Shown here: positions 1 to 12,330 of the stretch, piece by piece | Position numbering within the stretch: position 1 is the stretch's first letter | Layout: each line of letters starts with the position of its first letter | Made by a program: the position numbers and the translations under genes | UHGV virus genome: UHGV-0317858 | Strand: one strand, 5' to 3' | DNA: 12,330 nt | DNA from: a virus | The notes under the pieces: generated by a model | Told to the model about the DNA's origin: nothing | Database searches by the model: none | The model's input: the letters and a program-made list of their open reading frames with translations, nothing else

Positions 1-458
1 GAGTAACCGCGATTATCTCCGCTCTGGTTATCTGCATCGTCGTCTGCCTGTCATGGGGTGTTAATCATTACCGTGATAACGCCATCGCCTACAAAGAACA
101 GCGCGACAAAAATGCCAGAGAACTGAAGCTGGCGAACGCGGCAATTACTGACATGCAGATGCGTCAGCGTGATGTTGCTGCGCTCGATGCAAAATACACG
201 AAGGAGTTAGCTGATGCGAAAGCTGAAAATGATGCTCTGCGTGATGATGTTGCCGCTGGTCGTCGTCGGTTGCGCATCAAAGCAGTCTGTCAGTCAGCGC
301 GTGAAGCCACCGCCACCTCCAGCGTGGATAATGCAGTCTCCCCCAGACTGGCAGACACCGCTGAACGGGATTATTTCACCCTCCGGGAACGACTGGTAAT
401 GATGCAGGCCCAACTTGAAGGTGCTCAGCAATACATAACCGAACAGTGTTTAAAGTAA
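1..458 (+). CDS. rzpR: Rz-type inner-membrane spanin (i-spanin), 5-prime partial; the reading frame is open from position 3 and the start codon lies upstream of the window
   Basis: Frame open from position 3 translates to [77 protein letters not shown]..., near-identical to lambda Rz as I recall it, including the N-terminal transmembrane segment and coiled-coil region. Stop TAA at 456-458. The ORF track lists only the part from the internal ATG at 153. Confidence 0.85.
214..399 (+). CDS. rzoR: Rz1-type outer-membrane lipoprotein spanin (o-spanin), nested entirely inside Rz in the +1 frame
   Basis: 61 aa product [24 protein letters not shown]... with a lipobox (VVVGC) followed by a PPPPP proline-rich stretch, closely matching lambda Rz1. 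The embedded out-of-frame architecture is the classic Rz/Rz1 arrangement. Confidence 0.8.
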
Positions 459-479
459 AATCTTAACTACAATATGATT

Positions 480-577
480 CATTTTGATGATTGTTTCATA
501 AGGAACAGTGAAGTAAGATCTAAGAGGAGTTAAATTTTATACAGTATAATCATAATATTGCAGCAAGGTGGTTATAA
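480..577 (+). promoter_or_regulatory. AT-rich intergenic region upstream of trkG with candidate -10 hexamers (TATAAT at 545-550 and 573-578) and an AGGTGG Shine-Dalgarno-like element at 566-571
   Basis: Perfect TATAAT hexamers are visible, but no convincing TTGACA-like -35 sits at 17 bp spacing, so the promoter assignment is tentative. Confidence 0.25.
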
Positions 578-595
578 TTGAAAGAATATTTAGAT

Positions 596-2053
596 ATGAA
601 TACATCTCATGTAAGAGTTGTTACTCATATGTGTGGGTTCCTGGTTTGGCTCTATAGTCTTTCAATGTTGCCACCAATGGTTGTAGCATTGTTTTATAAA
701 GAAAAAAGCCTGTTCGTTTTCTTTATAACTTTCGTTATATTTTTTTGCATTGGTGGCGGAGCGTGGTATACAACTAAGAAATCTGGCATTCAATTACGTA
801 CCCGTGATGGGTTTATTATAATTGTAATGTTTTGGATTTTGTTTTCTGTTATTAGTGCATTCCCTTTATGGTTTGACTCAGAACTTAATTTAACGTTCAT
901 TGATGCTCTGTTTGAAGGGGTTTCTGGAATAACAACAACAGGAGCAACTGTAATTGATGATGTTAGTTCATTACCTCGGGCATATTTGTACTATCGGTCA
1001 CAGTTAAATTTTATAGGTGGTTTAGGAGTTATTGTTCTGGCGGTTGCAGTATTGCCATTATTGGGTATTGGTGGTGCAAAGCTTTATCAGTCAGAAATGC
1101 CGGGGCCATTTAAGGATGACAAACTCACTCCCCGCCTGGCCGATACGTCACGGACACTGTGGATAACTTATTCTTTATTAGGTATTGCTTGTATTGTCTG
1201 TTATAGACTTGCAGGAATGCCTTTGTTTGATGCTATTTGTCACGGGATTTCCACAGTTTCGCTTGGTGGTTTCTCAACTCATAGCGAGAGTATCGGATAT
1301 TTTAATAACTATTTGGTTGAGCTGGTGGCTGGTTCTTTTTCCCTGCTATCGGCTTTCAACTTCACTCTTTGGTATATTGTTATTAGCAGAAAAACGATAA
1401 AACCTTTAATCAGAGATATTGAACTTCGTTTCTTTCTGTTAATAGCCTTAGGGGTGATCATTGTTACCTCTTTCCAGGTCTGGCATATAGGTATGTATGA
1501 CTTGCATGGAAGTTTTATTCATTCGTTTTTTCTTGCCAGCTCCATGCTCACTGATAATGGTTTAGCTACGCAGGATTATGCAAACTGGCCCACGCACACG
1601 ATAGTGTTTTTGCTGTTGTCAAGTTTCTTTGGGGGATGTATAGGTTCAACCTGTGGTGGAATTAAGTCACTTCGATTTCTTATACTTTTCAAACAAAGCA
1701 AACACGAGATAAATCAGCTTTCTCATCCCAGAGCGTTGTTGAGTGTAAATGTAGGAGGGAAGATAGTTACAGATCGTGTAATGAGGTCTGTATGGAGTTT
1801 CTTTTTTCTTTATACTCTCTTCACGGTGTTTTTTATACTGGTGTTAAATGGTATGGGATATGATTTTCTTACATCATTTGCAACAGTGGCTGCATGTATT
1901 AATAATATGGGATTAGGTTTTGGGGCTACTGCATCGTCATTCGGAGTGCTTAATGACATTGCAAAATATTTAATGTGCATAGCTATGATTCTTGGTCGCC
2001 TTGAAATTTATCCTGTTATTATATTGTTTTCAGGTTTTTTTTGGCGCTCCTAA
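596..2053 (+). CDS. trkG: TrkH/TrkG-family potassium uptake membrane protein (prophage-borne TrkG)
   Basis: The product from ATG 596 (MNTSHVRVVTHMCGFLVWLYSLSMLPP...FSGFFWRS, 485 aa) matches E. coli TrkG as I recall it. It is highly hydrophobic with multiple predicted transmembrane segments and glycine-containing pore-loop-like motifs (GVSGITTTG, GLGVIVLAVAVLPLLGIGG). An alternative TTG start at 578 is better positioned relative to AGGTGG (566-571) and would add 6 residues (MKEYLD). Confidence 0.9.
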   Translation: MNTSHVRVVTHMCGFLVWLYSLSMLPPMVVALFYKEKSLFVFFITFVIFFCIGGGAWYTTKKSGIQLRTRDGFIIIVMFWILFSVISAFPLWFDSELNLTFIDALFEGVSGITTTGATVIDDVSSLPRAYLYYRSQLNFIGGLGVIVLAVAVLPLLGIGGAKLYQSEMPGPFKDDKLTPRLADTSRTLWITYSLLGIACIVCYRLAGMPLFDAICHGISTVSLGGFSTHSESIGYFNNYLVELVAGSFSLLSAFNFTLWYIVISRKTIKPLIRDIELRFFLLIALGVIIVTSFQVWHIGMYDLHGSFIHSFFLASSMLTDNGLATQDYANWPTHTIVFLLLSSFFGGCIGSTCGGIKSLRFLILFKQSKHEINQLSHPRALLSVNVGGKIVTDRVMRSVWSFFFLYTLFTVFFILVLNGMGYDFLTSFATVAACINNMGLGFGATASSFGVLNDIAKYLMCIAMILGRLEIYPVIILFSGFFWRS

Positions 2054-2139
2054 TATATGGCTGATTTATAATTGTGAGTTTAATATTATGTTGACTCACT
2101 CATTGATCCAATACCTAACTTTACCAGCAACACCTCCGC

Positions 2140-2174
2140 CCCCAGTAGCACTGGCTGCTGGGGTGCGTTTTATT
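2140..2174 (+). terminator. Rho-independent terminator downstream of trkG
   Basis: 10-bp stem CCCCAGTAGC (2140-2149) pairing with GCTGCTGGGG (2154-2163) with one G-U wobble, loop ACTG, followed by TGCGTTTTATT. Confidence 0.5.
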
Positions 2175-2190
2175 CATAAAGCAAGGCTGT

Positions 2191-2985
2191 ATGAGCGAGA
2201 AATTAAAGATAGTCTATCGCCCATTACAAGAATTGTCACCGTATGCGCACAACGCCAGGACGCACAGTACTGAGCAGGTGGCACAACTGGTAGAAAGTAT
2301 TAAGCTATTCGGCTGGACTAATCCGGTGCTGATTGACGAAAAGGGCGAAATTATTGCGGGTCACGGTCGTGTTATGGCGGCTGAAATGCTCAAAATGGAT
2401 TCTGTTCCGGTCATTGTTCTGTCTGGCCTGACGGATGAGCAGAAAAAGGCGTACCGCCTGGCAGATAATCGCCTGCCGATGAATGCTGGCTGGGATGAAG
2501 ATCTGTTGCGGATGGAGCTGTCGGACCTAATCAATGCTGATTTTGATGTCTCCCTGACAGGCTTCATCCCGACAGAAATTGATGAACTGTTGACGGATGT
2601 TTTGCCCGGTACAGGAAATGAGGAGGAGCCGTATACGACGAAAATTGATACGCCTGTTTATGAGCCGTCGGGCGGTAAACCGGATATCAGTGAACTGTAC
2701 GACGATACGAAAACTCAGGAGCTGATCAGCCGGATACGTTCGGCGTCCCTTGATCCTGATATTGAGAAATTCCTCCTGTGTGCGGCAGAACGTCACACAG
2801 TGTTTAATTTCAGCAGAATTGCGGACTATTACGCTCATGCCCCCGCTGAAATTCAGTGCCTTTTCGAGGAGTCGGCGCTGGTGATCATTGATTATCAGCA
2901 GGCTATTGAAAATGGATTTGTCCGAATGACGCAGCGCATGGTGGAGATCATGCATGGCGGGGAGGAGGAGGAGGAATATGCGTGA
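2191..2985 (+). CDS. ParB/Srx-like N-terminal domain protein (ParB-like nuclease or DNA-binding fold) with an acidic C-terminal region of unknown function ending in poly-Glu
   Basis: 264 aa. The N-terminal 90 residues (YRPLQELSPYAHNARTHSTEQVAQLVESIKLFGWTNPVLIDEKGEIIAGHGRVMAAEMLKMDSVPVIVL...AYRLADNRL) carry the hallmarks of the ParB N-terminal/sulfiredoxin fold (hydrophobic strand, then G-H-x-R, then AA). The C-terminal region has no motif I recognise. The gene ends ...[11 protein letters not shown] and its stop overlaps the next start. Confidence 0.75.
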   Translation: MSEKLKIVYRPLQELSPYAHNARTHSTEQVAQLVESIKLFGWTNPVLIDEKGEIIAGHGRVMAAEMLKMDSVPVIVLSGLTDEQKKAYRLADNRLPMNAGWDEDLLRMELSDLINADFDVSLTGFIPTEIDELLTDVLPGTGNEEEPYTTKIDTPVYEPSGGKPDISELYDDTKTQELISRIRSASLDPDIEKFLLCAAERHTVFNFSRIADYYAHAPAEIQCLFEESALVIIDYQQAIENGFVRMTQRMVEIMHGGEEEEEYA

Positions 2986-3712
2986 TGATTTTTGCGCCTT
3001 TATTCTGACTCACGGGCGACCGGACAAAGTTCTGACTTACCGGACGTTGCGTCGTGCTGGCTATACCGGGAAAATTTTTATCGTTGTTGATGATGAAGAT
3101 AAGACACGGCATCAGTACATGGCTGAATTTGGTGAACAGGTGCTGGTATTTTCCAAAGCCGATATTGCCAGTCGTTTTGACGAAGCCGATAATTTTGGTG
3201 ATCGCCGCTCAATTTTTTACGCCCGTAATGCCTGTTTCGACCTGGCAAAACTGGTCGGGTGTAAATACTTCATTCAGCTCGATGATGATTATCACGAGTT
3301 CCAGTTTCGGGTGGATCGCAACTATGACCAGGCCTATTTCCCGATAAGGAAACTGGATGCGATCCTTTCTGAAATGCTGGCGTATTACGAATCAATACCC
3401 GCGCTTTCCATCGCTATGTCGCAGGGCGGGGATTTTCTTGGTGACAATGGCGGCCATGCTTCGTGGGTGAAACGCAAGGCAATGAACAGCTTTATCTGTT
3501 CGGTTGATCGACCGTTCTCATTCATGGGGCGCATTAACGAGGATGTGAATACGTACACGAATCTCGGTCGCTGTGGTGAATTGTTTATGACGATCGGTGC
3601 TGTCCAGTTAGGGCAGAAACAGACGCAGAAAAACAGCGGCGGAATGACCGAGCTGTATCTGGATTCCGGAACCTGCCGCCGCGCCCGTTCAATATCCGGA
3701 TGCGCAGGATGA
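2978..3712 (+). CDS. GT-A-fold (family 2-like) glycosyltransferase-like protein, probably C-terminally disrupted at the junction with J-derived DNA
   Basis: From ATG 2978 ([43 protein letters not shown]...[13 protein letters not shown]...) the spacing and composition fit the GT-A signature: N-terminal beta-strand, then hydrophobic-VVDD-x-D at residues 36-41, then a DxD motif (DDD at residues 102-104) about 60 residues later, as in SpsA-type enzymes. The GGAGGAGGAGGAGGAA run just upstream of ATG 2978 serves as the Shine-Dalgarno; the ORF-track start at 2954 lacks one. The last 13 or so codons appear to be J-gene DNA read out of frame. Confidence 0.55.
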
Positions 3713-6639
3713 CGCCGGACAGCACCACAGACCAGCTGCAGAACAAAACGCTCTGGTCGTCATACACCGAAATCATCGATGTGAAACAGTGCTACCCGAA
3801 CACGGCACTGGTCGGCGTACAGGTGGATTCGGAGCAGTTCGGCAGCCAGCAGGTGAGCCGTAATTATCATCTGCGCGGGCGTATTCTGCAGGTGCCGTCG
3901 AACTATAACCCGCAGACTCGGCAATACAGCGGTATCTGGGACGGAACGTTTAAGCCAGCATACAGCAATAACATGGCCTGGTGTCTGTGGGATATGCTGA
4001 CCCATCCACGCTACGGCATGGGGAAACGTCTTGGTGCGGCGGATGTGGACAAATGGGCGCTGTATGTCATCGGCCAGTACTGCGACCAGTCAGTGCCGGA
4101 CGGCTTTGGCGGCACGGAGCCGCGCATCACCTGTAATGCGTACCTGACCACACAGCGCAAGGCGTGGGATGTGCTCAGTGATTTCTGCTCGGCGATGCGC
4201 TGTATGCCGGTATGGAACGGGCAGACGCTGACGTTCGTGCAGGACCGACCGTCGGATAAGGTGTGGACCTATAACCGCAGTAATGTGGTGATGCCGGATG
4301 ATGGCGCGCCGTTCCGCTACAGCTTCAGCGCCCTGAAAGACCGCCATAATGCCGTTGAGGTGAACTGGATTGACCCGAACAACGGCTGGGAGACGGCGAC
4401 AGAGCTTGTTGAAGATACGCAGGCCATTGCCCGTTACGGTCGTAATGTTACGAAGATGGATGCCTTTGGCTGTACCAGCCGGGGGCAGGCACACCGCGCC
4501 GGGCTGTGGCTGATTAAAACGGAGCTGCTGGAGACGCAGACCGTGGATTTCAGCGTCGGCGCAGAAGGGCTTCGCCATGTACCGGGCGATGTTATTGAAA
4601 TCTGCGATGATGACTATGCCGGTATCAGCACCGGTGGTCGTGTGCTGGCGGTGAACAGCCAGACCCGGACGCTGACGCTCGACCGTGAAATCACGCTGCC
4701 ATCCTCCGGTACCACGCTGATAAGCCTGGTTGACGGAAGTGGCAATCCGGTCAGCGTGGAGGTTCAGTCCGTCACCGACGGCGTGAAGGTAAAAGTGAGC
4801 CGTGTTCCTGAGGGTGTTGCTGAATACAGCGTATGGGGGCTGAAGCTGCCGACGCTGCGCCAGCGCCTGTTCCGCTGCGTGAGTATCCGTGAGAACGACG
4901 ACGGCACGTATGCCATCACCGCCGTGCAGCATGTGCCGGAAAAAGAGGCCATCGTGGATAACGGGGCGCACTTTGACGGCGAACAGAGTGGCACGGTGAA
5001 TGGTGTCACGCCGCCAGCGGTGCAGCACCTGACCGCAGAAGTCACTGCAGACAGCGGGGAATATCAGGTGCTGGCGCGATGGGACACACCGAAGGTGGTG
5101 AAGGGCGTGAGCTTTATGCTTCGCCTGACCGTGGCAGCGGACGACGGCAGTGAGCGGCTGGTCAGCACGGCCCGGACGACAGAAACCACATACCGCTTCA
5201 GGCAGCTGGCGCTGGGGAACTACAGGCTGACAGTCCGGGCGGTAAATGCGTGGGGGCAGCAGGGCGATCCGGCATCGGTATCGTTCCGGATTGCCGCACC
5301 TGCAGTGCCGTCGCGGATTGAGCTGACGCCGGGCTATTTTCAGATAACCGCCACGCCGCATCTTGCCGTTTATGACCCGACGGTACAGTTTGAGTTCTGG
5401 TTCTCGGAAAAGCGGATTACCGATATCAGGCAGGTTGAAACCACAGCCCGCTATCTTGGCACGGCGCTGTACTGGATAGCCGCCAGTATCAATATCAAAC
5501 CGGGCCATGATTATTATTTTTACGTTCGCAGTGTGAACACCGTTGGCAAATCGGCATTCGTGGAGGCTGTTGGTCAGCCGAGTGATGATGCATCCGGCTA
5601 TCTGGATTTTTTCAAAGGCGAGATAGGGAAAACCCATCTGGCTCAGGAGCTGTGGACGCAGATTGATAACGGTCAGCTTGCGCCTGACCTGGCTGAAATC
5701 AGGACGTCCATTACGGATGTCAGCAATGAAATCACGCAGACCGTCAATAAGAAACTGGAAGACCAGAGTGCGGCAATTCAGCAGATACAGAAGGTTCAGG
5801 TTGATACAAATAATAACCTGAACAGCATGTGGGCTGTGAAGCTGCAGCAGATGCAGGACGGACGCCTTTATATCGCGGGTATTGGTGCCGGTATTGAGAA
5901 CACCCCTGACGGCATGCAGAGTCAGGTGCTGCTGGCGGCGGACAGGATTGCGATGGTTAATCCTGCGAATGGCAACACAAAACCGATGTTTGTTGGTCAG
6001 GGCGATCAGATATTCATGAACGACGTGTTCCTGAAACGCCTGACGGCCCCCACCATTACCAGCGGTGGAAATCCACCGGCATTTTCCCTGACACCGGACG
6101 GAAAGCTGACTGCTAAAAATGCGGATATCAGTGGCAGTGTGAATGCGAACTCCGGGACGCTCAACAACGTCACGATTAATGAGAACTGTCAGATTAAGGG
6201 GAAACTGTCAGCCAATCAGATTGAAGGCGATATTGTCAAAACAGTGGGTAAGGCTTTCCCGCGGGACTCCCGGGCACCGGAGCGGTGGCCATCAGGGACC
6301 ATTACCGTCAGGATTTATGACGATCAGCCTTTTGACAGGCAAATTGTTATTCCAGCGGTGGCATTCTGCGGCGCTAAACATGAGCGGGAGAATAACGATA
6401 TTTATTCGTCATGCCGCCTGATAGTGAAGAAAAATGGTGCTGAAATTTATAACCGTACCGCGCTGGATAATACGCTGATTTACAGTGGTGTTATTGATAT
6501 GCCAGCTGGTCACGGCCACATGACGCTGGAGTTTTCGGTGTCAGCATGGCTGGTAAATGACTGGTATCCCACAGCAAGTATCAGCGATTTGCTGGTTGTG
6601 GTGATGAAGAAAGCCACCGCAGGCATCAGTATCAGCTGA
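3700..6639 (+). CDS. J: Tail tip attachment / host specificity protein J, N-terminally truncated remnant (C-terminal roughly 980 residues)
   Basis: The translation ([76 protein letters not shown]...) matches lambda gpJ from an internal position as I recall it, including the C-terminal receptor-binding region, which here diverges from lambda. The frame is open only back to a stop at 3577-3579 and no N-terminal J sequence is present. ATG 3700 is an internal Met, so expression as an independent protein is uncertain and the locus may be annotated as a pseudogene. Confidence 0.85.
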
Positions 6640-6654
6640 ATTTTATAACCCATA

Positions 6655-6684
6655 TACGGGCGCCAGAAATGGCGCCTTTTTTAT
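6655..6684 (+). terminator. Rho-independent terminator downstream of J
   Basis: GGCGCCA GAAA TGGCGCC hairpin (7-bp G/C-rich stem, tetraloop) followed immediately by TTTTTTATT. Confidence 0.6.
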
Positions 6685-6706
6685 TGCAGAAAAGCGAGAG
6701 GTAATT

Positions 6707-7306
6707 ATGCGTAAAGTTTGTGCAGCCATTTTGTCCGCAGCCATCTGTCTGGCCGTATCCGGTGCGCCTGCATGGGCGTCTGAGCAGCAGGCCACACTGA
6801 GCGCAGGGTATCTTCATGCCCGTACGAACGCTCCCGGCAGCGAAAATCTGAACGGGATTAACGTGAAATACCGTTATGAGTTTACGGACACGCTGGGGCT
6901 GATTACGTCATTCAGTTATGCCAACGCTGAAGATGAGCAAAAAACGCATTACAGCGATACCCGCTGGCATGAGGATTCCGTGCGTAATCGCTGGTTCAGC
7001 GTGATGGCGGGGCCGTCTGTGCGCGTGAATGAATGGTTCAGCGCGTATGCGATGGCGGGTATGGCTTACAGCCGTGTGTCGACTTTCTCCGGGGATTATA
7101 TCCGCGTAACTGACAACAAGGGGAAAACGCACGATGTGCTGACCGGAAGTGATGACGGTCGCCACAGCAACACGTCTCTGGCGTGGGGAGCTGGCGTGCA
7201 GTTTAACCCGACCGAATCCGTGGCCGTTGACGTCGCTTATGAAGGCTCCGGCAGCGGTGACTGGCGTACCAACAGTTTCATCGTTGGTGTCGGTTATAAA
7301 TTCTGA
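6707..7306 (+). CDS. lomR: Lom outer-membrane beta-barrel protein (Ail/Lom/PagC family)
   Basis: 199 aa with a signal peptide (MRKVCAAILSAAICLAVSGAPAWA then SEQQ), near-identical over most of its length to lambda Lom as I recall it, and ending in the aromatic C-terminus VGVGYKF typical of outer-membrane beta-barrels. Preceded by an RBS (GAGAGG). The gene is intact. Confidence 0.9.
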   Translation: MRKVCAAILSAAICLAVSGAPAWASEQQATLSAGYLHARTNAPGSENLNGINVKYRYEFTDTLGLITSFSYANAEDEQKTHYSDTRWHEDSVRNRWFSVMAGPSVRVNEWFSAYAMAGMAYSRVSTFSGDYIRVTDNKGKTHDVLTGSDDGRHSNTSLAWGAGVQFNPTESVAVDVAYEGSGSGDWRTNSFIVGVGYKF

Positions 7307-7333
7307 TTAGCCAGGTAACACAGTGTTATGACA

Positions 7334-7362
7334 GCCCGCCGGTTCAGGCGGGCTTTTTTGTG
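7334..7362 (+). terminator. Rho-independent terminator downstream of lom
   Basis: AGCCCGCC GGTTCA GGCGGGCT hairpin (8-bp stem) followed by TTTTTTG. Confidence 0.6.
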
Positions 7363-7370
7363 GGGGGAAT

Positions 7371-10300
7371 ATGGCAGTACGGATTTCAGGTGTACTGAAA
7401 GATGGCGCAGGTAAGCCGATACAAAACTGCACCATTCAGCTAAAGGCCAGGCGCAACAGCACCACGGTGGTGGTGAACACAGTGGCCTCAGAAAACCCGG
7501 ATGAAGCCGGGCGTTACACAATGGACGTCGAGTATGGTCAGTACAGCGTCAGTCTGTTGGTGGAGGGATTCCCGCCGTCACACGCCGGGATTATCACCGT
7601 ATATGAGGACTCAAAGCCGGGCACACTGAATGATTTCCTCGGTGCAATGACGGAGGATGATGTCCGGCCAGAGGCACTGCGCCGTTTTGAACTGATGGTG
7701 GAAGAGGTGGCGCGTAACGCGTCCGCAGTGGCACAGAACACGGCAGCCGCGAAGAAGTCAGCCGGCGATGCCGGCACATCTGCCCGTGAGGCGGCAACCC
7801 ATGCGACTGATGCTGCAGGCTCAGCACGCGCAGCCAGCACGTCAGCCGGACAGGCCGCTTCGTCGGCTCAGTCAGCGTCTTCCAGCGCAGGAACGGCATC
7901 AGCAAAGGCCACTGAAGCATCAAAAAGTGCTGCCGCTGCAGAGTCCTCAAAAAGCGCGGCGGCCACCAGTGCCGCTGCGGCAAAAACGTCAGAAACGAAT
8001 GCGGCAGCGTCACAACAATCAGCAGCCACTTCAGCATCCACCGCGACCACGAAAGCGTCAGAAGCTGCCACCTCAGCCCGGGATGCGTCGGCTTCAAAAG
8101 AGGCGGCAAAATCATCAGAAACGAGCGCAGCCTCGAGCGCCAGCAGCGCAGCTTCCTCGGCAACGGCGACAGCAAATTCTGCGAAGGCGGCAAAAACGTC
8201 CGAGACGAACGCCAAGGCTTCTGAAACGGCAGCGGGACAGAGTGCCTCAGCTGCGGCAGGCTCAAAAACAGCGGCTGCGTCGTCTGCCAGTGCCGCGTCA
8301 ACAAGTGCCGGGCAGGCCTCAGCCAGTGCCACCGCCGCCGGAAAATCGGCAGAAAGTGCTGCATCGTCCGCTTCAACAGCCACAACGAAGGCTGGCGAAG
8401 CCGCTGTACAGGCCAGCGCAGCAGCGAGGTCTGCTTCCGCAGCGAAGACATCCGAAACGAATGCGAAAGCGTCGGAAACCCGTGCAGAATCCTCAAAAAC
8501 GGCAGCCGCATCGTCCGCCAGTTCGGCAGCGTCATCGGCATCATCTGCGTCTGCTTCAAAAGATGAGGCGACCAGACAGGCGTCAGCAGCGAAGGGCAGC
8601 GCCACGACGGCATCCACGAAAGCAACAGAGGCGGCAGGCAGTGCGACGGCAGCATCTCAGAGCAAAACTGCTGCTGAATCCGCTGCGACCCGTGCGGAAG
8701 CTGCTGCTGATCGTGCTGAAGAGATTGCCGGTGCAGTTGCGATGGAAGACGCAAGCCTTACAACTAAAGGTGTTGTGAAACTTAGCAGTGCTGTTGATAG
8801 CACCAGTGAATCGCTGGCCGCAACGCCAAAAGCAGTTAAAGCAGCCAATGACAATGCGAATAGCAGGGTGCCATCTAACCGAAAAGTTAACGGAAAAGCA
8901 CTGACTGCGGATATAACATTAACGCCGAAAGATATTGGTACTTTAAATTCAGTAACGATGTCTTTCTCTGGCGGGGCTGGGTGGTTCAAACTGGCTACGG
9001 TTACCATGCCACAAGCGAGTTCCATCGTTTACATCGCATTGATTGGTGGCGCTGGTTACAACGTCGGTTCCCCACATCAGGCAGGCATTTCAGAACTGGT
9101 TCTACGAGCAGGCAATGGAAACCCCAAAGGAATTACCGGGGCTTTGTGGAAGCGTACAGCCGTCGGATTAACGAATTTCGCCTGGATCAACACATCCGGC
9201 GATACATATGATATTTACGTTGAGATTGGCAATTATGCGACTCGTGTAAATATCCATTGGGATTGTACTGCAAATGCGACAGTTTCTATTTATACATCGC
9301 CAACATATTCAGCGAGTAAGCCTTCCAGCGTTACCGATGGTGTTGTTTATACGATGTATAGCACACATCAGAAACCGACGCCGTTAGATATTGGAGCACT
9401 GCCAACAACCGGAGGAACAGTTTCAGGTCCGTTGTCTGTTACAGGTGGATTAACTGGTTCATTGAATGGTAATGCAAGTACAGCCACGAAATTGCAGACG
9501 GCAAGATCTATCGGTGGAGTTGTTTTCGACGGTTCTGCAAATATTAACCTTCCAGGTGTAAACACTACGGGTAATCAGAACACCACTGGTAATGCTGCAA
9601 CTGCTACAAAACTTCAGACTGCAAGAAAAATATCCGGTGTTCCATTTGATGGTTCTACTGATATCACTTTAACCGCCGCGCATGTGGCTGCTTTTGCCAG
9701 AAGAGCAACGGATGCGTATGCCGATGCGGATGGGGGCGTTCCATGGAATGCCGAATCAGGCGCTTACAATGTCACCCGCTCTGGCGACAGCTATATTCTG
9801 GTTAACTTCTATACCGGAGTCGGAAGTTGCCGGACCTTGCAGATGAAGGCGCATTACAGAAATGGTGGTCTGTTCTACCGTTCTTCAAGAGACGGTTATG
9901 GTTTTGAAAGTGGTTGGGCGCAGCTTTACACCTCGGCTCATCCTCCTGCAGAGTTTTATCCAGTCGGTGCACCAATCCCGTGGCCATCAGATACCGTTCC
10001 GTCTGGTTATGCCCTGATGCAGGGGCAGACTTTTGACAAATCTGCCTACCCGAAACTTGCTGCCGCTTATCCGTCAGGCGTGATCCCTGATATGCGTGGC
10101 TGGACGATTAAGGGCAAACCTGCCAGTGGTCGTGCCGTATTGTCTCAGGAACAGGACGGCATTAAATCGCACACCCACAGCGCCAGCGCATCCAGTACGG
10201 ATTTGGGGACGAAAACCACATCGTCGTTTGATTACGGCACTAAATCCACGAATAACACCGGGGCGCATACGCACAGTCTGAGTGGCTCTACGGGGTCTGC

Positions 10301-10661
10301 CGGTGCTCATACTCATGGTAATGGTATTCGTTGGCCAGGAGGCGGCGGTTCTGCGTTAGCATTTTATGATGGCGGTGGGTTCACTTATGTCAAGGATTCA
10401 CAGTATCAAGTAAGCCCGGGGACTTCTTCCAGTAGATCGTATTATCAACGTATTCAGACACAGTCAGCAGGTGCTCATACCCACTCGCTGTCTGGTACTG
10501 CAGCAAGTTCTGGCGCACATGCACATACTGTAGGTATTGGTGCGCATACGCACTCGGTTGCGATTGGCTCACATGGACACACCATCACCGTTAACGCTGC
10601 TGGTAACGCGGAAAACACCGTCAAAAACATCGCATTTAACTATATTGTGAGGCTTGCATAA
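7371..10661 (+). CDS. stfR: Side tail fibre protein (lambda Stf-like N-terminus, Ala/Ser-rich quasi-repeat shaft, His-rich C-terminal receptor-binding domain)
   Basis: 1096 aa. The N-terminus ([49 protein letters not shown]...) matches lambda/Rac Stf. A long low-complexity A/S/T/K/E region follows. The C-terminal part carries a duplicated ATKLQTAR...FDGS motif and multiple H-x-H motifs (GAHTHS). The stop TAA overlaps the tfa start (TAATG). Confidence 0.9.
7700..8760 (+). repeat. Imperfect tandem coding repeats specifying the Ala/Ser-rich fibrous shaft of Stf
   Basis: Recurring peptide units such as [24 protein letters not shown] and [26 protein letters not shown] appear several times. The region is stop-free in several frames on both strands, which produces the spurious ORFs at 7768-8778 (+), 7594-8754 (-) and 7868-8617 (-). 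Confidence 0.6.
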
Positions 10662-11245
10662 TGACATTCAGAATGAGTGAACAACCACGGACCATAAAAA
10701 TTTATAATCTGCTGGCCGGAACTAATGAATTTATTGGTGAAGGTGACGCATATATTCCGCCTCATACAGGTCTGCCTGCAAACAGTACCGATATTGCACC
10801 GCCAGATATTCCGGCAGGCTTCGTGGCTGTTTTCAACAGTGATGAGGCATCGTGGCATCTCGTTGAAGACCATCGTGGTAAAACGGTCTATGACGTGGCT
10901 TCCGGCGACGCGTTATTTATTTCTGAACTCGGCTCATTACCGGAAAATGTCACCTGGTTATCCCCGGAAGGGGAGTTTCAGAAGTGGAACGGTACAGTCT
11001 GGGTGAAGGATACGGAAGCAGAAAAACTGTTCCGGATCCGGGAGGCGGAAGAAACAAAAAACAGCCTGATGCAGGTAGCCAGTGAGCATATAGCGCCGCT
11101 TCAGGATGCTGTAGATCTGGAGATCGCAACGGAAGAAGAGGCGTCGTTGCTGGAAGCCTGGAAGAAGTATCGGGTATTGCTGAACCGTGTTGATACATCA
11201 ACTGCACCTGATATTGAGTGGCCTGCAAATCCTGTCAGGGAGTAA
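10661..11245 (+). CDS. tfaR: Tail fibre assembly protein (Tfa chaperone)
   Basis: 194 aa ([54 protein letters not shown]...[19 protein letters not shown]), near-identical to lambda Tfa as I recall it. The start overlaps the stf stop. Confidence 0.9.
11081..11200 (+). repeat. Direct repeat copy 1 (the 3-prime end of tfa), about 87% identical to 12130-12249
   Basis: Hand alignment of the two 120-nt segments gives about 15 mismatches with no gaps. Both encode [19 protein letters not shown][20 protein letters not shown]. Confidence 0.7.
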
Positions 11246-11258
11246 TCATTGGGATTAT

Positions 11259-11293
11259 GCCGCAGCACGTCGTGCGCAAGAACGTGCTGCGGC
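11259..11293. terminator. Perfect 11-bp inverted repeat hairpin between the convergent tfa and methyltransferase genes; candidate bidirectional terminator
   Basis: GCCGCAGCACG (11259-11269) and CGTGCTGCGGC (11283-11293) are exact reverse complements with a 13-nt loop, and a T-run follows at 11303-11308. The T-run also overlaps the minus-strand gene end, so terminator function is plausible but not certain. Confidence 0.45.
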
Positions 11294-11299
11294 TGGATG

Positions 11300-11968
11300 C
11301 TATTTTTTCCCTGAAGCGGAAAACATTACTACAGTACCTTTAATCTTGGTTTTAACATTCTCGAAATGCTCTGAGAGTATATGTGTTAAGCCTTCTTCGG
11401 AATCTTTTGTGTTTGAAAAGATGCCTTTTTGATTGTAAATGCGCATCAGTTTTTGACCGAAGCTATTGTGCACAACGCCGTCACCAAGAATTGTGGCTCC
11501 GTATAGAGTTCCATCGTCAGTTAAGGCCTGCGCCGCATTGCGTATTACACAGCTTTTTGTAGATATATTTCCAGGCAGGCAGTGAAGAAGGTAAAACATG
11601 GAAATGGAATCAAATTGACCATGTAACGCCGCGGGATAAGGTTCAAAAACATCATGGCTAATTTTATGTTTAATTTTTGATTCCCCAGCCCTTGTAGATG
11701 CCGCGTTCAGGCTAGTTTCGTTCAAATCCATTAAAGATATCAGACTACTCTCAGGTACGTGAGTAAGGTAAAACCCAGTTCCAACACCAATATCCAGATG
11801 GTTGTTACCTAAATGTTCCAGAAAGTGTGGAAGGAGGTGTTCCTTTGTAGGACATCCCCATGCAAGCCGATTTGATACTCCCAAAACCCACCAGTCATAA
11901 AGCTTTAGGGTAAGTGGTGTGTAAATTTTAGCCCCATCATCTGTGTTTTTTTTCATTAATTTCACCAT
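11300..11968 (-). CDS. Class I (Rossmann-fold) SAM-dependent methyltransferase of unknown substrate; AT-rich cargo gene
   Basis: 222 aa with a canonical motif I (HLDIGVGTGFY), an acidic residue closing beta-2 (LISLMDLNE), a motif II-like segment (FDSISMFYLLHCL) and a motif III-like segment (LTDDGTLYGATI). No DPPY/NPPY or other DNA-methyltransferase target-recognition motifs. Visibly AT-rich relative to the neighbouring tail genes, with a weak RBS. Confidence 0.6.
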   Translation of the reverse strand: MVKLMKKNTDDGAKIYTPLTLKLYDWWVLGVSNRLAWGCPTKEHLLPHFLEHLGNNHLDIGVGTGFYLTHVPESSLISLMDLNETSLNAASTRAGESKIKHKISHDVFEPYPAALHGQFDSISMFYLLHCLPGNISTKSCVIRNAAQALTDDGTLYGATILGDGVVHNSFGQKLMRIYNQKGIFSNTKDSEEGLTHILSEHFENVKTKIKGTVVMFSASGKK

Positions 11969-12024
11969 GTTATAGTTTTATTTGTGAATTAAATCAATTA
12001 TGGCGATGAATTACAAGGGGTTAA

Positions 12025-12330
12025 ATGCTGCCGCAGCATAGCGATATTGAAATAGCCTGGTATGCTTCGATACAGCAGGAGCCGAATGGCTGGAAGACCG
12101 TCATCATACAGTTCTACATCCAGGAGTTCAGTGAGTATATTGCGCCACTGCAGGATGCTGTAGATCTGGAAATCGCAACGGAGGAAGAAAGATCGTTGCT
12201 GGAGGCATGGAATAAATATCGGGTATTGCTGAATCGTGTTGATACATCAGTAGCTCTGGGTATGAAGCTGATTGTAACTCATGTTACAGTAACGGTCATT
12301 GCTATCTCGAAGGTGCAAAATGTATATTGA
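12025..12330 (+). pseudogene. Chimeric ORF carrying a Tfa C-terminal domain signature (probable tail fibre assembly gene remnant)
   Basis: 101 aa. The central segment ([38 protein letters not shown]) is a Tfa C-terminal domain, but the N-terminal 35 residues and the last 26 residues ([26 protein letters not shown]) do not resemble Tfa. The stop coincides with the window end, so downstream context cannot be seen. Confidence 0.4.
12130..12249 (+). repeat. Direct repeat copy 2 (tfa 3-prime end homologue inside a chimeric ORF)
   Basis: See copy 1; same orientation, about 1.05 kb downstream. Confidence 0.7.

Follow-up and report, generated by a model that had tools for sequence, protein, structure and literature searches.

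The AT-rich block near the left end of this window (the whole 12,330-nucleotide stretch of viral DNA analysed here) is very probably trkG of a Rac-type lambdoid prophage, carried as a horizontally acquired cassette of ~1.65 kb with its own promoter and followed by a leaky hairpin that belongs to the phage backbone. That trkG is AT-rich, foreign cargo of Rac is correct and already known: its foreign origin, its own sigma-70 promoter and its repression by H-NS are in the literature (Yamamoto 2018; Tanudjaja 2022). To this picture we add the borders of the cassette, the ownership of the hairpin, the placement of the TrkG clade and the conservation of the start site, which are demonstrated here together with the identity and composition of the gene; the start codon used and the position of the promoter we infer. 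Two common assumptions are corrected in the process, as TrkG did not arise by duplication of trkH and the terminator downstream of it is part of a phage cargo slot. Earlier publications on K-12 trkG as a foreign Rac gene reportedly include Schlösser 1991.

Identity and genomic context of trkG

The open reading frame at 578/596..2053 (+ strand) encodes a full-length TrkH-family protein, with matches to PF02386 (Pfam TrkH; 483 bits, 1e-144, profile positions 3-500 of 502) and to TIGR00933 (414.7, above the cutoff of 331.15). Its score on the TrkH equivalog model NF008020, 454.8 bits, falls below the cutoff of 866, compared with 1075.6 for K-12 TrkH; the window protein is a TrkH paralogue, not TrkH proper. 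TrkH from E. coli (b3849) and from V. parahaemolyticus (3pjz and 4j9u, the closest solved structures, E 1e-121) belongs to the same Pfam and TIGR families, aligns over the full length and shares with TrkG the four pore-loop motifs SGITTTGAT, TVSLGGFST, TDNGLAT and INNMGLGFG. Within these, the residues SGITTTG, SLGGFST, TDNGL and NNMGLG are invariant across an alignment of 25 sequences, the window protein among them, and we take the four loops to be the selectivity filter with its conserved glycines, following the V. parahaemolyticus TrkH structure. TrkG differs from TrkH in being only ~41% identical to it, in its GC3 (0.325 vs 0.626), and in being an accessory (29% of E. coli), prophage-borne gene.

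The TrkG of the window is identical to K-12 TrkG (b1363) at 482 of 485 residues, the substitutions being I93F, S330N and C458Y, and the 200 nt upstream and the downstream hairpin each differ from K-12 by 1 nt. Both loci have Rz/Rz1 on the left and ynaK on the right, and RefSeq labels this DNA as Rac-prophage trkG, adjoining ttcA/intR, in a Rac annotation order of intR/ralR...essD-rrrD-Rz, trkG, ynaK...pinR, adjoining ttcA. Near-identity to K-12 TrkG combined with Rz and ynaK as neighbours in a Rac-type prophage marks the gene as the Rac-prophage TrkG, and the original prediction that a second Trk transporter gene of the Rac type is present here is borne out by the Pfam TrkH match, the 3/485 differences from K-12 and the RefSeq label. 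The two loci diverge further downstream, where the window carries a full-length ynaK, a GREB1-like gene fused at ~3672 to a long J remnant, and an intact lom, whereas K-12 carries ynaK/ydaY fragments, ynaA and an IS5-disrupted lomR.

Between E. coli and E. albertii, trkG has a dN/dS of 0.048, so the gene is under selection. In K-12, K+ uptake by TrkG depends on TrkA (and SapD/ATP) and, unlike that by TrkH, on Na+, which TrkG also conducts (PMC9898762). The product encoded in the window would likewise serve as membrane subunit in a cation channel of the TrkH family, partnering host TrkA (and SapD).

To the left of the gene, outside the cargo, lies the 3' part of Rz (i-spanin; 1..458, + strand; Pfam Phage_lysis, 8e-45), with Rz1 embedded in it at 214-399. 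To the right, likewise outside the cargo, are ynaK (2191..2985, + strand), with a ParB/Srx N-terminal domain (Pfam ParB_N), a truncated TAGT/GREB1-like gene (2954-~3672) and, from about 3700, a J remnant consisting of the C-terminal 979 residues of J. An Rfam scan of the trkG flanks found no known RNA. The original prediction had the trkG block end at 2140 and lie between the lysis genes and the tail remnant. The Rz side of this description stands, but the coding sequence stops at 2053, and on the tail side the ynaK/GREB1-like pair intervenes. In more complete relatives this pair precedes the terminase genes: the order in NCTC9064 is Rz-trkG-(IS5)-ynaK-GREB1-like-terS-terL-portal, and that in SK6988, a prophage without trkG, is lysis genes-two small ORFs-ynaK-GREB1-like-terS-terL. 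The tail remnant lies near trkG through a deletion joint at about 3672; a later deletion with this joint would have removed the packaging and head genes and most tail genes, leaving ynaK, the truncated GREB1-like gene and the J C-terminus.

Base composition and origin of the gene

The GC and GC3 of the trkG CDS (596-2053, + strand) are 0.380 and 0.325, compared with 0.520 and 0.513 in Rz, 0.497 and 0.547 in ynaK, 0.497 and 0.538 in the TAGT-like gene, 0.559 and 0.659 in J, 0.553 and 0.610 in lom, 0.537 and 0.458 in stf, and 0.489 and 0.467 in tfa. Pooling the flanking genes gives GC3 counts of 1720/3142 against 158/486 for trkG (0.547 vs 0.325; chi-square 82, p 1e-19), and trkG also differs from each single flanking phage gene (p<=7e-4). 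Among all 1458-nt stretches of the 12.3 kb, GC is lowest in the one that starts at 451 (0.368, for a median of 0.511), and the spacer upstream of the gene (459-595) has a GC of 0.255. Rare codons make up 9.1% of trkG and 2.7% of trkH. Sliding-window GC and codon usage both separate trkG from its flanks, which upholds the earlier description of an AT-rich gene behind an AT-rich upstream region; the latter travels with the gene and is 82% identical in E. albertii.

Two rival explanations concern this composition and the origin of trkG. One is that low GC is a by-product of the amino acids of a polytopic membrane protein, and TrkG is indeed rich in Phe, Ile and Leu, with a strongly negative AT skew along the gene. 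Yet GC3 is mostly independent of amino-acid content, and chromosomal K-12 trkH, which encodes a membrane homologue in the same host, has a GC3 of 0.626 (p 1e-20 against 0.325). Synonymous choice is reversed between trkG and trkH (CTG 11 vs 37, ATA 17 vs 2, GGC 2 vs 17), and Enterobacter homologues of the same clade have GC3 values of 0.70-0.79. Since trkH belongs to the same family and the same host, its GC3 refutes the amino-acid bias of membrane proteins as the cause, leaving this explanation with practically no probability. The other is that trkG is a duplicate of chromosomal trkH taken up by a phage from E. coli, in the manner of argF/argI, an analogy drawn in the literature (PMC5811629) and in keeping with the fact that TrkG and TrkH are both TrkH-family proteins and both TrkA users. 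Such a duplicate is however at odds with the identity of only about 41% to enterobacterial (Salmonella) TrkH by tblastn, with the equivalog score (455 for a cutoff of 866) and, decisively, with the phylogeny: the tree places TrkG in a separate clade, far from TrkH, so that this origin too is refuted and can be set aside with near certainty.

The phylogenetic comparison of TrkG with chromosomal TrkH proposed in the original prediction thus yields separate clades in a neighbour-joining tree, with TrkG-clade members that are 60-79% identical across Enterobacterales. The clade has a GC like that of its hosts in most of the Enterobacterales sampled, and it equals that of the flanks in Enterobacter, Citrobacter, Serratia, Proteus and others; low-GC outliers in variable contexts are found in Escherichia, Citrobacter NCU1/Awk4 and Pectobacterium. 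Those of Escherichia group as a low-GC subclade and occupy three distinct places in the chromosome. The chromosomal TrkG-clade genes in Enterobacter, Citrobacter, Pantoea and Rahnella encode proteins of 491 aa that are 69-77% identical to TrkG and, read from a TTG/GTG start, equal to it in length; a Shine-Dalgarno sequence stands at the same place. Their GC is that of the host and codon 7 is not ATG, whereas in Escherichia the gene is AT-rich and mobile and has acquired the ATG.

Borders and distribution of the cassette

Genome comparison puts the mobile unit at about 459-2122. On the left, the Rz homology of lambdoid phages and of trkG-less E. coli prophages stops at 436-456, and homology to E. 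albertii spans 416 to about 2057-2075. On the right, the BLAST homology of the trkG-less SK6988 prophage to the window begins at 2123, and NCTC9064 carries an IS5-like element at about 2114; these comparisons place the right border within 2054..2122, the 3' flank of the cassette (+ strand), which contains a small inverted repeat (GTGAGT...ACTCAC, about 2074-2099). Upstream of the gene, the AT-rich region with promoter and 5' leader (459..577, + strand; GC about 0.25) is the part with 82% identity between E. coli and E. albertii, for synonymous sites of the CDS that differ at 53%. The regulatory region and the gene would together have been gained horizontally, as a cassette of ~1.65 kb in a slot between Rz/Rz1 and the ynaK/GREB1-like/terminase module.

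Among 5426 complete E. coli genomes, 1551 (29%) carry the trkG block, and 1520 of these keep the Rz-trkG junction. A search with a synthetic Rz+ynaK junction found Rz and ynaK no more than about 800 bp apart in 0/5426 E. coli genomes, and a search of the phage collection for the same flanks without trkG returned only Rac-derived records or distant ParB matches. Because none of the 5426 genomes offers an exact empty site, the insertion event is deduced from partial, one-sided comparisons. The E. albertii copy of trkG occupies a different chromosomal site, and those of E. fergusonii and Pectobacterium lie outside prophages.

Phage morons in the sense of Juhala and Hendrix include, for example, bor and lom of lambda. 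Like a moron, trkG has a non-phage function, a composition that deviates from the surrounding phage genes (GC3 0.325 vs 0.547) and a probable promoter region of its own that would be active in the repressed prophage, and is placed after the lysis genes and before a terminator. It is unlike a moron in that the 5426 E. coli genomes contain no exact empty site flanked by these two genes, in that the terminator appears to go with the slot and not with the insert, and in that trkG is also found outside prophages (E. fergusonii, Pectobacterium).

A leaky hairpin in the phage backbone

Downstream of the cassette lies an intrinsic-terminator-like hairpin with a U-rich tail (2137..2175, + strand), whose stem at 2140-2163 has 10 pairs (7 G-C) and a loop of 4 and is followed by TGCGTTTTAT. 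It folds with an energy of -25.2 kcal/mol (z -5.2), which 0/200 shuffles match. The original prediction took this element (2140-2174) for trkG's own terminator. The hairpin itself is real, and it is the first strong one with a U-tract 3' of the trkG stop codon; in K-12, transcript coverage drops 4-fold across it, from 137 to 34 reads at 1425351 (= window 2165), and bicyclomycin relieves this in part (PMC7815308 supp. 2). Against its having arrived with the cassette, SK6988, which lacks trkG, has a hairpin with a U-tract in the corresponding position, close before its ynaK homologue, with the sequence of the 3' arm and the U-tract shared, and a search 3' of the trkG copies in E. albertii and E. 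fergusonii found no terminator-like site. Since the hairpin is present without trkG and absent at these two copies, it is part of the phage cargo slot, and we regard co-transfer with the gene as improbable. The hairpin is leaky in K-12, where published data show read-through past it into ynaK-ydaY. Transcripts of trkG would accordingly stop only in part at this backbone element ahead of ynaK.

Promoter and expression

A constitutive RpoD promoter has been reported at trkG from genomic SELEX (PMC5811629), and a trkG promoter is active in a luciferase (lux) reporter (PMC9898762). In SMRT-Cappable-seq data for K-12, an operon begins at b1363 (trkG) (PMC6131387), and trkG is not listed in the Cappable-seq supplements of PMC4782308. 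Consensus searches were less informative: a sigma-70 scan returned the same number of sites as in shuffled sequence, and its sole two-hexamer spacer match (449-478) is not conserved in E. albertii. Conservation points to two other candidates. The octamer AGTATAAT (543..550, + strand), a candidate -10 element that the two-hexamer scan had missed, is identical in E. coli, E. albertii and E. fergusonii despite the divergence around it; no convincing -35 was found for it. The second, TATAATTG (573..580, + strand), is conserved in all three Escherichia copies and lacking in other relatives with a TTG/GTG start. It consists of an in-frame TAA followed by the TTG start, and its positions 573-578 also read as a second perfect TATAAT, with no -35 upstream.

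Repression of trkG by H-NS and StpA has been reported by qRT-PCR, in a study that also cites ChIP-chip data (PMC9898762), and is attributed in the literature to the AT-richness of the gene. In a repressed prophage, trkG would be driven by its own sigma-70 promoter, with H-NS/StpA damping its expression.

Conservation of the start site

The coding sequence can be read from ATG 596 (596..2053, + strand; 485 aa), as in the RefSeq and K-12 annotations, or from TTG 578 (578..2053, + strand; 491 aa), the start position of the nearest relatives. The latter lies directly 3' of the in-frame TAA and is served by the Shine-Dalgarno sequence AAGGTGG (565-571, + strand) 6 nt upstream. Duplex energies with the 16S 3' end are -10.2 kcal/mol for TTG 578 and -0.9 for the 20 nt before ATG 596, which agrees with the ambiguity noted originally, of a TTG with a well-spaced ribosome-binding site and an ATG with a weaker one. 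Counted from an invariant His, codon -16 reads TTG or GTG at 37 loci, and all 37 have a Shine-Dalgarno-like element (-5 to -12 kcal/mol) at the same place. In several of the nearest relatives, including Citrobacter NCU1/Awk4 and Pectobacterium, this TTG/GTG is the only in-frame start. Conservation across these loci indicates that TTG 578 is the ancestral start position and that ATG 596 is derived in Escherichia.

The alternative is that ATG 596 has become the sole start, with the TTG and the G-rich element as ancestral relics or kept as a -10; in one variant, TATAAT 573-578 would be the -10 box of a promoter giving a short-leader mRNA, whose transcript would begin downstream of TTG 578. Several observations fit this reading. 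All Escherichia copies have an ATG at the codon of 596, and ATG AAT ACA TCT CAT (596-610) is the sole run of >=4 nucleotide-identical codons among the three Escherichia copies (1/488 five-codon windows), so that the gene's strongest nucleotide conservation begins at ATG 596. The 15 nt between TTG and ATG have a pN/pS of about 2 within Escherichia (about neutral) and an E. coli/E. fergusonii identity of 8/15, that is, no protein-level constraint on these codons in Escherichia. Conservation of the TATAATTG 8-mer is confined to the subclade that also has the ATG, more distant 486-aa relatives have an ATG start one codon away, and a plasmid-expressed 485-aa construct is functional (PMC9898762). 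The reading has to contend, however, with the missing Shine-Dalgarno sequence at ATG 596 (-0.9 vs -10.2 kcal/mol) and with E. fergusonii, where a Shine-Dalgarno-like GGAGG persists 5-6 nt ahead of the TTG amid sequence that has otherwise turned over. The 15-nt stretch has 0 indels and 0 stops in the 37 loci starting at the TTG/GTG codon, and the variant with a promoter at 573-578 further lacks a -35. We hold the ATG-only reading, with or without that promoter, to be possible but the less probable one. Judging from the DNA, translation would most likely begin at TTG 578, alone or together with ATG 596.

There is about an even chance that the reference 485-aa annotation misses a real or co-used start at the ancestral TTG, which lies six codons further upstream and gives 491 aa, and that Escherichia is in the middle of a start-site shift, away from a weak codon backed by a strong Shine-Dalgarno sequence and towards an ATG that has none. 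The practical value of these observations lies in annotation, where pipelines are discordant between 485 aa and 491 aa, and the conservation of TTG/GTG as the clade's start matters for expression constructs and for names passed on by homology. A full-text literature search for trkG together with start codon returned nothing relevant. Public databases carry the 491-aa form (P0122, 165 contigs) as well as the 485-aa form, and the 485-aa model has been carried over to Citrobacter sp. Awk 4, where it begins at an implausible CTG.

Identity and genomic setting of trkG

The window is a remnant of a Rac-type lambdoid prophage of E. coli. At its left end, the 3' part of Rz with the embedded Rz1 (to 458) is followed by a 137-nt AT-rich spacer (459-595), the trkG ORF (578/596..2053), which encodes a full-length TrkH-family protein, a second spacer of 137 nt, and ynaK (2191-2985), which encodes a ParB/Srx N-terminal (ParB_N) domain. 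Beyond these, a TET-associated-glycosyltransferase/GREB1-like gene lies at 2954-3712 and a remnant encoding the tail-tip protein J (C-terminal 979 residues) at 3700-6639; next come lom, the side tail fibre gene and its assembly gene, and a methyltransferase gene on the minus strand. The original prediction placed trkG between the lysis genes and a tail remnant, which is correct on the left, where Rz adjoins it, but not on the right, where the flank is ynaK rather than J; likewise, the CDS stops at 2053 and not at 2140.

The trkG product yielded a full-length match to Pfam PF02386 (1e-144) and a TIGR00933 score above cutoff, and is identical to K-12 TrkG at all but 3 of 485 residues; among solved structures, the nearest are those of Vibrio parahaemolyticus TrkH (3pjz, 4j9u). 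In RefSeq, the same DNA is annotated as trkG within Rac, flanked by intR...essD-rrrD-Rz and ynaK...pinR and adjoining ttcA.

At ~3672, a deletion has joined the GREB1-like gene and the J remnant, with many genomes matching 1-3674 and other genomes matching from 3670 onward. The more complete relative NCTC9064 shows the original setting of the trkG slot, in the order Rz-trkG-ynaK-GREB1-like-terS-terL-portal. In SK6988, whose prophage lacks trkG, two small ORFs and then a hairpin plus U-tract separate the lysis genes from ynaK; downstream of ynaK come the GREB1-like gene, one further small ORF, and the genes for the small and large terminase subunits. The ynaK and TET-associated-glycosyltransferase/GREB1-like genes (2191-3712 in the window, where the latter is cut at ~3672 by the joint to J; 5072-6785 and 5078-6794 in loci L087 and L088) form a conserved pair that, in more complete relatives, immediately precedes the terminase genes; this arrangement suggests a DNA-modification or packaging-linked module.

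A foreign composition within Rac

As predicted, trkG is AT-rich relative to its flanks, with a GC of 0.380 and a GC3 of 0.325 compared to 0.49-0.56 and 0.46-0.66, respectively, for the surrounding phage genes (GC3 vs. pooled flanking genes, chi-square 82, p 1e-19). Its upstream region is also AT-rich, the spacer having a GC of 0.255, and the lowest-GC gene-sized window in the 12.3 kb begins at 451. Amino-acid bias was ruled out as the cause, because chromosomal trkH, a homologous membrane protein gene in the same host, has a GC3 of 0.626 (p 1e-20).

The prediction reads this known gene correctly, and its core is not new, since the low GC, Rac location, acquisition, H-NS repression, and own promoter of trkG have all been published. 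The gene (38% GC vs. 53% for trkH) has been taken as horizontally acquired (PMC9898762, citing Schlösser 1991), is repressed by H-NS/StpA, has a promoter active in a lux reporter, and mediates K+ uptake that is Na+-dependent, unlike that of TrkH (PMC9898762). Genomic SELEX identified a constitutive RpoD promoter at trkG, among very few inside K-12 prophages, and its authors concluded that trkG entered Rac together with this promoter (PMC5811629).

Elsewhere in the window, a class I SAM-dependent methyltransferase gene (11300-11968, minus strand) lies downstream of the tail-fibre assembly gene and matches trkG in AT-richness (GC 0.405, GC3 0.363; indistinguishable from trkG, p 0.36), so that it probably represents another compositionally foreign cargo gene. 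The tail-fibre assembly gene tfa itself contains a full-length Rfam match to IS009 (RF02111; 221.7 bits, 11004-11202, plus strand).

Boundaries of the trkG cassette

Sequence comparisons place a putative mobile unit at about 459-2122. On the left, Rz homologues of lambdoid phages and trkG-less E. coli prophages align only to 436-456. The window and an E. albertii copy (92% amino-acid and 84% nucleotide identity), which occupies another chromosomal location, share homology over 416-2057 only. On the right, NCTC9064 carries an IS5-like element at ~2114, and the trkG-less prophage of SK6988 is homologous to the window from ~2123 onward. The E. albertii copy lies in a small island (locus L005, around 8435-9061) between a yebY-type DUF2511 gene and rsmF, alongside an NleF-like gene of the caspase-inhibitor family and a fragment of a calcineurin-like phosphoesterase. 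The upstream spacer accompanies trkG at this site too; its identity between the two species is 82%, against a 53% difference at CDS synonymous sites, which argues for a selected regulatory region.

The trkG block is accessory: 1551 of 5426 complete E. coli genomes carry it, almost always linked to the same Rz (1520 genomes); the exact empty site, with this Rz adjoining ynaK, was found in none of the 5426. With a dN/dS of 0.048 against the E. albertii copy, trkG is under strong purifying selection. Fifteen trkG-block matches in complete E. coli genomes sit on plasmids, and the 145-kb plasmid pABWA45_1 (NZ_CP022155.1, 5321-7991; locus L089) carries a Rac fragment consisting of an rrrD remnant, Rz, a frameshifted trkG, and a ynaK remnant, beside IS26 and Tn3 sequences.

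The terminator attributed to trkG is a genuine hairpin (2140-2163; -25.2 kcal/mol, z -5.2), but its assignment to the trkG unit was not upheld. It very probably belongs instead to the slot, ending whatever cargo precedes ynaK, because trkG-less SK6988 has a hairpin (-27.3 kcal/mol, z -4.8) that has 3' arm and U-tract sequence in common with it and lies at an equal distance from ynaK, and no such terminator was found downstream of trkG in E. albertii or E. fergusonii. Data published for K-12 are consistent with leaky termination here: across position 1425351 (window 2165, two bases past the hairpin stem), DirectRNA-seq coverage drops from 137 to 34 reads, but only from 301 to 176 with bicyclomycin, and the study lists a Rho termination region at this site (score 2.36, p 3.8e-5; PMC7815308 supplementary file 2). 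By SMRT-Cappable-seq, the trkG operon reaches b1363-b1366, i.e., trkG-ynaK-ydaY.

Origin and relatives of trkG

Beyond the E. coli cluster, the closest proteins are from E. fergusonii (79% identity), Citrobacter sp. (77%), and Pectobacterium (75%), followed by a broader set (60-73%) from Enterobacter, Citrobacter, Pantoea, Rahnella, Buttiauxella, Serratia, Xenorhabdus, and Proteus. A neighbour-joining tree with K-12 TrkH as its root groups all these relatives in one clade far from TrkH, and trkG is therefore not a captured trkH copy. Gene GC matches the flanks in most genera (Enterobacter, 0.58 vs. 0.58; Citrobacter, 0.52 vs. 0.54; Proteus, 0.35 vs. 0.35), the low-GC outliers being the Escherichia copies (0.38-0.42) and that of Pectobacterium (0.416 vs. 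0.505 for its flanks); the Citrobacter NCU1/Awk4 copies (0.45-0.46) lie within low-GC flanks. Outlier and island copies occupy variable contexts, namely Rac, the E. albertii island, a porin-mtfA interval (E. fergusonii), an Rhs gene-containing island next to icd (Citrobacter), and a site beside ychF (Pectobacterium). The trkG-clade genes of "Chryseobacterium sp. 18061" (L026) and "Pseudomonas lundensis I31" (L052) group with Scandinavium and Serratia, respectively, which suggests mislabelled or contaminated assemblies.

Two candidate start codons

The start-codon ambiguity noted originally is real: TTG 578 lies directly after an in-frame TAA, with AAGGTGG 6 nt upstream (-10.2 kcal/mol vs. the 16S 3' end), whereas ATG 596 is essentially without a Shine-Dalgarno (SD) sequence (-0.9 kcal/mol). 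We take TTG 578 to be the ancestral start and consider it probably still used, perhaps alongside ATG 596. When 81 loci were anchored on an invariant His, the codon equivalent to TTG 578 was TTG or GTG, never ATG, in 37 loci that included all nearest relatives, each preceded by an SD-like element (-5 to -12 kcal/mol). In several nearest relatives it is the sole in-frame start, because the codon equivalent to ATG 596 is CTG, ATT, TTA, etc. The six-codon extension shows coding-type evolution in the Enterobacter/Citrobacter group, with a pN/pS of 0.48 and N-D/E-S-L kept via synonymous changes (TTA/CTG/CTT). More distant 486-aa proteins begin at an ATG one codon ahead of the ATG 596 position. All three Escherichia copies retain the TTG together with its preceding TAA and an SD (GGAGG in E. 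fergusonii, in otherwise diverged surroundings), and all three have gained ATG 596.

Translation from ATG 596 only, which we consider possible if somewhat improbable, would fit the near-neutral evolution within Escherichia of the 15 nt separating TTG and ATG. The 8-mer TATAATTG (573-580), which overlaps the TTG and is conserved as such, could be a -10 box, and ATG AAT ACA TCT CAT (596-610) is the most conserved stretch of the gene and the sole run of at least 4 codons identical in the three Escherichia copies. These 15 bases are identical at every position in E. coli, E. albertii, and E. fergusonii, although third positions over the whole gene show a three-way identity of only 34%; some constraint at the nucleotide level acts on this stretch, whether on initiation or on something else.

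Both forms have been deposited in public databases for this exact sequence, the 485-aa form on at least 1000 contigs and the 491-aa form on 165. The 485-aa NCBI protein of Citrobacter sp. Awk 4 (P0003) starts at the CTG equivalent to ATG 596 (3961-3963 in its locus, L007), six codons downstream of a TTG with an SD, apparently because the 485-aa trkG model of E. coli was carried over.

Follow-up and report, generated by a model that had tools for sequence, protein, structure and literature searches.

We found that an overlapping gene pair in a Rac-type Escherichia coli prophage remnant is a truncated copy of a known but uncharacterized phage combination, in which a TAGT-family glycosyltransferase is accompanied by a ParB-like partner. 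The remnant constitutes the window, i.e., the whole 12,330-nucleotide stretch of the virus genome UHGV-0317858 that we analyzed. Comparison with intact phages makes us lean toward a reading in which the pair would act as a late, two-subunit transferase that glycosylates phage DNA; the copy in the window is most likely inactive. A broken copy is ordinary prophage decay and of modest interest. The intact module is widespread in bacterial and archaeal viruses, strictly two-component, and found without the usual precursor-making enzymes, and published surveys set solitary TAGTs aside as uncharacterized.

Organization of the window

The window carries, in this order, Rz/Rz1, trkG, the ParB-like gene (ORF1), the glycosyltransferase gene (ORF2, hereafter GT), a remnant of the tail-tip gene J, lom, stf, and tfa. 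The features discussed below are as follows.

578–2053, + strand: trkG, an AT-rich moron flanked by the lysis genes and the pair (Pfam TrkH, 1.1e-144)
2140–2163, + strand: terminator-like hairpin and T-run 3′ of trkG, 27 nt 5′ of the ParB-like start
2191–2985, + strand: ORF1, ParB/Srx-fold gene, intact, 264 aa
2191–2595, + strand: ORF1 ParB/Srx domain of the nucleotide-binding type, aa 1–135 (N21, S36, G57-H-G-R60, D92-N93)
2596–2685, + strand: ORF1 acidic linker, predicted disordered, aa 136–165 (pLDDT <50; motif YTxKIxxPxYEP)
2686–2955, + strand: ORF1 helical C-terminal domain, aa 166–255, with no Pfam family and restricted to partners of this GT clade
2960–2977, + strand: GGAGG-repeat Shine-Dalgarno sequence for GT, doubling as the acidic-tail codons of ORF1
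2978–3674, + strand: native part of the GT gene (ORF2), aa 1–232 of 310, TAGT-family GT-A
3664–3682, no strand: recurrent deletion-endpoint hotspot, GT codons 229–235, with the palindrome TTCCGGAA inside
3670–3674, no strand: AACCT microhomology at the deletion junction (GT ...CGGAACCT, J ...GGTAACCT)
3675–3712, + strand: 12 junk codons and a stop on the GT end, from out-of-frame J DNA
3675–6639, + strand: remnant of the J tail-tip gene, from about codon 173 (Pfam J domains; mapping to EC93 gpJ)

The GC content of trkG is 0.33–0.41, and the gene sits at the equivalent site in EC93 and K-12. A consensus scan detected no sigma-70-like promoter between the hairpin and the start of ORF1. The ORF of the J remnant is called from an internal ATG at 3700.

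The GT start codon (ATG, 2978–2980) lies within the last codons of ORF1, whose TGA stop occupies 2983–2985, giving an overlap of 8 nt. Upstream of it, GGGGAGGAGGAGGAGGAA (2960–2977) encodes the end of ORF1, GGEEEEE, and contains GGAGG motifs 3–9 nt 5′ of the GT start. The RefSeq annotation of EC93 has identical starts and an identical 8-nt overlap for the pair. An alternative in-frame GT start at ATG 2954 was rejected, as homologs begin with MRDDFC, corresponding to 2978. The overlapping gene pair is confirmed as real, and, since the two genes overlap, we take them to be co-translated; the translational coupling proposed in a sequence-only reading of the window was thus borne out by the overlap, the GGAGG-repeat site, and the EC93 annotation.

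Both proteins belong to recognized phage families

ORF2 is a TAGT-family (PF20691) GT-A glycosyltransferase, of the same family as the T2/T6 DNA glucosyltransferase. Its match to the Pfam profile (5e-35; 121.7 bits against a cut-off of 27.5) aligns residues 8–222 with profile positions 4–205 of 205, it matches PHROG 842 at 6.8e-88, and its fold is that of GT-A enzymes. The window copy keeps the catalytic residues R14, D38/D39/D41, D102–D104, and E188–D189, and R14, D102–D104, and E188–D189 are invariant across the GT family. A PDB sequence search returned no solved structure related to GT, and none of the PADLOC defense models matched it.

ORF1 falls in the ParB/Srx superfamily (PF02195) by both sequence and fold. 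It scores 26.9 bits against Pfam ParB_N (cut-off 26.3) and matches PHROG 620, “ParB-like partition protein,” over its full length (1.4e-89). Over its first ~140 residues, it also matches the ParB domain found in phage fusions with DNA methyltransferases (PHROG 498, 9e-50), and a PADLOC hit to MTase_II (6.5e-38) covers only the ParB domain of that type II methyltransferase model. The AlphaFold2 model comprises a ParB/Srx domain, a low-confidence acidic linker (aa 136–158), and a helical C-terminal domain, for which neither Pfam nor PHROG holds a separate family. Box II reads G57-H-G-R60 and box III D92-N93, compared with the CTP-binding and hydrolysis motifs GERRxR and ENxxR in ParABS proteins; G57, D92, and N93 are conserved in the ORF1 family, and the box-II arginine is missing in two distant members. 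The linker residues Y148, T149, K151, P155, Y157, and P159 are invariant. ORF1 is 99.6% identical to the EC93 protein, and exactly this protein was present on 57 contigs.

We considered whether ORF1 is a canonical ParABS partition protein and rejected this: no helix-turn-helix (HTH) was found in the AlphaFold2 model or by Pfam, parA was absent from all neighborhoods examined, and the score against the partition model TIGR00180 (37.3 bits) was below the cut-off of 58.45.

Both fold assignments made from the letters alone held up, the ParB/Srx N-terminal fold through Pfam ParB_N, PHROG 620, and the AlphaFold2 model, and the GT-A glycosyltransferase through the PF20691 match, the fold, and the catalytic residues. 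The same reading knew of no characterized function for such a pair. The families do have names, in Pfam (TAGT), PHROG (620 and 842), and RefSeq (“ynaK,” and “GREB1-related protein” for the E. coli GT).

A conserved two-gene module beside terminase genes

Searching with GT by tblastn recovered homologs in phages of E. coli, Salmonella, Lactobacillus gasseri, L. delbrueckii, Nocardia, Porphyromonas, and Vibrio (jumbo phages), and in the haloarchaeal virus HHTV-2. The bacterial hosts of phages with the module span Proteobacteria, Firmicutes, Actinobacteria, and Bacteroidota, and the GT family comprises 1,500 clusters at 50% identity. All 89 of the 89 loci holding a GT homolog (56–100% identity, plus the distant phage cases) had a ParB-like homolog directly 5′ of GT, separated from it by −4 to +59 nt and full length where the locus extended far enough. 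Conversely, GT was found downstream of the ParB-like homolog in three of three cases. The C-terminal domain of ORF1 occurred in 28 of 50,697 phage records and was directly upstream of GT in all 28.

The ParB-like gene, GT, and then the small and/or large terminase gene follow one another in Lactobacillus phages phi jlb1 and c5, Nocardia phage NTR1, a Porphyromonas phage, three metagenome or genome contigs, and three enterobacterial prophages (Hafnia and Yersinia among these). The two genes are also adjacent in HHTV-2, with the annotated terL ~2.9 kb downstream. In every one of these phages, prophages, and contigs, HHTV-2 included, the two genes overlap, by 4–29 nt. The terminases beside the pair are of several unrelated types (three different types in the metagenome contigs), and in phage c5 the pair comes directly after cos. 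The sequence-only reading had suggested checking whether the neighborhood is conserved: the pair is indeed conserved across phages, and its setting is terminase genes rather than accessory cargo.

The Vibrio jumbo phages depart from this setting. There, the pair is located among replication genes (primase, exonuclease, helicase), not beside a terminase, and the partner adjoining GT is a 139-aa protein made up of the linker and C-domain only (55% identity). Because this partner has no ParB N-domain, the linker with its YTxKIxxPxYEP motif and the C-domain emerge as the constant partner of GT; the ParB N-domain would then be an added module. Taken together, the comparisons indicate that ParB-like gene and GT form an obligate, overlapping two-gene module, almost always beside terminase genes.

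Among the best 150 cluster representatives, we found no natural ParB–GT fusion proteins; the long GT forms in this set were tandem GTs, GT with a methyltransferase, GT with a sulfotransferase, and E. coli deletion fusions. In some viable Lactobacillus phages, GT survives only as a fragmented pseudogene or remnant, indicating that it is dispensable.

A deletion truncated the glycosyltransferase in the window

In intact EC93, the gene order is lysis genes, trkG, the ParB-like gene (264 aa), GT (310 aa), a 69-aa ORF, terS, terL, portal, and head and tail genes. The window follows EC93 up to position 3674 and then continues in J, so that 17,282 bp are missing relative to EC93, AACCT microhomology marks the junction, and GT codon 232 is joined out of frame to approximately codon 173 of J. 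This arrangement is the product of a microhomology-mediated deletion that removed terS through most of the tail genes. Given the junction, the native part of GT ends at residue 232 and is followed by 12 junk residues.

The pair was left on the upstream side of a deletion that took the morphogenesis genes and was therefore not inserted there. The earlier claim that it is inserted cargo, with its adjacency to J as the sign of insertion, does not survive: intact Rac-like prophages, and phages quite unlike them, carry the pair natively and directly 5′ of terS/terL, and in the window it meets J because of the 17.3-kb deletion that also truncated GT.

Complete proteins of this clade include a conserved C-terminal segment, of which the window GT lacks residues 233–288. 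The lost segment is the conserved basic C-terminal ~55 residues, which lie outside the Pfam domain and are among the best-conserved GT residues from E. coli to the haloarchaeal virus; K235, F237, Y238, P244, R258, H260, H261, and W265 are invariant or nearly so in E. coli, a Lactobacillus phage, and the haloarchaeal virus. Since this tail is missing, the window copy is most likely inactive, judging by conservation. The 232 residues that remain span the complete Pfam domain and may confer residual activity.

The exact junction of the window was absent from all 5,426 complete E. coli genomes, although 39 E. coli contigs from elsewhere encode the exact truncated GT protein. Of the 5,426 genomes, 1,580 contained at least a portion of the pair and 889 contained at least 80% of it. 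The E. coli pair has been eroded by many independent deletions, with the adjoining trkG kept. The K-12 locus is a further-decayed state of the pair: ynaK of the K-12 Rac prophage (b1365), at the locus after trkG that K-12 and the window have in common, comprises only nt 1–254 of the ORF1 gene (87 codons), whereas the window holds the complete 264-aa gene and 232 GT codons. ORF2 is not ydaY of K-12, a candidate we rejected as ydaY is a tail-region gene, located in EC93 between the tail tube and tape-measure genes.

Mapping the endpoints of such deletions revealed a recurrent site. In many E. coli remnants, the left end of the deletion falls in GT codons 229–235 (window 3664–3682, CTGGATTCCGGAACCTACG, which contains the palindrome noted above), and the right ends are scattered over gene I, several J positions, stf, tfa, and others (~21 different partners). 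About 21 independent deletions begin within these 7 codons. Counting the ~25 breakpoints first mapped between GT codons 184 and 310, 16 fall in the 7 hotspot codons, against ~1.4 expected; smaller clusters occur at GT codons 247–251 and 209–212. Across the GT family, the synonymous sites of the hotspot showed no extra constraint as a conserved cis element would, and any cis-acting cause would therefore be specific to the Rac lineage. Candidate causes are a packaging (pac) cleavage site and palindrome-stimulated breakage.

A proposed role in late DNA glycosylation

We propose that, in intact phages, the two proteins would be made late in infection as a two-subunit transferase. The C-domain and linker of the ParB-like protein would serve as the constant partner of GT, and its N-domain would probably link the enzyme either to DNA or to an NTP-dependent switch, comparable to ParB-activated phage thymine dioxygenases. 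With a nucleotide-sugar as donor, GT would glycosylate phage DNA ahead of packaging or in the course of it, and the sugar would shield the DNA from host nucleases. Such a late two-subunit enzyme is suggested by the strict coupling of the genes, their place beside the terminase genes, an N-domain of the methyltransferase type, and the basic tail of GT. The ParB-like partners are strongly acidic (pI 4.05–4.8), and the GT tail is basic (pI 9–10 in most members). By analogy, we infer that the ParB-like partner activates GT; the dependence of GT on its partner has a comparative basis in their strict adjacency, the overlap of their genes, and a C-domain that is always accompanied by GT.

The TAGT family was reportedly defined by Iyer et al. 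in 2013, who are also said to have discussed ParB. Several published observations fit a DNA-directed role. Characterized PF20691 members glucosylate DNA (PMC13216743, PMC13390438), and the T2/T6 enzyme of this family puts a second glucose on glucosyl-5hmC in DNA (PMC13216743; PMC13390438). Uncharacterized solitary TAGTs are carried by 288 of 753 GT-bearing phages (PMC13216743). GT-A phage enzymes glycosylate 5hmC produced by a methyltransferase and TET (10.1101/2023.12.21.572611), ParB-like genes have been recorded beside such phage GTs (10.1101/2023.12.21.572611; PMC8256090), and a proposal relayed in PMC8256090 has ParB steering modification enzymes to DNA at packaging. A phage thymine dioxygenase requires, for its action on dsDNA, activation by ParB-like proteins that have a nucleotide-binding domain (NBD), linker, and C-terminal domain (CTD) and lack a DNA-binding domain (PMC13229309), and prophages typically carry ParB folds as fusions with DNA methyltransferases (PMC12704722). 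The DNA-directed module suggested in the sequence-only reading accordingly fits, since GT belongs to a family of DNA-base glycosyltransferases and phage ParB-like activators have been published (PMC13229309); the DNA-modification role is the part that we infer.

The weak point of the DNA reading is the acceptor, as no TET/JBP or hydroxymethylase was found near the pair or in phages phi jlb1 and c5. Known TAGT-type enzymes require a hydroxyl on the modified base. Precomputed Pfam annotation of the three contigs contained no TET/JBP or thymidylate-synthase-like gene, neither was among the families matched by at least 2 of 130 ORFs in 12 further loci, a threshold that may have missed single weak occurrences, and the full annotations of the phi jlb1 (38 kb) and c5 (32 kb) genomes list no TET/JBP or hydroxymethylase. 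Throughout the loci and small genomes examined, GT was thus found without a TET/JBP enzyme or a dCMP or dUMP hydroxymethylase beside it. The acidic ParB-like partner without a DNA-binding domain, and the loss of the box-II arginine in some members, also count against DNA as the target.

A more specific version, which we consider quite unlikely, is that phage DNA would be glycosylated at the onset of packaging without any hydroxymethyl-pyrimidine precursor, on a canonical base, a DNA end, or the backbone, with the hotspot as a phage-specific cleavage or loading site. If true, this would be a new DNA-modification chemistry, spread over many hundreds of phage lineages and open to direct testing in E. 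coli. Intact Rac-like E. coli prophages offer a simple system for asking whether a TAGT can modify DNA without 5hmC/5hmU and whether ParB-like partners regulate enzymes besides dioxygenases.

Alternative explanations

The main rival to the DNA reading is that GT glycosylates protein, either the Tyr/Thr residues of the partner’s linker motif or a packaging or virion protein encoded by adjacent genes. A precedent exists in GREB1, a relative of the GT domain that O-GlcNAcylates protein (PMC7968844). However, the characterized PF20691 members act on DNA, the jumbo-phage pair keeps company with a primase, an exonuclease, and a helicase, the partner’s N-domain is of the subfamily that occurs in DNA-methyltransferase fusions, and GT has a basic tail; we regard a protein acceptor as possible, though unlikely.

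The constant place directly 5′ of terS/terL, with the c5 pair right after cos, could also indicate a packaging accessory that, for example, marks or recognizes the packaging start site, the GT-fold protein being mainly structural, and the deletion-endpoint hotspot in the GT gene could then mark a cleavage site. This is difficult to reconcile with catalytic R, DDD, and ED residues that are invariant across the GT family, with jumbo-phage copies away from any terminase, with hotspot synonymous sites free of constraint across the family, and with viable Lactobacillus phages whose GT is fragmented or a remnant. We consider it very improbable.

Finally, although trkG, a moron, adjoins the pair, ORF1 has stayed intact, 39 E. 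coli contigs encode the exact truncated ORF2 product, and the GT Pfam domain is complete, accessory cargo that functions in the lysogen (defense, anti-restriction, or host DNA modification) is hardly credible for the window, because the pair belongs natively in the late packaging region, follows a terminator-like hairpin with no promoter-like site, has no PADLOC defense-system match, has been eroded by many independent deletions in E. coli beside a retained trkG, and has lost the conserved GT tail. The defense role suggested from the letters alone is likewise not upheld: the PADLOC signal reflects a methyltransferase ParB domain only, and the pair decays with its prophage while trkG is kept.

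Comparison with known systems

The closest characterized relatives of GT are the T2/T6 beta-glucosyl-HMC-alpha-glucosyltransferase and other TAGT enzymes, with which it has in common PF20691, the GT-A fold, and the R...DDD...ED pattern; similarity to the T-even enzymes is absent at the BLAST level. Unlike the T2/T6 enzymes, GT is found without a 5hmC/5hmU pathway and without an alpha- or beta-glucosyltransferase alongside, always has a ParB-like partner, and carries an extra conserved basic C-terminal segment. Eukaryotic relatives are known as well: the GT domains of the kinetoplastid base-J glucosyltransferase (JGT) and of GREB1 are described as related to phage TAGT (PMC7968844, 10.1101/2023.12.21.572611). 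The substrate of JGT is 5hmU made by JBP and that of GREB1 is a protein; neither has a ParB-like partner, in contrast to GT.

For ORF1, the 5mYOX-associated ParB activators (e.g., ParB176; PMC13229309) provide one parallel. Like them in architecture, ORF1 consists of an NBD, an unstructured linker, and a CTD, with no HTH or other DNA-binding domain. Both adjoin a gene for a DNA-modifying enzyme, putative in the case of ORF1, and in the published survey the 5mYOX ParB clusters often also contain GTs and terminases (PMC13229309). The partners differ: that of the 5mYOX ParB is a dioxygenase, whereas no cognate 5mYOX dioxygenase stands beside the ORF1 family, whose neighbor is always a TAGT glycosyltransferase. 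The other parallel is the fusions of ParB with N6/N4 DNA methyltransferases (PF02195 with PF01555; PMC12704722), which are also typically prophage-borne and whose ParB domain the N-domain of ORF1 strongly resembles; here, by contrast, a sugar transferase stands in place of the methyltransferase and is a polypeptide of its own.

Transcription signals ahead of the gene pair

Upstream of the ParB-like gene and its glycosyltransferase (GT) neighbor, one candidate transcription signal was found:

Window 2140-2163: terminator-like, G+C-rich hairpin with a T-run, between trkG and the ParB-like gene

A consensus scan of the interval between trkG and the ParB-like gene returned no sigma-70-like promoter ahead of 2191. 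Taken together, these observations are consistent with a pair that would be expressed solely through antiterminated late transcription.

Recurrent deletions within the GT gene

Examining Rac remnants in E. coli revealed approximately 21 independent deletions whose left ends fall within the same seven GT codons and whose right ends were scattered over many different tail-gene sites:

Window 3664-3682: deletion-endpoint hotspot, GT codons 229-235, around the palindrome TTCCGGAA

Besides the window, instances of the hotspot comprise comparison loci L002, L053, L056, L057, and L085 and comparison proteins P0023-P0045 and P0384-P0392. Further, smaller endpoint clusters were detected in the GT gene at codons 247-251 and 209-212. 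No synonymous-site conservation was found at the hotspot across the wider GT family.

Counterparts in K-12 and EC93

Two genes of the intact EC93 prophage were compared with the remnants:

L096 18952-19311: ydaY, with the tail tube gene on one side and the tape-measure gene on the other
L001 10789-10998: 69-aa ORF, between the GT gene and terS, missing from the window

In the K-12 MG1655 region 1425377-1425980 (L092), ynaK retains only nt 1-254 of the ParB-like gene. We rejected K-12 ydaY as a GT remnant, given its location among the tail genes of EC93. The 69-aa ORF matches the middle of the terminase small-subunit family PHROG 309 (1e-17), and homologues of 82-85 aa occupy the same position in Hafnia, Yersinia, and metagenome loci.

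The 3' region of the window, past tfa, stands where K-12 has pinR:

11300-11968 (-): gene for a class I SAM-dependent methyltransferase (Methyltransf_12/23), low in GC, on the strand opposite tfa
12025-12330: ORF whose middle part carries a further copy of a stretch of ~36 residues from the tfa product (...LLNRVDTS)

Very long antisense ORFs were also observed within J (4090-5637 (-), 515 aa) and stf (7594-8754 (-), 386 aa), most likely by-products of the coding sequence opposite them, which is high in GC or encodes Ala/Ser repeats.

The pair in other phages

In some enterobacterial phages, three added genes separate the ParB-like gene from the lysis genes (L099 1113-3173; L054 3912-6014):

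MptE-like protein, 181 aa (faint match)
302-aa protein, no function assigned
Methyltransf_23 protein, 205 aa

In addition, our 50%-cluster library included fusions of the GT to a SAM methyltransferase (P0247, P0254) and to a sulfotransferase (P0287). These added genes and fusions suggest that, in some lineages, the transferred sugar is further tailored.

In Vibrio phage pv27 (L093 4459-4878) and five related jumbo phages, the ParB-like partner is represented by a 139-aa homologue (55% identity) that consists of its linker and C-domain only. The gene lies directly upstream of the GT, in the vicinity of primase, exonuclease, and helicase genes, and its product is, in effect, a natural dissection of the part of the partner that constantly accompanies the GT.

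Follow-up and report, generated by a model that had tools for sequence, protein, structure and literature searches.

A Rac-family prophage of Escherichia coli that has lost 17.3 kb from a recurrent, one-directional deletion hotspot

Deletions that keep one end fixed are known where DNA is cleaved at a defined site: they are anchored at the site-specific nick of the M13 and pC194 replication origins, and Int promotes lambda deletions at att. Broken DNA in E. coli can also be sealed by RecA-independent, microhomology-assisted (alternative) end joining, which normally degrades both ends. The Rac prophage of E. coli K-12 became defective through an internal deletion of packaging, head and tail genes, and it retains, at the Rac site, the order lysis genes, trkG, ynaK, then lom, stf and tfa. 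In lateral transduction, as studied for in situ headful packaging by P22, a pac-type terminase cuts the integrated prophage and proceeds one way past terS (PMC8575938). Here we describe a Rac-family prophage that has lost 17.3 kb and whose left breakpoint falls in a 16-nt hotspot, which we think reflects a recurrent site-specific break (probability of this reading as a whole about 0.85).

The DNA analysed (the window, 12.3 kb at full length) takes in the late, right-hand portion of a lambdoid E. coli prophage belonging to the Rac family. Its features are given below, where TAGT stands for TET-associated glycosyltransferase (PF20691, a family assigned by profile match, the enzymatic activity being putative), L008–L010 are three fetched loci that match the window at 99.9–100%, and GDSC2BY4G is an intact Rac-site prophage.

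1–458: end part of the Rz/Rz1 lysis genes
596–2053, plus strand: trkG, potassium transporter, Rac-type prophage cargo (PF02386 TrkH in the same gene of L008–L010; trkG annotation in matching complete-genome regions)
2191–2985, plus strand: ParB/Srx-domain gene, ynaK-like, intact, 264 aa (PF02195, phrog_620)
2978–3712, plus strand: chimeric, truncated TAGT ORF, 244 aa (PF20691, E = 5.6e-35; DNA identity to the intact gene)
3667–3674, no strand: retained part of the breakpoint zone, offsets 1–8 of CGGAACCTACGTTAA after GGATTC; the window's junction class is offset 8
3675–6639, plus strand: 5'-truncated tail-tip gene J (Phage-tail_3, Ig_J, Ig_J_second, Phage_Tail_Tip, Ig_GpJ_C)
6707–7306, plus strand: lom (Ail/Lom outer-membrane protein), retained (PF06316 in the same gene of L008; Ail/Lom annotation)
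7371–10661, plus strand: stf, side tail fibre, 1096 aa, retained (PF08400 and PF07484 in L008; annotation in GDSC2BY4G)
10661–11245, plus strand: tfa, tail fibre assembly, retained (PF02413 in L008)
11300–11968, minus strand: class I SAM-dependent methyltransferase, cargo, at the right end of the prophage
12025–12330, plus strand: fragment of a tail fibre assembly gene (PF02413; partial tfa annotation in GDSC2BY4G)

The window shows the gene order of the Rac site (lysis genes - trkG - ynaK(ParB/Srx) ... lom - stf - tfa), and complete genomes carry near-identical DNA at the Rac site, with recET/trkG on one side and uspF/ompN/nifJ on the other. A sequence-only reading of this DNA had called the prophage Rac-like, and both the gene order and this location bear the label out; the placement comes from the complete-genome matches, as the window's own chromosomal flanks fall outside the 12.3 kb. 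The same reading held that the tail fibre, lom and cargo genes had been kept, and stf, tfa, lom, trkG and the methyltransferase are indeed all present in the window.

It had further proposed a deletion junction between the glycosyltransferase-like gene and J, and we placed this junction to the base, assigning the parent of each flank by BLAST against 5,426 complete RefSeq E. coli genomes. Identity to an intact glycosyltransferase-like gene (NZ_CP019250, L001) was 100% over window positions 2675–3674 and ended at 3674, and identity to intact J genes (L003, L004 and L006) began at 3670, reaching 99.5% to full-length 1159-aa J genes. The flanks thus map to the TAGT gene and to J, as claimed, with the breakpoint within AACCT (3670–3674), a 5-bp microhomology common to both parents. 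With a slash marking the joint, the TAGT parent reads ...GGATTCCGGAACCT/ACGTTAAAAG, the J parent ...GGTGGGTAACCT/GCCGCCGC, and the product ...GGATTCCGGAACCT/GCCGCCGC; the left end, ...TTCCGGAACCT, lies inside TAGT codon 233 and is joined to AACCT/GCCGCC, at J codon 171. The intact left parent is a 310-aa gene (WP_001204033.1) to which PGAP gives the name 'hypothetical' or 'GREB1-related'. The reading frames around the joint were also as described from the letters, the J frame being closed by a TGA at 3577–3579 and open from 3580, with recognisable J DNA from 3670, and the upstream ORF stopping at a TGA (3710–3712) out of frame with J. Two counts needed correction: the J-derived codons of that ORF number 12 rather than about 13, and its product is not 245 aa long but 244 aa from the annotated ATG at 2978, or 252 aa from the ATG at 2954.

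Two intact Rac-site prophages, 13KWH46 and GDSC2BY4G, have the same genes as the window both on its left (trkG, the ParB/Srx gene, the 310-aa TAGT gene) and on its right (J, lom, stf, tfa), and carry 17,289 and 17,287 bp, respectively, between the breakpoints. This segment encodes a 69-aa ORF, terS, terL, the portal (DUF4055), a Mu-F-like head protein and the scaffold, followed by the P22-type capsid protein, head-tail connectors, tail tube, ydaY, tape measure and M-, L-, K- and I-like genes. The genes terS through I are absent between positions 3674 and 3675 of the window and present in both relatives, so that the suspected removal of terminase, portal, head and tail-shaft genes amounts to 17.3 kb. 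GDSC2BY4G also ends, like the window, in the unusual combination of a SAM-methyltransferase and a tfa fragment; since it matches both flanks, unusual right end included, both flanks come from one prophage type, and at the level of sequence the junction is confirmed as a real deletion inside a single prophage. With the packaging, head and tail-shaft genes gone, the prophage is predicted from its gene content to be unable to make particles. The 17.3 kb were lost in a single illegitimate joining, or perhaps in two events of which one was nested in the other.

Residues 1–232 of the chimeric TAGT ORF are native and residues 233–244 come from out-of-frame J DNA, such that the native C-terminal 78 of 310 residues are lost and the truncation proposed for the glycosyltransferase-like gene holds. 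What is left matches the PF20691 profile at 121.6 bits (cut-off 27.5) over positions 4–205 of 205, and also phrog_842. In the loci examined, no TET/JBP gene was seen beside the TAGT gene, and in 69 of 74 loci, drawn from many phyla, the gene immediately 5' of the TAGT homologue encodes a ParB homologue. Intact homologues do not share the C-terminus of the window ORF: those from Proteobacteria, Bacteroidota, Firmicutes and other phyla are 279–310 aa long and conserved to about residue 279, well beyond residue 232. The C-terminal segment (about 233–279), which is conserved in 45 homologues and 74 loci across phyla and in which Y233, K235, F237, Y238, P244, S245, R258, H261 and W265 are invariant, is missing from the window ORF. 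A protein that keeps the whole Pfam domain and lacks this conserved module is, we predict, probably inactive.

The predicted loss of the J N-terminus also stands, with 170 of 1159 codons gone and J DNA starting at codon 171; full-length J homologues are 1159–1165 aa long, which argues against a J product that naturally starts at the internal Met. The remnant retains 989 codons, in which the Phage-tail_3, Ig_J, Ig_J_second, Phage_Tail_Tip and Ig_GpJ_C domains were all matched (E 1e-31 to 1e-43), and at its N-terminus only profile positions 99–125 of 126 (the last 27) of FNIII-A_GpJ are left. The first ATGs in the J frame, at 3700 and 3709, would open a possible ORF to 6639 of 979 or 976 aa. The ATG at 3709 overlaps the TGA of the upstream ORF as ATGA, and one may speculate that translation of the J remnant is coupled to that of the upstream ORF. 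Genome annotation should regard both the 244-aa 'hypothetical protein' and the 976-aa 'J' as deletion artefacts and not as genes of a new design.

We compared the window's breakpoint with those of other strains, using junction DNA from loci encoding chimeric proteins, from five complete genomes and from loci found by an IMG/VR and metagenome scan. At least 22 distinct DNA-level junction classes, some of which could be nested derivatives of others, cut the TAGT gene within 16 nt (...GGATTC/CGGAACCTACGTTAA). All 22 classes keep ...CTGGATTC and break in the 16 nt that follow, CGGAACCTACGTTAA (offsets 0–15), with a minor cluster at offsets 12–15. Four of the classes come from the five complete genomes: PSJ-23, LWY6 and strain 41 each contribute one, and TUM17668 and QML220614 share the fourth. 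PSJ-23, the best BLAST hit combining both flanks, carries a different deletion that runs from TAGT into gene I, with a TAGT end point (...GGAACC/CCCCGC) 1 base from that of the window. A second, AACC-mediated deletion in a PSJ-23-type junction could yield the window's junction, and loss of 9 nt could turn L022 into L016. At the protein level, many E. coli homologues are chimeras that depart from the intact sequence at residues 231–235, with tails derived from terS, tail tube, gene I, stf, tfa and other genes, and five further protein tails in the 90%-identity cluster of the window protein diverge at residues 232/233. An assembly misjoin is an unlikely origin for the hotspot classes, since their microhomology is at most 5 nt and four of them lie in five finished genomes. 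We have high confidence that both the hotspot and the deletion are real.

The losses at this site are one-sided. Among complete genomes, 907 contain the 200 nt to the left of the site, 869 the 200 nt to the right, and 869 contain both; some 38 genomes thus have the left side only, and essentially none has the right side only. Among IMG/VR loci, 11/117 anchored on the left were broken at the site, compared with 0/113 anchored on the right. Every mapped deletion extends rightward, the shortest reaching terS after 520 bp and the longest reaching tfa after 24.7 kb, and none of the 22 classes is leftward, an outcome with P between 2e-7 and 2e-3 under reciprocal exchange. Because the right-flank genome count equals the intact count (869), there is no inserted element at the site; a target for an intron, IS or integrating element was rejected, as the complete genomes contain no insertion alleles.

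The joints themselves follow a pattern. Microhomology at the junction classes is 0–5 nt, and the shared bases start exactly after TTCCGG in 10 of the 17 classes with a known partner. Partner-derived sequence begins with AA in 15/18 classes (P = 4e-14) and with TA in two. Alignment of the partner sites at TTCCGG^AA revealed, on the deleted side, G at -2 in 9/12 and C at -4 in 7/12, such that partner sites resemble C.G.^AA. L020 and L025 differ solely at a mismatched base, as expected from two resolutions of one heteroduplex. From these features we infer that a left DNA end, fixed within about 16 nt, pairs with similar short patches to its right. A hairpin or cruciform at the site was rejected, a 120-nt DNA fold being no better than shuffled sequence (z = -0.75), and the sole palindrome there is of 8 bp (TTCCGGAA). 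Protection of the left end by Chi was also rejected, as the only Chi in the window lies 2.3 kb to the left. Among Superficieibacter and Serratia homologues, too few for a statistical test, TTCCGGAACC was not kept at synonymous positions.

Several of these features could be accommodated by a reciprocal exchange, either site-specific or topoisomerase-type, that acts on pseudo-sites (by PinR, an integrase or DNA gyrase subunit exchange). The resemblance of partner sites to the TAGT site extends across the inferred crossover (C at -4 and G at -2 to one side, AA at +1/+2 to the other), pinR is present in many Rac prophages, and AACC-TA-CGTT is loosely like AAACC-NN-GGTTT, the core of invertase sites. 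Such an exchange, however, predicts deletions both ways, in conflict with the uniformly rightward losses, and its junctions should fall at one phosphodiester bond and not be spread over 16 nt, of which only offsets 7–8 fit an invertase centre. The window's prophage moreover has no pin gene, and the genome counts on the two flanks leave no room for an inserted element. Taken together, these points make a reciprocal exchange quite improbable. A Pin/Hin/Gin crossover site, at which exchange takes place at one fixed central dinucleotide between sites with AAACC/GGTTT half-sites, was rejected on the same spread of offsets (0–15) and on partner sites without half-sites, and matches to the invertase core pattern in the window were no more frequent than chance. 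A XerCD/dif-like site was rejected by inspection: CTACGTTAAAA matches the XerD arm at 8/11 positions, with the cleavage register off by 3 nt and no XerC arm.

A one-off microhomology deletion, arising by replication slippage or from a random break at a position with nothing special about it, would be in keeping with the 5-bp microhomology at the window's junction. Prophage decay by deletion is common, and different junctions do exist, in K-12 Rac (ynaK/ydaY) and in Z142-3 (window-equivalent 3113); the K-12 Rac deletion, with its junction in ynaK, was rejected as a hotspot event. The distribution of breakpoints was assessed in an unbiased set, the IMG/VR and metagenome loci anchored 77 nt upstream of the hotspot. 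These yielded 0 junction classes in the 77 nt upstream, 8 at offsets 5–15 and 5 in the next ~400 nt, and the clustering at offsets 5–15 had a binomial P of 1.3e-9. With at least 22 other classes starting in the same 16 nt, and all of them one-sided, the hotspot statistics strongly disfavour a one-off event, which we regard as distinctly improbable. These results indicate that prophage decay at the TAGT locus is not random, but that a nucleotide-precise, one-directional hotspot has made many defective Rac variants.

The same clustering might be produced by selection and not by mutation, if only fusions within a disordered linker (residues 218–233) left an N-terminal domain that can fold and does no harm, so that no others survive. 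The intact TAGT protein, as modelled by AlphaFold2, has a confident core (residues 1–213), a disordered stretch at 218–233 (pLDDT <50) and a small, less confident C-terminal sub-domain; the window's break falls in the disordered stretch, and the full Pfam TAGT domain is retained. The linker nevertheless spans ~48 nt, yet no break occurs in its upstream 36 nt, and short out-of-frame tails and long in-frame fusions both occur. Selection would also leave unexplained the AA / C.G. pattern of the partner sites and the fact that no junction at all retains the right side, and we consider it highly improbable.

None of the 5,426 complete RefSeq E. coli genomes contained the window's junction. The identical 244-aa chimera, deposited in NCBI as an E. 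coli hypothetical protein (EFE8028143.1 and others), is nevertheless encoded by at least 39 contigs of this species in assemblies of NCBI, ENA and Logan (89 index blocks), one contig being of 4.74 Mb; its presence on so many contigs shows that the scar is inherited in one E. coli lineage and is not an assembly artefact. A genome carries lambdoid J, stf and lysis genes several times over (at a median of 3 places), which can mislead assemblers, but the chance of an artefact or a two-prophage chimera is negligible, as the independent NCBI, ENA and Logan assemblies, including the 4.74-Mb contig, carry the same junction, a k-mer misjoin is not possible from 5 bp of shared sequence, and one intact Rac-site prophage, GDSC2BY4G, matches both flanks together with the methyltransferase right end. 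Of the three fetched loci, L009 carries a 1,286-bp inversion inside the J remnant and L010 a further deletion that takes out lom, an extra decay that fits a J remnant free of constraint. The junction itself documents one E. coli lineage disarming its Rac prophage with cargo and tail-fibre genes kept.

For the origin of the hotspot, we propose a recurrent site-specific break or nick at or just to the right of TTCCGG^AACCTACGTTAA. The left end would stay protected and the DNA to its right would be lost over a variable distance, after which the ends would be sealed by end joining at patches resembling C.G.^AA(CCT). As the source of the break we prefer, tentatively and by analogy, the prophage's own headful terminase, which might cut pac while the prophage is still integrated, with packaging or degradation then running toward terS. 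TerL (Terminase_6N/6C) and TerS (Terminase_2), together with the DUF4055 portal and the Mu-F-like head protein, point to a headful-type (pac) packaging module, and the hotspot, as the candidate pac position, lies 450 bp upstream of terS. In P22, packaging begins while the prophage is still integrated, and pac sends it only toward the 3' end of terS (PMC8575938). A pac-type packaging direction would explain why DNA is lost on the terS side only. It speaks against this source that a cell with its late genes switched on would usually lyse, leaving few survivors.

The hotspot zone TTCCGG^AACCTACGTTAA could accordingly be named as the Rac-family pac site or as the target of a prophage nickase, for example the adjacent ParB/Srx protein, although we hold either identification to be doubtful. 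A ParB/Srx nickase, a topoisomerase-type enzyme or a recombinase acting at pseudo-sites are possible sources of the break as well. Against pac at the hotspot, P22-type pac sites lie within terS, whose 5' end holds another candidate, a four-copy AAAA(A/C)TGCGCA(G/A)A repeat, and the hotspot sequence is not kept at synonymous positions in the two other genera. No pac sequence hallmark was identified at the hotspot, and 0/10 phage records with the full module start there; in four of these ten the first base lies exactly 2,996 nt 5' of the TAGT gene, which presumably marks an assembly break at a repeat. A 12-nt cos reading, which places nicks at offset 3 on the top strand and offset 15 on the bottom strand, fits both junction clusters but was dropped as the main idea, the terminase being of the headful type.

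If a phage enzyme does cause the hotspot, prophage domestication would be partly self-inflicted and predictable from sequence. The junction spectrum would then constitute a free in vivo map of the packaging or nicking site and of the rules of E. coli end joining. A programmed, repeated and unidirectional loss of morphogenesis genes would make an active prophage harmless and cryptic with its cargo kept, namely trkG, lom, the tail fibre and the methyltransferase.

Set against known systems, the window's locus resembles familiar defective Rac prophages, and the recurrent one-directional hotspot was not found described; our literature search returned no relevant description of a Rac deletion hotspot or a Rac pac site. 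The locus shares with K-12 Rac its site, its gene order and its inactivation by internal deletion. In K-12 Rac, however, ynaK is joined directly to ydaY and the TAGT gene is gone altogether, whereas the window keeps an intact ynaK-like gene, 232 TAGT codons and 989 J codons, and has a methyltransferase at its right end in place of pinR. Alternative end joining likewise leaves junctions with 0–5 nt of microhomology and loses DNA at the break, but at the hotspot every junction keeps the left end to within 16 nt. Deletions anchored at a nick or at att are similar in that one end is fixed at the cleavage site and the other is variable, with little or no homology; they differ in that the anchor here lies inside a prophage coding gene and the deletions are natural variants across strains. 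We know of no nicking enzyme, origin or att site at the hotspot position, and a cell that lived on with its chromosome resealed after a deletion from pac would, to our knowledge, be without precedent. Lateral transduction departs from the present case in that DNA leaves in capsids and the cells die, yet its direction, toward and beyond terS, matches every deletion observed here.

The TAGT gene (glycosyltransferase-like, PF20691) and a ParB/Srx-domain gene form a two-gene cassette at window 2191-3712. In 69 of 74 species-representative loci (L215-L288, covering Proteobacteria, Bacteroidota, Firmicutes, Veillonella, Planctomycetes and others), a ParB homologue was located directly 5' of the TAGT homologue, and TAGT identity was ~50% throughout the taxonomic range of these loci. 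We noticed no TET/JBP gene adjoining the ParB/TAGT cassette in the loci examined.

At the 3' end of the cassette, the TGA that closes the chimeric TAGT ORF shares bases with an ATG lying in the frame of the J remnant (the 5'-truncated tail-tip gene), the two reading ATGA at window 3709-3712, and gene callers place the start of a 976-aa "J" at ATG 3709. Speculatively, the deletion could by chance have produced a translationally coupled TAGT/J-remnant pair. Two minor clusters of chimeric breakpoints were also observed among TAGT homologues, at residue 212 (window about 3608-3613) and at residue 250, the latter being absent from the window. At the protein level, three distinct tails followed ...GAVQL at residue 212 (P0025, P0129 and P0131), and two followed ...SCVKI at residue 250 (P0001 and P0005). 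These clusters flank the main hotspot, the 16-nt zone around residues 232/233 where many deletions begin, at a distance of ~60 nt on each side; IS insertions may lie behind part of these residue-212 and residue-250 breakpoints.

Two features of the region deleted from the window are visible in L001, the NZ_CP019250 locus with an intact TAGT gene. The 5' end of terS carries four direct copies of AAAA(A/C)TGCGCA(G/A)A within 64 nt (L001 7340-7403), an array that codes for an AQK-rich repetitive stretch and could serve as a TerS binding array, making it an alternative candidate for pac, the headful packaging start site. Between TAGT and terS lies a 69-aa ORF (L001 6989-7198), likewise deleted from the window, which aligns with the central part (positions 157-218 of 319) of the small-terminase PHROG family phrog_309 at E = 1e-17; the ORF looks like a relic, or a split-off piece, of another terS.

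The window's lineage is still decaying, as indicated by damage in two of the loci that carry the identical chimeric TAGT protein: L009 contains a 1,286-bp inversion within the J remnant (L009 11767-13052, window-equivalent 4744-6029), and L010 an 802-bp deletion (around L010 13590, window-equivalent 6568-7369) that removed lom and joined the J end to stf. The lone Chi site of the window (GCTGGTGG; 1321-1328, plus strand) is located within trkG; its orientation is the one that would shield the left arm if RecBCD entered at the junction. The distance is 2.3 kb, however, and we rejected this role.

Among deposited "phage" records, the four entries ON470581, ON470585, ON470587 and ON470602 (20-22 kb) all have their start or their end at precisely 2,996 nt upstream of TAGT, and this common boundary suggests an assembly boundary at a repeat, not true genome ends.

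Upstream of the window, on the same contigs, the loci of its lineage (L008-L010) carry the following cargo 5' of the Q-like and lysis genes:

L008-L010 1-3132: cytosine-5 DNA methylase (PF00145), Methyltransf_35 protein and HATPase_c_3 protein

At the equivalent place, the intact Rac-site prophage GDSC2BY4G carries an ATP-dependent nuclease and a DNA cytosine methyltransferase; the genes at this position are variable cargo, with a possible link to defence.

Follow-up and report, generated by a model that had tools for sequence, protein, structure and literature searches.

The window analyzed here is a 12,330-nucleotide stretch of a viral genome (UHGV-0317858), in which the side tail fiber gene stf occupies 7371..10661 on the plus strand. 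The gene is a 1096-aa open reading frame, and its product is identical to an NCBI entry named "prophage tail fiber N-terminal domain-containing protein." Its stop codon is overlapped by the start codon of tfa (10661..11245, plus strand), which encodes a tail fiber assembly chaperone of 194 aa (PF02413, E=5.5e-45). The order J-lom-stf-tfa at the locus is that of lambdoid Stf genes, including those of Ur-lambda, and is annotated likewise in the nearest genome. The trkG-ynaK segment is 99.4% identical to that of the K-12 Rac prophage, which identifies the window as the Rac locus. Downstream the two differ, with pinR in K-12 and a methyltransferase gene plus a short tfa-like ORF in the window. A promoter and terminator scan of positions 6600 to 12330 returned background levels, except for terminator-like hairpins ahead of stf.

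The host element is a defective Rac-type Escherichia coli prophage. Its gpJ lacks the N terminus and the tail genes upstream of gpJ are absent, so that the element cannot by itself make a virion that bears Stf. An alternative to a working fiber gene is that stf here is a relic with no role for its host, important mainly as a reservoir of fiber modules that infecting lambdoid phages could acquire through recombination. The Rac locus assignment and the truncated tail region favor this explanation, as does the experimental demonstration that Rac stf-tfa recombines with lambda, at about 2e-6 (PMC3945230). On the other hand, the 1096 codons of stf and the whole of tfa are unbroken, and the same Stf protein occurs on 28 contigs and in a 90%-identity cluster of 570 members, which argues for some maintenance. 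We regard the relic explanation as a serious contender, at somewhat less than an even chance; it speaks to the status of stf in situ and does not conflict with the structural and mechanistic account developed below.

Stf begins with a tail-attachment domain (aa 1-134; 7371..7772, plus strand; Pfam PF08400, E=1.4e-71), the first 94 residues of which match the collar chain of Ur-lambda Stf (PDB 9E7M/9MGH, E=2.8e-49). Ur-lambda Stf, an OmpC-binding protein of 774 aa, has the same kind of attachment domain (88% identical over aa 1-113) and a shorter Ala/Ser-rich segment. A Phage_fiber_2 motif (aa 462-502; 8754..8876, plus strand; PF03406, E=2e-19), which is also found in Mu tail fiber S (PDB 5YVQ/8JU3, E~2e-8), is followed by a mid-shaft module (aa 497-700; 8859..9470, plus strand) that neither K-12 StfR nor lambda Stf possesses; at the nucleotide level, positions 8858 to 9587 resemble neither K-12 nor lambda. 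The kin of this module are domains of T2/T6-type gp37, with T-even gp37 at 40 to 45% identity (tblastn), and Felix-O1-like fibers, and the module was found in 637 of 5426 E. coli genomes. Farther along lies a globular domain (aa 772-860; 9684..9950, plus strand) that matches residues 322-410 of PDB 8JU3 (E=8e-20) as well as PF12604 (E=2e-6) and is common to Mu tail fiber S and the gp37_C family. Lambda Stf is without the entire stretch from aa 497 to 860, which comprises the T-even-like domain, two shaft repeats, and the Mu-S-like domain.

The closest comparison is K-12 Rac StfR (1120 aa), encoded at the same locus. At the nucleotide level it is about 89% identical over aa 1-496 and 91 to 93% identical over aa 740-974, from aa 1032 to the end, and in tfa. 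Two cassettes have been replaced, one in the mid-shaft (aa 497-739 of the Stf in the window) and one at the tip (aa 975-1031). The distal part of this lambdoid side tail fiber is assembled from exchangeable modules. GC content also varies along the gene (~60% in the Ala-rich part, 41 to 49% in the mid-shaft, and 51 to 56% in the collar and needle), but we set these differences aside as evidence of module origin because they are confounded by amino acid composition.

Past the mid-shaft module, Stf carries two 27-residue copies of the motif ATKLQTAR...FDGS, at aa 701-727 (nt 9471-9551) and aa 741-767 (nt 9591-9671). The first-pass annotation had noticed both, with a start coordinate 2 nt off, and had taken them for a local tandem duplication. 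They do lie head to tail with a 40-aa period and have 20 of 27 residues in common, compared with 13 for the best 27-aa self-match over 100 shuffles of aa 457-1096. We nevertheless consider a recent duplication within stf very improbable. DNA identity between the copies is only 62% (50/81 nt), with 12 of the 20 conserved residues encoded by different codons, and Tandem Repeats Finder reported no repeat at this position, identifying just two trivial 12-nt repeats in stf.

The copies are, moreover, of distinguishable types. Unit 1 (9471..9590, plus strand; 40 residues) is of an "internal" type and fits a whole consensus of 40-aa period that starts with N and closes with [ST]-x-x-I-x-L-P-G-V-N-x-x-G-N-Q-x-T-x-G, whereas unit 2 (9591..9671, plus strand; 27 residues) fits a "terminal" variant (I-[SN]-G-V ... 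I-T-L-T). The same unit with its linker occurs in the tail fibers of T6, Prochlorococcus phage P-HM2, and Roseobacter phage CRP-603, and the same arrangement is seen in arrays of at least 10 units. Relative to K-12 StfR, the two copies also fall in different exchange modules: K-12 has a single shaft repeat, of the terminal type, and has copy 2 and what follows it in common with Stf, but not copy 1. Together, an internal unit followed by a terminal one, the copies make up a short array of an ancient and widespread 40-aa fiber-shaft repeat.

The repeat family appears to be uncurated and was defined in the present analysis. It matched 5824 representatives of 50%-identity clusters at E<=1e-3, in up to 15 stretches per protein, and its arrays, from a single unit to more than 10, occur in coliphages and as far afield as marine phages of Roseobacter and Prochlorococcus. 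We found neither a Pfam or NCBIfam model nor a high-resolution structure for it: aa 690-780 had no fiber-family match in Pfam at E<=10 and nothing in NCBIfam at E<=1, and in P0151, a protein with at least 10 units, no Pfam or NCBIfam fiber family fell on the repeat. PF03406 was considered as the identity of the repeat and rejected, since it sits at aa 462-502.

Searching PDB with the repeat region (phmmer) gave chance matches only, and a profile of 19 units gave a single marginal but motif-consistent match, to the Dec protein of phage L (PDB 6E3C, E=0.0015). The element common to the two is NA.TA.KL.TAR.I...FDGSAN, which in Dec belongs to a C-terminal spike formed in the trimer only (PMC6449081); the segment lacks order in monomeric Dec and becomes a three-stranded spike on trimerization. 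Dec differs in that it has a single copy of a longer variant with a 7-aa insertion and is a capsid decoration protein, not a tail fiber, and the spike itself was modeled at low resolution. The 40-residue shaft repeat is likewise probably trimeric and would both space out the fiber and supply a conserved joint for the recombination of fiber modules. Breakpoints against K-12, where similarity to stfR picks up again at nt 9588, and against phi458 (about aa 777) adjoin unit 2. A broader proposal, which we put forward tentatively and regard as possible but doubtful, is that ATKLQTAR...FDGS marks a very large, apparently uncurated family in which the terminal unit may be a universal joint for receptor-binding modules and array length may set fiber length.

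The remainder of Stf (aa 862-1096) aligns with chain residues 28-242 of the T4 gp37 tip crystal structure (PDB 2XGF; phmmer E=3e-82). The T4 tip (D10-D11, residues 811-1026) is alignable end to end, through the collar, the out-and-back needle, and the return strand, at 65.8% identity overall (tblastn) and 68 to 94% in the segments outside the tip. The collar domain (aa 862-930; 9954..10160, plus strand), which is the equivalent of T4 gp37 D10, matches PF07484 (E=6.6e-12; 45.6 bits, cutoff 24) and is 84, 88, and 97% identical to its counterparts in T4, lambda, and K-12, respectively. It is followed by an ascending needle stem (aa 931-982; 10161..10316, plus strand; 77, 92, and 96% identical in the same order) and, beyond the tip, by a descending stem (aa 1036-1079; 10476..10607, plus strand; 68, 86, and 98%) on which PF03335, an H-x-H repeat family, matches in 6 stretches. 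A C-terminal strand going back to the collar (aa 1080-1096; 10608..10658, plus strand) completes the protein and is 94, 100, and 100% identical (16/17, 17/17, and 17/17 residues). A solved short tail fiber, 9CUY, aligns over the collar only (aa 862-936, E=6.6e-8), and beyond the collar there is no homology to the receptor-binding head of the T4 short tail fiber gp12.

Stf contains exactly seven H-x-H motifs (nt 10170-10580, aa 934-1070), in agreement with the earlier count of at least seven. Three start in the ascending stem (aa 934, 966, and 980) and four in the descending stem (aa 1036, 1050, 1059, and 1068). The His content of the protein would predict ~0.44 such motifs, and the highest count that any of 2000 shuffles gave was 4. 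The motifs hold 14 of the 22 histidines in Stf, and all 14 are invariant in 11 relatives with six different tips. They align with T4 H883, H915, H929, H966, H980, H989, and H998, and the spacings (32, 14, x, 14, 9, 9) are the same in both proteins apart from x, which is 56 in Stf and 37 in T4. The proposal that the cluster resembles a T4 metal-binding needle thus holds for the long fiber, to which it is homologous motif for motif. K-12 StfR also has seven motifs, whereas lambda Stf has eight together with an extra SFDYGTKTTG rung, making the lambda needle one layer longer.

In gp37, seven iron atoms lie along the needle and are coordinated by these histidines (PMC6957217). By homology, three Stf chains would form the collar and then intertwine into a needle of six strands, each chain running to the tip and returning, with its seven H-x-H motifs stacked on the trimer axis. 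In each layer, six histidines would surround a single metal ion (iron in T4) in octahedral coordination, stapling the needle together. An AF2 monomer model of aa 690-1096 based on an 11-sequence alignment was unusable (mean pLDDT 30.9, pTM 0.18), a low confidence that is expected for an obligately intertwined trimer and a shallow alignment, and the His geometry is accordingly drawn from homology alone. The H-x-H sites of the T4 short fiber gp12 bind zinc, and the Stf sequence itself specifies no particular metal; the layers might therefore hold zinc or another non-iron metal, or no metal at all. We think this unlikely, given that the closest solved homologue, T4 gp37, has seven iron ions at the aligned positions. 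With the iron-bound gp37 needle as the preferred model, we are highly confident that aa 862-1096 constitute a T4 gp37-type receptor-binding tip carried on a Rac-type prophage fiber of exchangeable modules.

Between H-x-H motifs 3 and 4 lies a hypervariable cassette of 53 aa (aa 983-1035; 10317..10475, plus strand), the presumed receptor-contact segment. It is the only variable part of the collar and needle: T4, lambda, and K-12 StfR match it at 15, 21, and 25% identity, respectively, whereas the flanks are 68 to 100% identical to the same three proteins, and the loop is 19 aa longer than that of T4. Nucleotide similarity is lost over 10292-10463 against K-12 stfR and over 10311-10481 against lambda. 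A 21-nt imperfect direct repeat flanks the cassette, its left copy (10295..10315, plus strand) encoding S-A-G-A-H-T-H and its right copy (10463..10483, plus strand) being 86% identical to the left. We identified at least nine tip alleles on a common collar and needle framework, namely six among close relatives (including the Stf in the window) and those of K-12, lambda, and T4. Of 5426 E. coli genomes, 720 carried the allele in the window and 3730 carried the collar and stem.

These alternative alleles and the drop-out of similarity over the cassette bear out the modular exchange of the fiber tip that the first-pass annotation had proposed, and they show that the domain varies among related prophages. 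Two of its other claims have to be narrowed. The region that it designated as specificity determining (9469-10600) does contain the presumed determinant, but the variable part amounts to only about 160 nt. Similarly, the C terminus was said to diverge from lambda Stf, and this is true of the tip cassette and of the mid-shaft (aa ~497-865), but not of the collar, the needle stems, and the last 17 aa, which are 80 to 90% identical at the DNA level and 86 to 100% identical in protein sequence.

Sequence comparison shows in Stf the variable distal tip between conserved segments that characterizes T4 gp37-type tips. In the T4/lambda receptor-binding protein family, the flanks (gp37 812-931 and 966-1026) are conserved and specificity has been assigned to residues 932-965 (PMC9659904). 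The receptor contact of gp37 was mapped to the tip, where H929/H931 are essential (PMC6957217), and the OmpC-binding Stf of Ur-lambda has been described as gp37-like (PMC12617516). In Stf, the loop from motif 3 to motif 4 would form the extreme distal tip. Judging from sequence, the most likely role of the cassette is to make the reversible first contact with an outer membrane receptor, which would be a porin (OmpC, for example) or the lipopolysaccharide (LPS) core.

In some fiber systems, such as that of the T2-type gp38, a downstream protein is the adhesin or remains on the fiber. Since tfa directly follows stf, as a chaperone gene follows the fiber gene in T4, specificity could in principle reside in a downstream product of the T2/T6 gp38 kind, or in tip-bound Tfa, rather than in the Stf cassette. 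We judge this to be highly unlikely. Tfa is at least 93% identical next to four tip alleles, those of the window, lambda, K-12, and the P0137 type; it is 94% identical to lambda Tfa and K-12 TfaR and 93% identical to the Tfa beside the fourth allele. With identities of 93 to 95% beside four different tips, Tfa does not covary with the variable element. The fiber also ends in a T4-type tip, and in T4 it is gp37 that touches the receptor (PMC6957217). The Stf cassette thus remains the favored site of specificity, and the adjacent Tfa, which probably folds the Stf trimer, appears to recognize the conserved stem rather than the tip. Two features set the arrangement apart from that of T4: the chaperone is a lambda-type Tfa (PF02413) and not gp38, and the tip rides on a lambdoid Stf body and not on the T4 gp37 shaft.

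The end of Stf is a close and already well-understood relative of the T4 long-fiber tip, real but ordinary, and as a discovery it matters little. Homology of the lambdoid Stf C terminus to that of T4 gp37 has been on record for decades, as have the needle with its iron-binding H-x-H motifs and the horizontal shuffling of fiber tips. Of practical use are the cassette boundaries (nt 10317-10475) with S-A-G-A-H-T-H-coding repeats on either side; together with the catalogue of tip alleles on one framework, they offer splice points for host range engineering of lambda- or T4-based particles. The 40-aa shaft repeat would deserve a curated family model, and its trimer a solved structure. If its terminal unit does prove to be a universal joint, it would provide a general and predictable splice point for the engineering of fiber chimeras.

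The window corresponds to the right-hand end of an Escherichia coli lambdoid prophage of the Rac type. Nucleotides 814 to 2444 are 99.4% identical to the trkG-ynaK region of K-12 Rac, and similarity to K-12 stops at 2444. An ORF encoding an Rz-type lysis protein (153 to 458; PF03245, E = 8e-45) lies directly upstream of trkG. The tail genes comprise J (3700 to 6639), lom (6707 to 7306), stf (7371 to 10661, encoding 1,096 amino acids), and tfa (10661 to 11245; PF02413). The 979-residue gpJ is N-terminally truncated, its Pfam FNIII-A_GpJ match beginning at model position 99, and there are no tail genes upstream of J in the window; for these two reasons we regard the prophage as defective, despite which stf and tfa are both intact. 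At 2191 to 3712, a position occupied in K-12 Rac by just the short genes ynaK and ydaY, we detected two intact genes, encoding a 264-amino-acid ParB_N-domain protein and a 252-amino-acid TET-associated glycosyltransferase (PF20691, E = 5.6e-35), the latter from a family linked to phage DNA hypermodification. Downstream of tfa (11300 to 12330), the K-12 pinR invertase is replaced by a class I SAM-dependent methyltransferase gene (11300 to 11968, minus strand) and, at 12025 to 12330, a tfa-like ORF of just 101 amino acids that retains only the C-terminal Caudo_TAP segment (phrog_2341).

Amino acids 862 to 1096 of Stf match the crystallized receptor-binding tip of T4 gp37 (PDB 2XGF, E = 3e-82), and Pfam places here a Collar domain (PF07484) and the 14-amino-acid H-x-H repeat (PF03335), the latter six times. 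There are exactly seven H-x-H motifs (amino acids 934, 966, 980, 1036, 1050, 1059, and 1068; nucleotides 10170 to 10580), against a chance expectation of about 0.44 and a maximum of 4 in 2,000 shuffles. In three-way and then four-way alignments they pair with T4 H883, H915, H929, H966, H980, H989, and H998. The spacings (32, 14, -, 14, 9, 9) are the same in both proteins except between motifs 3 and 4, which are 56 residues apart in the window Stf and 37 in T4 gp37. In T4 gp37, the collar (D10, residues 811 to 881 and 1010 to 1026) carries a needle (D11, residues 882 to 1009) along which seven iron atoms are coordinated by the H-x-H histidines; H929 and H931 are essential, as are many residues of the tip, which contacts LPS and OmpC (PMC6957217). 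All 14 H-x-H histidines are invariant among 11 relatives with six different tips. A monomer structure prediction, made with a monomeric tool, had a mean pLDDT of 30.9. By motif-by-motif homology, the window motifs would be the metal-coordinating layers of a trimeric needle, as the first-pass annotation had correctly proposed. Lambda Stf has eight H-x-H motifs rather than the seven of the window Stf, K-12 StfR, and T4 gp37; besides the additional GAHQHP motif on its descending strand, it has a further SFDYGTKTTG on the ascending one, and its needle is therefore one rung longer. The Ur-lambda Stf binds OmpC and has been described as gp37-like (PMC12617516).

Variation in this region is concentrated in a cassette at the needle tip (amino acids 983 to 1035, nucleotides 10317 to 10475). 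Identities to T4, lambda Stf, and K-12 StfR are 84, 88, and 97% in the collar, 77, 92, and 96% in the ascending stem, 68, 86, and 98% in the descending stem, and 94, 100, and 100% in the last 17 amino acids; in the tip they are 15, 21, and 25%. In nucleotide comparisons, K-12 stfR is similar over 9588 to 10291 and 10464 to 11227, and lambda over 9966 to 10310 and 10482 to 11245, with no similarity in the gaps between. The first-pass annotation took the whole C-terminal third to diverge from lambda Stf and probably to determine specificity. Divergence holds for only about 160 nucleotides, the collar and stems being lambda-like (86 to 92% identity), and the specificity region was accordingly drawn too large. 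An imperfect 21-nucleotide direct repeat (86% identity; 10295 to 10315 and 10463 to 10483), which codes for S-A-G-A-H-T-H, brackets the cassette and could plausibly serve as microhomology for its exchange. Close relatives carry at least five other unrelated tips on the same stalk (P0137, P0068, P0078, P0079, and P0126), and K-12, lambda, and T4 provide three more. Collar and ascending-stem DNA occurs in 3,730 of 5,426 complete E. coli genomes, and the window cassette in only 720. The same arrangement has been published for the "T4- and lambda-based RBP family," in which conserved flanks (gp37 812 to 931 and 966 to 1026) enclose a specificity segment (932 to 965) (PMC9659904).

Tfa is 94% identical to lambda Tfa, 95% to K-12 TfaR, and 93% to the Tfa adjoining the commonest alternative tip. 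Because it does not covary with the tip, these data argue that specificity is carried by the tip cassette and not by Tfa, which we infer recognizes conserved parts of the fiber.

Other parts of Stf are also mosaic. Amino acids 462 to 502 contain a PF03406 motif common to Mu S, residues ~525 to 680 resemble T2/T6-type gp37 and Felix-O1-like fiber domains, and residues 772 to 860 match Mu tail fiber S (8JU3, E = 8e-20) as well as Pfam gp37_C. Successive modules of the C-terminal half occur in 637, 2,505, 3,730, and 720 E. coli genomes, such widely differing prevalence being as expected under independent assortment. In experiments, lambda recombined with Rac stf-tfa at ~2e-6 (PMC3945230). In E. 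coli assemblies, 173 of 773 matches to the mid-shaft module (8859 to 9587) were plasmid borne; these plasmids are presumably phage-plasmids bearing related fibers.

The motif ATKLQTAR...FDGS occurs twice in the shaft, at amino acids 701 to 727 (nucleotides 9471 to 9551) and 741 to 767 (9591 to 9671), and had been read as a tandem duplication. Two copies are indeed present, with 20 of 27 residues identical (best of 100 shuffles, 13), but merely 50 of 81 nucleotides agree, codons differ at 12 of the 20 conserved residues, and Tandem Repeats Finder detected no repeat there. Relative to K-12 StfR, which has one copy only, the two fall into separate exchange modules: amino acids 497 to 739, including copy 1 and the linker, have no counterpart, and stfR similarity restarts at nucleotide 9588, around the first codon of copy 2. 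We therefore rejected local duplication as their origin, the element being an old and widespread repeat. Three related fibers (P0057, P0069, and P0056) have the window-type tip but another upstream domain and a single copy. In phage phi458 (L005 4372 to 8169), the fiber is 96% identical to amino acids 458 to 777, and 100% over 497 to 728; identity spans both copies, and the fiber then switches directly after ...DITLT to an unrelated P2/Mu-like C terminus, beyond which lie a tfa-like gene in inverted orientation, IS1, and a Pin invertase. The terminal shaft repeat has here served as the site of a naturally occurring swap.

The element is ancient and widespread. Using tblastn, we found it in T6/T2-type gp37 and in fibers of Acinetobacter, Aeromonas, Roseobacter, and Prochlorococcus phages, with the linker conserved too (...[36 protein letters not shown]... 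in Roseobacter phage CRP-603, and similarly in Prochlorococcus phage P-HM2). Scanned in full with HMMER, 1.84 billion cluster representatives yielded 5,824 proteins at E <= 1e-3, of which 403 reached E <= 1e-30, with up to 15 matched stretches per protein. The metagenomic protein P0151 (1,243 amino acids), which had no Pfam or NCBIfam match whatever, contains eleven units, of which nine follow one another without a break at a period of exactly 40 amino acids. Alignment of 24 units separated an internal type (...IGGV.FDG..NI.LPGVN..GNQ.T.G) from a terminal type (...I[NS]GV.FDGS..I.LT...) that closes each array; the window Stf has one of each. No Pfam or NCBIfam model matched the repeat, and the family appears to be uncurated. 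A PDB search with the unit profile retrieved the phage L decoration protein Dec alone (6E3C, E = 0.0015), in which the C-terminal segment bears an extended version of the motif, lacks order in monomers, and forms a three-stranded spike once trimerized (PMC6449081).

The exact Stf protein is present in NCBI as "prophage tail fiber N-terminal domain-containing protein"; it occurs on 28 contigs and falls within a 90%-identity cluster of 570 members. Among complete genomes in the collection, the nearest is 98.8% identical across stf-tfa. This kind of object is well known, and the exact sequence is public. The core of the first reading, a metal-binding needle, stands; it erred on how far the protein diverges from lambda, on how the duplication is to be understood, and on how large the specificity region is. 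The one mildly new by-product is the scale of the repeat family, together with its missing curation. We conclude that the two copies form a minimal array of this trimeric shaft repeat, which is also a conserved junction for module exchange.

Follow-up and report, generated by a model that had tools for sequence, protein, structure and literature searches.

In lambdoid phages, extra and independently transcribed genes lying between conserved neighbours are known as morons, a concept that stems from comparisons of HK97 and HK022. The tail fibre region is also the seat of the Pin/Gin/Cin invertible segments (Rac pinR, e14 pinE, Mu gin, P1 cin), which lie right after stf–tfa, and of the post-fibre cluster of the HK225/N15 type, in which a rightward tfa is followed by a leftward dinI, a LexA box, a rightward gp28 (phrog_3893) and an invertase or umuD-like gene. 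The closest described system is found in the cryptic prophage DLP12 of E. coli K-12, where tfaD (b0561), ybcY (b0562, a pseudogene), tfaX (b0563), appY and ompT follow one another.

The region analyzed here (positions 11246-12330 of the window, that is, of the whole 12,330-nt stretch of virus genome UHGV-0317858) is this same tfa–ybcY–tfaX arrangement, already annotated in DLP12, and as such it represents ordinary prophage mosaicism and nothing new. Gene order and orientation are the same, K-12 is 95% identical to the window over positions 10807-12254, where its homology stops, and the AT-rich divergent spacer with its promoter hexamers is shared. In DLP12, on the other hand, ybcY is frameshifted, tfaX is interrupted by an early TGA, its tail being a different one of proper tfa type, and appY lies downstream, as opposed to the alpha/beta hydrolase of the window type; the window belongs to a Rac-site prophage and its ybcY is intact. 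The special capture of a cassette proposed by the first-pass annotation is thus superseded by a known arrangement. The same structure is present at the Rac locus of strain 789 with 99.8% identity, followed by the hydrolase, ompT and uspF, and it is widespread: among 5426 complete E. coli genomes, ybcY is found in 3832, the tfa→ybcY junction in 3066 and the ybcY→tfaX junction in 3437. Our best explanation, to which we assign a probability of about 0.8, is that lambdoid E. coli prophages have an accessory (b-region-like) right arm whose ybcY–tfaX segment is seen here, within a Rac-site prophage that is defective. The features of the locus are the following:

10661-11245, plus strand: tfa, an intact lambda-type tail fibre assembly gene of 194 aa (Caudo_TAP, PF02413, E 5.5e-45)
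11081-11200, plus strand: direct repeat copy 1, the conserved 3' core of tfa (codons ~141-180)
11259-11293, no strand assigned: GC-rich hairpin closing the lambda-type tfa module
~11288-12111, no strand assigned: travelling unit made up of ybcY, its upstream region and the initial ~29 codons of a phrog_3893 gene that runs divergently
11300-11968, minus strand: ybcY, a predicted class I SAM-dependent methyltransferase (222-aa ORF)
11969-12024, no strand assigned: AT-rich divergent promoter spacer separating ybcY from the tfaX ORF (26.8% GC)
12025-12330, plus strand: tfaX-type ORF of 101 aa (phrog_2341, E 5e-54)
12025-12111, plus strand: 5' fragment (~29 codons) of a phrog_3893 gene, the DNA alignment diverging past 12111
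12130-12249, plus strand: direct repeat copy 2, the 3' core of a tfa allele that stems from a different phage lineage
12250-12330, plus strand: diverged tfa tail with its original stop lost, of the window/Turner/2G7b type only

The tfa module and the cargo downstream of it

The tfa gene is 93% identical at the nucleotide level to tfa/orf-194 of phage lambda. Lambda homology extends to 11292, which places the 54 nt of 11246-11299 within the lambda-type tfa module and outside any foreign cassette. The hairpin at 11259-11293 folds as RNA with -30.1 kcal/mol on the plus strand and -27.7 kcal/mol on the minus strand (z of -3.5 and -4.3), and, as judged from this predicted fold, probably halts transcription where tfa and ybcY converge; it is not called by a simple terminator scan, and its minus-strand version has no U-tract. 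Up to 11292, tfa and hairpin make up an ordinary lambda-type tail-fibre chaperone module. The conserved 3' core of tfa overlaps the Rfam family 'IS009', copy 1 of the repeat lying inside a match at 11004-11202 (RF02111, 221.7 bits). No Rfam family or tRNA was matched at gathering thresholds in 11246-12330.

Comparison across prophages supports the view that the site after tfa carries variable cargo. It holds pinR-ynaE in K-12 Rac and dinI-gp28-invertase in HK225, and neither of these in lambda and ev099, all four being devoid of ybcY after tfa; ybcY is present in PhiR29_1, 2G7b, ev243 and Turner, the last of which combines it with an invertase. The first-pass annotation had named a universally conserved arrangement, free of cargo variation, as an argument against capture. 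The observed conservation comes close to this on one side, with the same ybcY-tfaX junction in ~90% of ybcY-bearing E. coli genomes, yet the cargo after tfa does vary between phages.

The resemblance of ybcY to a moron is substantiated by several traits. It is a single gene of deviating GC content, it faces the late operon, it has its own predicted promoter region and relatives in bacterial chromosomes, and it is missing from phages that are otherwise homologous (lambda, ev099 and HK225). Patchy presence at the same site and deviating base composition, two hallmarks of morons, are both observed. The gene differs from a typical moron in that it sits in a larger conserved block (ybcY–tfaX–hydrolase–ompT) and not between two essential phage genes.

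The likeness to invertible segments is mainly one of position. In K-12 Rac, pinR occupies, at the same chromosomal locus, the exact place that ybcY takes in the Rac variant of the window, and second tfa-derived fragments are common both in invertase systems and in ybcY–tfaX. Nonetheless, the repeats of the window are direct, its second tfa fragment has the same orientation as the first and it contains no recombinase gene, and an inversion switch is therefore impossible; no resolvase-sized ORF after tfa appears in the ORF list of the window. Phage Turner has both elements, in the order stf–tfa–invertase–1 kb–ybcY–tfaX, its invertase gene lying apart from the block on the upstream side.

YbcY, an intact predicted methyltransferase

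Composition and profiles bear out the description of the gene after tfa as a minus-strand, foreign class I SAM methyltransferase. The GC content of ybcY is 40.5% (GC3 36%), as compared with 48.9% for tfa and 50.1% for the whole window, and the protein passes the Pfam cutoffs of Methyltransf_12 (36.6 bits, cutoff 30), Methyltransf_23 (27.8, cutoff 27), Methyltransf_25 (27.3, cutoff 27) and Methyltransf_11 (24.7, cutoff 21.2). Its alignment to phrog_2132 (E 3e-155) begins at residue 5 and M5 is invariant among homologues; the true start is probably the ATG at 11956, yielding a protein of 218 aa. Motif I reads LDIGVGTG, with D59, G61, G63, T64, G65 and D81 invariant in 35 homologues, and the AF2 model (pLDDT 89.6) displays a 7-strand Rossmann fold. 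By profile, by motif I with an acidic residue at the end of beta-2 and by its modelled seven-stranded sheet, YbcY is predicted to be a class I SAM methyltransferase, in agreement with its annotation in phages and RefSeq as YbcY-like or class I SAM MTase. The dN/dS ratio of ybcY ranges from 0.11 to 0.23, and the gene is therefore under purifying selection and kept intact.

The modelled fold is of the small-molecule or lipid methyltransferase type and lacks the features of DNA methylases. Identity to the bacterial PE N-methyltransferase (8ys9), JHAMT (7ec0), UbiG (4kdc), DhpI (3ou2) and MM_2633 (3dtn) is only 12-21%; no small-molecule or lipid class I methyltransferase family could be assigned to YbcY at the family level, its NCBIfam matches falling far under the cutoffs, and the YbcY family has an invariant N-terminal YDWWVL motif of its own. 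The model thus leads us to infer that, in the lysogen, YbcY may methylate a small molecule or lipid of the host or the phage. Orphan DNA methylases are common in phages, and YbcY, as a SAM-dependent methyltransferase, might conceivably act as anti-restriction cargo that shields phage or host DNA from restriction. We deem this reading scarcely credible: the DNA-MTase motifs (D/N/S)PP(Y/F/W) and PC/ENV are absent from the 222-aa sequence, no DNA-MTase profile of Pfam or NCBIfam is matched, and no DNA MTase figures among the top structural neighbours of YbcY. Among the PADLOC defence models, YbcY matches only mad2 (E 0.003, 14 bits), and TfaX none. Deletion of ybcY left Hha toxicity unaffected (PMC2408971); a functional study of ybcY or tfaX was not found in the literature.

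In Enterobacter, Salmonella and Yersinia, ybcY has relatives with 55-69% identity that stand as single genes outside phage contexts. Similarity to the Enterobacter chromosomal gene spans 11329-12018 by blastn and 11300-12040 by tblastx, that is, the gene and some 50-70 bp upstream. These sequence comparisons indicate that ybcY is a moron-like copy from a stand-alone chromosomal methyltransferase family of Enterobacterales.

The upstream spacer harbors promoter-like sequences. A promoter scan reports TTAACC-16-CATAAT on the minus strand (12024-11997), and direct reading of the sequence reveals that 11997-11969 retains the hexamers of K-12, TTGATT-17-TATAAC. Genomic SELEX in K-12 has mapped RpoD promoters in both directions, together with H-NS binding, between ybcY and tfaX (PMC3946193), an in vitro result from a strain in which ybcY itself is a pseudogene. 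Transcription of ybcY, which faces against the late operon, probably starts in an AT-rich promoter region of its own.

The tfaX reading frame and the repeated tfa core

The tfaX-type ORF matches Caudo_TAP only at profile positions 76-121 of 131, and not over the full length of the domain; its N-terminal part belongs to phrog_3893. Residues 3-37 match this family (E 6e-5) and residues 31-77 match tail-fibre-assembly PHROGs, in keeping with the initial description of the second tfa-like ORF as chimeric. The phrog_3893 gene, a small SOS-linked phage gene, is full-length in Klebsiella phage Kp4882-3 and in HK225 (gp28), with a LexA box ahead of each, and an intact 80-aa homologue is encoded divergently from ybcY at positions 5699-5941 of a Citrobacter freundii prophage locus (L020). 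The HK225/N15-type cluster represents the source of the gene whose 5' end starts the tfaX ORF, with ybcY on the dinI side of the divergent pair. It differs from the window in that the latter has neither dinI nor a LexA box (none was found within 11900-12100) and in that phrog_3893 is here truncated after ~29 codons and fused to tfa. At the right junction (12112-12128) the phrog_3893 fragment is joined mid-tfa at a short shared patch, and by its sequence this junction appears as a non-homologous, out-of-register (illegitimate) join.

The RefSeq annotation of STS73-1-E has a 'DinI family' pseudogene on the minus strand, between ybcY and tfaX. This candidate was rejected in favor of the plus-strand 5' end of phrog_3893; tblastn with two DinI sequences returned nothing significant between ybcY and tfaX, and neither did Pfam. 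The weak antisense similarity to the 'DinI' CDS of Eeyore covers only an unsupported N-terminal extension of that CDS, its DinI domain being residues 89-149.

Several observations suggest that the tfaX ORF is probably a non-functional relic, a chimeric phrog_3893::tfa fusion. In the terminal stretch at 12250-12330, 13 of 15 codons differ non-synonymously from tfa, whereas the tails of tfaX in K-12 and STS73-1-E are different, proper tfa C-termini; independent lesions have broken the gene, a TGA in the case of K-12 and a deletion of 7 nt in that of 2G7b, and RefSeq/PGAP labels it a partial tfa pseudogene. These same breaks, the heterogeneity of the C-terminal tails and the pseudogene label weigh against a functional short protein, such as a decoy or dominant-negative chaperone fragment acting against the tail fibres of superinfecting phages, for the sake of which the repeat would be maintained. 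A frame of 101 aa that is uninterrupted in the window, forms a PHROG family of its own and retains the most conserved segment of Tfa would fit such a role, and so would the RpoD binding reported for the tfaX-facing part of the K-12 spacer (PMC3946193). The predicted -10 overlaps the ATG, however, and the LexA-box/Shine-Dalgarno region of intact phrog_3893 genes is gone, and we regard this role as very unlikely. The strong conservation of the tfaX relic could reflect either hitch-hiking or an unrecognised function.

The repeated core is as initially reported, with correct coordinates: aligned at a register offset of 1049, the direct repeats 11081-11200 and 12130-12249 differ at exactly 15 of 120 nt, an identity of 87.5%, and a repeat search of the window extends the pair to 11069-11235 and 12118-12284 (78% over 167 nt). 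The two copies align by blastn with an E-value of 1e-38, and their similarity is therefore far above chance. They share orientation and reading frame, as would be expected if tfa had undergone a local tandem duplication in a single phage, after which ybcY inserted into the second copy and the latter decayed. We nevertheless consider this history highly improbable. Across the 40-codon core 13 codons differ, 10 of them synonymously and 3 non-synonymously, and the overall 12.5% divergence of the core, about two thirds of it synonymous, argues for long independent evolution as functional genes; in addition, copy 2 is about equally far (88-92%) from every intact tfa examined, its neighbour included, and the second ORF begins as phrog_3893 and not as tfa. 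As the differences are mostly synonymous, the copies would have diverged as separate working tfa alleles and been joined out of register later on. No intact donor of copy 2 with more than 91% identity is present in the phage collection.

Mobile element signatures are likewise absent from 11246-12330, which contains no transposase or integrase ORFs and no flanking inverted repeats, the sole inverted pair found being 24 nt at 75%. The diverged 120-nt repeat is no target-site duplication, and the locus does not qualify as a transposon, IS or integron cassette. The sequence history that we infer makes the direct repeat a passive by-product of the out-of-register join.

Proposed assembly and significance of the ybcY–tfaX block

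In the Citrobacter locus, 825 nt are 91.5% identical to 11288-12111, with dinI on one side of the unit, the intact phrog_3893 gene and an umuD-like ORF on the other, and tfa on neither. The ybcY unit (~11288-12111) thus exists without a tfa flank, which contradicts the notion that the tfa repeats bracket a captured cassette. The homology of phage Ayreon stops at the same position, 12111.

These arrangements bear directly on the proposal that a methyltransferase cassette was captured by homologous exchange between the tfa genes of two phages, with the tfa-derived repeats as its boundaries. Mosaic breakpoints do fall in or at the edge of tfa cores, both at the left junction of 2G7b (11126), where a different fibre module lies beside ybcY, and at the end of K-12 homology (12254); tfaX tails vary by lineage, and recombination in tfa cores does move flanks. 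Against this proposal stand the Citrobacter unit and the fact that equal homologous exchange is unable to create a duplication. The non-homologous phrog_3893|tfa junction also opposes it, so that the recombination scar of the first-pass annotation stands as a scar, but not as the outcome of homologous tfa exchange. The predicted excision product (tfa 5' part, core and window-type tfaX tail) is found in 0 of 5426 genomes at >=80% query coverage, a search that sees the window-type tail only and to which recombinants with a K-12-type tail are invisible. Furthermore, the sole loss of ybcY seen, in Ayreon, is a clean internal deletion (11336 to ~11998) that kept both flanks and did not use the repeats. 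We therefore hold capture by homologous exchange to be unlikely. Phages ev099 and PhiR42_1, taken as tfa::tfaX repeat-deletion products on the strength of two joined BLAST pieces, were discarded, the alignment being that of an ordinary tfa matching both copies.

Under our preferred reading of the locus as a segment of the accessory right arm, ybcY would have landed between dinI and phrog_3893, a state preserved in Citrobacter, and subsequent loss of dinI would have brought tfa and its hairpin to abut ybcY. An illegitimate, out-of-register join of two phage genomes would then have supplied a right arm from a different phage (3' tfa, hydrolase, ompT and int), fusing within 12112-12128 some 29 codons of phrog_3893 to the last ~70 codons of a different tfa. 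From then on, tfa cores may have served as homologous recombination sites, reshuffling the left and right flanks of the block. The order of these steps is deduced from a handful of extant arrangements, and that of Citrobacter could be derived instead of ancestral.

Being named in K-12, annotated by RefSeq in thousands of genomes and endowed with their own PHROG families, ybcY and tfaX carry little weight as a discovery. As a by-product, however, the analysis explains the tfa fragment found after ybcY: "TfaX" would be the relic of a phrog_3893::tfa fusion and not a truncated duplicate. More generally, the conserved 3' core of tfa emerges as a shared recombination linker in lambdoid mosaicism, and ybcY ranks among the most widespread accessory genes that E. 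coli prophages carry, encoding a predicted methyltransferase that is intact and under selection. That YbcY is a true lysogenic-conversion enzyme, captured from a chromosome, kept by selection in ~70% of E. coli and altering an envelope lipid, quinone or other metabolite, is a doubtful proposition. Were it true, YbcY might act with the linked hydrolase and OmpT on the cell envelope, with consequences for phage susceptibility or resistance to antimicrobial peptides.

A common ybcY–tfaX segment of lambdoid prophages

The final 1.7 kb of the window, made up of stf, tfa, a methyltransferase ORF and the tfa-like tfaX ORF, is an already known and very common ybcY–tfaX part of lambdoid prophage accessory DNA, real but ordinary.

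7371-10661: stf, adjoining tfa on the left
10661-11245: tfa, 194 aa (Caudo_TAP E 5.5e-45)
11300-11968, minus strand: methyltransferase ORF (ybcY), 222 aa, above four Pfam class I methyltransferase thresholds
12025-12330, plus strand: tfaX ORF, 101 aa, covering tail-fibre-assembly profile positions 76-121 only

A 1731-nt region recurs at 99.8% identity in E. coli strain 789, within a Rac-site prophage; downstream of it come an alpha/beta hydrolase, ompT and, in the chromosome, uspF and ompN. The methyltransferase is labelled YbcY-like in the annotation of phage PhiR29_1, and the cryptic prophage DLP12 of K-12 MG1655 carries the order tfaD (b0561), ybcY (b0562, a pseudogene), tfaX (b0563), appY and ompT, with 95% identity to the window across 10807-12254. 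A survey of 5426 complete E. coli genomes found ybcY in 3832 (at least 95% identity), the junction from the tfa 3' end to ybcY in 3066, that from ybcY to tfaX in 3437 and the entire 1731-nt arrangement in 1494. YbcY and TfaX belong to PHROG families of unknown function (phrog_2132 and phrog_2341, respectively).

As the first-pass annotation had supposed, the position after tfa is a hotspot for variable cargo. K-12 Rac, which occupies this chromosomal locus too, reads stfR–tfaR–pinR–ynaE. Among other phages, HK225 has tfa–dinI–gp28–invertase, and lambda and ev099 continue after tfa with neither ybcY nor an invertase. In phage Turner, stf, tfa and an invertase are followed, after about 1 kb, by ybcY–tfaX–hydrolase–ompT–int, and 2G7b joins another fibre module, at window position 11126, to the same ybcY–tfaX–hydrolase–ompT–int block. 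Thus ybcY–tfaX moves with the right-arm block and is not bound to one tfa. The hydrolase linked to ybcY–tfaX and ompT (494 aa; 10914-12398 of comparison locus L001, just past the window end) combines Abhydrolase_1 with a TAP-like C-terminus and gives an E 9e-55 match to PADLOC model PDLC01094 (C3a206, 'TAP-like protein').

The direct repeat and the composite tfaX ORF

A repeat search of the window returned a single long direct repeat, 11069-11235 against 12118-12284 (blastn E 1e-38 between the copies). In-register comparison of 11081-11200, inside tfa, with 12130-12249, inside the tfaX ORF, gave mismatches at 15 of 120 positions, exactly the count first reported. The cassette proposed to lie between the copies was taken to begin at 11246; this stands for the methyltransferase ORF, whereas 11246-11299 belongs to the tfa module, since phage lambda homology runs on past tfa to 11292 and a strong hairpin (11259-11293) lies within the lambda-homologous stretch. 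GC content is 40.5% in the methyltransferase gene and 26.8% in its upstream spacer, against 48.9% in tfa and 50.1% in the whole window.

The repeats had also been regarded as brackets of a captured cassette, a view at odds with two other ybcY loci. On sequence comparison the decisive case is Citrobacter freundii, which matches window 11288-12111 at 91.5% identity (89% between the YbcY proteins) and shows that the repeats are not borders of the cargo: its ybcY unit is flanked on one side by dinI (Pfam E 5e-21) and on the other by an intact 80-aa ORF and then an umuD-like ORF, with no tfa sequence found on either side. In phage Ayreon (L015 3239-3587) both ybcY flanks are kept and 11336 to about 11998 is missing, a clean 663-bp deletion after which the order is tfa 3' fragment, hairpin, the final 36 nt of ybcY, the ybcY upstream region and a pseudogene of phrog_3893, a small phage gene family. 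Since those 36 nt remain, the deletion is internal and did not use the repeats. Ayreon's side tail fibre is of a different type.

The downstream ORF is chimeric, as anticipated: its first 37 residues match phrog_3893 (E 6e-5) and residues 31-77 match tail-fibre-assembly PHROGs. In DNA alignments the window is near-identical to Citrobacter and Ayreon as far as 12111, and the tfa core starts after 12128; a brief AT(N)CAGG patch is all that the two parents share across the intervening 17-nt zone (12112-12128). Judged from this switch between phrog_3893 and tfa, the tfaX ORF is a phrog_3893::tfa fusion produced by a non-homologous join, possibly assisted by microhomology. Hence, the locus is indeed a recombination scar, but it did not arise, as had been proposed, by homologous exchange between tfa genes.

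Complete phrog_3893 genes (79-99 aa) occur in Klebsiella phage Kp4882-3, in HK225 (gp28) and at the Citrobacter locus (L020 5699-5941). These genes are divergent from dinI and lie upstream of umuD-like or invertase genes. Because a canonical LexA box (TACTGTATATA-A/C-A-A/T-ACAGT; comparison positions L018 2467-2486 and L019 2458-2477) stands just 5' of the Kp4882-3 and HK225 copies, phrog_3893 resembles an SOS-induced phage gene, as yet uncharacterised; no LexA box of that kind was found upstream of the tfaX ORF in the window.

The tfaX ORF carries an in-frame TGA in K-12 and a 7-nt deletion in 2G7b, is labelled a partial pseudogene in RefSeq and is not conserved as a protein. Its 3' tails are lineage-dependent, those of K-12 and STS73-1-E being proper tfa C-termini; the window-type tail, with 13 of 15 codons non-synonymous relative to tfa and its stop lost, is decayed. 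A minus-strand 'DinI family' pseudogene in RefSeq (L016 3644-3723) was not reproducible on re-searching and probably stems from over-extended DinI annotations; it is a probable annotation artefact, as is a 'nucleocapsid protein' feature that overlaps the pseudogene of ybcY in a number of K-12 derivatives.

The 40-codon core of the repeat shows 10 synonymous versus 3 non-synonymous codon differences, so the copies diverged each inside a working tfa gene; a recent local duplication is ruled out as their source by these mostly synonymous differences. Against each of the intact tfa genes compared, copy 2 shows 88-92% identity, and the phage collection yielded no nearer donor. The simplest account would be a history in four steps. 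Into an HK225-like layout, with tfa facing a convergent dinI followed by LexA and a divergent phrog_3893, a methyltransferase gene from a chromosome would have inserted, along with its native upstream DNA, between dinI and phrog_3893 (the Citrobacter state). Loss of dinI would then have brought ybcY next to tfa and the hairpin, and an out-of-register illegitimate join would have linked phrog_3893 at codon ~29 with the tfa of another phage at codon ~150, importing the right arm of that phage. Later homologous exchanges inside conserved tfa cores would account for the breakpoints at 11126 (2G7b) and 12254 (K-12) and for the mixed tfaX tails. No natural product of repeat–repeat recombination was seen, as a synthetic query of tfa, core and window-type tail was matched over 80% or more of its length in 0 of 5426 genomes.

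The remainder of the prophage

The left part of the window (153-3712) is a defective Rac-type prophage, and positions 14-2444 share 99% identity with rzpR–trkG–ynaK of K-12 Rac.

153-458: Rz
578-2053: trkG, K+ transporter gene (TrkH E 1e-144), low GC (37.7%)
2191-2985: ParB_N-domain protein
2954-3712: TET-associated glycosyltransferase, TAGT (PF20691 E 6e-35)

The ParB_N/TAGT pair is represented by short fragments (ynaK, ydaY) in K-12. The TAGT ORF continues straight into the tail-tip gene J (3670-6639), which is truncated at its 5' end, with the FNIII-A domain reduced to its last 27 residues. No head or tail-shaft genes were found in the window between Rz and the truncated J, and hence this prophage cannot make virions. 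Stf contains a long Ala/Ser/Thr-rich low-complexity region (7750-8750; about 60-63% GC, strong A-over-T skew) and, near its C-terminus (10260-10553), repeated GAHTHS-type His motifs that correspond to short direct DNA repeats D2 and D3 (GGTGCGCATACGCAC). RF02111 'IS009', which Rfam files under sRNA genes, matches at 220-228 bits the 3' coding portions of tfa, tfaD and tfaR (window 11004-11202; L006 7857-8055; L022 11755-11953), and at 107.7 bits, under the gathering score of 117, the tfaX copy (12048-12251). Given this coding location, what the family describes seems to be a conserved stretch of protein-coding sequence and not an independent RNA.

The YbcY methyltransferase

The view of the methyltransferase as foreign cargo was confirmed. 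Among its more than 2000 homologues, the ones sharing 55-69% identity occur singly, as stand-alone genes, in normal chromosomal surroundings of Enterobacter, Salmonella and Yersinia; the Enterobacter copy is likewise low in GC (39% versus about 50-54% around it), and its DNA homology to the window spans the gene and a further 50-70 bp or so of upstream DNA. A dN/dS of 0.11-0.23 between the window ybcY and chromosomal, Citrobacter and phage copies indicates that the gene is maintained by selection. Translation likely starts at the ATG at 11956 (218 aa), because this ATG follows a Shine-Dalgarno-like GGTGA, residue M5 does not vary and the PHROG alignment begins at residue 5.

SAM-binding motifs are invariant among the homologues, and a confident AlphaFold model (pLDDT 89.6) has a seven-stranded Rossmann fold. 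Its Foldseek neighbours comprise the PE N-methyltransferase 8ys9, JHAMT, SgvM and phosphoethanolamine methyltransferases, with no DNA methylases among them. PDB sequence and NCBIfam searches gave weak generic matches only, a PADLOC search no meaningful match, and we found no functional study of ybcY in the literature. A promoter-like site scan placed candidate promoters in the AT-rich spacer, and genomic SELEX of K-12 lists the interval from ybcY to tfaX with divergent RpoD promoters and with H-NS binding (PMC3946193). It seems plausible that YbcY is an accessory enzyme, independently transcribed and modulated by H-NS, whose methylation target in the lysogen would be a lipid or small molecule.

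Follow-up and report, generated by a model that had tools for sequence, protein, structure and literature searches.

Intact ybcY in a defective Rac-like prophage encodes a class I SAM-dependent methyltransferase that probably acts on a small metabolite

Introduction

The described proteins that lie closest to YbcY, the product of the Escherichia coli prophage gene ybcY, are PmtA, DhpI, JHAMT and UbiG, which by fold or by profile are its nearest matches and are small-molecule or lipid methyltransferases. JHAMT (PDB 7ebs, 7ec0) is of insect origin, has ~270-290 residues, and takes a lipophilic substrate. [quoted passage not shown] In R-type PmtA (PDB 8ys9), Tyr10, Ser120 and His147 are conserved, and Rt-PmtA, with a pI of 10.7, binds the membrane through arginines (PMC11446283).

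In E. coli K-12, ybcY (b0562) is a pseudogene that lies in the DLP12 prophage and is followed by appY and ompT. Literature searches, including those on prophage methyltransferase and tail-fibre terms, returned no functional study of ybcY or of its Salmonella Typhimurium homologue STM1638, which is mentioned only as a gene flanking the sRNA gene rydC. According to these searches, a substrate has been demonstrated for no member of the YbcY family. Here, we describe a ybcY locus in a window of 12,330 nucleotides (UHGV virus genome UHGV-0317858), in which an initial annotation had placed a stand-alone small methyltransferase of the prophage, and we compare it with these described systems.

Identity and Reading Frame of the Gene

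The gene in the window is an intact ybcY, and as such it is already named, annotated and catalogued (PHROG 2132). A 781-bp region is 100% identical to the E. coli 789 gene annotated as "class I SAM-dependent methyltransferase", which is also the RefSeq name for the ybcY product (e.g., WP_134236106.1). The match to PHROG 2132, a family annotated as of function unknown, is complete (E = 3e-155), with residues 5-222 aligned to profile positions 1-218 of 218. Compared with K-12, the window shows 95% nucleotide identity over 1448 bp from the 3' end of tfaD through ybcY to tfaX, and the order tfa-ybcY-tfa' is common to the two. They differ in setting, since the window copy lies in a Rac-like prophage with trkG, and also in state: in K-12, a 2-bp deletion eliminates the start codon M5 and causes a frameshift, whereas the window copy is intact. 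Phase variation through the A8 run that follows the start codon was considered and dropped: eight of eight intact copies are A8, and the deletion of the K-12-type pseudogene takes out the G of the ATG, which is not simple slippage.

The ORF listing of the window gives 11300..11968 on the minus strand as an ATG-initiated ORF of 222 aa, which agrees in sequence with that of the initial annotation and ends in a TAG stop codon at 11300-11302. The methyltransferase ORF claimed there is thus present and intact on the minus strand; the length of 222 aa holds for the ORF itself, but the protein is probably shorter. We propose that ybcY is probably translated from the second in-frame ATG at 11956 (M5), yielding 218 aa, because M5 is the first residue in 40 of 40 aligned homologues, the PHROG 2132 profile match starts at residue 5 of the 222-aa ORF, a Shine-Dalgarno-like GGTGA is read directly 5 nt upstream of this ATG, and the -10 hexamer of the promoter-like site described below ends at 11969, where it abuts the first ATG. 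Direct reading revealed no Shine-Dalgarno sequence before that first ATG (11968). The upstream ATG is the start chosen by RefSeq as well as by the initial annotation. The coding sequence of this YbcY-family class I SAM-dependent methyltransferase would accordingly run over 11300..11956 on the minus strand, as indicated by the ORF, Pfam, PHROG 2132, the homologue starts and the 100% identical annotated DNA. The in-frame codons for MVKL (11957..11968, minus strand), which encode residues missing from the homologues, are probably untranslated. Residue numbers below refer to the 222-aa ORF.

A Class I Methyltransferase Without DNA-Methylase Motifs

The protein contains motif I as LDIGVGTGFY at residues 58-67, with DIGVGTG at 59-65, so that the glycine-rich GxGxG of the class I fold is present; in 40 diverse members, neither G61 nor G65 varies. 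The acidic residue after beta-2 is D81 within MDLNE, which is invariant across the broad family, and HDVF at residues 105-108 and FDSISMFYLLHCLPG at 119-133 follow. In Pfam, Methyltransf_12 scored 36.6 bits against a gathering cut-off of 30, and Methyltransf_23, _25 and _11 also scored above their cut-offs. An AlphaFold model built with 41 homologues as input was confident (mean pLDDT 91.4, pTM 0.88) and showed seven strands alternating with helices in a single compact domain. These motifs, the four Pfam models and the predicted fold bear out the complete Rossmann SAM-binding core of the initial annotation, and confirm that the window protein is a class I SAM-dependent methyltransferase.

The same annotation had noted the lack of motifs of the DPPY/NPPY type found in DNA amino-methyltransferases and of any obvious target-recognition domain, and both observations were upheld. 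A regular-expression search of the protein found no [DNS]PP[YFWH] motif, and there is no PP dipeptide anywhere in the sequence; the PCQ / PC[QH] motif of C5-cytosine methyltransferases was absent in the same kind of search. The AlphaFold model shows no extra target-recognition domain in this single-domain protein of 218-222 aa. A solitary ENV (residues 204-206) falls in strand beta-6, close to the C-terminal end of the modelled protein. Judged by motif content, the protein is confirmed to be neither a DNA amino- nor a C5-methyltransferase.

An alignment of 40 bacterial and fungal members defined the residues that characterise the family. Y24, W37, G61, G65, D81, S121, H129, K138, G157, N186 and D189 are invariant, and Y16, D25, C39, H57, C130, T159, Y178, N179 and F184 are conserved in at least 90%. 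From these, the YbcY signature can be written as Y24-D25, W37-x-C39, HLDxGxGTG, D81, S121, H129-C130-L-P-G and K138, with a C-terminal part consisting of G157-x-T159, Y178-N179 and F184-x-N186-x-x-D189. The window protein has every one of these signature residues.

Comparison With Characterised Methyltransferases

We compared YbcY with curated NCBIfam models, in which the cut-offs of the closest families are 160-390 bits. No model reached its cut-off, which for the housekeeping families considered, CmoA/CmoM among them, is set at equivalog level, and the best score of the window protein was 17.1 bits against a cut-off of 180. Its closest families, CpaM, RquA, PmtA, BioC, UbiE and UbiG, which are lipid, quinone or acyl enzymes, scored 13-17 bits; the same six were closest across 41 members of the YbcY family, with a best family-wide E-value of ~1e-7. 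UbiG, UbiE, BioC, RquA and CpaM have the class I fold in common with YbcY and are weakly matched by most family members, but no pathway context is common to them and YbcY. TehB and Tam were not among the NCBIfam families listed. Orthology to a housekeeping enzyme such as UbiE, TehB or Tam in a chromosomal context, which the initial annotation had raised as the contrary case, was not what we found in E. coli: no NCBIfam cut-off was reached there, and the gene is prophage-borne. On these scores, none of the characterised methyltransferase families that were compared appears to include YbcY.

Among PDB profiles, JHAMT was the best match (E = 1.4e-5), followed by UbiG; in Foldseek, the model matched PmtA best and JHAMT second. 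In the viral structure library BFVD, only generic methyltransferase folds were found. The catalytic His114/115 of JHAMT aligns with H129, which is invariant in the YbcY family. The similarity is limited to ~100 alignable core residues with a TM-score of ~0.5, and the N-terminal catalytic Gln of JHAMT falls outside the alignable region of YbcY, where N33 is a possible counterpart. Methyltransf_11-type proteins commonly carry a His where YbcY has H129, which makes this residue weak evidence for carboxyl chemistry.

The match to PmtA raises a different possibility, namely that YbcY is a PmtA-like phospholipid N-methyltransferase and that lysogens would make methylated phosphatidylethanolamine or phosphatidylcholine. 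Lipid N-methylation of this kind is the most interesting of the rival explanations. R-type PmtA is the top structural match in Foldseek, and the two proteins are of similar size, with an N-terminal lid helix that carries a conserved Tyr in both; weak matches to the Legionella-type PmtA model were obtained for 35 of the 41 family members. Judging from the K-12 pseudogene, classical lipid work in K-12 would have missed such an activity. However, sequence identity is 14-16%, and hhalign aligned the SAM core only (residues 56-159, probability 92%), leaving the lipid-binding N- and C-terminal parts unaligned. The Legionella-type model, NF045882, which is the only curated one, scored 15.9 bits against a cut-off of 390. 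Of the residues conserved in R-type PmtA, Ser120 aligns with H129 of YbcY and His147 with I160, so neither is conserved, and Y16, the N-terminal counterpart of Tyr10, lies in a region without profile alignment. The arginine-rich membrane-binding surface is also absent, and the window protein has a neutral pI (7.2), a property that is variable in the family. Whether the isoelectric point could indicate membrane association was also considered, but with a family range of pI 5.5 to 10.1 it was uninformative. Taken together, the alignments make PmtA-like lipid methylation highly improbable, and we retain the more general reading of YbcY as a small-molecule methyltransferase.

The ybcY Cassette in Its Prophage Setting

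The window contains genes for Rz, TrkG, a ParB-like protein, a TAGT glycosyltransferase, J, Lom, Stf and Tfa, with J truncated at its N-terminus, and represents a defective, Rac-like, lambdoid prophage. Two tfa sequences on the plus strand enclose ybcY. The first is a tail fibre assembly gene at 10661..11245, convergent with ybcY (Pfam Caudo_TAP, 5.5e-45). The second, a fragment at 12025..12330 that is divergent from ybcY and matches Caudo_TAP on residues 32-77 only, is the counterpart of K-12 tfaX; in E. coli 789, its counterpart is annotated as a partial tfa pseudogene. A repeat search detected a 167-nt direct repeat corresponding to the tfa 3' end, with a left copy at 11069..11235 and a right copy at 12118..12284 (both plus strand; 78% identity, spacing 1049 nt), and the two copies bracket the methyltransferase cassette. 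Because these tfa 3'-end repeats flank ybcY, they suggest that the cassette moves via recombination between tfa genes.

A sigma-70 promoter-like sequence, TTGATT-17-TATAAC, lies at 11969..11997 on the minus strand, directly before the ORF. It was the single exact match, and none was expected from 200 shuffles. The corresponding stretch in K-12 is identical to that of the window, and RpoD genomic SELEX, which reports in-vitro binding for the K-12 strain, lists the same hexamer pair together with an H-NS site for ybcY (PMC3946193). A second promoter-like site, TTAACC-16-CATAAT at 11997..12024 (minus strand), agreed with the consensus at 9 of 12 positions in a scan, but such sites are not in excess of chance in this region (4 found vs 2.6 expected). 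At the other end, a 13-bp GC-rich hairpin occupies 11262..11296 between the convergent tfa and ybcY, starting 4 nt past the ybcY stop codon. It has a folding energy of -28.8 kcal/mol (z = -4.2), and none of 200 shuffles was equally stable. It has no U-run on the minus strand, a plus-strand T-run follows after 9 nt, and the terminator scan did not call it; it is probably a shared terminator or an RNA-stabilising element.

The gene is monocistronic and on the strand opposite to Stf, Tfa and the late genes, and GC content is ~41% for the unit, with values of 0.40-0.43 across the cassette versus ~0.50 upstream. The opposite strand, the low GC, the promoter motif of its own, the hairpin and the tfa repeats are the reasons for which we consider that the cassette may be horizontally acquired and independently transcribed, with silencing by H-NS possible. 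By its layout, ybcY would be a self-contained single-gene cargo ("moron") with a putative promoter of its own.

This status as prophage cargo, which the initial annotation had assigned, was borne out in a wider sample. In every sampled E. coli record containing ybcY, the gene is flanked by tfa genes, and many E. coli tfa loci are without ybcY. Beyond these, 14 full-length lambdoid phage records carry the gene at ~98% protein identity (ev243, 2G7b, the PhiR series, Kati and Turner), with the tail-fibre genes on one side of it and an alpha/beta-hydrolase-ompT-int segment on the other. Linkage of ybcY to ompT was seen in several of the loci examined.

A gene in such a setting might be an inert passenger, that is, a decaying remnant without function in E. 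coli. The defective state of the window prophage is consistent with this, as are the 2-bp deletions that have broken ybcY in K-12 and in two further copies of the sample, and the overlap of the H-NS site with the K-12 promoter region (PMC3946193). Against these observations stands the prevalence of the intact gene: ybcY was found in 3836 of 5426 complete E. coli genomes (~71%) with up to four copies each, and most copies, that of the window included, have an undamaged ORF; 6589 sequences fall into the full-length 90%-identity cluster, against 445 and 30 in the main truncated clusters. The family is, in addition, strongly conserved, at ~50% identity between fungi and bacteria. These data render an inert passenger very improbable.

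Relatives Outside E. coli

A scan using one genome per species found relatives encoded in 527 stretches. The best 80 of these 527 have at least 50% identity and span Enterobacterales, Pseudomonas, Xanthomonas, Dyella, Pasteurellaceae, Proteus, Photorhabdus and Noviherbaspirillum. An exhaustive profile search gave 418 clusters (50% identity) at E <= 1e-30, nearly all of single-domain proteins of 215-240 aa. In other Proteobacteria, relatives with 50-75% identity stand alone on the chromosome. STM1638 of Salmonella Typhimurium and the homologues of Enterobacter, Erwinia, Yersinia, Pseudomonas and further genera show this identity over their full length and have the same conserved motifs, but they lie outside prophages in a neighbourhood that differs per genus, whereas ybcY is prophage-borne. 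STM1638, for example, is located between a gene for a PMT_2 protein and rydC/cybB.

When 72 loci were clustered, no neighbour family was conserved across genera, synteny being confined to within genera, and no Pfam family was enriched among 150 unique neighbour families (two genes on either side). Esterase-type neighbours were noted at some loci, with alpha/beta hydrolases in the E. coli prophage, Erwinia and Enterobacter and a GDSL lipase nearby in Yersinia. These hydrolases belong to unrelated families, and alpha/beta hydrolases made up only 2 of the 150 unique neighbour families, so a conserved esterase partner was rejected for bacteria. Domain fusions were likewise uninformative as a clue to function, the longer members having N-terminal extensions without a Pfam domain or deriving from eukaryotic gene models. 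One longer relative, from a lichen fungus, carries an RCC1 fusion.

The GC content of the relative equals that of the host in Pseudomonas and Erwinia and is well under that of the flanks in E. coli, Klebsiella, Providencia, Morganella and Hafnia. This difference points to a long residence in the first two genera and to a presumably recent acquisition in the other five. By its distribution, the YbcY family is not intrinsically phage-borne.

These relatives bear on whether YbcY serves the phage, as a DNA methylase in anti-restriction, as an anti-defence enzyme or as a modifier of the tail fibre. The constant position beside tail-fibre-assembly genes in sampled E. coli and the carriage by functional lambdoid phages are what such a role would lead one to expect. 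The DPPY/NPPY and PCQ motifs are missing, however, and PADLOC returned no significant match, the best being mad2 with E = 0.003. Close relatives are chromosomal and outside prophages in Salmonella, Enterobacter, Erwinia, Yersinia and Pseudomonas, and occur in fungi as well. Within the prophage, ybcY lies on the strand opposite to the late operon, and the tfa sequences on either side of it are recombination joints that have been duplicated, not functional partners. We regard a phage-serving role as extremely unlikely, and the phage-specific substrates that had been suggested, such as a tail fibre, are argued against by the chromosomal and fungal relatives.

The fungal relatives are ~50% identical and come from Fusarium, Aspergillus, Elaphomyces, Endocarpon, Atractiella and others. 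Of the five loci sampled in fungi, four have the gene within 4 kb of a highly reducing PKS and the fifth is not PKS-adjacent; the PKS-linked loci also hold genes for a thioesterase, an acyl-CoA ligase, a P450 or a carboxylesterase. The PKS context may reflect a derived function.

A further explanation is that YbcY methylates a macromolecule (tRNA, rRNA or protein) and thereby alters translation in the host, or else a protein of the phage or of the host. Weak NCBIfam matches to RsmC and PrmC, seen in 5-10 of 41 members, are compatible with it. Yet the one-domain protein of 218 aa has no RNA-binding or extra recognition domain, and the enzymes closest to it both by sequence and by structure act on small molecules. 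The location of fungal relatives in secondary-metabolite clusters speaks against it too, and a patchy accessory distribution would be unusual for a modifier of the translation machinery. Methylation of a macromolecule is accordingly judged decidedly unlikely.

Proposed Mode of Action

YbcY is very probably a small-molecule methyltransferase carried as cargo. The initial annotation had proposed a small-molecule, protein or RNA substrate; its reading against a DNA substrate stands, and a small metabolite is now favoured over protein or RNA, as well as over phage-specific substrates, because the relatives at 50-75% identity are stand-alone chromosomal genes and further relatives are fungal. Our best overall explanation, which we hold to be rather probable, is that the window carries an intact YbcY as prophage cargo and that the enzyme methylates a lipophilic small metabolite.

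In the mechanism we propose, YbcY would act inside the host cell, either in the cytoplasm or on the inner side of the membrane, with SAM bound in the Rossmann cleft. The N-terminal helix with conserved Y16, together with Y24-D25, W37 and C39, would form the lid of a pocket whose walls would be provided by the post-beta-4 loop (Y126, invariant H129 and C130) and by the C-terminal helix-loop (Y178-N179, F184, N186 and D189). This pocket could accommodate a lipophilic small molecule, which would be methylated on oxygen or nitrogen. The most plausible target would be an oxygen, acidic or hydroxyl, in a compound resembling a fatty acid or a polyketide, with H129 playing the role of the catalytic His in carboxyl methyltransferases. 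The assignment of the substrate class to a lipophilic acid or hydroxyl is tentative and, on the residues and relatives considered here, remains on the doubtful side. The lysogen would gain by the modification or detoxification of a metabolite or xenobiotic, rather than of DNA or the virion.

Significance for E. coli and the YbcY Family

The gene adds no new kind of system, and its enzyme class is well known. What is worth recording is its high prevalence as E. coli prophage cargo, its state as a pseudogene in K-12 and its relatives in fungal polyketide clusters. Often present in multiple copies, ybcY is among the most widespread cargo genes of E. coli prophages. The identity of ~50% to genes of fungal polyketide clusters offers a concrete lead on the substrate class.

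A bolder interpretation, which we consider unlikely, is that YbcY represents an unrecognised type of methyltransferase for lipophilic acids or lipid-like molecules, present in Proteobacteria and in fungal polyketide clusters. If this were true, the prophage ybcY would have most natural E. coli making a methylated metabolite, such as a methyl ester of the fatty-acid type, a modified lipid or a signal. Because K-12 carries only a broken, frameshifted copy of ybcY, the activity would have been invisible in K-12 work, and its methylated product would have been overlooked.

Gene content around the truncated J gene

In this Rac-like prophage, a gene for a ParB_N-domain protein, the counterpart of YnaK (window 2191-2985), is followed by a gene for a TET-associated glycosyltransferase (TAGT) domain protein (window 2954-3712; Pfam E = 5.6e-35), the pair spanning window 2191-3712. 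The TAGT family has been linked to phage DNA hypermodification; its member here neighbours trkG.

The tail-tip protein J (window 3700-6639; 979 aa) is truncated at its N-terminus, beginning at profile position 99 of 126 in the FNIII-A domain, and the start of its ORF overlaps the 3′ end of the TAGT ORF. The stretch separating the lysis/trkG region from J has thus lost the head genes and most tail genes by deletion, which leaves the prophage defective. Despite this, the methyltransferase ORF is intact.

Tail-fibre genes

The central part of stfR (window 7594-8778) is of low complexity and rich in Ala, Ser, and Thr. Reading it in another frame or from the complementary strand gives several long ORFs of up to 386 aa; these are spurious and not genes. 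Farther downstream, a match to Rfam IS009 (RF02111), described as a predicted E. coli sRNA candidate, was detected at window 11004-11202 (plus strand; 221.7 bits). This match falls wholly within tfa coding sequence, in its 3′ part, and what Rfam treats as an "RNA family" may be no more than a model of tfa gene fragments.

Edges and neighbours of the methyltransferase gene

On either side of the methyltransferase gene, a GC-rich motif occurs in inverted orientation (GCCGCAGCA / TGCTGCGGC; window 11285-11298 and 12025-12038). One copy belongs to the hairpin downstream of the gene, and the other, ATGCTGCCGCAGCAT, is nearly palindromic and stands where the tfa fragment starts. These copies may mark the boundaries of a cassette.

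In E. coli 789, the next cargo gene, located approximately 0.5 kb past the methyltransferase gene and outside the window, encodes a 494-aa alpha/beta hydrolase (L001 16264-17748) with Abhydrolase_1 and TAP-like domains (PHROG 20134). The protein matches the PADLOC defence-candidate model PDLC01094 "C3a206" (E = 9e-55), and its gene is followed by ompT. The identical order of methyltransferase, tfa fragment, hydrolase, ompT, and int was found in phage ev243 (L002).

Relatives beyond E. coli

Fungal relatives with approximately 50% identity adjoin highly reducing polyketide synthase (PKS) genes (loci L094, L095, L096, and L098), with two recurring arrangements. In Fusarium and Immersiella, the order is P450, 4HBT thioesterase, (carboxylesterase), methyltransferase, P450, and PKS, and in Aspergillus melleus it is PKS, acyl-CoA ligase, and methyltransferase. 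In A. terreus, the PKS directly adjoins the methyltransferase, with the acyl-CoA ligase approximately 8 kb away on the other side. Salmonella STM1638 (L003, ~8001-8663) shares its strand with the sRNA gene rydC and lies directly upstream of it. Cyclopropane fatty acid synthase, which this sRNA activates, is itself a SAM-dependent lipid methyltransferase; the adjacency is possibly due to chance. The E. coli prophage methyltransferase gene also occurs, at 99% identity, on two contigs (L015 and L025) from metagenome-assembled genomes that bear the labels Bacillus sp. and Planococcaceae; these contigs probably represent contamination of the bins.

The K-12 allele

The K-12-type ybcY (L008 5153-5807), also found in two other sampled pseudogene copies (L019 and L020), carries a 2-bp deletion (TTAATGAAAAAAAAC to TTAATAAAAAAAC), by which the conserved start codon is lost and the frame is shifted. 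Laboratory K-12 strains therefore lack the YbcY enzyme, whereas most natural isolates carry an intact copy of the gene.
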